A DNA stretch of 64,000 bases from Selaginella moellendorffii (GCF_000143415.4 NW_003314299.1:124001-188000); one strand, 5' to 3'; shown: positions 1 through 64,000, numbered from the stretch's first letter. Translations and numbers: made by a program. Notes: a model not told the origin generated them from the letters alone.

Positions 1-2361
1 ATTGACACATTCAAGTTGATAAGTTTGGAATTTTCTCTTAGAATCAAGTTATGATTTATTGTCCAAGATACATGTTATAGCCCTATAAGACAATATAATT
101 CTTTGGATCTTGTGAATTTCAACTAAAACACCAAGATAGCTTGGAGGAACATGAGAGATGAGCAGTTCCCTCTCTTGCTGAACATCTAGCTCCTTGTCAT
201 TTACCCTCTAAATGATGAGGAGATGGAGAGCAAGAGTTTATGGAGGCTAGGATAGAGTTTTGGATCTTGTTTCTGAAGAGTTGCTGGCTTGCAAAAAAAG
301 TCAACATGTTAAAAGCTTATATGGTTCTAGTTATGGCTGAAATTAATATCTACAAGCTATGTGAAGCTAATGATCTCATTAGAAATGATTCTCTTGTTTT
401 CTACTAAGTCAAAAGCCTGTAGGCCTTAGAGTCTCTTGACTATAAAAGATATTGTTTGACATAAATGATAATCAATTATTATAAATTGCAATGATCAAAT
501 ACACTAATATTAGTTGTTGATAAAGATTCTGTTAATTCATACGAAGACATTGATAAAATACTTTTTGTGCTTAAAGGCATTTAATATATTTATTTGAATA
601 AAGGCTTATGAATTATCAAGAAAGTAGTACTCAATTAGCTAAGAGAGGATTTTGTCAGTATATATACTAAATTTTTTAATTATATAATATTTTCTTTCTA
701 ATTTTAATATGGATATTGGTATTACCAAAAAGTTAAAATCAAAATTAGTTTTATGAATATAATTGTTTTACTAATTATATTAAACAATTTCTAACACAAA
801 ATTTCCTTTATTAGATTTAAACACTAAAAAGTTGTATGATCTAACTGAATCTATAGTTTTAAGGTTTAGTATTAGAGATTATAGTATAAAATATGTTTTT
901 TATGGGTTTTAGTTATTTACATTCTTGCAAGTGTAATCAATTTTATTTTTAAATTTGTTTTGGATTATAATTAAGTATTTATAAGACTAATGTGACTAAG
1001 TTATGATATATTTGACTAAAAGAAATTCATATATCCATCCTTATTAATTACTAATTTTTAAAATTTATATCCTTTAAATCTTTTAGAATTATCTAATTTT
1101 TACATTTTTCACTTAATTATTTTTAATGGTTTTCATTGTGGTTGATGCACATTTTAATGTGATGAGAATATTTTTTTTCACCCATACTTGCTTATTAATC
1201 CCACTATTATAATGAGGTAATATAAGTTGTTTAACCACTTATAGATGTAATGCATAATGTTTTATTTGAATAAAGTTAATAATGTATTACAAATTTTATA
1301 CTTAATAAATGTTAAAAATATTTATTGCATATATTAAAAATAAGGATAGATATTATGTTTTCTATATCTTTAATTAATTATGCCTAAATATTAAAGATAT
1401 AAGTATTTTATTACTATTATTAAAATTATTCTTATTATATATGAGTTATGGGCAGAAACTTTAATTTTTTATTATTCATAAAAATATTTATATGAGAAAG
1501 TGTGAAAATTTTATCCATGTTTAAGGATCAAATTGGTCATAGGACATAAAATACCATAACTATATTGAGTTTTTATGCAAAATATATTTTTAGTATTCAA
1601 ATATTAAATTTATATGTATTCATTGCAATTTAGAAAAGCTTATGCTTGATTGAGAATTAAACAAATTCAAATTTATAGTCTTAAATTTTAGATGTTGATA
1701 TGAAAATAATTGTTTGAATAAAATTTAAAAACAATATTGTTTATGTCTTCATACTATTGGTGTGAATTTGCTGACTACCTGAAAGACTAAAGTTTTTCAA
1801 ATTAAAAAATATAATAAATTATTAAACGCATTTATATAATAGAGTTTTAATTTTCTAAAGTAATTTATATTTGCAAAACATTCTATGACAAAAATGATAA
1901 ATATATATCTAAATTTTAAATTACCAAGATTTTAGTATATTGTGAAGAATTCATTTCTTAATATATAAAATAATTTGAAATTTAACTATTAACTACATAT
2001 TAAATATTTTAAAATGTAATATAATTTTTTATTATGGATGAGAAATCTATAAATGATTTTCATTTTCTATTTTTGTGTTAAATTTTAATAATTTATTAAT
2101 ATTCCAATAATATATAGTTAACATTTAATTATGATATAATTTTTTATATATGCGTAAATATCCCCATAGCTACTACCATATACCGTTGGCAATTATTTTT
2201 TTTTTGGTTAAATGATCCATCACGAAAAGTGCATAAATATTTATCAATGTAATTTTTTAATATATAATTTTTCTAAATGTAAATTCACCATCCAAACAAC
2301 AAATTATCTCAATTTGTAAATTATTAAAAAGACCAAGAGTACCATGTATGTTATAATATTA

Positions 2362-2498
2362 CAAGTGTATGGCTATGATGCTATATTCTAATATTGTAGC
2401 TGTCGGATTAGTTTCAATCCGGACCTATATAAGTTAGGGTTTTTGGGCTAATTGATATACACATTTCTGTATTCTTATTTCATATTCTATGCATTCAC
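2362..2498 (+). mobile_element. Degenerate solo-LTR fragment of the Gypsy family at 42.2-45.5 kb
   Basis: caagtgtatggctatgatgctatattctaatatt...tagggtttttgggctaattgatatacacattt...gcattcaca aligns by eye with the LTR at 45374-45549. Confidence 0.8.
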
Positions 2499-2683
2499 AA
2501 CATCAAATATTCTTTCTGATAAAAATGTTTATATTAGCCTTTATAAATTCTAAGGTCATTCTAAAAGAATTCTAAATTTACATATTCCATGCACTCACAA
2601 CATCAAATATTCTTTCTGATAAAAATGTTTATATCAGCCTTTATAAATTCTAAGGTCATTCTAAAAGAATTCTAAATTTACAT
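2481..2683. repeat. Tandem direct duplication, 100-bp unit x2
   Basis: catattctatgcattcacaacatcaaatattctttctgat...tctaaattta at 2481 repeats at 2581 with a few substitutions. Confidence 0.95.
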
Positions 2684-2710
2684 TGAATCTTTTCAAAAAA
2701 TTTACATGCG

Positions 2711-4921
2711 CTATTCCTTGCCATCGCTTGTACTGCATTCCGTGTTGGTGGTGTTGCTGCAGCTCCCACTGTCGCTCGCTCTGTTCTTCTTGTGGCTCAC
2801 CTCCAGCAGCAAGCTCATAAGAGCCTCGCACATTCGAAACGCCTCTGGATCTGTCGAGTAAACCATCCACGCGTGATCCAGCTTCCTGTTTGGTCGAACC
2901 ACCACCGAGCCTGGAACTTCAGCGTCTTTGCGTGACACCAGGCCGTCACTCTTCTCGCTGTATCGCAGCTCCAAATGCAGCGCGCACGCTGCCATAGCAG
3001 CAGCCAATGGAAGCACGACGGGAAGCTTGGCAGTGGTGGCAGGGGCCTCTGATGCTGCTCCAGCTAGCGGGAGCCACGGAAGTTCCGCGTGAGCAATGTG
3101 AGAGAGCGTGGAGAGCACTCCGGGCGATTTCCCTGCTTCCGTGTGGAATGACACCACCGGTAGATCAGGCGGCAGAGGATACTTTGCTAAAAACTTCCTT
3201 CTCTTGTCGTGCGTTAGATCCTCTAACGCGGTCATGTCTCCCTGGAAAGAAGAAAAAAGTTTAGAATGAATCAACAGAGAAAGTTTACTACGTTACCTTG
3301 ATGATCTTGCAGATAAGAAGCTCCATGATGCGCCTCGTCTCTACGTCGGCAATCTGGCCCTCGCGAAGAATGTCGGAAGCAAGTGGGCTGCCTCCATACG
3401 GACTTTGTACCAAGACGATGCCCACGACTTTGTCTTTGATTTCGGGCCAGAACATCGATGCTGCTGCCGCTGCGTCAACTCCGCCTTTGCTGTGACCCAG
3501 CAGCACGATTTTCTTTCCTGTTCCCCAGTATAACTCTTCGATGTAATCTTTGAGTTCTCGTGCATTCGTTTCCACCGCAGCCTATGGAAGAGCACTGGTA
3601 TCTTAGAAAGAAAAGAGAGAATGTTATACCTCACTATGTATTCGAGCAATATGACAAGTCAAGCCGAGTTTAGAAAAATATCTCTTTGTATCCACAAAAT
3701 ACAGAGGTCCATGGTTGCTAAAGAGCCCTGCAAGATCGTCATTAGACGTGTGAAATACCACGGACAGTAGAGAAACTTACCAGGAACCAAAAGATATACG
3801 TAATCATTGGGGAGTGCGTGAAGACCGTGACTGCAAGCTTACAAGTATTAGAGTAAACCTTACACGCAAGAAGCAGAATTGGATACCTTATGTCACCAAG
3901 AATTTCCTCGAACCTTTGCGTTCCGTCTTCCACTGGTGGAAAACCCGGCGTTTTTTGCAACCATCCAATATCATCAGCAGAGCCCCTGAGTGTAGTTTGC
4001 ACTCGTGTCATAAGTCTGCAGATACAAGCAACGGAATTCCTTAGAACCGGCCAAAATCAAACAGTGACGCAAAATGCCGACAATCAGAGTTGGCACACTC
4101 CGTTACCTTCTCACTTTTTCATGACCGCATGCAAAACGCAAGTAAGCCATTCTGGTGCAAGCAAATGCTATTCGCAAAGCACATCCAACAGGACAAAACC
4201 TGGGAAAAAGGGAAGGTCTTCGAGTTAAGGGAGTTAGAACATCTAGGACTCAAGCAGCCAGACATGAAACTCAAATCAGATTTACCAGGAACGAAAACAC
4301 TGACCCTTGCCACGGAGCGGGAGAGGAGTTCAAAAAGCTTTGACCCAATGCAGCCCAAAGGGACGTCGCTCGCTCCACCGGATTGCTGGAAATCCCGTTT
4401 TGAGTAGTGACGATCATGCGTGACTCTCCACTGCTTGATGGAGTTGATTCCACTGCTACGGTTGTTTGCCTGACACTAACATCCTGTCCCATGCTTCCCG
4501 CAGGTTCTTCCACGGACTCGTCTACGTGAAAAGAAAAACGAAAGGGAATTACCGACATATGAATGCGAGAAGAACATACCAAGTAAGCTGATAAGCCTGC
4601 GACCAACATAAGACGCTGTTTGAGCTAATCTCGTAGAAACTTCGTTGATGGTCGCAATTGGTATGGTCGATCCATCTTGAGACGATGTAAAAGCAGGCTG
4701 CAAACGTAAGCTCTAGAGATGAGTATGATTTTTCTCTGTATTGACAAAGATTACCACGTCAGAAGCGTCGAGTTCCGAGACAATCACCTCGGCCGATGGA
4801 GGATCTGTAAGACAAAAAAGAAACTGGAAGTTTAGAACAAGAACTTGAGGAGCTAACGCAAGAAAAAAAAAAAGAAGAAAAGAAATCCTCTAAGACGTGG
4901 AGATGGACCTTTGGGCTCCAT
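2711..4921 (-). CDS. Multi-exon alpha/beta-hydrolase (lipase/PGAP1-like, GHSKGG nucleophile elbow)
   Basis: Exon ORFs contain KKIVLLGHSKGGVDAAAA, QSPYGGSPLASDILREGQ, SDGLVSRKDAEVPGS and LDHAWMVY (Ser-Asp-His). Inferred start MEPK|DPPSAEVIV at 4921 with an in-frame stop upstream; stop at 2711. Confidence 0.85.
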
Positions 4922-5369
4922 AAGAAGGATTTCACTAAAGAAACCGGATTGTTAGTAGAAGAGGCAAAGATCGAGTGGAGAAAATTTCGAGCTGACTCCA
5001 ACATCGAGCCTGTCAATCCCTGCTCATTGGCAGGCTAACGCACCCGATCAGCTTACCCTCCAAGAATATTGACGCGCAAAATCGCTTTCCAGACTGCCCT
5101 GCGATCCAAAGAATCACGTGAGCTCCGCGCATTCTCGAATTCCAATGCAAGACAGTGCCGGATCTAGAGATTCACCTCGCACAAAGAACCCTAAATATCC
5201 GAGAAGCCAATCGATCGCGGCGGCGAGACGCAACGCGCGTGGAAAAAGGAGTGGAGATTTTCACTGCGCCATCGCTGTCGCCGCGCCCGCGCCCTCGCTA
5301 AACGCTCACACCACCGAGCGAGAGGAGCGAAGAAAGATTCAAGCGGCGCCAAAAGCATATTCCGTCGGC

Positions 5370-5431
5370 GCCACGTATCGTTCCGTCTTCTACCTGGCTC
5401 AGTACGTGGCGCGTTTTGGTGCTGCCACGTT
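5370..5431. promoter_or_regulatory. Cluster of three ABRE/G-box-like ACGTGGC motifs upstream of the hydrolase gene
   Basis: gccacgta (~5370), tacgtggc (~5403) and gccacgtt (~5424). Confidence 0.45.
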
Positions 5432-7083
5432 TTAATCAGCTGTGCGCTTTCGGCCAATGGACAGTGTGCGGTGTGTGAGATTTGGATAAAGCTTTGGCCT
5501 CTCTTGTTTGACCAGGTCTCTCGGATTTGTGATAATGCAGCCTTTCGTTTGATTGGAGCGCTCGGGGAATTTGCTCCGATAGGCCAGGCGCAGAAAGTTT
5601 TTTTAGTGTGGATTTGTGGGGCAATATGGTGGAATCTACACATATAGGTACTCCACTGCTTCATCTAAGTTGTTCAACCAGCGGATGGCACTTCTCTTAG
5701 CAATGCTTTTAAATAACATGAAATTAATCTAAATATATAGTATGTGTTTTAACTTTAAAAATGTTTTAAGAAAATAACTATTAGAATGGAGCATATAGTA
5801 GACTAATCTAGATTATCTAACTAGTACATGTCACTTACGCAACCAGAAAGAATCTATCCAACTGCTCTATAATAATATTGTAGTGTATGTAAAGCATCTA
5901 CTACAAAGTTGTTATATTGTTTATGTTGTCTCATGACCTTGAATTAGGACATTGAAGAGCATATATTATTCTTATGTAATTATATATTTGGGGAAAACAC
6001 TTATCAAAACACAGTTTTGACTTGGCTACGCATTATCTCCTCGGTAATTGTAAAATCAAAATGAGAAACATTTATTTACTCAAGATAAGATAAGTTAAGT
6101 TCCACAAATATGTAATTGTGCATTCTGGATATATACAAAAACCTATACTGAATATATATATATGTATATATATACATAAAAGATAACCCTAATAATTTTT
6201 ATAAAATTTAAACAAATTATTGAGAGTGAGCAGAATAACATACCAAAAAGAGATGTCATGCATATAAAACTTTGCTTCCAGGATATAAAGATAAAAGTCC
6301 CAGAAACCTTAGTAAAGTTTAATATACTTTCTTCAAGTATGCTTCAAAAATTAGTATGCTAAATTAAACTTATGAACAAAATTCATATTAGTTTGCAAAA
6401 TCCTTATATTCATAGTGTTGAACATATTGAATTTATCAGCTGAAAGATAATGGACAAATTACACTTATAAAATTTCAAGTTCTATATGACATATTGTTTT
6501 TCTTTTCCATTTATTATTTACCACTAAATAACTTCTTACATCACTCAATAATAATGATTATTTTTAAGTTGGAAGGAGAGTAAAAAAAATATAAGGTCAA
6601 TAAGATTTTCAACTTTGGCAAAATGGGCAATTGACAAAAACTTATTATTTACTTAATGTGTTTTATTTTAACAATAATATATTAAATAGTTAAATATGAG
6701 TCTTCTATTTGAACAACATAAAGTTACAAAAAATATTTCTTTCAACATGCCAGCTATCATGATCTTGTGAAATGAATTAGCACCAACATTATACTAGTTA
6801 TTGTTAATCCACATTCTCCTGTTCTTTAGCAATTCAAAATTTTTAAGAAAAGAAATTATAACTATTATTTTAACCATAAATGTAGCAAATTAAAGTCTAA
6901 ATTCAATATTTAAAATGATAAATATTGAGTCGTGACTCTTGAATATTAGGAGAAAAATATGTGTTAAGATGAAAGATCTAAATAATTTATTGCTTAATAA
7001 AGAGTATGAATGTTTCTTAATTTCATGGTTTTTAATTTAAATAATAAATAATTTAAACTTAAAATTAATTTTAATTATATATT

Positions 7084-7208
7084 ATGAGGTTCAAGTGTAC
7101 GGTTACAATGCCGTATACTAATATTAGCATAGTGGGATTTTAGTAGCCATCTAATTGATTTCAATCTGGACCACTTGCTCCTATATATAAACTAAGGTTT
7201 TTTGGTTT
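7084..7208 (+). mobile_element. Truncated solo-LTR fragment (same Gypsy family)
   Basis: caagtgtacggttacaatgccgtatactaatattagcatagtgggattttagtagc...gatttcaatctggaccacttgctcct closely matches 45383-45475. Confidence 0.85.
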
Positions 7209-8455
7209 TCATCCTTCTAGATCCATACAAGTGATAACTACACTAACCACCACTCTCAAACACAGTAAAAATAAGAAAAAATCAAGATTATCAAATAGTT
7301 TAGATTTATCAAAACTATCTAGGAGACAAAACAATTGGAATCTTAGTTCATGTAGCTCGTCAAGAATGTTTGTCAAAGCTTCTCTAAATGATGGATATAT
7401 CTAACTCATAGCTTTATACATATTATATTAAAGAGTATAGATAATATAATTTGATTTATCTATTATTTCTTATTTTAAATATTAAGTCTCTGTTCAAAAC
7501 TATTTTAAGAAGTAAAACTACTCAAAACAGAAATGGAATTTGTCTAATTTTTAAAATACCTTTTTTTGTAACCTGTTGTTAAATTTTGTGAAGTTTAGTT
7601 AATGTAGTAGATGCTCTTTTGATCAATAATTTTTTGGTCAAGATTTGAGCCAAATGGCAAAAGAAAGATGAGCTTGCATTGGAAAATATTGTGGGCCTTG
7701 CAAGTCTGCAGGCCGAAGGACAAATGTTGGTAAACAAAAAGAATCACAACAAGATTCAAAATGATTGAACGTATGGTATGCTTCACCCATCCAAACATTT
7801 CTTCATTTCTTTCCAAATCGTTTTCTTGTTCTTCTACCTTCTATATGCTTCCTTCGTGTTAGATGCGCTTGAATCTTCTGCTTGACGAGAGGATTCTTCC
7901 GGATGCTCCAAACGCCAACGCGTCCGGCTAATCATGACCCTCCATAAACCTGGTCGTTACCGTTCGATGCCTTTAGCTCCGTACACCGCGCCCTCGGTGT
8001 ACGGTACCCTGGGATTTTTAAAATCCGGGCAAAGCCCTCTTGTCGTGGTTTCATCCAGGCATCTTCGAGCGGGAGGAGCGAGAGCGTGCCGCAAGGAGAG
8101 ACGCCCGGCCAGATTTCGATATTTCGATCGCCGCGCATCGCGATCATCCACGATCATCGCAGGTACATTGCGTGTCGAGCGGAATCGCCCCGGTTTTCTT
8201 GCTAGGAAAGGCATCGATCGATCGTCGTCTCACTGCTCTGGCCGCTCCCTCGGCTTTCACGCTTTTCCTCTGCGCGGTTGAATTCCAGGCTAGGATTCCC
8301 GTGATAGGGCTTTGGCATCCCCCCGCTTTTCGCCTCCTCTTTGGCCGCCATTGAATGGCTTCCCCCACATTCCTCGCTTTTCTTTGAATGCGCTCCCAAA
8401 TCTCCTCCTCTCCATGAAAAGCAGGGGCCAAGAAGCAGCGTTTCTTTGCATCGAG

Positions 8456-9487
8456 ATGGCCGCCTCCGAGTCTCCAGCTCCCCAGGTCGCAGAGAATTTC
8501 CCAGACTGCCACGGCACGGCGCCAGCAGCGACAGGCTATGGATGGCTGAGCCCTCGGATTTCGTTCTCGACAGATTTTGGGGTCCTCGCAGGGAAAGATT
8601 CGCCACGCAGGGAGGAGGCATCGGGCGTCCTGGAATGGTCCACCGAATTCGAGTTTAGCCTCTCCATCGAGTGCCCCGGGGGGTCGCCAGCCGACGAGAT
8701 CTTCTGCGAGGGGAAGCTCGTCCCGCTCCAATTGCTGCCCTCGTCTCATCGATCGCCAATCCTGCTCGTCAAGGAGCTGCTGGAGGAGGAATCGGGCGGT
8801 GGCTCATCGCGGGACAGGTCGTGTGCTTCGTCGGGATGTGCCTCGCCTCTCATTGTCAAGTCGGCATCGTTTCCTCCCGGATCGCCCACGGTAGTTCTGC
8901 CAGCCGGGGAGATTTTGGGACGGGGTTTCCACGCCACAGCAAGCAGCAAAGGGAATTCTTCCAAGTCGTACTACCCAGGCCTCCACACTCTCAAGCTCGT
9001 GACGCTGTTCTTCCGGCGGCAATTGGGAAGAACTCCGCCACCAAGGCCAGCTCCTGTTCCATCGCCCAGTGGCGACGGCAATTCGGCGCAACCCGGTGAC
9101 ACCACTCCCTCCGTCATCGAGTTGACACGATCCAGCTCAACTAGCAGCTCCGGAAACTCGCGCCGGCGATCAAAGTCAACCAACTCGGGCCGGATCCTGT
9201 GGATGAATCTGGAGAGGTGTAGCAGGAAGAACGCGGACCAGAGCAAGAACAGGAGGAGGAGGAGAGCGAATCCGGGCGACAAAACAGGGTCGTCGTCGTC
9301 GTCGTCGTCCGGAGCGCCGGGATCTTTCTCGTCGAGCGTGAGGGTGGCGCCGGTTCTAAACGTTCCGATGTGCATGGGGCCGGTGAGGGAGACCAAGAGT
9401 ACACTGGCGGGCCTCCGCAAGCTGTTTCATGGGAGGAAGGCGGGGTTGCAGAGGGTGACTTGGGCTTGTCCGGGCGGCGCAGTCTAG
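8456..9487 (+). CDS. Plant-specific Ser-rich protein, MAKR/BKI1-like 'SADELF' family; apparently intronless
   Basis: Motifs SPRISFSTDF, TEFEFS, SPADEIFCEGKLVPL and C-terminal VRVAPVLNVP. Start could instead be the ATG at 8414. Confidence 0.7.
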   Translation: MAASESPAPQVAENFPDCHGTAPAATGYGWLSPRISFSTDFGVLAGKDSPRREEASGVLEWSTEFEFSLSIECPGGSPADEIFCEGKLVPLQLLPSSHRSPILLVKELLEEESGGGSSRDRSCASSGCASPLIVKSASFPPGSPTVVLPAGEILGRGFHATASSKGNSSKSYYPGLHTLKLVTLFFRRQLGRTPPPRPAPVPSPSGDGNSAQPGDTTPSVIELTRSSSTSSSGNSRRRSKSTNSGRILWMNLERCSRKNADQSKNRRRRRANPGDKTGSSSSSSSGAPGSFSSSVRVAPVLNVPMCMGPVRETKSTLAGLRKLFHGRKAGLQRVTWACPGGAV

Positions 9488-11026
9488 CGGAAAGGCCTGG
9501 AGGAGTTTCGGAGGCTTCGAAACGTTTTCTCGAGTACTATACTATCATAAGGAGGTGACACCGTCCGTTATGCGAGACTAGATCAGGCCTAAATATGATC
9601 GAGTAGCAGCAGCGGCAGAGATGAGCAATCTAGGAGAGATTCTGGCTCCGAAACGTAAACGTAAATCCCAGCAGCGCAGCTATCCGTGACTGAGGTATGT
9701 TTTTAAACTTTTCCTGGAGTTTGTTCTTGCTCCATTGAATTCCTTGCCTGCTGCCTTGGCGATTAAAATACTGGAAAGAGTAATGGGCTCTGTTTGCTGG
9801 CAGGCATGAGGAGCTTTTCATTCGACGCGCTGCGTACGTTTTTCGTCTCGCACAAGACTGACGTCAGCTGTTGGCGGTGGGCGATCTTCTCCGAACTTCT
9901 TCTCTCGCGTCGCTCGGCGGTGACGGCCGATTGAGGAAGGGAATGTCCGCAGCTTTCTGATGAATCCGTGGGCGTTGTTGGAGACAATGAGAGGCCAGCA
10001 GCCGCAGCAGCATTGACAAAAAGGTATGTGTTCTTTTTTCCTCTGAACTCCTCCTTTTTTTTGCTTTCTTTTTGGCTGTGCTTGAGGTTAGAGAGATGTT
10101 GCATGTGCTGCTTTTCTGCTGGTGGTCGTATGCTTGCAGGACGTCTTGTCTGTCTTGTGTGTGCTTGCGCTGCGCAAAGCGCCAGAAATGTGTCTTAGTG
10201 CTGCTGAAGGGAAGGACTGTGCCTCCGCGTACGAGCTTTTCTTCACTTCCTCTGCAAAGGCATGGTTTTGTCAATTTTTTCCGATTGCAACTTCCTGGGA
10301 TCAAAGCTTTTTTCTTTCTTTTATCTTCTAAACTTGTGCGTATCTCTCTCCAGGATGAAACGAACTCCGTCATGCAGCAGGATCAACGTGCAGCAGTGCA
10401 AGAATCTAAAAGCGAAAAGAGCTTGTGCAATGCAAAATCGAACTTCAGTGACACACAAAGGTATGATGTTTGTTCAATCTCAACTTGAGCAGGGATTACT
10501 TCGCTACCAGTAGCACAAACTCTTCACTTGAGCGGACAGCATGGTGAATGCTTCGTAGAACATGAGAACAACGAGAGTATACTCAGGTTTCTTCCGGTTT
10601 AGCGGCTTGAGTGGTGCTCAAACGTTCCTGTGTAAAGGGAGAAATCAAAGATCAGCAAAGGTCATGGTGTGAGATCCTAGCTTTGCTTACAAGAAAAAAT
10701 TCCTTCTCTGCAGCCGACAAATCTGAAGACTGAGTTACCATGATGCGTAAAGAGTTTTCCAACCAAGTTTCAATCGTCAAACCATTTCTACACAATGAGA
10801 TGAAACTAAATGTTCTACCCGCAAATCTGAGCCCATCCATGGAATATTACTATCGCCACTAGCAAACGCAACTTACAAACCCTACCACCTTTTATACACG
10901 CTACCTTTTAGTTTGGAAAAGGTAATGATAAACCCTGGTTAGGGTTGGGGCTTTACTTTTTTCCTAAACCTAGATATATAAACCTGGAATAAACTGTTAG
11001 AGCTCTCTCTTTTTAGGGTTTGTTCA

Positions 11027-12231
11027 ATGCGACAGCTCCATTTGAAGAAAGCTCAAATCTCTGGCGCCCATGATGGGCCGCTTCCATCCTGGGACAGATC
11101 TAGCAGAGGCGGCGGCGGCGTCCGCGGCGGTGAGGAATCCCGGGGAATTGACGAGGCGGCGCTGGCGATCAATCATCTCCTGGGAATCGCTGCTCTGGGG
11201 CTGGTTTGCGTCTGGTGTGGAAATGTAAGGGGAGGTCTGCTCTGGAATTCCCCCAACAAGGATCTCCTCTTCAATGTAAGCTCGATTCGTTTCTTTCTCG
11301 CTGGCTGATCGCTGGATCCACAGTTCCATCCGGTGTTGATGATCGCGGGCTTCGTCTTCGTGCACGGTCAAGGTAAGATCTACTCTATCGATCGAGATTT
11401 TCGGAGAGTTGAAGTGGTCAGCGCATTAATTCTTTCTCTCTCGCAGCGAATCTAACGTATAGAACACTGACTGGCAGCAGGAACTACAAGAAGGCGATCC
11501 ATTTCCTGGCACAAGGATTGGCGCTCGTCCTGGGAGCTGTGGGGTTTCTCGCGGCTCTCAAGTTCCACAATGACAGAGGCATTGACAACTTTTATAGCTT
11601 GCATTCGTGGTTGGGCCTCACAACCATGACACTCTTTGTCACGCAGGTTCGATTTCACAGCCCCATCCTCATTAATTTGATTTTAGTTCTTCAACACTTT
11701 CATGCCTTGTGCGTGGTTTTCTTTCCCTGGAGTTTTTTTTTTCTTCTCTCCTCCCTTTATTCCTCTTTTTCCTTGGTTAAATCCCAGAAACCTTTCCTCG
11801 TTTCAAAACTTTTCTCTCCAGTGATCTCGAAGAGTCTTTCTTCGAGATAGTTTTTTCCTCTTGATGTTCCTTTCAAAGTTCTAGGATGATCCTAGAACTT
11901 TGGAATTTTTGGAATTTTGTTTCTAGTAGAACTTACGCTTGTTTTTTTGCAGTGGACGGTGGGATTCGTCTCATTTTGGTACCCCGGTGGCTCCACCGCC
12001 GCTCGATCTTCCATTCTCCCATGGCACATCTTCTCGGGGATTTTTCTCTACACTTTGAGCCTAGTTACTGCCGAGACGGGCCTTTTGGAGAAGTTAACTT
12101 TCCTCCAAACTTCCAAGGCCATCGAAAGATTTGGCAGGGAATCCACCCTGGTAAATTCCCTGGGATTAATCCTCGTCCTCCTGGGCTTCTTCCATGCGCT
12201 TGCGTTGCTAACACCTAAACCGCCAAGATGA
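11027..12231 (+). CDS. Cytochrome b561 (transmembrane ascorbate ferrireductase), 4 exons
   Basis: LFN|FHPVLM, KAIH, KFHNDRGIDNFYSLHSWLG, LPWHIFSG and GLLEKLTF; four heme-ligand His; GT-AG introns. Confidence 0.92.
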
Positions 12232-15200
12232 TCATGAGAATCACACAGGTTCTTCATATTAGAAGTTTGCCGAGGAATGAAAATGCTTTCCAAGATTATC
12301 TACGTTATGGGCGTCCAAACCGCACCAGTTTAGTTTAAGGTGGACACGCATTGTTTGAGCACAACCAGTATCCTAGGAACCTCTCTATATGACCTGATCA
12401 CAAACTATGCACACTACCAAAAAGATGTATTCCCTGGATGAAATAGTGATGGAAAGCATGATACACCCTTCCGCTGTTGAGCATTAATTTTGCGACAGTG
12501 GAATGTTCACAAACTGCTGCAGAGCTGGAGTGGAGATTTCTCGAATATTGTAGTTTTCCCATGGTCGACATAACCTAACCAACATAACAAGCTCTTTACA
12601 GTCATGAGAGCCCAAGCAGGGCATCAGGCCAGTTTTTTGTTGAATGAAGAGCTGCTCGAGAATGCAAAGTAGAGCTGTGGCTGATGTGATTGCAGGAGAA
12701 AGTCATGAAAAGGTGAGGTGAAATCCAGGGAATCCTCCAGCCTTACATGTGAGAACCATCCAAATATTACTTGTCAAATGTCCAAATCATTACTCTTCAA
12801 AAAATGCAGATGCCTAATATTTTGGAAGAATTAGCATTTAGATTCTTATTGTAAATCTATTATAGTTACATTAAATTTTAAAGGTATGAGAGCATAATAT
12901 GCTTTCCAAAGTAAGTGAGCAAGCTTGAAATTTTTAAACACTTTGCAAAAGTTTTTAATAAAATATCTAATACAAATCTATGATATGCATTATTAAATAC
13001 CAATTGAACACCTTCTAACACAAATGTTTTCTAATAAAAAAGCCAAATTTAATTATCCTTATTTTTAGTAATTGTCACACTAAATGTAAGAGAGTAAAAT
13101 GGGCCTTGTTACAAATATTTATCAAAGGTATCTTAACGTCAAATATGTCATATCAAGATTGATTAAAAGTCTATAACACACAAAACTAATAATAAAGAAA
13201 ACACTATACAAGATAAAAAGCCTTTTAAAATTAGAATTTTCCATCAGCTTTGACATGAAATATGTTATCTAAATTGCTTAAAAATAAGAAAAATTTCATA
13301 TTCAAATAGTTGCATATAAGTTATATCATAATCTCTATAAATGTTTGTTATAATTTTCTTGTTTTCTTTTCAAATTTTTTAATATGCTTACAATATATTT
13401 TAGCCATCATGCTTTTTGGAATCACATTTAGTTTACCTCTCACTCATTACTTGAAATAATCTACAATCCAATTCACCAATGTCTTTTTGTTTCCCAAATT
13501 CTTTATCCCATTATATGAATGTTTATTCACAAAGTAAGATGAACCTTTGTCAATAAAAAAGCTTAAACGAGTCTTTCTTTTGCATCAAATTATGTATCAT
13601 TTCCTCTTTAATTGGCTCATGGTAAATTCAAAATGTTTAGTAATAGCTACATTTTTCATTGCTATTCTTAGATCGTCAATAGAATTATACTTTGCCGAAA
13701 TAAACTCCATTTAGTTGTGATTAAACAATATTTATTTAGCCATAATTTATCTAGGTTAAAATAGAATATTCTTTTAAAATGCTCTTAAACTTCATAGGGA
13801 TTTTTTTATAAATTTAAAACTTCAAGAGGTATTAATTTGCAAATATAGCTTTTAAGCAGTTTTCCCTTAATTTTTGTAAAATATAAGATTAAATAGTGCC
13901 AAAGGTAGTTTTACTATCTAACTCTTGACAACTCTTGCTCTTGCAACTTTACTCTCTCTCACATAAAGTAATGGAGAGATAGCCTTGTTTTACCTTGACT
14001 TTTATAAATAAAGATCTTTGTTGTCTTTTTTGTCATTAGTTTATCAATTTTTATTCTAGCGTGCAACTCGATCATTTTGCAAATCTAAGCTTTCCTATTG
14101 TCTCTAACGAGCTTTTTTGTAAGTTTTGTGTCAATTTTTTAGACAAAATATTATTTGTTTTTCTTAGATTACTTGGTTATAGGATTGATATTTTTTTGCA
14201 ATGATAAGCCCTTTTGCACAATAATGGTAGCTTGTAGATGCTTGCATTATAAAAAGAAAAATGAATCTGTAAGAATATTTAATAATCACTATATTGGTGT
14301 TAAGCAAAATAAGTATGGAAAACATTTCAAATGGAGTTAAAAGATGAACATTCTAATTTTATTCAATTGATCCCAATTGTAAAACAATCTATACCTTGAT
14401 CCCCTTCCTAATAGAAAAATACTTTCTTAGGATTTCTGTTCTTCCAAATACGTAATCACAAGACCAGATATCAACTTCTCTCTAGAAACTTTTTCTATGA
14501 ATGACACAATTGTTCAAGGTCTAAAAATGTTATATTTTCTGAATATTAAAATTAAATAGTGGATTAAATTACTAAACTTAAAGTAGTGGATATATTGCTA
14601 TGGCATAGCCAAATATGGACAAGGAGCATATATTATATTGTGGGAAGGGCAACAAGGACATACTCAATTTTAACTAACTTTTTTTTCAAATAAAAAATTT
14701 CATCACTAATATATTAGCTTGTTGAAATGATTGTTAATCCTAAATCTAGCTCAATGAAGAGAGCATAACAAATTAGTAAGTTTTGATATAGTTTTTCGTT
14801 GTAAAAATATTAAATGTAAATTCAACATAAAAGCTACCTCTTGTTTATGTTTATGGAATGCAATATTAAGCATTTACAACCAAAGATGATAAGTTTATAT
14901 AAAGGTGAAATAAAGAGTAATAAGCATATTCTTTTATCAAGAAAAAAATCAATAAATAAGTTAGTATTTTACATTACACCACTAAAGACAAAAGATAAGG
15001 GATTATAATCAAGCTTAGTAGCTTGAACTTCAATGTATTAAAATATTTATTAATATTTTTACTCTAATCAGATTTTTAAACTAATTGGCTAATGCATGAA
15101 TACAATTTTTGGTTTTGATTTTTTTATCTCTAAAAGGATTTTGGAATAAAGAAGAAAGAGAAACTTAAAAATTATAAAGATGAACAAATTTGTGCTATTA

Positions 15201-18063
15201 TATACTTACTTGTTTGCTAGTAAAATGGTGGAAATTCCATGTTACTAGAAATTTGCATCATTAGCCATTTATAAATTGTTGTGCAAAAGTTATTGTAGAT
15301 TTAGTTGCAAATCACCATGAATAAATCTTCTTATATGTCTTTGGTACATCTTAAGAGCGTATCACCAATATCTCCATTTTAAATATGTGTGATTTTAAAA
15401 AATTTCACTAAGCAAGGTGCTAAGGACTTATCAACCCAAAATCTATACCACCAGCACAATCTATGATAGTTAGGGTATGATTGATGGTGATGAACTAAAA
15501 CAACACTCATATAATAACATCTTATGTCAAATTTGTGAATATATAATATATATTATTCTTTCCTTTCTCTAGATAATCTTCAATATATAATTTAGCATGG
15601 GATCTAGGTTGTTAGTGGTAGGATTGAATAATGATGTTATGCTATAATAGAATTTGTGTAATGATATTCTACATTAGATTTCTTTACCTTGGCACACTAG
15701 TGTAGGATATATACCAATTTTTAGAATTTTTAGATTTATTTCCATAGAAATTTTCTAGTTGTAACTTTGTTTTTAAGAGATCACTTATCAATGGTTATAT
15801 AAACTAAAAATATGGGGAAAATTTATTAAATAGTGTAGAATTAATTTCCACTACTCTAATTTAGAAATAGCTTTTGCAGCTCGAACAACTCCTAAAACCT
15901 TATTGTAATTATTATATGCCCCTAGCAAGCATATTTATTCTCGAGTAATGGGAATTGTAGAAGAGGTAGAAGAGGTTAAATATGCAGTAATAGTAGTGTT
16001 TTTAAAATGACACTCCAAAGTTGATATTCAATGATTTAAAGTGGTCTTTACCATTGAGTAACTTCCTTTTATGGTTACATGCAACTAGAATAGAAATAAA
16101 AATAAAGGCAATATCTTTTGGCACTTTAATAACTTTGAGTTTGGTAAATAAATCAAAAGTTACTATAATATAGGCATTTTATGAGTAGTAGCAAGCAAGG
16201 AAAATTTAAGAATATATATTATTTGCGAAAAGCTTTATGTAGTAAAGTTAAAATGGCCATTCTAAGTATAAGTGTCTATAATGAAAATCTATGAAACAAA
16301 TATTTTTTCTAACATTTGGAAGAGGATCACTTTAGTTTTCAAAAAAAAAATCATTTTAGGAGTACATCAGAATTGATCCCAAATAAAGGTATTAGATATA
16401 ATTGTGAAATTTGATTAAAAAAATGATATAATAGTTCTCATCTAAATTCTCATATATATTCCATTTATTTTACTAAATAAATTAATTATAAAATAGCATA
16501 ATTGGTTTTTGGATAGAAACCCATTTAAAATTTCAAACTTGCATAATTCAATTTTCTATATAAAATGGGTTTAGTAAAGGGTATGACTAAGGGTTAAATA
16601 TTTATTTTTTGCTGTGCATTTGTTCTTCAATAATTTAGACTTTTATTTGTATTGAATCCACAATATTTAGATTTTTAAAATAATTTTCCTTAAATTTATT
16701 TATCATAACAATTTTGAGTGACTTTTTGAGAGTTTTAAAATAGTAGTTATATGTAAACTCCCAAAATGTTATTTATTCCAATCTAAACTTTTAATTGATT
16801 CGAAAAAAACTTCATTCCGTTTGGCGTTTAGTAGTGCCAGCGTCGATTTCACAAGTGCCACTGCCGATGATTCTTTCCAGAGAAAGAAAGATTCTTTATA
16901 TATTTAAATTTTAATAGATATTTTTCAAATTAATCTTTTTTATTATTTATATTATGAAGAGTTGTTTTATTTGGCTATAATAATATTTTAAAAGCCTTCA
17001 CACTCAAAATTAATGGTATTTTTGAAAAATTAAAAAACTTTTTATTTTTTTAAAAATATTTTCTTCTAATTTGATTTTATTGTGAAAAATATGAGTCAAG
17101 ATGTTGAAGAGTGTCATTCATTATGGATCTTTTAAAAGTTGTTTTGAAATTTTTTATTAATTTTTTAAAAGTATTTATTCGACATTAGAAAGGATCAATA
17201 TGTTTGAAAGAACTTAAATTATTAGAAAAACTATAAACATGATTATTAATATATATTTAAATTCACATGTGTCATGTTTTTATTTAATACACTTTTTGTA
17301 GGGATGAGGAGTATAAAGTAATTGAATAATTAAAAATGATTAATAATTTATTGTGGTAAGTGATAGTTACTCTATCCTAGTTTTAGTTTTTATTTAATTC
17401 AAACAAGCATGACATTTGTGCTATAAGCAATAACTAACCAATTTGATACTAGCTTTTATATCAATTTTTTGTTTTGATACCAACTTTTATATAAATAATT
17501 TTTTTAGATAGGCTTTTAATGTTTAAATACTTAAATATGGAAATTAAACAAACAATTTCTTTTGTTCACACGCAAAGTGTCCTTTGATTAGCAATTAACA
17601 GGTTCCAACTTACATGACCTATAAAACTATAATATTGTTTATCTGCTACTCATCCTGGCATAAAACACAAATCTTCTCACCACAGCCAAGGCTTTCAATG
17701 TTTTCACAAAGAAGGGCCTGAAGGAAACTGTGTCAATGTTTTTATATATATACTACCAAATGGACACTGTGAAGGGTGATATAGAAGACTAGAATGGTTG
17801 TTCAACAAAATGAAGAATGCAGCTTCCACCTACTAGGTGCACTTACCTCTGGATATGTGAACACTGGAATACATGAACCAAACAGTTTAGAATATCACTA
17901 TATCTGACTATAGAAGAAACTATAGAAGAACAACAATTGAGCCACATTATCAAGCACACAATAGATAGTACATTACCTCCATAAAATTGAGGTAGCTTAA
18001 GACTATATCTGGTGCCTCGGGAATCCTTGCTGCTGCCTGCCTCTAGACCTGTAAGAGCAGCCC

Positions 18064-18392
18064 AGCATGACACTCTTTCGTCACATAGGTTCTGTTTCAC
18101 AGCTCCATCCTCATTGATTTTAGTTTTTCTTGACAGTTTTCTATCCTTGATTAACACTTGTTCAGTCTTCAGCTATCTAGAAGAACTTAAGTTGGTGTGG
18201 ACAATGGGATTCATCTCATTTGGGTACCCCAATGACTCCGCCACTGCTCAATCTTCCATACACATCTTTTTGGGAATTTTTCTCTACACTTTGAGCCTAA
18301 GTTCTGCCAAGCTCTTGGAAAAGTTAACTTTCATCTGGTAAATTCCCTGGGGTTAATCCTCGTCCTCCTTCCATGCTAACGCCAAGATGAGA
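18064..18392 (+). pseudogene. Degenerate 3' fragment of the cytochrome b561 gene
   Basis: Matches 11626-11700 (exon 3 end plus intron) and 11953-12240 (WTMGFISFGYP...IFLYTLSL...LEKLTF) with deletions and frameshifts. Confidence 0.88.
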
Positions 18393-18490
18393 ACCAGTGG
18401 TTGAGTTTAACACGCATGGTATATTCGCCGAATATATACCCTTCTTTTGGAACTAGGGCTTTTGGCTGTTCTTCGTCTAGAGGAGGAGCG

Positions 18491-18928
18491 ATGGGAGTGT
18501 CGGGAGCGGTAAAGAGGGGATCGCGCTGGCTCAAGCCTGAGGTACAGTCCCCTACATTCTTCCTCCAATCCTTTGTATTCCTTGCTTCCAGCTCTCAATC
18601 GCCTGGGCTTTTAGGTTATCCCCTTGATCGGCTTCATCGGCGCGGCCATGGGGCTTGCATCATTCATGTGTGTGAGGAATCTCATGCTCAATCCGGAAGT
18701 GAGGTAAGAAAATTTCTCCCCATGGATGGGTTCTTCCTCTTCTATCTAAGTTCCTCAAATTTTTTTGCTTGCTCGCACAGGATAAACAAGGAGGATCGAA
18801 GCGCTGGGCTCGTCCAGAATTACAAGGAGGGGTACGAGTACCACGAGCACGGATTGAGGCATTACATGCGCAACAGGAAGTCCGAGATCATGCCCCGGAT
18901 CAACGAGTACTTCACCAAGACGAGCTAA
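18491..18928 (+). CDS. B12D: B12D / NDUFA4-like small mitochondrial protein, 3 exons
   Basis: Spliced product MGVSGAVKRGSRWLKPE|xYPLIGFIGAAMGLASFMCVRNLMLNPEVR|INKEDRSAGLVQNYKEGYEYHEHGLRHYMRNRKSEIMPRINEYFTKTS. Confidence 0.9.
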   Translation: MGVSGAVKRGSRWLKPEVQSPTFFLQSFVFLASSSQSPGLLGYPLDRLHRRGHGACIIHVCEESHAQSGSEVRKFLPMDGFFLFYLSSSNFFACSHRINKEDRSAGLVQNYKEGYEYHEHGLRHYMRNRKSEIMPRINEYFTKTS

Positions 18929-19069
18929 AATCTTTCTTCTTTCTCTGGTTGTCTCAATAAACCACTGATCAATTCAAAGGGGAAAAGTCGAGAATATCCT
19001 TAGTATCATTCATTGCCAGCGCATATTCTCCTCGTTTAAACAGGCGCCACGTCGTTGCACATCCTCTGG

Positions 19070-19088
19070 CCAATAGCTCGATGACACG
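19070..19088 (+). promoter_or_regulatory. ER-stress element CCAAT-N10-CACG upstream of the UTr gene
   Basis: CCAAT agctcgatga CACG with exact spacing; CCACGTC at ~19047; TATA-like ctatatatta at ~19116. Confidence 0.6.
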
Positions 19089-19170
19089 TTGGCAGTAAAT
19101 GCAACGTGGCGTGGACTATATATTAATTTGAGTCTCGTTTAGGGCAAACTGAGACGAAGGAGGGAGAGAA

Positions 19171-20539
19171 ATGGAGGCTATGAAGCGCGCGGCGATGCTC
19201 GGCGTGTGCGTGGGAGGGATTTGGGGCGCCTATGTCACGCAGGGCGTGCTGCAAGAGACTCTGTAAGTGGAATCGATCGATCGAGTGAGAGTCTGATTGA
19301 TCGAGTGATTTTGTGTGTGGCAGCTCCACAAAACGCTTCGGCCCCGATAAGCAGAGGTTCCAGCACCTTGCATTCTTAAATTTCGCGCAGAGCGTGGTTT
19401 GCTTCCTGTGGTCATTCATAAGTAATGCATTGTGTGATATTTTTTTTCCTTCTAGAGCTCACGCTGCTACTCTTTTTCTCCAGTGCTTGTCCTCGTTTCA
19501 CCGAAGAGAACCTCTCAAGCTCCACTATGGGCTTACTGGAGTGCCAGCATTACGAATTCCATTGGTCCCGCTTGTGGAATCCAGGCTTTGAAATACATCA
19601 GCTATCCTGCCCAGGTGAGCTTTGGGATTTTACTTGTTTTTCTCATTTGTTCTTCAAAGCTTAAAGTTGAGAATTTCGTTTCCAGGTTCTGGCGAAATCG
19701 TCGAAGATGATTCCAGGTATGTGTATTGAATCTGAAAAGCTGGCTGGTATTTATGTGTGCTCCTTTTCGTTTTCTCTTCTGAATCCAGTGATGCTCATGG
19801 GGACAATTTTGTACGGTGTCCGCTATACAATTCCTGAGTACCTTTGCACCTTTCTCGTCGCTGGAGGTGTTTCCATTTTTGCATTATTCAAGGTTGTGTG
19901 ATTTTTCGATTTTTCTCAAAGGTGACATTTTTCTTTCTTTCGTGCAGGGTAGTGTAAAAGCCAGTAAAGTAGCGAGTCCGAATGCTCCTCTTGGATACGG
20001 GCTATGCCTGTTAAATCTGGCGTTTGATGGTTTCACAAATGCAACTCAAGACTCTATTACGATGAGGTGAGGAAAAACACAAAGTAACTTAGAGGCTTGA
20101 CAACGAAAGTTTCATTGTGTGCTGCTCCAGGTATCCGAAAACAAGCGCTTGGCATATAATGATGGGAATGAACTTCTGGGGTTCCATTTACATGGGTCTC
20201 TACATGTTTGGATGGACGAGCGGGGGATTCGAAGCTCTGAGCTTTTGCAAGCAGCACCCGGAGGCTACGTGGGACATTTTCTTCTTTTGCCTCTGCGGAG
20301 CCGTCGGCCAGAACTTCATCTTCCTTACCATCAGCTGGTTCGGAACGCTGGCTCTCACGACAATCACAACAACGAGGAAGTTCGTAAGCATTCTCGTGTC
20401 GTCGCTGTGGAGGGGCAACCCGCTGACGCTGGAGCAGTGGATCGGCGTGTCGATGGTCTTTGCTGGGCTTTCGTACCAAATTCTCCTCAAGTGGAGGAGG
20501 CAGACGAAGAAGCGGCCGCTAAGAAAGAAGGCCGTGTGA
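19171..20539 (+). CDS. UDP-galactose/UDP-glucose transporter (UAA family, UTr1/UTr3-like), multi-exon
   Basis: GIWGAYVTQGVLQETL, ALKYISYPAQVLAKSSKMIP, LNLAFDGFTNATQD, GAVGQNFIFLTI, TTITTTRKFVSI; C-terminal dilysine KKAV ER-retrieval signal. Confidence 0.93.
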
Positions 20540-22460
20540 TTGACCCCCTCTCGAAGACAGTTAATGTACACCGAGTAGAAGGTATGAGAAGAAAGCATCC
20601 ATTTCTTTTTTTGTTTTTACTCATTTGCTTCCTTTTCCGCTCCAGAGGGGAGGGTGGCTTTTAAGTCCTGGCATTCAATGGCCAGCCATTCCTTTCTCTC
20701 TTTGCTTTGCAGAGGAGCTGGAAGAGGCAATGGATTGGAAGCACAACTTCCCTGTCCTCTGCGAGCAAAGTCTATATACTTTTTAAAACATTGTTTTATT
20801 TTTTGCACACTTTTTCTTCTTCTTTCCTAAAGTTTGATCTTTGAAGGTTTTGTTTTTAACAGTTTTTCCGATTTGCAGTTCCCAGCTGGGACACAGGCTG
20901 GCTGTCCGCACACGGGAAGAGAAAGGATGGCACGCGGTGAAAAACAAGAGTCTCGGAACTGCGTACATACTTTGCGATTGTGGCGCCTTCCAGACAAAGC
21001 GACAGGCTCCTACAGTGTAAGAAGTAAGAATGTCCACCAGGGAGAATGACAACCGAGGTAAAAATGCCTGATAACAGAACGCTTTGCTTGATCCAGACGT
21101 TTCTAACGCTCTCTCGTGTTTCCAGGAGCTAAAGGAAAAAAAAAAAAAAAACTCGGCCGATGAATTAACGCGGCCGAAAGAAAAGGAGGGACCGACCAAA
21201 TGCCGAGTTTTTCCATCTCCGATACAGTTTCGAGTATGGACAGCCAACGAGACAGGCAGGCCAATCAATGTCACATAGGTGATCCCTTTTCATTCATTCT
21301 TTTTTGTATTTCGTCGCTTCTCTCATCTTCAGGTGATCACACATACCTGTATCAGCCCCTGGTGGCTGGTTTCATTCCATACAGGATTCCACAATCCAGC
21401 GATAAATTATCAGCGAGTTTTTCCTTAAGTAGATACGCTTTTCTTTGCTACGTTCTTAAGACAATACGCTTTTCCTTGCCAAGTTTGCACGCTGCTAATC
21501 GACTTCTCTGTTCGTTAGCTTGGATCTCCAGATTTTCAAGGCAAAGTTTCGAATTTTTCGCTGTACGAACATGCTAGACGTTAGCCGAGGACCAAGTATC
21601 GCATAAAGATGAAGTGTAGAGCACATGTCCCCAAGTTACAACCATGTGCTATAGTTTCTATTAAATTCCACATTGCCGTGTTATAGGCCCATAAGTTTTG
21701 ACCGATCAAACAAAGGTTAGATTTAATCTTAACCCACACATGTACGTTTTTTAATGCTTGTTTTGGTTGGTTGGCCATTAGGTTTTCCACTTTGTCTTTG
21801 GCGGTGTCATGCAAAAGAGATGTCCTTTCCTTTCCCACACAGCCCGGAAGGATACATGGAAGTGCGTGGGTCCTCCACAATCGCGGTTAACGGCTGGGAT
21901 TTGCGCTGGATGTGATCCCCACCGCCCATTCTGCCCATTACAACGGTTAAAAAACCATTTGCCAGTGTACGAGCCGTTTGGGCGGACACCACGCTCTCAC
22001 TTAAATCCGGCTCAATGCGGCTGCTAACGAACCAGTCTGGTAACCACCGTTTCCTCAAACGGTAAACTCTACCTGACCGCGGCCAGCAAGGTCCACGAGC
22101 GGTTAGCCGGATGCTTACACGTGTCCCCCAAGAAGCATCCTGGCGGATAAATCTGCCAGGCTGGCTGGGTTGCCACGCGGCACTGCCAGATTGGTACGCT
22201 CTTTTGCATGGATGTGGCCGCAAGTTCTTCCTCTGTTTCTTGTGAGTCTAGTCCTGTCCAGCCCGGCTTGGAGCTCGCGCTTCGCGTCTTCAATCGGCAA
22301 TGGCGGCCGCGCGTTAGGTCACCGGCATTCCTCGCGGTGAGTGACATGACGCTAGGTTCTATAAGAGCGTCCGCTCACATTCTCGTTTCTCGTGGCGATT
22401 TCGCAGGTCTGAGCTCCTGGCATTGGATTTCTTGGTCAGATCGCAGCCATTCTGGATACC

Positions 22461-24830
22461 ATGGCAATGCCGCGCTTCTTGCTGCTGATTCTCGCGATTC
22501 TGGGGTTATTGCACTCCTCCCGGGCCGATGCTCCCATTTCTTTCTTCGACTGGGTTGTGTCTTATGAGACTCGGGCCCCTCTTGGCGTCAAGCAACAGGT
22601 ACTTCGTTCTTTCTTTCGATTCTTCTTCTCTTCTTCTTCTCTTTCTTTTGGATTTTTTTGTGTCGATTCGTTGGTTGGGCGGTGATGTAAACCCTTTCTT
22701 GTTTGGTGTGCTCTCAGGTGATCGTGATAAATGGGATGTTCCCGGGTCCAGTGCTAAACACCACCACCAACAGGATCAACATCGTCAACGTCCAGAACAA
22801 TCTGGATGAGCCCTTTCTACTCACCTGGTATGTGATCTACAGATCAAAGCTCCTCTTTCTCTTTTCTCAAGAGATCTGGACTTTGCTTGCCTACATTCTT
22901 TGTTTTCGTGGATGGAATTCTAAAGTTTCCTCCGCAGGGATGGTATCCAGAACCGAAGAAATGCCTGGATGGATGGAGTTGCGGCAACGAACTGTCCCAT
23001 ACCGGCAGGCCAAAACTTCACCTACAACATCACGGCTAAGGATCAAATTGGCAGTTTCTTCTACTGGCCAACGACGATGTTCCAGAGAGCTGCTGGCGGT
23101 GTTGGGTCTGTGAGGGTGAATCCGCGTGCTGCCTCGGGTGTGAGGGTGCCATTCGCACCTCCAGACGGTGATATAGTTGTTATGATTGGTGACTGGTACA
23201 CTCGGAGCCACAAGGTATGTGCTCTTTAATGATCCACCTAGCAATATGAAGTCAAGGCATAGCACTGCAGGAATTGCGAGCTTCTCTAGACAGGGGCGTT
23301 TTACTCGGGATGCCAGACGGTGTTCTTATCAATGGGAAAGGAGCTTACAACAGAACCACGGATTACGAAACCATCCCTGTGCGAAGAGGTACAAAACTCA
23401 TTGATTCCGTGAGAAAAAAAAATAAAAATGGAAGCATTGACTCACTCCCTTGGCTGTGCTTGCAGATCATGTATACCGGTTTCGAGTGACAAATGTGGGT
23501 GTGAGCACGACTCTAAACTTTCGGATTCAAGGCCACCAGCTCAACCTTGTGGAAACCGAGGGGTCTTACACTGTGCAGCAACCATACGACTCTATAGACA
23601 TTTTCGTGGGACAATCGTATTCGTTTCTTCTTAACTGCACTGCAAATGCTAGCGACTACTACATCGTCGCTAGCCCCAGGTTTGTGGGCAATGAGACCGA
23701 GTGGGCGAATATCACTGGTGTTGGAGTCCTCCATTATTTGGACTCCAAGGCTTTGGTTAATGGCCCCCTTCCCGAAGGGCCCAGTATTTATGATGGGGGC
23801 TGGTCCGTAAATCAAGCTCGTCAACTCAGGTATGTGTATCCTGTTCAAACTTCCAAGACTAATCTTTGTCACCGCAGACGTAACTTGACAACTGGAGCGG
23901 CTCGGCCAAATCCTCAAGGCTCTTTTCACTATGGGCAGATCAACGTCACACAGACATTCGTTTTGACAAGTACCGCAGTATCAATTGCCGGGAAGCGACG
24001 GTTCGCGGTCAATGGTTTTTCTTTCGAAGTTCCATCCACACCTCTGCTTCTCGCCGACGAGTACAACATTACAGGCCTATACAAGCTCAATTCTTTCCCA
24101 GAAAAAGCTGGAAGCGTCGTTCCTGGCCTCCAGACGTCCGTCGTAAACGCCACGTACGCTGGTTTCTTGGAGATCGTCTTTCAAAACCCGGACAACAACT
24201 CGGTCCAGTCGTGGCATGTCGATGGCTATGCGGCATTCGTCGTCGGGTATGTAGGTTGGAATTTTCATATGCCACAGGCTGATCGATGTTTGCTTCTTCA
24301 GATACGGACCAGGGCAATGGACTGAAAATGATAGAGGCCAGTACAACAAATGGGACGCTGTATCTCGCTCCACCGTTCAGGTACTGAATGACCCGAACTT
24401 GTTTCTTTCTGCCTCTTGGTTTTTGTTTTCTAAACCATTGCTTTTCCCAGGTTTTCCCTGGCTCCTGGACGGCCATCCAAATCTCCCTGGACAATGTGGG
24501 CTTGTGGAACATCCGCTCAGAGGACTTGGTCCGCCATTATCTCGGCCAAGAAATCTACATGTTCGTGAACGATCCAAGCGACAACATCAAGAACACGGCT
24601 TTCCCGAAACCAGACAACGTCCTCTATTGTGGACGGCTTGCAAATCTTGCTCCGCTATCGAGGTACTTACAGCAACCAACCTCCTCAACTTCGTTCATAT
24701 ACTCATTCCAATCTCATCGTTCTTTTGCAGTCGCCATCGCAAGAGCTCCGGCACCCAAGCAGCGAAGCTCTCCTTGACTACATTGCTCACTCTGGCGAGC
24801 GCTGCGCTCCTGAGCTTACTGTGGCTCTAG
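22461..24830 (+). CDS. SKU5/SKS-like monocopper oxidase, probably GPI-anchored
   Basis: Signal peptide; APLGVKQQ|VIVINGMFPGP, TNCPIP, KDQIGSFFYWP, VMIGDWY, TTGAARPNPQGSFHYG, QSWHVDG, LDNVGLWNIRS. Canonical Cu-ligand His are lost except one; hydrophobic C-terminal tail. Confidence 0.93.
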
Positions 24831-25572
24831 AGGTCTGTAGAGGATTGATTGACCCGACGGTTTTGCATTTCATTTTTTTTTTCTAGTTTGAGGAGCCACA
24901 TTACTGCTGAGAGATATATTGGGTGTTGGTTTTTTTGATCTATCTCTGAAAGGAAGAAACCACCATTTTGTTTGCTTGCTCTTCTTCTCTCTCTTCTCTC
25001 CTCTCTCCCAAGTTGCTGGTGATGATTTGTAAGTTTGTGAGAAGAATTCATACTCTTTTTTCCTATTCTTTGTAGAGTCAAGGTGTTGATCAGTTTTGAC
25101 GTTCTTTGACGAGAATCGGAAACTTTGGTTCTAGAAGCAAGGATTTGATTAAACTAGGACACGAGCTGGAGTGTGGCCTCACGCGCCGGCATGTGAAAAC
25201 ACAATTTGGAAGGCTTGTTTAACTTAATGATTATTGGTAAGCTTCGTGGAGATTAACCGTTGTCACGAGCGATCGCGTGGCTTTTCGTGGTGGATTTAAC
25301 CCATAAAATTTGTTTGTCAACGTCCCTCTCATATATAGAGAGGTTAATTCCATGACAAGCTCTAAGATCCAGCGAAGTACACCACTCAGTGGCTAGCTAG
25401 TTGGTGTTACTAGCAAACAAGAAAGTTTCCATTTAGTTCCCTGTACTATGAGAGCGTACCAGTCCATCCATGATAAGGGGAATCTTTAGCAAGAGGTGAA
25501 GAATTGAAAGAAGGAGAAGAGGAGGAGGAGGAAGTGGAAGTGAGGATCTTTCTTCTCTGCTCAAGGGAGCTC

Positions 25573-27177
25573 ATGGAGCAGCGAGACGGAGAGCTTCTAG
25601 CCGGGCAAGTCGAGGGAGAGGTAAACTCCACCACTTTCCAGAGCTTCAACCTCGATTTCCTCAGCGCCGAGCACCAGCAAAGCCTGCTGGCGGCGAATTT
25701 CCAGCCGTGGTCCTCGAGCAGCAGTGGAGCTGGAGCCTGTGCTGCTGCGGCCGAGGATGAGGATGTCAAGGGACTGCTCACTCCGCCCAGCAGTCCCTCC
25801 GGCGCGAGCAACAGTGGCGGCAGTAAGTTCCCGTCCGGCCTGGCTCAAAAGATCGGCTACCTCCAAATGGTTGTCAATATGCTGGGCAGCAACAACAGCG
25901 CGCGCGGCCAGTCGAGCAGCGGCGCTCAGCAGCAGCAAATTGGGAAGCTCGTGGATCAGCTCCTGGTGACGGCCAGAGGTATGTTCTTGGAGCAGCAGCA
26001 GCAGCAGGAACAACATCAAAGTGCTTCCTTTGCTGCGAATCCCTCCAGCGATCGCTACTTTAACATCTCTCCGGAAGAACTCGTCTACCATCATCATCAC
26101 CATCAGCAGCAGCAGCAGCAGCAAATTCTCCAGCAGCAGGCTTATAACCAGCAGCAGCAAATGCCTTATCAAGGCATTTTTCCAAAGCCGGAGAGTATGA
26201 CTCCAGTGGAGAACCTCTATGCGGGTGTGGCGGCGGCTGCAATCGTTGATGGAGACGAAGACGAATCTCTCCAGGAGAGCCAAGACTCGTACGAGCTGAT
26301 CGAGCTCGACGCCATGGAGATCCTTGCCGAGCACACACACTTCTGCGAGATTTGTGGCAAGGGATTCAAGCGCGATGCCAACCTCCGCATGCACATGAGA
26401 GGCCACGGCGACGAGTACAAGACACCGGCGGCCCTTGCCAGGCCCAAAGGTGACGAAGAACACCGCAGCGATGGCAAGAGGAAAGTCTCCAGCCCAAAGT
26501 TTCTACCCAAGCGCTACTCCTGCCCGTATCTGGGATGCAAGCGCAACAGGCAGCACAAGAAGTTTGTGCCACTCAAGACGGTTCTGTGCGTCAAGAACCA
26601 CTACCGAAGATCGCACTGCCCCAAGCTCCTGACTTGCACCAGATGCCGCGTGAAGCGATTTGCGGTGCTTGCCGACCTCAAGACGCACGAGAAGCATTGC
26701 GGGAGGGAGAAGTGGCAGTGCTCTTGCGGGACGACCTTCTCTCGGAAGGACAAGCTCCTGGGCCACATCTCTCTCTTCGTCGGGCACAAGCCACTGATGA
26801 TGATGGTTCCGCCACAGCCGCTGCAGCCGCCTCCGATCATCTTGCCCAGCAGCAGCAGCAGCAGCTCCTTATCGGCAGCGGAGCTCTCGCCAGCTTCAAT
26901 CTACAGCAACATGCAGCAGATTCCATACTCATCAGGCATGATGGATTCCAAGTCCCAGATAATGGGAACTGTTGATGGTGTTCCTTCTTCTGTGGAGAGC
27001 TGCTGGAATCCAAACAGCATCTTTGTTGGTGGTGGTGGTCGGTCTGTGTTTGTCCCCGGCAGCAGCAGCAGCAATAACAACAACAACAACAACAACTCTA
27101 ACAACAACACCACCACAAGCAGTGAAAACTACAGCCTTGGATACCTGAGCCTTGATTTCTTCGACTGCAAGAATTGA
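25573..27177 (+). CDS. STOP1: STOP1-like C2H2 zinc-finger transcription factor, intronless
   Basis: [85 protein letters not shown]; CAG and AAC microsatellites encode polyQ and polyN. Confidence 0.92.
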
Positions 27178-28109
27178 CAATTTGAGATGGTTTGTGTGAC
27201 TGGTCCATAATAACCAAATGGTGGACGCATTATATATCGGTATGCTAACATCTTGTGACCATATTACCATATAAAATAAATAAAAAGATTTTTTGTTGAA
27301 TGGCCGTTGAATAGGGTTGACTTACTGACCGTTGGCCGTTGACTATAATTGACCATGGTTCTTTCCTTCTCAGAGTACGGGCGATTCTGGGTCACTTCAC
27401 TGCCAGATACGCCGGCGGCACACGTCAACGCGCGATCTAACAGCGCTCACTGCTCCTCCTCTGACGTTTCACGCATTGAATGCCATAATAATTATAACAC
27501 CCCCAACGATGAGAGGCGCTCGCGCCCTCCATTCATGAAATCTTTTTCCTCGCCTCCTCCATTTCAAACCAGGGAGGATTTCTCTTCTTTCCCGAGCTCC
27601 GGTCGGAATTGGAGCCACGGGAGAGGAAGAATCTCAAATCCAGAGAACAAGAAAGATCTCGAGGATACTCTCAGAAAACCAGTTGGAGAAAAGGAGGGAG
27701 GAGAAAAAGATGATGTTGTTTTCGTTGGCGACCTGCCATCTTCTTTCTGGGAATTCCCATCACACGCAAATCTTCTGCCACTGGCAGGAGTGTAGCATAG
27801 ATAGATTTTGTCTTTGATCAAGCTTTTATTACCTAGTTCTCTCTCGGCTCCACATCTCGCTTCTTCTCCGTCCGCCGGGAAGAATTTACCAGCGTCTGGA
27901 CGAGGAGGACAAGCAATCCAGTACACTGATAGGTCTGTCGTATCATGGATAGATTTAGCTTGTATCATTCAGCCACCCTCAAGGCTTGCAGGATCCAATG
28001 ACCCATTTGTGATCGATCGCCGCTCGCGAGTTTGATCGATATCAATACCTCAGCTCCTCCCACAATGGGTTATCGGATCCACCATCAAAATCACAGCTTG
28101 TTCGCGAGT

Positions 28110-28115
28110 GGCGGC
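28110..28115. promoter_or_regulatory. GCC box (GGCGGC) in the SHI/STY leader
   Basis: tGGCGGCtccag lies ~65 bp upstream of the ATG; a GCC-box-like element is known upstream of SHI/STY genes. Confidence 0.35.
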
Positions 28116-28178
28116 TCCAGCTGCTCGTGAGACATCACGATTGCGACCAACAGCGACAATGGGAATTGGAACAGGGCA

Positions 28179-29740
28179 ATGTACGCACTCCATCTGGGTG
28201 ACAACGCTGGAGCAGGGCTAGGCGTCTTGAGTTCCTCGTCGGCCGATCTTCCGGATCACCATCGCTCATCAGTGCTCCAGCAAAGGGAGTTTTTCACCAG
28301 GGATGCCTTCGCGCAGGGATCATCGCGTGCATCAGCCGCGGCGGCGGCGGCGGAGGAGGAAGCATACTATCGATCAGCGTCGTCAAATCTTTCCAGCCTT
28401 GCTTCTTCGTTCCACCATCGGCTGGATCACCCGGAGGTTCCTCCCGCCGAGGCAGTGTTCTTGAGTCGGGATAGGCCGAGGAGCACCTTGGAGAGGTCGA
28501 CGAGGGCGAGTGCTAGAGTCGACTTCTCGGCGGATCGGTATCAAGAACACCACATTCCGAACTTATGGGATCAGGCATCGACTTCCAGCAAGCCCGCAGC
28601 CACGGCCTCAATCCAAGCCACTCCATTCATCGGGTCTTCGCGGCTCCCGGAGGCCCAGCTTCTTCCTCCTCCGCTTCATCACCATCAAGCGATATCGATC
28701 CAGCACGATTTCAACGACGCGGCCTCCTCGGAGCACCATCGGAACCCATCGCCGCCAAGCTGCGATATCATCGCTCCTCCCCAATACAGGATCTACAAAA
28801 CGACCGCCGCCATTAACATCAACGCCACCTCCGGCGCGAGCACCTCCACCGCCGCCACCATTACCAACACCACCAGCGCATGCAAGGAATGCGGCAACCA
28901 GGCCAAGAAGGATTGCCAGTTCCAGCGATGCCGGACGTGCTGCAAGAGCCGCTCGTTCGACTGCCAGACCCACGTCAAGAGCACTTGGGTCCCCGCGGCG
29001 CACAGGAGGAATCGAGGCGCCGCCGCGCACGCCGGCGGCGACGCGATGATCGACTCCTCCTCCTACGATCACGAATCCAGCGGGCTACCGCGATCCAAAC
29101 GCGCCCGCGGTGGCGGCTTTCGGCTCGTGGGTTCCACGGCCTCGGCATCCTCCTCCGGCTCGCAGCACGACTCGGACACGCCAATCTCGGGTAAGTTTTG
29201 GGGTTTGACCGGGCTTGACCAAGCCTGATCGGGGTGTCTTACTTTCTTGACTTTCGTTGACTGGCTTCTGGGCAGCCGCATTTCCGGCCGAGGTGCGCGC
29301 GCAGGCGGTGTTTCGATGCGTAAAGTTGACCAGCGTCGAGGACGGCGAAGACGAGTACGCGTACCAGACAACGGTGAGGATCGGGGGCCATATCTTCAAG
29401 GGTGTTCTTCACGACCGAGGCATTGAAGCTGGGCAACAAGACTCGTCCAGTTTCGGTGGTACTTCCACCGCGTCCCATCACCTCGTCGCCAAATCCATGG
29501 CGCCATCAGCGACTGTTAGCGCTGCGAGCGATCCAGCGCTAGCAGAAGCAGCAGCAGCAGCAGCGACAGTGGCCTCTACAGCCACATTATATGGACACGG
29601 AGGAAACGTACTCCTTGAAGGTTCTTCTAGACTCCTTTCACCAAAGAAAAATCTTCTTGGTTTTGGGTCAAGGGCTTTGGATCTACGTGATTCTGGTTGC
29701 TGCAGAGATGCGAGGTGGCGTCGGAGGCACCAACTGGTGA
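28179..29740 (+). CDS. SHI/STY (SRS) family transcription factor
   Basis: RING-like [40 protein letters not shown]; intron ~29191-29273; [14 protein letters not shown]...[19 protein letters not shown] (IGGH domain). 3' end uncertain: 29740 if a second intron 29621-29705 is spliced, otherwise 29826. Confidence 0.92.
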
Positions 29741-30353
29741 AGTCTTGCGAGGGGAGCGAATCAATCAGTCGAATTTTTGGAGTTTTGGGTACTAGATGGA
29801 AGAACTGGATATCTTGTTTGAGGTGAGTGATGTGAACTTCCACTCGAGAAACTCACAAACATCCTTGTCTGTGACAGGTTTATATCAGTATCATCATCTT
29901 TACCACCGATTTTTTAACTCTTTTGTATATGTCTAGATCCAGGATTAACTTGCAGCACTAATCACCCAAGTGTAACGAGTGAATCACTCAAAGCTATGGA
30001 ATCGAGCCCTCCTTCCATGCAAAGCAAAGGAGTCAATGCTTGGATCCAAAGAGAGAAAAAAAATATATTCCATGAGTAGACACAAAGCCATGAGGGCCAA
30101 TCACATCGAGCAGCGTGTCCTCATACGGATCTTGCCGTACGTCTCCTGGGGGATATCCATAATGTTGCTGGACAAGCGGCGCTGTGACGCGCAAGGGGTG
30201 GTGGGTTCTTTGGATTGGCGCTACAAGCTCTCAGACTTTTAGCAATCGTCTTCTAAGGGTCCCTCGTGATCGGTAAGTTCGCAAGATCTTGGTGGGCGAT
30301 CTCTGGTATTTGAGGAATCGAAATGTGAGCTTGCAATGCAGATCCAGGGGATC

Positions 30354-32080
30354 ATGAAGCGCGGGAGTTTGATGTTGCTGGGTCTTCTCCAGGCGGCTTT
30401 GGTGCTTTCTTTGATCCAGCACGGCCATGGCTGGGACGAGTACCTTAAACCACCGGCTGGAAACAGGCAAGAGCTTGAGTAACTCGGTTTTGGTTTTTAT
30501 CGTTCTGGTTGGAACCTTGGCAGCCCTCATATGAGAGTGAAGACTTCGAATGGCCACCATAGCTACAAGTGCTCGTGCGAGAAATGGGAGCTAACGGCAG
30601 CCTCGGCCGATCTGCTCAGCACCGTCGACTCCAAAACTATAATCGGCGCCTACTCTTTCTCCAGAAACTCAAACTCCAATTCCAAGCACCAGGGAACTTG
30701 GACCTTGTTTAACAATCCAGCCGACGCCATCGAGTCTGGAGCTCGTGTGAGCGCTGTTACTGGTAAAGAAGTTCTGGAAGTTCTAGCAAAGTTCTAACTT
30801 TTCTCTTGATTCCAGCAAAGGTGATACTTTCGTATCCAATACCCGGGGGCTTATCCGAGGCTCTCTTGCAAGTAACCTCTCACCACTTCGAGGGCCAGAG
30901 CGGGCTGGTTTCTTACATCCAGCGTCTCAAGCCGCAAGGTGGCGTGCCAATGACGAGCTCGTGCCAGCGTCCTCACGAAGTGCTCAAGGTTCCATTCTAC
31001 GCCGAGTATCAGTTCTGGAGGCAAGACGTGGTGCCACCCAGCGTCCCATACTCGCTCGTCGTGCCCTCGTCCGTGAAGCCGGTCCAGAGCTTGTTTGGCG
31101 AAGGGGAGGTCCTCTACTTGTTCAACGGTGAGAGCTGGGAGCAAAGGTACGCGTTTGCGAAGCTCTACGACGTTCCCGGCGGCAAGAAGCTGGGGAGCTA
31201 CTACATCAAAGCTAGAGGCGCGGGTGAGTCGTATGGAACGCACTTTTGGGATCTCTCCAATCCAAATGGCGTCCAAGTCGTGGGGAGAGTTACCATGCCT
31301 CCGGTTAGCGTCTCGAACAGCAGCCTTCCGTGGTTGACGACCACAATCACTGCTCACACGGGATCCAAGTAAGCTCTTCTTCTTCGATCTCTTCTTTTGC
31401 TTGTCACTTTTGTTCATGGCTTTGGATTTCTTCTAGTTTGTTGCTTGAAGACTTTTGTTCATGGCTTTGGATTTCTTCTAGTTTGTTGCTTGAAGACTTT
31501 TGTTCATGGCTTTGAATTTCTTCTAGTTTGTTGCTTGAAGACTTTTGTTCATGGCTTTGGATTTCTTCTAGTTTGTTGCTTGAAGACTTTTGTTCATGGC
31601 TTTGAATTTCTTCTAGTTTGTTGCTTGAAGACTTTTGTTCATGGCTTTGGATTTCTTCTAGTTTGTTGCTTGAAGACTTTTGTTCATGGTTTTGAATTTC
31701 TTCTAGTTTGTTGCTTGAAGACTTTTGTTCATGGCTTTGGATTTCTTCTAGTTTGTTGCTTGAAGACTTTTGTTCATGGTTTTGGATTTCTCCGAGTTCT
31801 TTGTTCAGACCTAGTTTGAGGTCGTTGTTATGGTTTTTCTGGTGTGTTTTTAGACTTTACTTCGTTTCGATGTTAGTTTCCATAAGAGTAATCGTCGTGA
31901 GAAGTTTCACAAGTTCTTTTCCTTTCATGACCACGTAGCTCGCTCCTAAAGAACGCAAAGGCCGTGCAAATGCTGTCAACTCGAGGTGGTCTCCCCAACA
32001 AGAAGAGTCCCAGAGGCAAGCTTTCCAGAGGCCAGTTGTGGAGAGTTCCGTTCACAGCCGTCTTCTGGTTCTATGGCTGA
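30354..32080 (+). CDS. Secreted protein with two tandem DUF3455-like domains, 4 exons
   Basis: Signal peptide MKRGSLMLLGLLQAALVLSLIQHGHG. Domain 1 ends VSYIQRLKPQGGVP...VPFYAEYQFW. Domain 2 GEGEVLY...LPWL...AVQMLSTRGGLP...VPFTAVFWFYG*. Last exon 31938-32080 joins in frame across the minisatellite intron. Confidence 0.75.
31406..31800. repeat. Intronic minisatellite, 45-bp unit x ~8.7
   Basis: Unit acttttgttcatggctttg(g/a)atttcttctagtttgttgcttgaag, head-to-tail with no spacers. Confidence 0.97.
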
Positions 32081-33229
32081 TAGCTTGCTCGCTATTTTCA
32101 CTCCACTCTCGCTCGCTCCAAGAAAACGATCACCTCCTCCAAGGAGATCTCCAGACAAGAATAGCACTTCACCGGATGTACAAACTACGTAAAACGAAGA
32201 AAAAAAAAACAAGAGAACGAAAGCAATGATATGTCACACATTCTAAGATACTTGTGAGAAGTTTGATCTGATTGACATATGGTTTTGATGGAGAAATTGA
32301 TATGGACACGGAATTCGTACTGCCGCACAGAACTTGAATGTGCTCAGAGCTGCAAACGAACGAGATTAGCAGTGCACAAAGACCAGGCGCACCACAGGAA
32401 AAGCATACAAAAAAGTGTAAGACGACGACGACGAGAGCTGGACCTGGCAAGACGGCTTTAAATGCTCTCACTCGGCAAACACCATGCTACATATTGACCT
32501 GAAGAAAATTTTTTAAAAATACGTTTTTTTTTTATAAATGTAGATAACTATTCAAATAAGAATGTTTGGAGGCAAAAGGAATGAGTCCATTTTTCCCCTT
32601 TATCTTTAAATTCCACATGGGAAAAATGGGACGGCTTCTGGGAATTCATGAGCAAGGGGTTGGGTGGTGGCATTTATACTCGTGATTTCATTGTTGAAAG
32701 CGAGAGGTATCGACCCTTTTCCTTTAGTTTTTCATCTCTTTTTTACGTTTTTTTTTTTACTAAATTCATCCCAAGATGGAGCATTTGCATGAAAATAAAG
32801 AGCAAAAACCTGGAAGAGAAGAGCAGAAAATGGAGAAAAAGATTCACAGTGTTTAGCTTTGTGGTCGTCATGCATTGATTATATCACGGGCCGTACAAGA
32901 CCAGACCGCGTTCGTACACCGCGAAGCTTGAACCCTTTATAAAACCCTGCACGTCTTTCACCTCCTCTCGGCATTCATTAAACGCAGTGCATCCATCCTG
33001 CGTGATCCCTGGCATATTCTCTCCCTCCGCTTCCTCCATAGCCGCCGACTAAAGAGAAGTAGACGCACTCCGCGCGAAGACAAGTGAGATAGAAGTAGCA
33101 GCTTCTCTTTTACCTCGTTTTTGCTCCCGGGGCCTGTCCATGCAGTGGTGGACACAGTCGTCATCCTTGGATCATCGCCCACGATCATCGAGCAGGAGTT
33201 TTGGATTGATCATCCGGTATTGGAGTGCG

Positions 33230-35252
33230 ATGGAGATAAACTCCAGCAGCAGCGGTAGCAGTAGCAGCAGCAGCGGTGTCGGAGACAAGAACTTCATCCA
33301 AGTGAGTGGCATCGATGCTTCTCCATCCCCTTCCTCCTCCTCGCTGTTGATGGTCATCGCCCACGGCTCCGGATCGGCGAGCTGGATGATTAGCATCGCC
33401 CTGCTGCTGGCCTGGTGGGTGTTTCTCCACAGGCTGAGACAGCGGCATCTGGCCGGGCCCAAGACGTGGCCGCTGCTGGGCTGCATCGTGGAGCAAGCCC
33501 GCAACTTCGACAAGCTCCACGACTGGCTACTCGGCTACTTCAACAAGACGCTCACCTTCTCCGTCCCCATGGCCACCATCAACAACACCTTCACCGCGAA
33601 CCCGGCCAACGTCGAGTACATCCTCAAGACCAACTTCAACAATTTCCCCAAGGTTGATCCCAGATCCCAGCTCCCAGTTTGCTTTCGTAGTTTCTTTCTT
33701 TTGTTCATGAGGAAACAACCCATGTTTACAGGGTGACAAGCTTTGTGGGAGGTTTGAGGATCTCATGGGTCAAGGCATTTTCACCGTCGACGGCGAGAGG
33801 TGGATCCACCAGCGCAAGGTTGCCACGGCCGAGTTTGCGTCGTCCAAGCTGCGCGATTACAGCATCCACACTTTCAGGGACAAGGCGCTGCGGCTGGTCA
33901 AGGTGCTGGACTCGGCCTCGCGCTCCGGGAAGCAAGTCGACCTCCAGGTAGAAGATCATAACTCTCTAGTGGTGAATTCACCTCTAACTCCTTGTCTGGA
34001 TGCGAATTATGCGCTCTCGACCAGGATCTGTTCATGAGGCTGACACTGGACTCGATATGCACGGTCGGGTTTGGAGTTGGCGTTGGGTGCCTGTCGCCGG
34101 ATCTGCCGTTTGTTCCATTCGCGGCCGCGTTCGACGAGGCAATGCGGCTCATCATCCGGAGATATGTGGACGTTTTCTGGAAGATCAAGAGGGCCGCGAG
34201 CATTGGATCGGAGGCCCGGCTCGCGCAGTGCCTCAAAGTGGTGGACAGTTTTCTCTACCAAGTTATCAACCGGAGGCGAGAGGAGATGAAGAGACTATCC
34301 TCGGAGGTATAGAACGTTACAATCGTCCAGTTCAATTCGAGTGTGAATTGCATTGATCCTTGTTTTCTCAGGCTCGAGCGGACTTGCTATCGCGATTCAT
34401 GGTGCTGGAAGGCGAAGAGGCCTACACCGACAAGATGCTGAGGGACGTTGTGATGAACTTCATGGTGGCGGGGCGAGACACCACCGCGCTGACGCTCTCG
34501 TGGTTCTTCTCCGAGCTTTGCAAGCACCCGGAGGTGGCGGACAAAATCGTCGCCGAAGTCTCCCAGGTTCTAGGAAGCAAGCAGCAGAAAATTCCCAAGA
34601 TTTCCGACAGGAGCAGCAGCTTCGACTATGGACTGGAGCAGGAGATCCTGGATCTTGCGGAGCTGCTGGACTACCAGACGCTCAACAAGATGCAGTATTT
34701 GCATGCCGCTCTCACGGAAGCTCTCCGGCTCTATCCAGCAGTCCCTCTCGTAAGAACACAAACTCCTCGAGATGTCACTCACGCCAAATTTTCTCTTTGC
34801 AGGACACCAAGCAAGTTATCGAGGATGACACGCTCCCGGATGGAACGAAAGTCCGAGCAGGCCAGTTCGTGAGCTACGTTCCATACAGCATGGGAAGATT
34901 GGAACACATATGGGGACCCGACGCTACCGAGTTCAAGCCAGAGAGGTGGCTCAACTCGAGTGGTGTCTATCAACCGCAATCTCCATACAAATTCACAACT
35001 TTCCAGGTAAACTTCTCTTCGAGAACTTTGTTGATTGTTCTCGATTATCATCTTGAACTCTTTTGTTTCCAGGCCGGGCCACGAATGTGCCTGGGAAAGG
35101 ACTCGGCATATCTTCAAATGAAGATGACCACCGTGATGCTGCTCAAGCTGTTTAACTTCAGCCTGGTAGAAGGCCAGAGCCTCGACTATAGAATGATGGC
35201 AGTGCTCTACATTGCCGATGGCGTCCAAGCCAAAGTCACGAGAAGGGAGTGA
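33230..35252 (+). CDS. CYP704: Cytochrome P450, CYP86 clan, CYP704-like fatty-acid omega-hydroxylase
   Basis: GPKTWPLLG...HDWL...NPANVEYILKTNFNNFPK|G, NFMVAGRDTT, TEALRLYPAVP, FKPERWL and heme motif FQ|AGPRMCLG. Confidence 0.9.
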
Positions 35253-35418
35253 AGAAAAGAGTGTGGAAGCGAGATTCTTTATTCATCCTTTAGGCCTTAG
35301 TTGCAATAACGAGATCGATGCAGCTTTGCATGCTTGTGTGCATACACCACCCTCGATAGTTCATCGGGATAAATTATTACGCAGAGGTGCCTGAGGAATG
35401 AGAAACGAGAAAAGCTCG

Positions 35419-36907
35419 TTACTTTTGTATGCTATCATCGCCGAAAACCTCTTTAATTCTCTCGGCGGTGAAACGAGCAACCCATTCCGAGCCAGGCTTT
35501 GTGCAGCAAAAGTCGTGTGTGATGTCCTCGCTTTGCACCACCGCGGTTTTTAAGCCTGGGACGCGTTCATGGACCTGATGAATAAAAAAAACTCTTATTC
35601 TAAGAAGCTAAAAGAAGAATACTCACTTGTTCCAGCAAGCTCAAGGGACCCCAATGATCGTCTATCCCAAACAAGAAGCAGACTCTCCTGTGATTCTCTC
35701 TGAGAAAGTCCCAATCGACCTCCTCTTTGAGCTGCATGATGAGAAACAATAAACCTTGAAAACCATGACAATAAATTGCGTACCTTTGCAAACTCTGTCA
35801 TCCCCATGTACGTGAAGTTGGCAACCATGGAGCTCTGAAGTCCTTGTTAAAAACTGGAGCACAGAGTGTAAGAAAGAATTTTACCCGAAGAAGGTATTTA
35901 CAGGTTGTGTCGACTGCGCACGGCCCCCAGGCCCTTCCCACAACAGCCTTGACAAGCCGTCTGGAAATCCACGCTGGAGAGTGGCCCAGTAAACCTGCGA
36001 GTGAGCTCACTGTCGCACGCATCAATGAGCTCCTGTATCCATAAAGAAGAAGGACAAGAAAAAAAGAAAAAACGAGCGTAAGAAACTATAAGAATGTCAC
36101 TGACTTACACTTACTCGCAAATCGCTTTGAGCACCGCTTGTTTCAGGGAGTCCGGATTTGTTTTCAGAAAGGGGTGCAAGCCGATCACGCACTGTAGCTG
36201 GACGAAGAAAAGCATTAAAAAAGTGTGTTGTTTGTTGCAAAGATGGGAGCACACACACCTTGTTTGGGAATCTCTTAAGGAGCTCGAGAATTATGTACGC
36301 GCCAATGGAGTGGCCGACCTTGAAAGCTCTACAGGATCAGCAAGTGATATGAAAGCATCCTTTTTAACTTTTGAGGAGCTTACCAGGACTGTTGGGAGGT
36401 CCGAGTTTATATATCGCTCTTCCAGAAACCCAGCCTGCAAGAGAAAACTTGAGAGCTGGTGTTAGATGAGACTCAAGTCTCACCTTGTGATCAATCTGTT
36501 GCTGCAAAGAAAATTTCTTGCCTTTCTCATAGTCCTGGGAAACGAATTTGTGTCAAACACTTGAATGCGAGGAAAGTTAGATTTTTACATGAGCGGTATG
36601 CGCGATATGTCCAATGGCTGCCACAAGAGAATTTTATCAGAATGTGGAGATGGAAGTTTCAGTCACTCACCTGTGATGGAAGCTGCACCTTCAAAGTGTT
36701 TGGAGAGAGCAGCGAGATAATCCTTGTAAAAACCCACAATGCCTGGATTCCCAGGAACAAAGACAATGTGAAGCCGAGGCATGGAATAAGGTTTGAGCTC
36801 CAGCAGCTCTGTGGCATGCCTGAAAAGCCCCAAAAGCTTTGAGGAAGGCAAACAGAGAAAGCGCTCACTGCTTACCCACAAACGCTCTCCACTCGACAGA
36901 CCGCCAT
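35419..36907 (-). CDS. Lipid-droplet-associated hydrolase (LDAH)-like alpha/beta hydrolase, multi-exon
   Basis: IVFVPGNPGIVGFYKDYL, GHSIGAYI (GxSxG), FLFGIDDHWGP, ITHDFCCT; stop at 35419. Confidence 0.85.
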
Positions 36908-38229
36908 AACTCTGCCCTAAATTTTGGAATATTTCTGGAATATCGATTCTATCTAGAATATAACACTACAATGTGACACAAAGTAAAATAATATAACTTT
37001 ACACTCTTCTTAAAACTCACTCAAAAACCTAATGTATATGTGATTGTGTGTTTATATTTTTTGTTTTGAGTTGCATCCAAAAATATTATATATATAATCA
37101 CTTTTCAATTTACAATAAAAATGTGATTATATAGATAATATTTTTGTCATGGGATATGCCATGTATGCATAAGATATAACACTTCAAACACATTATCTCA
37201 AATAACATGATGTTATTGTAAATTTAGCAAAGGTTTTTTTTATCTCATTTTCGTATCATTGAGTATAGATTTGTGATCTCTGGATTGTGATAATCTCTTT
37301 TATCTTTTGCACATGTATTACTCACTTCTCCTTCCATGTGGCTATTTTTCATTTCTCATACATTGAAGGCATTAATCTATTTTGACATATTTGGCTTTGC
37401 ACGAAGCAAAAGGCTTCGAAAACAAATGCCAAATTGCATCACTGACTCAAATGGCCCTTAACAAAGACAATGTAATAGTTTATTTGTAATATACACTAAT
37501 GTAAGCATGGTGTTTTAATTACTTTTATAAATGTTTTTCATTTATTGTGGCTTATTTGTAGCACAACACTTTAATTTAGGTAGCAATTGATTGACATAAA
37601 AGTGAGCGTGATACATTATAACACAAAGGTGAGCATAAAATCTTTTTTGGATGATTGGGGCATTGAATGTAATAGTTTTTCCGTGAGTAAGTGTATCTTA
37701 ATATAACTGTAGTAAGGTATTAGTTTTATTAATTTTTCATATTTTTAATCACGTGCACATATTTTTGGCATTATAATAATTTATTAATTTTGAACATGTT
37801 GGTTTGTTAAGTTTGGGCTTAATATGCAAAATACTCTCCATTACTCTCACTAAGAAATTACCTTAAGTAAGCAATAACAGTGAGTTTAGCCCTCAATAAG
37901 ACATTTAATATCTAGCTCGCATATTAAAAAAAAGTATGCCCACAATCTTATTAACGTATTAAAAATTTAATGTGATATAAAAATTTATGTAACACAAAAA
38001 TCACATATATAATGCTAATATGGACTTTGTAGCATGTACTAATGCATGCCCATGTGTAAAAAAAAATTGTATTTAAAATATTATTTTGTGAGTAACATAT
38101 ATATATTATAACAATTTAAGAACACATATATTTTTTATACATATTTTACACACTTACACAATTTTTTGCCAAACCACCCACCCCAAGTACCCTTCCCCAA
38201 AAAAAAAAAACAAATTTCTTACCATACTA

Positions 38230-38329
38230 NNNNNNNNNNNNNNNNNNNNNNNNNNNNNNNNNNNNNNNNNNNNNNNNNNNNNNNNNNNNNNNNNNNNNNN
38301 NNNNNNNNNNNNNNNNNNNNNNNNNNNNN
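38230..38329. other. Assembly gap (100 N)
   Basis: Run of N. Confidence 1.
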
Positions 38330-39878
38330 AAATTCACTTGCACCACTTAGAAAATGGTAAGAAGCTCTAAAACCCTTTGCCATATTTGAAATAAATTTTA
38401 GTCTGGAATAAAAATATTCTAAATTCAATCAAATCAAATATGCAAACACTTTATAGAGAGATTTTGAGTAGATTTATTAATAAAATTCACAAAAAATTAA
38501 AATGATCAAGGCATTATAATCTCAAACTTTCAAAAACCATGTTATTTATGGCATGAAGGAAATTGTTTATATATTATGATCCAAAAGTAAAAATTTATCA
38601 TCTTTGTGATCAGCATGACAAAATCTATTAACCTAATATTAATATTGGATAATAAATAAAGAGCAAGAAAAGAAAAAATAACTGTCAATAAACATAATAC
38701 TTTAATTTTATCATTAAAACTTTATAATAATATTAAAATTTCCCAAAGAAATAATTGTTACTAATTAAATAATAAATTAAATTTTTAGAATAAATGCATA
38801 AGGATATAGTTATATAACATAGGTTTTGACAATTTTTGCTATTAAACTGTATTATGCCTGTTCTCACCACCCAACTAAAAGCTCCAGTATCATTAACCTT
38901 ATGTCCTTGCCTTTGACTTGTGTTAACCACGTATTAAAAACAAGTTAATGCCTAACAAATTTTGGTGTTAACAGAAAATGAGTTTTTTTTGTCTTCTTCA
39001 CCCACTTCAATGTTTATATATGATAAAGAATGAGCTTCTTACATCTTACTTACCTGAGCATGTCCTCACTTACACTACGACAAAAAATACCTAATGTATT
39101 TGAATAAATCCTTCACTTCATCAAGGTCAAACAAGAGAAAAAACAAATAAAAAAAGTTAAAAAACCCTTGTGTACATTGGTCCTATTATTCAAGTAGAGT
39201 TTACCGCTTAGAGGACAATTCTCTTCCATACGAATTAAATAGCCTTATCAAATTGACCTTTTAAAAAGGGACAAAAAGGAAGTAGTCAATAAGGAGAAAG
39301 GATAATAAAACATTTTAAGTTAAGTCATAAAAATAGCCCATTTCTTTCACGACCTGAATTATCCTGAATTAGTATTTTCTAACATTCTCTGTTTTTAGAG
39401 AGAGATAGAGGAGCTTAGTTGACATCTGGTCTTGTGATTGGAGTGTACCTCTTAACTGGTATGGTTTAGGGGAACTTGCAAGTGACACAGTAATCCTAAA
39501 AGTTGGGAAAGGTCTAGCTGGTACAAGGGAGAGCAGTTGAGGTAGTTGCGTGTTGATGATAACCCAGAATCAAGCATTGGTGCAACACGAGGCATGCAAT
39601 ACATAAACAGTTTTAAGGATGAATGAATGAATATGTATGGGATGTGTGATCGCAAAACAAATGCCCACCCATCTCAAAGCATCTCGTTTTGCATTAATTG
39701 GAAGTAAATTTTACGCAAGAACTCGGCCTAGGAGGGGGGGCCCATTCTTGCTTAGCCGCCCACTCCACTACATGTTATCTTGGGCTCTACCCTTCGCTCT
39801 TTTGACCACGGAGTCAAGTTTAGTCAATCTCTTTAAAAGTTTTGGACACGTTTTGCCCTAATTCTCTGTGCTAGAGAC

Positions 39879-41638
39879 ATGACGAAGGCGCCGCTCCTCG
39901 CCATTCTCTCGGCCGCATGCACCTTCTTCTCCGGATTCCAAAACGTTGTCATTTGTTCTTGGCTCCAGCCATTTCTCCTCTTGCATTTCTTCCACAAGTC
40001 AGCGATTTCGCGCAATTCTTGCTCATGGCGCTCCGCGGCGCTCACAATCCTCCTGGCGCTCCTCCTCCAGACCACCGCCGCGAGCCTGGCGTTCCTGGCA
40101 TTCTTCCCGGGAAAGGTGAGCCCGGACAGCTCCACGGCCAGCAGCGTGCCAATTGTGGGAATAATCTGGGCACTGGCGCTGTGGGTGTTTCTGCTCCTCC
40201 CATTTCTTGCAAGCATCGGCTACAGGAAGCGTTTTGATCGAGCAAGAACCTCCCAGCCGCTGGTATTCGCGTCGATCTGGACCACGGCGTGGTTCCTGTG
40301 GAACCGATTCGGCGGCGTCGGCGCCCTCCTCCATCCCGCCGTGTCGCAGGTAACAATCTTGCCCCTGGTGATGAGCGCGGGCGTGTGGGGGATGGACGGG
40401 ATCGCATTCCTCATGGCGTGGTTCTCGGCGATTCTCCACGACAGGGCCGTCCTCGACGAGTCTCTTCCCAAGATGGAGAAAACCGACAAGAAGCGTGCTA
40501 CGCAGCTGCATCGCGGCCACTCCCTGGCGTTTGGAGCCATTGCTCTCTCGATCTTGTTATACGGCAGCGCCAGGGTCTCCATTTTCTCGGGGGATTTCTT
40601 CCAGAAGGACATCGCCCTCACGATGAAGAAAACAGTGCCGGTTTCTTGCGTCCTGGGCAAGCTCCTCGTCTACGAGGACATGGATGTGATGCTCAACAGG
40701 ACGAGCCAGCGCCTCCGAGCCGGCGATCGGTTGGTGCTCTGGTCCGAGGCTGCGGTGAAACTCCACCTCAAACAGGAGAGGGATTCTCTCCAATTCAAAG
40801 CCGGACAGATCGCTTCCCAGCATGACGCCTACGTGGGCATCACTTACGAGTACAAGGACGCGAGCACCGGAAGAGTCGGGAACTATTTCGACCTCGTTCT
40901 TCCCGATGGCTCCATTGGTTTTAGCTACAGGAAAGCCCACTTGGTTCCATTCGCGGAGTCGTATGTCACTCCGGGGGATCCCATTCTTCCCGCCATCGAC
41001 ACCGAGCTCGGCCGGATTGGAGGAGCGATTTGCTTCGACTTCGAGTTTCCAGACCTGATGCGCCAGGCCGGGGAAAAGAGGTAGAGCAAACTTTCAGTAT
41101 GGTAGCCTAGAGTTCTAAGTGTTTGGTGGTGCTTTGGCAGGATTGATATCATGCTCCAACCAGCCGAGACTTGGGGAGCAACCGGCCCCCGGGTGAAAGA
41201 GGCCGATGCCTTCCGTGTCGTGGAGAACGGCTTTAGCTGGTTTCGATGCTCCACGGGAGGCGTTTCAGCCGTTGTCGATCCCTATCTCCAGACATTCGAC
41301 CACAGGTGCGACAGTGTTAGATCAATGTTCGGCTGTGATATTCTTTTGGTTTCCTTTTGCTTGACAGGGAAGGTATCTCCGACTCGGTCTTCGCCATGGC
41401 GCTCCCAATACTTGGGAAGGCGTGGACGCTTTATCCGAGCTATGGCTGCCTTTTCGCGTGGCTAGTGGCTGCGCTCGCTGCGGTACACGTCTCCATGCTC
41501 TGCCTCCCTCTTGGAGCAGTGATGTACATCCTTGACAAGTCCCCGCCCGCCTTTGTGTTTTACATCACTGGCGACCGATCATTCAAGGAGTTTGCACACT
41601 TGCACAATATTTTGCCAAACCACACACCCCGATACTAA
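39879..41638 (+). CDS. Membrane nitrilase-fold protein, apolipoprotein N-acyltransferase (Lnt)-like, copy 1, 3 exons
   Basis: Multiple N-terminal TM segments; triad motifs LWSEAA, YRKAHLVPFAES, AICFDFEFP; FRVVENGFSWFRCSTGGVSAVVDP; TLYPSYG followed by a C-terminal TM; two GT-AG introns. Confidence 0.85.
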
Positions 41639-42236
41639 ACTTAGTAAATACATATTGCATATAAATTTCATGATTATTACCACCTAAAATCATGGTTTTT
41701 TCATGAAAAAACTCCTCACTTCCTCTATAATTTTGTATAAGAAAAAAATCCACTTTCACTACTTGGAAAATGGTATGAAGTTCCAAAAACCTTTGCCACA
41801 CTTAAATAAATTTTAGTGTGGCAAATAAATTATGAGAACTCATTCTAAATTCAATTAAATCAAATATATAAACACTTTATAGAGAGATTTTGAGTGGATT
41901 TATTAATATAGCTCAAAAAAATTTAAAATGATCAAGGCATTATAATCTAAAACTTTTTAAAAAAGTTTTATTTATGGCATGAAGGAAATTGTTTATATAT
42001 TACAATCCAAAAGTAAAAATTTATCATCCTTGTAATCAAGGTGTAAAGCATGACAAAATCTATTAACCTAATATCAGTATTGAATAATAAATAAAGAGCA
42101 AGAAAAGAAAAAATAACTGTCAATAAAAAACAATACTTTACTTTTATCATCAAAACTTTATAATATACTTAAAATTTCCCAAAGAAATAATTGTTACTAA
42201 TTAAATAATAAACAAAAATGTTTAAAATAAATGCAT

Positions 42237-45200
42237 TTGGTCATACTTATCAGCGTTGTCAGTGTTTTTCAGATTGGTAAACTCCATTTCCTGGGTGGAG
42301 ACCTTGGCATCGGCAACGTTGTGTTAATGCTTCTGTAATGGAAGGTCTAGACACCGAGATGCATCCAGGAAATGAGGAGTCGCATAAGTAACAGAAGGAC
42401 CTTGTGCGAATAAGTCAGTGACCCCTCCATCTTTCTTCCGGGAGTATCATCAAGGGGTTCACTTGGCACCGGTTCATCCAGTGTTTACTTTCCAAACTCG
42501 TTTTTATAACAAGAGGTCTCTTATTATTTTCTTCATGTTGGTTGATATAGGTTTGAGTTTATCTTCTATTGCTTGACCTGTTGCCACACATTGCCGTCTA
42601 CACTTGCATCATGCGGCAGAACCAGTTTTCATTCTTTATGGCAACAGTCGTACACATGCATGTGCATGGGATGAGGCAGACCTAGTTGTCCATGTGGGCG
42701 ATCTTAAACTTGAGTTGCAGTCATTGCGGGTGGTGCTAAATCAAGCTTTTGACCTCATTTTTGGTATAGATTAGTTATAGTGCAATCATACCAAATGTAA
42801 TTTTAAGGTTTCTCCCTGTTATCTCATACTTCTTTATGTTTCATCCATTCCTCCCACTTCCGTACCTTTTCGTCCCTTTACTTCTACCTTTGCTTCCATT
42901 ACTTTTGTTCCCTTACTATTTTTTCCTATGTTTCTGTTTTGTTCTGCTTTTCCCATTTCCGATCCCTCTAACAATCTTTGTGTTGCAGCGGTTGACCAGC
43001 TCATGAAGGAGTATTCTAATCTCTTTAAATTTGACCTATCGTTCGGGGCCAAGATTGACATATGTCATCCAATTCCAACTAGGGATGCTCATCCAATCAA
43101 GGTTCCTATTCATTGTCAGTCACCCAAGGAGATCAAGATTTTATATGCAAACATCAAAGAGATGTTGGAAAAGGGTGTTATTCAGAAGTCGCGGAATCCT
43201 TAGGCATGTGAACCTCATCTTGTGACAAAGTCTAATGGGAGTATTTTTTTTTGCATCGACTATCGTCCGTTAAACAAAGTGACAATCCCATATGTGTACC
43301 CTTTCCTTCACACTGCTAATATCTTGGATTGTTTGGGGTGAAGTTGTTAGTTCACTAAGCTAAATCTTGCTTCTAAGTACTGGCAAGTACCGATGGCCAA
43401 AGAAAACATTCCTAAGACTGCTTTTTGTACACCATTTAGTTTGTACGAGTTCTTGCCATTTAGTTTAAACAATGCTCCAACAACTTTCCAGCAGATGATG
43501 GACGAAGTTCTTTGTGATATGCCAGAGGTGACTGTTGACTTCATTGATGATGTTTTGATCCACTCGAAGGGGAAATAGGAGGAGCATGTTCATGATGTTT
43601 GTAAAGTGTTGGATCAGCTATAGGATGTTGGTTTAAAGCTGAAGCGGTCGAAGTGTGTGTTTGGGTCTAAAGATATAATTTATCTTGGGTACTGTATTTT
43701 TCGTGAGGGTTTGCAAGTTGATCCTGTCAAACTTATAGCTGTTCTAAAATTCCTTACTCCGAAGTGTGTAAATGATGTGCAGCACTTCTTGGGCAAAGTG
43801 CAGTATCTCGATCGTTTTGTAGCACTGAGTGTTCCCTTCTTCTTCTTCCTCTCTTCCGTGAAGATCATCGCGTAAGTTCCCCTGTTTGCTTGCTCTAGAA
43901 CAACGATTCTTCCATCATCTTTCTGATCGCACTGCACCATTGCGAGTGTTGCTGAAGTCATCAACGTCATCTTTCATCTAGTCTCCAGATTGTGAGCAAG
44001 CGTTTATGGATCTTAAAAAGCTATTAACAACTCCAGTTTTGGCATATTTTGACTACACTTGACCTTTATTTTGCACGTGGATGCTTCTGACATTGGTCTT
44101 GGAAGTGTGTTGATGCAAGAGAGCTCAAGTGTGCCTGGTCAGTGCCATCCTATTGCATATATAAACTATACATTACAACCAGCGGAGATAGACTATTCCA
44201 TAATAGAGAAGGAGTGTTTAGTAGCAGTTTGGGGTTTCAAAAAACTTCATGCATATCTACATGGTTCTAGGACACTTGGCAAATAACTATTTCAATCTGA
44301 ATGGTGAAAGTTCACATACTTCGCAATCATCTCTTTGAATGTCCAAATGAGCCGTTTCACCAAACTATCTGATTGTGGATGATAAGCACTCGTGAAAGTG
44401 TGGCATATCCCCAACTGAGACATCAAAACATAAAATGCCTCAGCCATAAATGCGGGACCATTATCCGAAAGAATCCACTCTGGACAAGAATGTTGGAACA
44501 CCACTCGATTGAGGAGGAAGTATCCAACAACAGTTGCAAAGGTGCTAGCAAGAGCACTAATTTCCACCCAACGAGTCAAGTAGTCAAAAACAATAATAAC
44601 ATACTCATTTGTTAGCAGTGGACCATGGAAAAGGTCCCATAAGATCAAACACCACCAACTCAAATGGATGGAATACTGCAATGGACTATAATTGTCCTTT
44701 CGAGCTTTGTAGCATGGTCTAAAGCTTCAAAGCCCATTGAGCAGTATAACTAACCAGGTTCTTCCGCTTCAATAATGAAGTAATAGCAGCATGGTCACCT
44801 TCAAATCATAGGGGTGTAGAGTTCTATTGGTGCTTCACCATATAAAGCCTTATGTAGTTATAATCCAATATTACCAATGGAGCTGGGTTTACCTTTGCGA
44901 TTGCCACGAGCTGCCAATGCTAGGTCATGGGATCAATATTTGATGAGCATTCTTTCACTTGTCCAAGTAGAGTCTACCGAACACTTAGGCTGTGTACAAG
45001 TGGGACAACAATAGTGTTACAACTCCCATCATCATCCACCTGTGGAGTGCAAAGTGGATGATTTGATGTTAGTCTATTTTCCCTATCTTACGGTATGTGG
45101 TTTATCTAAGAGGCTCCTTGCACAGTGGAAAGGACTATATCAGGTGTTGTGGCAAGTTGGACCACAAGTTTATGAGGTTCAACATGATGTCCAATAAGCC

Positions 45201-45549
45201 AATCGTCCAGTGATTATACATGTGCAACAGTTGAAACGCTTCATACAAAGGGATCATGAGTAGTTAGTACCACCTACAGATCCACTGATGCCTCCTCCTG
45301 ACATTCCTCCAAATCCTAGCCCATTTACAAGAGAACTCTGATGGTCTTTCATTATTCCGAGAGGAAGGGATGATGTGAGGGCCAAGTGTATGGTTACGAT
45401 GCCGTATACTAATATTAGCATAATGGGATTTTAGTAGCTGTTAGATTGATTTCAATCCAGACCACTTGCTCCTGTAAACAAGCTAGGGTTTTTGGGCTAA
45501 TTGATATACACATTTTCTATATTCCCTTTTCACATTCCAAGCACTCACA
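42237..45549 (+). mobile_element. Degenerate Ty3/Gypsy LTR retrotransposon (PR-RT-RH-IN order), no visible 5' LTR
   Basis: Protease relic (LVDIGLS...FDLIFGID); RT CIDYRPLNK, KTAFCTP, PFSLNNAPTTFQ, FIDDVLIHS; RNase H HVDASDIGLGSVL...YSIIEKECL; integrase SDNGPAF...AYHPQSD; many stops; PPT gaggaaggga before the 3' LTR. Confidence 0.92.
45374..45549 (+). repeat. 3' LTR, 176 bp, TGTGAG...CTCACA
   Basis: 6-bp terminal inverted repeat, preceded by a polypurine tract; related copies at ~2362 and ~7084. Confidence 0.88.
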
Positions 45550-46655
45550 ATAGGTTTAGACAATTTTTATTAGGTACTAACTTAAACTATATTATGCCTA
45601 TTTCTCATCACCTAACTAAAAACTCCATTGTGTTATTGTATCATTAACCTTATGTCCTTGCCTTTGACTTGTGTTGACATGTCTTTAACCATTTTTGTTG
45701 TTTAACAAAAAATGAGTTTTTTTTTCTTCTTCACCCACTTCAATGTTTTTCTACAATATATATTCAATATGATTACCTATGATAAAGAATCAGCTTCTTA
45801 CAGCTGACATACCTAAGCATGTCCTCACCTGCACTACGACAAAAAACACTCAATGTATTTGAATAAATCCTTCACTTCATCAAGGTCAAACAAGAGAAAA
45901 ACAAAAAAAAAATTTAAAAAATAACCCTGTGTACATTGGTCCTATTGTTCAAGTGGGAGTTTACTGCTCGGAGGATAATTCTCTTCCATACGAATTAAAT
46001 AGCCTTATGCATCAGTTTATCAATTGACCTTTTAAAAAGGGACAAAAAGGAAGTAGATCTGATAAACCATCCATTTCTTTCACATGACCTGAATTAGATC
46101 CTGAATTAGTATTTTCTAACATTCTCTGTTTTTAGAGAAAGAGAGAGGAGCTTAGTTGACATCTGGTCTTCTGATTAACTGTCTTGTTTGGAATGTCCCT
46201 CTTAACTGGTATGGTTTAGGGGAATTTGCAAGTGGTTATGGAAACACAGTAGTCCTAAAAGTTGGGAAAGGTATTGAGAATCTAGCTGGTACAAGGGAGA
46301 GCAGTTGAGGTAGTTGCGTGTTGATGACAACCCCGAATCAACCATTGGTGCAACACGAGACACACAATACATAAACAGTTTTAAGGATGAATGAATGAAT
46401 ATGTGTGGGATGTGTGATCGCAAAACAAATGCCCACCCATCAAATGCCATCTCAAAGCATCTGGTTTTGCATTAATTGGAAGTAAATTTTACGCAAGAAC
46501 TGGGCCTAGGAGGGGGGTGGATGCGGCCCCATTCTTGCTTAGCCGCCCACTCCACTAGAGCTCTACCCTTCGCTCTTTTGACCACAGTCAGAATCTCTTT
46601 AAAAGCTTTGGACACCGTTTTGCCCTAAATTCTGAAGATTCTTTCTGCCAGAGAC

Positions 46656-48409
46656 ATGACGAAGGCGTTGCACCTCGCCATTCTCTCGGCCGCATGCACC
46701 TTCTTCTCCGGATTCCAAAACGTTGCCATTTGTTCTTGGCTCCAGCCATTTCTCCTCTTGCATTTCTTCCTCAAGTCAGGGATTTCGCGCAATTCTTGCT
46801 CATGGCGCTCCGCGGCGCTCACAATCCTCCTGGCGCTCCTCCTCCAGACCATCGCCGCGAGCCTGGCGTTCCTGGCATTGTTCCCGGGAAAGGTGAGCCC
46901 GGACAGCTCCACGGCCAGCAGCGTGCCAATTGTGGGAATAATCTGGGCACTGGCGCTGTGGGTGTTTCTGCTCCTCCCATTTCTTGCAAGCATCGGCTAC
47001 AGGAAGCGTTTTGATCGAGCAAAAACGTCCCAGCCGCTGGTATTCGCGTCGATCTGGACCACGGCGTGGTTCCTGTGGAATCGATTCGGCGGCGTCGGCG
47101 CCCTCCTCCATCCCGCCGTGTCGCAGGTGACAATCTTGCCTCTGGTGATGAGCGCCGGCGTGTGGGGGATGGATGGGATCGCATTCCTCATGGCGTGGTT
47201 CTCGGCGATTCTCCACGACAGGACCGTTCTCGACGAGTCTCTTCCCAAGATGGAGAAATCCGACAAGAAGCGTGCTACGCAGCTGCATCGCGGCCACTCC
47301 CTGGCGTTTGGAGCCATTGCCCTCTCGACCTTGTTCTACGGCAGCGCCAGGGTCTCGGTCTTCTCGGGCGATTTCTTCCAGAAGGACATCGCCCTCACGA
47401 TGAAGAAAACAGTGCCGGTCTCTTGCGTCCTGGGCAAGCTCCTCGTCTACGAGGACATGGATGTGATGCTCAACCGGACGAACCAGCGCCTCCGAGCCGG
47501 CGATCGGTTGGTGCTCTGGTCCGAGGCTGCGGTGAAACTCCACCTCAAACAGGAGAGGGATTCTCTCCAATTCAAAGCCGGACAGATCGCTTCCCAGCAT
47601 GGCGCCTACGTTGGCATCACTTACGAGTACAACGACGCGAGCACTGGAAGAGTCGGGAACTATTTCGACCTCGTTCTTCCCGATGGCTCCATTGGTTTTA
47701 GCTACAGGAAAGCCCACTTGGTTCCATTCGCGGAGTCGTATGTCACTCCGGGGGATCCCATTCTTCCCGCCATCGACACCGAGCTCGGCCGGATTGGAGG
47801 AGCGATTTGCTTCGACTTCGAGTTTCCAGACCTGATGCGCCAGGCCGGGGAAAAGAGGTAGAGCAAACTTTCAGTATGGTAGCCTAGAGTTCTAAGTGTT
47901 TGGTGGTGCTTTGGCAGGATTGATATCATGCTCCAACCAGCCGAGACTTGGGGAGCAACCGGCCCCCGGGTGAAAGAGGCCGATGCCTTCCGTGTCGTGG
48001 AGAACGGCTTTAGCTGGTTTCGATGCTCCACGGGAGGCGTTTCAGCCGTTGTCGATCCCTATCTCCAGACATTCGACCACAGGTGCGACAGTGTTAGATC
48101 AATGTTCGGCTGTGATATTCTTTTGGTTTCCTTTTGCTTGACAGGGAAGGTATCTCCGACTCGGTCTTTGCCATGGCGCTCCCAATACTTGGGAAGGCGT
48201 GGACGCTTTATCCGAGCTATGGCTGCCTTTTCGCGTGGCTAGTGGCTGCGCTCGCTGCGGTACACGTCTCCATGCTCTGCCTCCCTCTTGGAGCAGTGAT
48301 GTACATCCTTGACAAGTCCCCGCCCGCCTTTGTGTTTTACATCACTGGCGACCGATCATTCAAGGAGTTTGAGAAGTCGGAGCTAAGTTGCGTGCTGCTG
48401 GCGGAGTGA
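46656..48409 (+). CDS. Lnt-like membrane nitrilase-fold protein, copy 2, 3 exons
   Basis: Near-identical paralogue of 39879-41638 with E-K-C motifs intact; probably retains the original C-terminus (KEFEKSELSCVLLAE). Confidence 0.85.
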
Positions 48410-48644
48410 TAGCGATCGCTATCCATCGTGCACACGCTGCCGACGGTAATACTCGCTTGTCAAGTGTGACTTAAGATTCCTGTGACGCAGGCAGTGGAGC
48501 CCAATGTGTGGGCCAATGTATATAAAGCACCGGTAATACGATGGACCGACACATTAGAGGACTCCTTGCATTGAGTAGAGCTTCAATCACTCCTTAGGTG
48601 GCAGCGCAAAGAATCTACACTTTTTTGGATGTAGCGGCGCAACT

Positions 48645-50087
48645 TTAGGCCAGATCTTTGGAGGGATTCAAGGCCCCAGAGAGCAACACGTAGGCGTTGG
48701 ATCGCGTCGGCTGGAGCGTCACGGAATGCTGCGCTGCCAAGCGCGCTGGCTCGTTGCTGGCGTGAACTGAACTCGCTGACAAAAGCGTCATCCATGCTGT
48801 GGATTCGGGGCGGAATGGCATGTTGGAGACGAGCTCCTGGGCTTGCTTGAGCTCGCCGGAGCGACCCAAAACATCGATCAGGCAGTGGTAGTGCTCGGGC
48901 AGCGGGGGGATTTCCCAGTCCCTGGTCATGGTCGAGAAGTATTTCTTCCCTCGGTCCAGGAGCCCCACTCGGCTGCACGCCGCCAAGACGCTCACGAAGC
49001 TCAGGGCGTTGGGTTTGATGCCTTCCATCTCCATCGCTCCGAAGAGCTCGAGAGTTTCGTGCCAGTAGCCATTCTGGGTGTTGCCTTGGAGCATTGTGTT
49101 CCAGGTGACTACGTCCTTCTCGGGTATGGAATCGAAGAGAAGCTTTGCTTCTTCCATCCGGCAAATGTGAGCAAAGGCTTGGAGTGCTGACGTCCACGAA
49201 AGGTGGTCTCGCACTGGCATGGATTCGAACAAGGTCAGGGCTTGTTCCAAATGCCCGTTTTGGGCATATGCCGAAAGCATAGCGTTCCACAAGATAAGAT
49301 CCGCATAGGGCATGCTGTTAAACACTTCTCTAGCTTCTGAAATACTGCCACTATTTGTAAGAATTTCTATCATTACTGTGCTTGCAATGACGTCCTTTTC
49401 TGGCATTCTATGGAAGATTACCTTTGCTTCGTTGCAATGCCCGGATTTGCCATAAGCAGCTATCATCGCCGTCCAGCAAGTTATGCCGTCGTCCGGCAAT
49501 CTATCAAACATAGATCGCGCCTCTTCTAGTTTTCCATGCGATGCGTATGCAGCGATCATACAGTTCCATAGAACGCTGCTGTGTTCTGGAATACCGTTGA
49601 AGAGTGAACTTGCCGTGTCAAGATGCCCGTTTTGAGCATATGCTGTAACCATGGCATTCCAGGAAACTATGTGTTTTTCAGGCATAGAATCAAACACTTT
49701 CCTAGCCATCGTAATATTTCCTGCTTGTGAGTATGCTGTGACCATTGTGGTCCATGAAATGACGTCTCTCTGTGGCATTTTTTCGAACAGACAGCACGCT
49801 TCCTCTAGGTGCCCATTTGAGGCAAATGCTGAGATCATTATATTCCATGAGAAAATGTTGGGATAGAGTATGGCGTCAAACACTCTTTTTGCATCTTGGG
49901 CGCTGCCGCACTTTCCATACATCTCGATCAGAAGGTTCGCAAGGTATCTGTCTGATTGATGTTGCTCAGATCCCAGGATCTGAGAGTGGACCTCCTTTGC
50001 GCGGGATAAATCGCTGAAACCTCCAACGGATCTGATAAACTGTACGTAGAAGCTGCGTTGTAGACACATAGAATGTATGAAATACAA
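48645..50087 (-). CDS. PLS-class PPR protein (S/SS-rich) with E domain and no DYW
   Basis: Repeated ~31-aa units (MPQRDVISWTTMVTAYSQAG...); E-domain PEHYHCLIDVLGRSG...MPFRP...AYVLLS. True start codon uncertain. Confidence 0.88.
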   Translation of the reverse strand: MYFIHSMCLQRSFYVQFIRSVGGFSDLSRAKEVHSQILGSEQHQSDRYLANLLIEMYGKCGSAQDAKRVFDAILYPNIFSWNIMISAFASNGHLEEACCLFEKMPQRDVISWTTMVTAYSQAGNITMARKVFDSMPEKHIVSWNAMVTAYAQNGHLDTASSLFNGIPEHSSVLWNCMIAAYASHGKLEEARSMFDRLPDDGITCWTAMIAAYGKSGHCNEAKVIFHRMPEKDVIASTVMIEILTNSGSISEAREVFNSMPYADLILWNAMLSAYAQNGHLEQALTLFESMPVRDHLSWTSALQAFAHICRMEEAKLLFDSIPEKDVVTWNTMLQGNTQNGYWHETLELFGAMEMEGIKPNALSFVSVLAACSRVGLLDRGKKYFSTMTRDWEIPPLPEHYHCLIDVLGRSGELKQAQELVSNMPFRPESTAWMTLLSASSVHASNEPARLAAQHSVTLQPTRSNAYVLLSGALNPSKDLA

Positions 50088-50668
50088 TATCGAAAATGGT
50101 CACCAGTCTTCACATTTACTACAAGGCATAAAGTGGATATTGCAAAACGTAATCATAATTATTATTAAAACTAGAAAGTGCCCAGCAAATGCCAAGGTTT
50201 GCAAAAGTATTCCATCAGCTCCCAAGATTTCTTGCCCATACCCAGCGTGTATCTGCCATGCACAGGGTGCAGATCATCAGTTTATTCGAAGAAATGCCAC
50301 GCGTTGCAGTACAGCTTCAGCTGAGAGGCTGGCGTTTTAAAGAACACATGAATCATAGCTCCGTACATGCAAAAGAAAAAAAATGAAATAAAAACTGCAA
50401 AGCTTACTTCCCAGCAAAGACGTATTGATCACCATAACAGTTCAGCCTTTGCGAATATCCGGGGTTGTGCGGCAAGCCATGCTCCACCTTTTACTTTTCA
50501 AATGGCATTAACAGAATCGTTAGCTCACATTTTACATGCTCTGAATATGCTCCTGAGAAAAAGAATGCCCAGATAATTATGCGTTCTTTTACATTGGTCC
50601 CTTTTTGCCAGAATTGTATATAAAGGGTTTCAGACCCTGAAAATTTCGTCCAAGTCTAGCTCGAAGCC

Positions 50669-51454
50669 ATGGCGGAGGTGGCGAAGTTCGTAGAGCAAGT
50701 GATTATCAAGCTGGCTAATGCTGCTGAGGAGGACATGGAGCTTAACAGACAATCCAAGCCGGCCACCAGCAAGCTGAAAATGCTCGAAATTTTCGTTGGA
50801 GTGGCTGAGAAGCGATTCTACCACGCCCACTTGTTTGATAAGGGTGTTTTGATGCTTCTCGCTGCTTGGCTCAAGCCGCTTCCAGATGGGTCACTGCCCC
50901 ATGCCATGATTCGCAGCACAATCTTCACAATCTTGCTTGAGAAGATGCCGATCGATTTGGATGATGAGACGAGAAAGAAGCAACTTGCATGGAGCGGGCT
51001 GGGCATGGTAGTGAGGTATTATCTAGAGCACAAGGAAGAGACGCAGGAGAATAAATTGCTGGCCAAGAGGCTGATTGAGAAATGGAGTCGCGTGATCTTC
51101 GACACAGGAATTTGCCGGAGCAAGGTCGTCCACGATGAAACAACTGGTGAGGTTTCTTCTCCATCAAAAAAGCGACCGGCAACAGCGATTGTAGAAGAAA
51201 ATTTGGATCTCGGGGAGAAGCCATCTCCAAAAAAGAGAAGAATTCCACCAATCATAGCTCCCCAGCCCATGACCATGAATTTCTCGATTCGTCCAGAGTC
51301 TAAGTTTGGTGGAGAAGCGATTAGAGAGAGTATAATGCAACGTGAAGCAATGGAATCGAAGAGGGCGAGGCTAAACAAGTCCATGAAGCGACTACACGAT
51401 GCCAACAAGAGAAGGCCCAGAGTCATGGGGGGCCGAGGTGTCCTCCTAATGTAA
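50669..51454 (+). CDS. IWS1/SPN1-like protein (TFIIS N-terminal helical domain), intronless and N-terminally short
   Basis: AEEDMELNRQSKPATSKLKML, WLKPLPDGSLP, SGLGMVV, EETQENKLLAKRLIEKWSR; TATATAAA at 50617. Confidence 0.8.
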   Translation: MAEVAKFVEQVIIKLANAAEEDMELNRQSKPATSKLKMLEIFVGVAEKRFYHAHLFDKGVLMLLAAWLKPLPDGSLPHAMIRSTIFTILLEKMPIDLDDETRKKQLAWSGLGMVVRYYLEHKEETQENKLLAKRLIEKWSRVIFDTGICRSKVVHDETTGEVSSPSKKRPATAIVEENLDLGEKPSPKKRRIPPIIAPQPMTMNFSIRPESKFGGEAIRESIMQREAMESKRARLNKSMKRLHDANKRRPRVMGGRGVLLM

Positions 51455-51796
51455 GAGATGTTCTTTGCTTGAGAGATCGAGCTAAGACTTAGAAACTATG
51501 AGAATGTAAAAGGTGCCAATCTTACAATGGTTACACCGATTTTTGCGCATGGAAAATAATCATATTCATTGTTTTACAGCCTTGGAATTTTCTTGCCGTA
51601 CAATATTTAGTGACCGAACTAGTTAGAAAGAACATAATACGAAGAATAAAAACGCTGCAACTAGAAAGAATCCAAGAAAAACCAAGATCTCGACGGATGG
51701 AACCACATACCTTGGGACAATCGAAGCGATCATCGTCTCGCTCGGAACAAAACCTTGATCCTCGCGCGCGCGATCTACACCTGCAAAACAGCACAA

Positions 51797-51888
51797 GCAG
51801 CACGCTCCCTACGCAGGTATTAACCTGTTCAGGTGCAAAGGGACTCTCTCAGCCTGTCCCTGAGACGGACAAGCACCCCTGGTGCTAC
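51797..51888 (-). ncRNA. TPP riboswitch aptamer in the THIC 3' UTR
   Basis: Minus strand reads GCACCAGGGGUGCUUG-ucc gucuca ggga-CAGGCUGAGAGAGUCCCUUUGCACCUGAACAGGUUAAUACCUGCGUAGGGAGCGUGC, with P1-P5 and the conserved UGAGA of plant THIC aptamers. Confidence 0.96.
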
Positions 51889-52156
51889 CACTGTCAGCAA
51901 TGCAAAATAGCGAACCTTCAAACTTATAGAGCAAAAACGAAAGAGAAATCTAGCTACACAGGCGAGAGCACCACCATTTATTCCCTACAAACCAAACCAA
52001 ACTCTACCTTCAAACTTGACCGTCATCTTCTCCAGATCCAAATCCTGTCGCTCCTTTCCTTGGCGAGGTCACCTACAAAGACAAAACTTTCAAGCAACTG
52101 AAGAAAAGAAAGAAAAGCTTACCTTGTGAGACAAGATGATCTTTGGTCCATCGCTC

Positions 52157-54225
<2,069 letters not shown>

Positions 54226-54382
54226 CGATCGAGCTCGAAATATCCCAAAATGCCAAAGTTCCCTCTCTCTTTAATTGGAGGGAGAAATATCTATGCCAAC
54301 CTTTGCTCGTACACATTTCTTTGACCGTACACATCAAGTTATATATAAGCGCTTATTTTCAAATGGAATGATCGTTCCTTCT

Positions 54383-56074
54383 TCAAAACCTGTTCATGCC
54401 GAGCGAAGAAAAACTTTGCTGCTGCTGTTGCTGTTGCTGCTGTTGCTGCTGCTGCTGCTTGGAGGAATTGCCGCTGCTCGGCATCCCAACTGCGTCGTGC
54501 GATTGGAAGCTCTGATGGTGCCGGTGATGGTGGTGGTGAACTTGATGAGCCGCTTGATGAGGCTGCTGCTGTTGATGAGCTTGGGCTTTCGGCGATGGAG
54601 ACCCTCCATCGCTGGCAGCAGAGGTTAGAATGTATTGAGTGTTCTGAGTACCGATAGCTGTCGAGGCGGATGATCCGGCCGAGAGTTCGTAGCTTGTTGG
54701 AGACTTTGTCCATGCGTCTGATGACAGAAGAGAGAGAGCACGGCCTGAGTCGAGCACGGGGCTTAGTCCTCCGCCGCCTCCCCCTCCACCCCCGCCCGAG
54801 GAGGAGGAGAGCGAGAGTTTGGCCATGCTGCTGTTTGACGCCGTGATGGCTGCTGCTGTTGTCGACGACGACGAGGAGATCGTCGGGAGGCCGGTTGGTC
54901 TCTTGGAGTTTTGGAGCAGCAGCAGCAGCTTCTCCGGGGAGAGGTTCTCCACAAGCTGTTTGCTGAGGAACTGGTCGCGGCCGAGGCGTCCCCAGGCGCC
55001 GGCGCCGTAGCCGAGAGCGTGATCGCTGTGACTGTCGACGATGATCGAGGAGCCGACGCCGAGCCTTTGGTAGGCAGCTGGCCAAAGGAGAAAAAGCAAC
55101 GTCAGCCGAGATAAAAGCAGCGAAGTTTATATGAACTTCACCTTGGAAGCTAGCGTTTCCCATGTTGTAAGCAGCTAGAGCGTCGGGCTGTGGCTTCCTC
55201 CGCCGCTCGTTATGCCCCTGCAGACGTCTCCGGCAGCTCCGTTTCCCCTCGTCAAACTCGGGCAGCAAGTGGAACCTGTGAGAGCAAGACCAGAGTGTGT
55301 GAGCCAACTAATGATTGTAAGGAAAGAACCAGCAAAGAATTCGTTCAAGCAAGAGAGAAAAGAATAAGAAACGAGAAAAATCGCTCTCCTGGCACACAAA
55401 GCTTGCAAGCAAGATCGAAGAAAAAAAGAGAAAAACTTAAGTATGGAGTGATGGAAAAATCTCTCCTGACACTTCCACTCACGCACTGACCTGCTGCATT
55501 GCTGACAGAATCTTTGCTCCTGGCCATTGACAGTGTTCTTGGGAGTCTTGGAGTGGACTTCGCAAACTTTGTGGCGGCGGTGGTAGTCCTTGGAGCCGGA
55601 GAGATCCGCCTGGCAGCCCTCGACTTGGCACTTGGGAGTGACGCTGGTTTGCGAGCAGCCCCGCCCCTTTTTGGCCGGAGGAGTCGAGGATGGAGGAGGC
55701 GTTCCGGCCGCCGCTGGCGCTGGCGAGGCCTTTTGCTCCTCGTAGGTCCTCTTGCCGAGCTTCAAGGCCATGGGAGACGAGGAATTCGCCGCTTCTTTCG
55801 TGTCCTCGTCCATCTCCTCCCAAGATCGCGCCTGCGCTCCGCCCGGCGAGGATTTGCCGGGGCTGTAGCCGCTGATGCCGCTGCTGCAAAACCCTAACTC
55901 CTCCCCAGGATTTCTCGGCGCCTTGACGGATTTCCACTCCCAGGGCTGCTGCTGCTGCTGCTGCATCTTACCTCGATCCGCGTCGCCGCTGGCCGGGGAT
56001 TTCGATGCTCCTGCGCTGGTCTTGGACGGGGAGAGCGCTGCGGGAGAATAGGAGGGAGAAGAGGACGACGCCAT
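54383..56074 (-). CDS. SPL: SBP-box (SPL) transcription factor, 3 exons (56074-55491, 55275-55142, 55077-54383)
   Basis: CQVEGC...[15 protein letters not shown]...RFCQQCSR|[28 protein letters not shown]; ALSLLS motif. Confidence 0.95.
54722..54746 (-). promoter_or_regulatory. Overlapping miR156 / miR529 target site in the SPL CDS
   Basis: mRNA has AGGCCGUGCUCUCUCUCUUCUGUCA; the plus strand reads TGACAGAAGAGAGAGAGCAC (miR156-type) extended by GGCCT (miR529-type). Confidence 0.9.
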
Positions 56075-56442
56075 TCCTTTCTCTTTCTTTTTTCTTCTTT
56101 TCTCTTCTCTGGTTGGTTTTTGTTTTCTCTCCCCTGTTGTTGGTGTGTGTACACTGAAATTTTAAATGGCGAATATTGTATTAAATACAGGTAAGAAATT
56201 GGCAGCACGATTTCTGGATTGGTGGAAATGCTGCATTCCTATTGGACGCTGTAAAGCCCATGAACCGCTTTATACCGTTCCGGGCCCGACACGTGTCCGT
56301 ATGGGACAGCACGGATGGGTGCCACCGGCCCACCTGAGTGGAGAATATTCCTGTTTATGGGATTACATTAACTTAAATCTGTATCAAATGTATGTTACGC
56401 CATGACCTAAATGAGTTTTTTTTCTAATCTTCTAGTTTAGGG

Positions 56443-58563
<2,121 letters not shown>

Positions 58564-58829
58564 GAGCGATGGACCAAAGATCATCTTGTCTCACAAGGTA
58601 AGCTTTTCTTTCTTTTCTTCAGTTGCTTGAAAGCTTTGTCTTTGTAGGTGATCTCACCAAAGAAAGGAGCAACAGGATTTGGATCTGGAGAAGATGACGA
58701 TCAAGTTTGAAGGTAGAGTTCGGTTTGGTTTGTATTGAATAGGTGGAGGTGCTCTCGCTTGTGTAGCTAGATTTCTCTTTCGTTTTTGCTCTATAAGTTT
58801 GAGGGTTCACTATTTTTCATTTCTGACAG

Positions 58830-58925
58830 TGGTAGCACCAGGGGTGCTTGTCCGTCTCAGGGACAGGCTGAGAGAGTCCCTTTGCACCTGTGAACAGGTT
58901 AATACCTGCGTAGGGAGCGTGCTGC
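58830..58925 (+). ncRNA. Duplicated TPP riboswitch aptamer with a 2-nt insertion
   Basis: Identical to 51797-51888 except CACCTG-TG-AACAGG. Confidence 0.9.
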
Positions 58926-59274
58926 TTGTGCTGTTTTGCAGGTGTGGATCGCGCGCGCGAGGATCAAAGTTTTGTTCCGAGCGAGAATCAATCGATGATC
59001 GCTTCGATTGTCCAAGGTATGTGGTTCCATCCGTCGAGATCTTGGTTTTTCTTGGATTCTTTCTAGTTGCAGCGTTTTTATTCTTCGTATTATGTTCTTT
59101 CTAACGAGTTCGGTCACTAAATATTGTACGGCAAGAAAATTCCAAGGCTGTAAAACAGGAATGAATGAATGAATATGATTATTTTCCATTCGCAAAAATC
59201 GGTGTAACCATTGTAAGATTGGCACCTTTTACATTCTCATAGTTTCCAAGTCTTAGCTCGAGCAAGAACATCTC

Positions 59275-60031
59275 TTACATTAGGACACCTCGGCCCCCCA
59301 TGACTCTGGGCCTTCCCCTGTTGGCATCGTGTAGTCGCTTCATGGACTTGTTTATCCTCGCCCTCTTGGATTCCATTGCTTCACGTTGCATTATACTCTC
59401 TCTAATCGCTTCTCCATCAAACTTAGACTTCGGACGAATCGAGAAATTCATGGTCATGGGCTGGGGAGCTATGATTGGTGGAATTCTTCTCTTTTTTGAA
59501 GATGGCTTCTCCCTGAGATCCAAATTTTCTTCGACAATCGCTATTACCGGTCGCTTTTTCCATGGAGAAGAAATTGTTTCATCGTGGACGACCTTGCTTT
59601 GACAAATCCCTGTGTCAAAAACCACACAGCTCCACTTCTCAATCAGCCTATTGGCCAACAATTTATTCTCCTGCGTCTCTTCCTTGTGCTCTAGGAAATA
59701 CCTCACCAGCATGCCCAGCCCACTCCACACCAACTGTTTCATCATCCAAATCGATCGGCATCTTCTCAAGCAAGATTGTGAAGATTGTGCTGCGAATCAG
59801 GGGCAGTGACCCCTCTGGAAGCGGCTTGAGCCAAGCAGCGAGAAGCATCAATACACCCTTATCAAACAAGTGGGCATGGTAGAATCACTTCTCAGCCACT
59901 CCAACGAAAAATTCGAGCATTTTCAGCTTGCTGGTGGCCGGCTTGGATTGCCTGTTAAGCTCCCTGTCCTCCTCAGCAGCATAAGCCAGCTTGATAATCA
60001 CTTGCTCTGTGAACTTCGCCACCTCCGCCAT
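59275..60031 (-). pseudogene. IWS1-like pseudogene (inverted duplicate)
   Basis: Paralogue of 50669-51454 with small deletions and a frameshift near 59740. Confidence 0.9.
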
Positions 60032-60206
60032 GGCTTCGAGCTAGACTTGGACGAAATTTTCAGGGTCTGAAACCCTTTATATACAATTCTAGCAAAAAGG
60101 TACCAAATGTAAAAGAGCGCATATTATCTGGGTTCTTTTATCTAGGAAAAAATGTGAGGAAATAAAAAAAAGTGAGCAAAAAAAAAAAATTGTTAACGTC
60201 AATAAT

Positions 60207-60826
60207 GCCCACGCCCCGGATTGCCGGCGAAGTTCTCCCGCCGCTAGGTATGGCGCCAGTGAGGTGGTTGTGGGAGACGTTCAAGTAGTTCAGGTTCTTG
60301 AGCGCCAGGATGGTGGGATTTTCCCAGTGATGCGGTTGGAGCTGAGGCTCAGCACTGCAACGAGGTCATTTCGTCTTGGATCATTGGGATCTTGGAGAAC
60401 CAGCTCGGGATGGCTCCTGTGAGCTGCGACGAGGTCGATCCGGAAAAGAAGTGCCCTCCCAAGTCGCGAACTTCCAGCTGACGCAGCTTAACCAAAGGCA
60501 GGAGGTACGGGACCATCCATGCCATTATCGTGGACACTGAGAGTCCGGAGCTGAGAGAGGCTTCCCAGTTCTGGAGACAGCATACCTCTTAATCCCATGG
60601 ACTCCAGCTTGAGCTCGCTCACACGTCCGCTAGCTCCGTCGCATTTGACACCAGGCCAGGCACAGCAGCTGGATTGCTGGGTCCAGTTGGTAAGCAGCTT
60701 ACTCCGATCGTCGTCGGCATTTTTGAAAGCCAGCAATGCCTTCTCGTCTTCGCTGTTGCAGGATGCCGCAGTGGTGCCGTGAACAAGGAGCGAAACGAGT
60801 AAAACAACGAGAAGTGTTCGAGACAT
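60207..60826 (-). pseudogene. Internally deleted secreted LRR gene (signal peptide, LRRNT, C-terminal remnant)
   Basis: MSRTLLVVLL...CNSEDEKALLAFK...W...CCAWPGVKCD...GRVSELKL; stop at 60488; large deletion joins it to C-terminal LRRs. Confidence 0.85.
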
Positions 60827-61305
60827 TGCAAGGGAACCCACAAGCGAATGATGATGTGAGGTAATCTAAGAGGCTCACTCTCTATTTACCTTAATAGGAG
60901 AGAGCGCGCACTGTGAGGGACGAAAGAACTTCAAAGGTACTTATACTAAGAAGTCCTGCTGCATATCTTCAAGGATAGCGTTCTGTTTATATCGTTCCAG
61001 CATTGAGAGTGGCACTGTTCAATTGGTGCCAGGAGGTTAACTTTTAGTTCCAAGTTCAATGGGTCTTACACACTCTCCTACTTTACAACTAGCAAGGTAC
61101 ACCATGTTCATGCTAGAGATTTTTTTTTTATACAACTCCTGATAGGGACCGAATCTTGTGGAGCTCCATGATAGCTTCATATGCAAGAGCCACAGGCAGC
61201 AAGGCAACGAAATGCAGGCCGTCGATTCTCAAAACTCTTTGCTTTGCATCCATCGTGGCCGCACAAAGGCAGAAGGCCATTTGAAAACTAAAAGTCCCGC
61301 CATCT

Positions 61306-63260
61306 TCATGACAGAGCTAGGGTTTTTGGGGAGCACGGGGGCAGGGGCTTGCCGCAGAGCCCCGGATTGGCGGCAAAGTTCTCCGGATCCATGTCGATGA
61401 GCGGCTCTCCGCTAGGTATGGCGCCAGTGAGCTGGTTGTGGGCGACATTCAAGTAGTTCAGTTTCTTGAGCGTCAGGAATTCCACTGGAATCTTGCCGGT
61501 CAGGCGGTTCCTGGCAAGGTCTAGCCTCTGCAAGCTCGTGAGATTGGCGAGGCTGGGAGGGATGGCGCCAGTGAGCGCGTTGTCATCCAGGTAGAGCCCC
61601 GTGAGTTGGGTCAGCTGGCCAAGCTCTGGTGGGATTTCCCCAGTGATGCGGTTGGAGCTGAGGCTCAGCACTGCGAAGTCGCTGACGACGTCTTTGGCGT
61701 CTTGGGCCATTGGGATCTTGCCGAACCAGCTCGGGATGGCTCCTGTGAGCTGGGAGTGGTCGAGCACGAGGAAGGAAACTTGGGGGAGTGTGGTCAGTCC
61801 TTCGAGAGCCTGAAAGCTGAGGTTGTTGTAGTTGAGTCCGAGGTGGTATAGCGTTCCTTTTCCCATGTTGCTCAAGTCTTTCGGGACTCCCGTAAGGAAG
61901 TTGTCGCGCAGCTCCAGATACCTCAACTTGGGAAGAGTTTTTCCAAAGCTGTCTGGAAGTTTTCCTTGGATCTTGTTGGACTGGAGGAAGAGGTGCTTGA
62001 GGTTGGAGATTCTTCCCAAGGAATTGAGCAAAGCTCCAGTGATGGAGTTGAAGGAGAGGTCTATCTCGCATGTAAGCTCGGGGTGTTCCTTGAGGTTGAT
62101 GCTTCCAAACCAGGAAGGTATTGACCCTTGGAGCTTGCAGCCGCTGAGAGAGATCGTTGAGAGCCCCGGGAGTGTTTTCAGCCCGGAGATGGCGTCAAAG
62201 CTCGTGATATTATTGTTATCCAGTCGGATGACTTGCAAGCTGCTAAGGTTGGCCATGTTGGTGGGAAGCCCAGTGAGGTTGTTCATCGAAAGCTGCAGCC
62301 TTTTGAGGTTTTTGAGACCTTGAGCAAAACCATCTGGAATACGACCCGACAGCTGGCTTGCCGAGGCCCAAAGCTCGCTGAGATTGGAGAGAAGGCCTAG
62401 AGACTCGGGGATGCTGCCGCTGAATGAGTTGGACGAGATATCCAGCTTGACAAGTTTGCTAAGACGGCTGAGAGAACTCGGTATTTGTCCAGTAAGCCCA
62501 GTGCCAGACAGCTAAAGTTCTTCCAGGGAAGCGAGCTGGCCGAAAGAGCTCGGAATGGGGCCATGCATACCTCTGTTGAAAGAAAGGTCCAGTACCTTGA
62601 GTTTCTTGAGGATGCCGAGCGTGTCGGGGTATCGTCCAGCGACGTTGGTGCCTGATATCTTCAACGTCTCCAAGCTGGCAAGCTTGCCTAGCGATGGAGG
62701 AATGGAGCCGGACAACTTGGTGCCACTCAAGTCGAGATATTCCAAGTTTTGGAGGTCACCGAGACGCTCTGGAATGGATCCTGTGAGCTCGGAAATGCTT
62801 GAGAGATCGAGACGTTGGAGGCTTTTCAGTTCCCCGAAGGATGAGGGAATGGAACCTGTGAGCTTGGGAGAACCCGAGAGATAGAGACGCTGAAGGCTTT
62901 TCAGTTGCCCAAGGGAGGAAGGAATGGAGCCTGTGAACAAGCTTGCTCTGAGATTCAAGACAAGGAGTTTCTCGAGCTTGGCGAGGAACGACGGAATGCG
63001 GCCCGAGCCGTCGGCCCTTTCAAGGATGAGGTACCTCAAGCTGGTAATTTCCCAACTACGGATGGAATCGGTCCCTCAAATCTATAACCTGTCAGATCCA
63101 GCGTTTGCAGTGTGGATGCAAGCTGAGCAAGCGATGATAGCAATGGTCCGGAGAAGAAGTTCCCTCCCAAGTCGAGAACTCCAGCTGACGCAGCTTATCA
63201 AAGGCAGGAGGTACGAGACCATCCATGCTATTATCGTGGATGCTGAGCGTCCGGCGTCTG
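61306..63260 (-). pseudogene. Extracellular LRR protein (no TM or kinase) with in-frame TAG at 62512 and no N-terminus
   Basis: Plant LxxLxLxxNxLxGxIP repeats ending FAANPGLCGKPLPPC; the 62512 and 61306 ORFs are in the same frame, separated by one stop; frameshifts above ~63050. Confidence 0.85.
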
Positions 63261-63446
63261 AAGCTTTGAGAAACAACTTCATCATTGAACGTTCTGGTTT
63301 CAATTCTTACTTTTGGAGGTTTGTTCTTTACATTCTTTGTTTATTGCATGTCCATTGCAGCAGTAAAGCCGGCCACAGCATTCAAGGTCGAGATAGCCAC
63401 TGACGCTGCTGCAAGGGTGCGCTTTGCATCAAACGGGAAGATCAAG

Positions 63447-64000
63447 ATGTATGGCAAGCTTTCGAGAGTTAAGGATGCTCGGCAAGTTTTCGATCGCATG
63501 TGTGACAAGGACTCGGTGTCTTGGTTCTTGATGCTATCTGTGTATGCGCAAAATGGTCATATGGAAGAGGCCAAGCTGATGTTTTCCCAAATGCCGGAGA
63601 GGAGTTTGATTTCTTTCAACATGATGTTATCTTCGCTTGGTCGGTGTGGATGTGTACAAGAAGCTTACAAAATCTTTAACGAGATGCCTCACAGGGATTT
63701 AGTGTCTTGGAACGCCGTGATCTCTGCATATGGCCAAAATGGGTATATCAACGAGACGGTTCAGGTGTTTGATGCCATGCCCGAGAGAGATTTGATCTCT
63801 TGGACGGTAATTTTAACGTTGCATGCGAATAATAGAAATTTGGAAGAAGCTAAGAACATCTTTGAGAAAATGCCAGAAAGAGATCTAGCTGCTTGGAACT
63901 GTATGCTGAATGCATATTCCCAAAGCGGGTATCCGCAGGAGGCAAGGCGTGTGTTTTATTCTATGCCTCAGAGAAGTCTCATTTCCTGGACTGTGATGTT
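63447..64000 (+). CDS. PLS-class PPR protein, partial (runs off the window)
   Basis: MYGKLSRVKDARQVFDRMCDKDSVSW...YAQNGH...MPHRDLVSWNAVISAYGQNG...MPERDLISW; open to the window end. Confidence 0.85.
   Translation, partial: MYGKLSRVKDARQVFDRMCDKDSVSWFLMLSVYAQNGHMEEAKLMFSQMPERSLISFNMMLSSLGRCGCVQEAYKIFNEMPHRDLVSWNAVISAYGQNGYINETVQVFDAMPERDLISWTVILTLHANNRNLEEAKNIFEKMPERDLAAWNCMLNAYSQSGYPQEARRVFYSMPQRSLISWTVM

Follow-up and report, generated by a model that had tools for sequence, protein, structure and literature searches.

The lipoprotein N-acyltransferase Lnt is regarded as an enzyme of the bacterial envelope and as an antibiotic target. Its membrane domain delivers the lipid substrates; Trp237, the lid loop that follows Glu343, Tyr388 and Glu389 all matter for its function, the lid loop and Trp237 serving the second step of the reaction, in which the acyl chain is transferred. 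A second enzyme with this fold, AatD of the enteroaggregative E. coli Aat system, is an N-acyltransferase with a Glu-Lys-Cys triad that is needed to acylate the secreted protein Aap; it is limited to Enterobacterales and shares an operon with its export system (PMC7478709). In the bacterial Lnt literature that we examined, Lnt is described in bacteria only (including PMC7478709), and our literature search found neither a paper on a eukaryotic Lnt-like family nor a published function for one. Here we describe a pair of genes of this type in the lycophyte Selaginella moellendorffii.

Results

The window analysed is a stretch of 64,000 nucleotides of the S. moellendorffii genome (NW_003314299.1:124001-188000). 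On its + strand lie two intact genes of three exons each, arranged in tandem: copy A at 39879-41638 and copy B at 46656-48409, 6777 nt downstream. The splice model of copy A translates into a product of 545 amino acids that is exactly the NCBI protein P0001 of LOC112349392 (100% match), while copy B encodes an intact product of 543 amino acids, is 97% identical to copy A and has its GT..AG sites at the same places. The two copies differ by 16 non-synonymous and 15 synonymous codon changes (dN/dS 0.31), and both are under purifying selection.

Exon 1 of copy A (39879-41080, + strand), defined by the open reading frame and the P0001 match, comprises codons 1-400 and two bases of codon 401. It codes for the membrane domain with its seven helices and for the beginning of the nitrilase domain, as located by the TIGR00546 and CN_hydrolase hits, and holds the codons that align with the catalytic residues of E. 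coli Lnt, namely Glu290 (40746-40748), Lys352 (40932-40934) and Cys385 (41031-41033). Intron 1 (41081-41140, + strand; 60 nt, GT..AG, phase 2) separates it from exon 2 (41141-41305, + strand), which carries the C-terminal TIGR00546 match and the part of the nitrilase domain with Trp412, RVVENG and Cys437. Intron 2 (41306-41367, + strand; 62 nt, GT..AG, phase 2) is followed by exon 3 (41368-41638, + strand), with the end of the nitrilase domain, TLY, the last transmembrane helix, the tail and the stop codon. Copy B, also on the + strand, consists of exon 1 (46656-47857; open reading frame, alignment A1, splice model and translation), intron 1 (47858-47917; GT..AG, identical in sequence to that of copy A), exon 2 (47918-48082) and intron 2 (48083-48144; GT..AG), both from alignment A1 and the splice model, and exon 3 (48145-48409; open reading frame and splice model), which has its own C-terminal tail and stop codon. 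The tail of copy B is of the type found in transcript-like contigs and in the paralogue P0002. From 41594 onward the sequence of copy A is unique to that copy, because the duplication breakpoint lies at this point; alignment A1 shows that the tail of copy A was replaced there.

The region upstream of copy A, including a short 5' UTR, was duplicated together with the gene (39010-39878, + strand; alignment A1 and contig coverage from 39861), and its counterpart lies upstream of copy B at 45769-46655, as delimited by direct repeats and alignment A1. The upstream direct repeats D1, D3 and D4 are spaced by 6759-6777 nt and are 87-96% identical. The spacer between the copies (41842-44681) contains an AT-rich repeat, D2, at 41842-42038, which occurs a second time at 38416-38612, and decayed fragments of a Ty3/gypsy-type retroelement: reverse transcriptase (43393-43578, + strand; Pfam RVT_1), RNase H (44059-44286, + strand; Pfam RT_RNaseH) and integrase (44292-44681, - strand; Pfam rve). 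A PPR gene and a plant retroelement flank the gene pair. The contig has a third gene model, P0003, which appears to be truncated and to contain a frameshift.

Both introns of copy A are skipped in assembled contigs of four runs from four studies (the runs are presumed to be RNA); these contigs are transcript-like and speak to splicing, not to expression levels. Their coverage of copy A is limited to 39861-41594, with no depth past 41605 in any of the four runs, and at 41594 their loose ends continue with a consensus identical to copy B downstream of 48370. Since its own 3' end is missing from the contigs of these four runs, copy A may be weakly expressed or silent. A first, sequence-only reading of this DNA had proposed two intron-containing copies at these positions, with spliceosomal introns and plant neighbours that spoke against contamination; the gene models and the P0001 identity confirm the former, and the spliced introns, the PPR gene and the plant retroelement, which mark a genuine plant nuclear context, agree with the latter.

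The P0001 protein carries, in order, SQ..LPL..AGVWGMDGIAFL (156-177), WSE (288-290), YRKAHLVPFAE (350-360), ICFD (384-387), RVVENG (426-431), RCSTGGVSAVVDP (436-448) and TLY (476-478), after which comes the last helix (478-501). Sequence prediction and the helices of the structural model give six to eight hydrophobic helices; in the model, seven N-terminal helices precede the nitrilase domain and an eighth follows it. This AlphaFold model (pLDDT 85.6, pTM 0.87) was superposed by VIA-align, over residues 1-503, on residues 6-508 of the E. coli Lnt chain with a Z score of 29.3 and an rmsd of 3.4 A for 457 residues, and Foldseek gave Lnt, matched over its full length, for each of its 24 best hits (E 5e-17). 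P0001 also matches Pfam CN_hydrolase (PF00795) with 45.2 bits against a cutoff of 23.2 (E 9.7e-12) and the TIGR00546 lnt model with an E value of 1e-18. These profile and structure matches to the Lnt and nitrilase families are far beyond chance. Lys and Arg residues lie nearly all in loops predicted to be cytosolic, a charge distribution that would place the nitrilase domain on the non-cytosolic side, in a lumen or at the cell exterior. The motifs cited in the sequence-only reading, including an intact Glu-Lys-Cys triad, are all present in P0001, and the complete Lnt layout it proposed is borne out, with seven N-terminal helices, nitrilase domain and final helix that match E. coli Lnt from end to end; the profile comparison it suggested gave matches to both CN_hydrolase and Lnt models, the TIGR00546 score being below the equivalog cutoff.

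According to the alignment, Glu290, Lys352, Cys385 and Glu360 are equivalent to Glu267, Lys335, Cys387 and Glu343 of E. coli Lnt, and Trp415 and Glu435 of the E. coli enzyme are kept as well. Trp237 and positions 352 and 357 of E. coli Lnt fall in gaps of the sequence alignment, the only comparison from which this is read. The span from E360 to C385 is 25 residues, versus 44 in E. coli Lnt, which shortens the lid loop by about 19 residues, and Tyr388 and Glu389 are replaced by Phe and Asp, respectively. The TIGR00546 score of P0001 is 67.7 bits, below the equivalog cutoff of 132.9, and other eukaryotic members score 38-75 bits. With Pfam LNT_N (PF20154; cutoff 27.1), copies A and B score 13.5-13.9 bits and full-length P0001 gives no hit at E <= 0.01, while a Mortierella member passes the cutoff with 28.1 bits. 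A pair of cysteines, Cys257/Cys437, marks the eukaryotic members: each of their aligned sequences with a residue at these two columns has Cys there, and all 17 bacterial sequences in the alignment lack the pair. In the tree, a 100/100 branch divides E. coli Lnt and related proteins from the clade that contains the eukaryotes. Judged by its sequence, the Selaginella protein is not a true Lnt; it is Lnt-type and outside the TIGR00546 equivalog.

Homology searches identified relatives in Sphagnum, the liverwort Calypogeia, Klebsormidium, Spirogloea, Closterium, Volvox and Chromochloris, i.e. in a moss, a liverwort, three streptophyte algal lineages and chlorophytes. Outside the green lineage, relatives occur in early-diverging fungi, Balamuthia and Paulinella, and marine-protist (MMETSP) sequences are also in the tree. 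The distribution is patchy, with no seed-plant member among the homology-search matches. Members of the eukaryotic family are annotated as 'CN hydrolase domain-containing protein'. The eukaryotes form one clade (support 100/99), in which the Viridiplantae (98/97) divide into streptophytes (95/91) and chlorophytes. Selaginella has a long branch (0.99) and emerges at the base of the streptophytes, away from the bryophytes. The backbone of the eukaryotic tree is a polytomy for fungi, Balamuthia, Paulinella and the MMETSP sequences, and the fungi are non-monophyletic. The eukaryotic clade nests within bacterial Lnt-like proteins; its nearest named bacterial relatives belong to a subfamily from soil Actinomycetota, Acidobacteriota, Verrucomicrobiota and Chloroflexota. 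AU tests reject trees that group Selaginella with fungi (p 0.0028) or set it apart from the other eukaryotes (p 0.0048). The two Selaginella introns, both of phase 2, share codon position and phase with introns in Sphagnum: one interrupts the codon that precedes [IV]-D-I-M, the other the Arg codon that precedes E-[GA], and they correspond to the final two introns of the Sphagnum gene (on L002). Because the branching within the green clade agrees with the species tree and the introns are shared with a moss, these sequence comparisons show vertical descent of the gene, reaching back at least to the common ancestor of chlorophytes and streptophytes. The whole eukaryotic family is likely to have a much older bacterial origin.

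Discussion

Our analysis leads us to favour, with moderate confidence, the view that this locus is a tandem-duplicated nuclear gene for a polytopic Lnt-type membrane thiol enzyme, a member of a vertically inherited eukaryotic family that probably catalyses acyl transfer. By analogy with Lnt, an acyl chain of a membrane glycerophospholipid would probably be loaded onto Cys385 as a thioester. Transfer would then probably be to an amine of an acceptor that is associated with the membrane, on its luminal or outer face. The absence of Trp237 and of about 19 lid-loop residues suggests that this acceptor is probably not a bacterial-type diacylglyceryl-cysteine lipoprotein; to our knowledge, fungi and amoebae do not have the Lgt/LspA pathway that makes such lipoproteins. 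More speculatively, the family may represent an ancient and hitherto overlooked eukaryotic lipidation system of the Lnt type. Its enzyme, facing the lumen or the cell exterior, would use a membrane phospholipid rather than acyl-CoA as donor and N-acylate either a secreted protein or a lipid that bears an amine; seed plants would have lost the system, and green algae, bryophytes, lycophytes, early-diverging fungi, basidiomycetes, amoebae and rhizarians would have kept it. We put this forward tentatively, as an idea with the odds still against it.

How the family came to be spread over the eukaryotes admits, beside one ancient acquisition followed by losses, a second account that the tree does not separate from the first and that we think possible though not the better bet: several transfers between eukaryotes (for example soil fungi, amoebae and algae), with only the green part of the tree being vertical. 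The backbone polytomy, the non-monophyly of the fungi and the many members from soil or freshwater organisms are compatible with it. Poor resolution is not evidence for transfer, however, and the single eukaryote clade (100/99) and the Cys pair absent from bacteria fit a single entry.

The reaction itself could differ from acyl transfer, since the nitrilase fold also supports hydrolysis: with the same family and descent, the protein could be a membrane-bound amidase or deacylase that, at the surface of the membrane, hydrolyses an N-acyl amide such as an N-acyl lipid or lipopeptide. Most branches of the nitrilase superfamily are hydrolases, soluble amidases come next after Lnt in structural similarity (Z up to 24.5), the Lnt lid loop and Trp237 are without counterpart, and a TetR-type regulator adjoins some of the bacterial relatives, as is often the case for inducible degradative genes. 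On the other hand, the complete Lnt membrane domain is retained in all eukaryotic members, the equivalents of the second Glu (E. coli E343) and of Trp415 are kept, and the characterised proteins of the same architecture, Lnt and AatD, are described as N-acyltransferases. We consider hydrolysis unlikely, at something like one chance in a few, and retain acyl transfer as the probable activity.

The sequence-only reading had favoured a horizontal acquisition from bacteria or fungi by a seed-free plant. A recent transfer of this kind into Selaginella or the lycophytes, with introns gained later, would account for a fold otherwise known from bacteria, for Mucoromycota fungi being the first named matches outside Selaginella and for the patchy distribution, in which no seed-plant member was among the matches. 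It is contradicted by the orthologues in Sphagnum, Calypogeia, Klebsormidium, Spirogloea, Closterium, Volvox and Chromochloris, by the support for the green (98/97) and streptophyte (95/91) clades, by both AU tests (p 0.0028 and 0.0048) and by the two introns common to Sphagnum in position and phase, and we regard it as very improbable. Instead of nesting in fungi or bacteria, as this reading had anticipated, Selaginella falls in the green clade; the result comes close to one that it had named as contrary to transfer, orthologues that follow the species tree of green plants, except that they are patchily distributed and no seed-plant member was seen. The positions of the introns shared with Sphagnum settle the question of horizontal transfer at this locus. 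Least probable of all is an artefact, either bacterial contamination of the assembly or a pair of decaying pseudogenes, as could be imagined from the truncated, frameshifted look of P0003 on the same contig and the replaced tail of copy A, and which is contradicted by spliceosomal introns removed in transcript-like contigs, the flanking PPR gene and plant retroelement, two intact reading frames with a dN/dS of 0.31, the NCBI annotation in S. moellendorffii and the conserved catalytic triad.

A complete Lnt-type enzyme with an intact predicted active site is thus an inherited, spliced nuclear gene of green plants. The family to which it belongs spans several eukaryotic supergroups, has a hallmark Cys pair and constitutes a well-defined orphan enzyme; with its acceptor identified, it would stand as the source of a new lipid modification in eukaryotes or else as a new membrane amidase. 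Its apparent absence from seed plants, set against its retention in a moss, a liverwort and a lycophyte, makes it a concrete case of gene loss in land-plant evolution. It also illustrates that a bacterial-looking gene with a patchy distribution in plants is by itself no evidence of horizontal transfer.

Among known systems, Lnt of E. coli and P. aeruginosa (PDB 5N6H, 5N6M and 8B0K; branch 9 of the nitrilase superfamily) has the same fold over about 500 residues, with seven helices, nitrilase domain and last helix in the same order, the same charge-predicted topology, and a Glu-Lys-Cys triad, second Glu (E343), Trp415 and Glu435 that are all kept in the Selaginella protein. The latter differs in being only 15-18% identical, in its eukaryotic host, in its separate clade (100/100), in the lack of a counterpart to Trp237, in its shorter lid loop and in the eukaryote-specific Cys pair. 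Closer to it, at about 30% identity, are its nearest named bacterial relatives, an Lnt-like subfamily of soil Actinomycetota, Acidobacteriota, Verrucomicrobiota, Ktedonobacteraceae and Myxococcota (e.g. Streptomonospora L004 and Terriglobales L042), which has the shortened lid region and the C-x-D motif and also scores below the TIGR00546 cutoff (98-125 bits), but which passes Pfam LNT_N and is without the Cys257/Cys437 pair. The gene neighbours of these bacterial relatives, mostly regulators, offered no clue to function. The soluble plant enzymes of the nitrilase superfamily, such as the Medicago N-carbamoylputrescine amidohydrolase (5H8I) and Nit2-type omega-amidases, have the same alpha-beta-beta-alpha domain and triad but cover only residues about 248-491 and have no membrane domain; soluble nitrilases in general superpose over about 248-495 (Z <= 24.5). 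AatD resembles the Selaginella protein in its Lnt fold and triad, and we liken the two as a matter of precedent, not of position in the tree: since AatD acylates Aap, the Lnt fold can be reused for a dedicated acceptor.

Structure, surroundings and transcript-like contigs of the gene pair

The window comes from the nuclear genome of Selaginella moellendorffii, and its 401-codon open reading frame starting at 39879 is 100% identical to the NCBI protein LOC112349392 (P0001, 545 aa). A splice model of this gene (copy A) made from the sequence, with exons at 39879-41080, 41141-41305 and 41368-41638 on the forward strand, translates to exactly this protein; its two short GT..AG introns are both in phase 2 and each interrupts an Arg codon. 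Copy B, offset by 6777 nt downstream on the same strand (exons 46656-47857, 47918-48082 and 48145-48409), is intact, uses the same splice sites and encodes 543 aa. On its 5' side the duplicated unit extends 870 nt or more beyond the start codon; its 3' limit is 41593/48370, past which copy A enters AT-rich sequence and acquires a 14-residue tail unlike that of copy B. Codon by codon, the copies show 31 differences (dN/dS 0.31), and the 16 non-synonymous ones all fall within codons 1-326. The 5' part of the gene has diverged by about 3%, and the last ~740 nt of the shared part, which include both introns (40855-41593 versus 47632-48370), differ by a single base, suggesting gene conversion or a staggered history of duplication. 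No third copy was found in the window by tblastn. A 91% identical paralogue (P0002) lies elsewhere in the genome, and NCBI has a third paralogue model, LOC112349345 (P0003, 373 aa), outside the window on the same 1.75 Mb contig; this model is truncated, with ends that resemble frameshifted sequence, and probably reflects either a pseudogene or poor gene modelling.

Between the copies lies a decayed Ty3/gypsy-type retroelement (42928-44681), which has been rearranged, since its integrase fragment (44292-44681) lies on the reverse strand, opposite to the forward-strand fragments of reverse transcriptase (43393-43578) and RNase H (44059-44286). Copy A is flanked on either side by a 197-nt AT-rich repeat (38416-38612 and 41842-42038, 90% identical), which may belong to an element that brought about the duplication or came after it; the repeat carries a small conserved open reading frame on its minus strand. 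An intronless gene for a 480-aa PPR protein (48645-50087, reverse strand; Pfam PPR, E 1e-81) follows copy B in tail-to-tail orientation, with only about 236 nt between its stop end and the copy B stop codon.

Contigs from four runs in four studies cover only 39861-41594 and lack two GT..AG-bounded segments of exactly 60 and 62 nt, corresponding to both introns at their copy A positions. The RNA nature of these runs is our guess; intron-less contigs limited to the gene are the pattern expected of mRNA. In all four runs, the loose ends at 41594 run on into a tail of the copy B type, and the tail of copy A itself has zero depth in these contigs. One contig of run X2 matches copy A over 214 nt of exon 1, showing 2 mismatches to it in a stretch that holds 7 differences between the copies. 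From the type of tail and the X2 contig, the copy B or P0002 locus is certainly represented among the transcript-like contigs, and copy A probably so.

An Lnt-like fold and active site

The sequence-only reading had attributed to these genes the architecture of the bacterial apolipoprotein N-acyltransferase Lnt, and profile matches, predicted structure, active-site alignment and charge pattern all bear this out. P0001 matches the Pfam CN_hydrolase domain (45 bits), its top NCBIfam model is TIGR00546 (lnt, E 1e-18), and a profile of 17 family members ranks solved Lnt sequences first (E 2.5e-13). The AlphaFold model built on this 17-member alignment (pLDDT 85.6, pTM 0.87) predicts an alpha-beta-beta-alpha domain at about 250-475, preceded by seven long N-terminal helices and followed by a last helix at 478-501. 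All 24 best Foldseek matches in the PDB are Lnt (~540 aligned columns, E 5e-17), and VIA-align superposes residues 1-503 of the model on 6-508 of E. coli Lnt (Z 29.3, rmsd 3.4 A over 457 residues), whereas the likeness of soluble nitrilases to the model is restricted to the nitrilase domain. In a MAFFT alignment, E267, K335 and C387 of E. coli Lnt correspond to Selaginella E290, K352 and C385, and E343, W415 and E435 to E360, W412 and E429; all six are kept throughout the family. The catalytic domain is predicted to face the lumen or the outside, because Lys and Arg residues are concentrated near 39-52, 113-127 and 186-215, the loops that would be cytosolic under the Lnt topology, and are almost lacking from the opposite loops.

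Family members and descent

Searched exhaustively with HMMER, 1.84 billion cluster representatives yielded 3349 matches, 101 of them with E < 1e-30. Members were found among streptophytes (three strains of Closterium, four species of Sphagnum) and fungi (Dichotomocladium, Gilbertella, Basidiobolus, Mortierella, Paraglomus), and in Chromochloris, Paulinella, Balamuthia and marine-protist transcriptomes; the Sphagnum protein as query also recovered the liverwort Calypogeia fissa, Spirogloea, Klebsormidium nitens and Volvox carteri. One further clade is of green algal source, since its contig also bears SBP-box and Senescence-domain genes. A homology search with the family alignment contributed almost no additional members, there being few candidates that shared words. 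The matches of these searches include no seed-plant sequence, an absence which suggests that seed plants may have lost the gene. Feature and shape searches of the ESM Atlas returned mostly bacterial Lnt-like clusters and one Basidiomycota cluster, a look-alike in language-model features and not an aligned member, and gave no functional clue.

What look like errors of annotation or gene modelling affect two database entries: the K. nitens orthologue (P0210) is labelled 'Fibrillarin and related nucleolar RNA-binding proteins', and the Spirogloea model (P0209) includes aspartate/ornithine carbamoyltransferase domains as a fusion. The metagenome-derived contig ENA ERZ12293692 (our L002) carries a Sphagnum-type gene with four introns (10001-13518), so that Sphagnum DNA is present among these metagenome assemblies; a prokaryotic gene caller has broken this gene up and lists the pieces as 'proteins' of their own (P0005, P0184 and others).

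Our main tree, a careful IQ-TREE analysis of 46 rows under LG+C20 PMSF with canonical Lnt as the root, groups the eukaryotes in a single clade (100/99) and, within it, Viridiplantae in another (98/97). The green clade divides into chlorophytes (93/78) and streptophytes (95/91), the latter being Selaginella, Sphagnum joined with Calypogeia (98/96), Klebsormidium, Spirogloea and Closterium. The other trees built here agree; an 87-row quick tree served only as a check, the careful trees being of smaller sets. AU tests rejected two alternative placements of Selaginella, one in a clade with fungi (p 0.0028) and one outside the remaining eukaryotes (p 0.0048). Independently of the trees, both Selaginella introns agree in position and phase with the two 3'-most introns of the Sphagnum gene on L002, one in the GG|A / AG|G codon preceding [IV]-D-I-M and the other in the AG|G Arg codon preceding E-[GA]. 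Together, these results show vertical descent within the green lineage. The horizontal acquisition from bacteria or fungi that was proposed from the sequence is thus not borne out, and a lycophyte-specific transfer from either source is refuted. Since the tree leaves the backbone among non-green eukaryotes without resolution, the deeper history could be either one early bacterial acquisition followed by many losses or a later spread between eukaryotes.

The nearest named bacteria carry a distinct Lnt-like subfamily found in soil Actinomycetota, Acidobacteriota, Verrucomicrobiota, Ktedonobacteraceae and Myxococcota, which scores 98-125 bits against TIGR00546, also under the Lnt equivalog cutoff. 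No conserved partner enzyme was seen in the 80 loci (L004-L083) retrieved by a genome scan with a four-sequence alignment. Only regulators recur, with one of the TetR or LuxR type often lying beside the subfamily gene (TetR in 12 loci, LuxR-type in 11, then LacI, AraC and response regulators), so these neighbourhoods offer no functional clue; the function of this subfamily is apparently also undescribed.

Probable mechanism and comparison with known acyltransferases

The locus is a real, expressed tandem pair, with expression of copy A only probable, and encodes an orphan eukaryotic Lnt-like enzyme. Database labels for the family are 'uncharacterized' or 'CN hydrolase domain-containing', and full-text literature searches brought up no work on an Lnt-like protein from eukaryotes. 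The Selaginella pair represents a eukaryotic enzyme of Lnt type without described function, and not a recent import.

Judged by its sequence, the Selaginella protein is not a true Lnt. It scores 67.7 bits against TIGR00546, where the Lnt equivalog cutoff is 132.9, and falls under the LNT_N threshold; a 100/100 branch separates it from E. coli Lnt. Lnt W237 and the lid-loop positions align with gaps, the second Glu and the Cys are 25 residues apart as against 44 in E. coli, and Lnt Y388 and E389 are replaced by Phe and Asp. Cys257 and Cys437 are a trait of the eukaryotic clade seen in none of the aligned bacterial rows, and might form a disulfide, which would be compatible with a luminal domain.

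Lnt forms an acyl-thioester on its catalytic Cys and then passes the chain to an amine (PMC5500888). By analogy, the sn-1 chain of a phospholipid would be transferred to the catalytic Cys of the Selaginella enzyme as an acyl-thioester, and from there onto an amine. The main rival is a hydrolytic (amidase) role instead of acyl transfer; a lipid-facing thiol acyl-enzyme mechanism is our best guess, because both the membrane domain and the active site are retained. For such an acyl transfer, the acceptor is probably unlike that of Lnt, and the Lnt-fold paralogue AatD provides an example of an N-acyltransferase dedicated to one secreted protein (PMC7478709).
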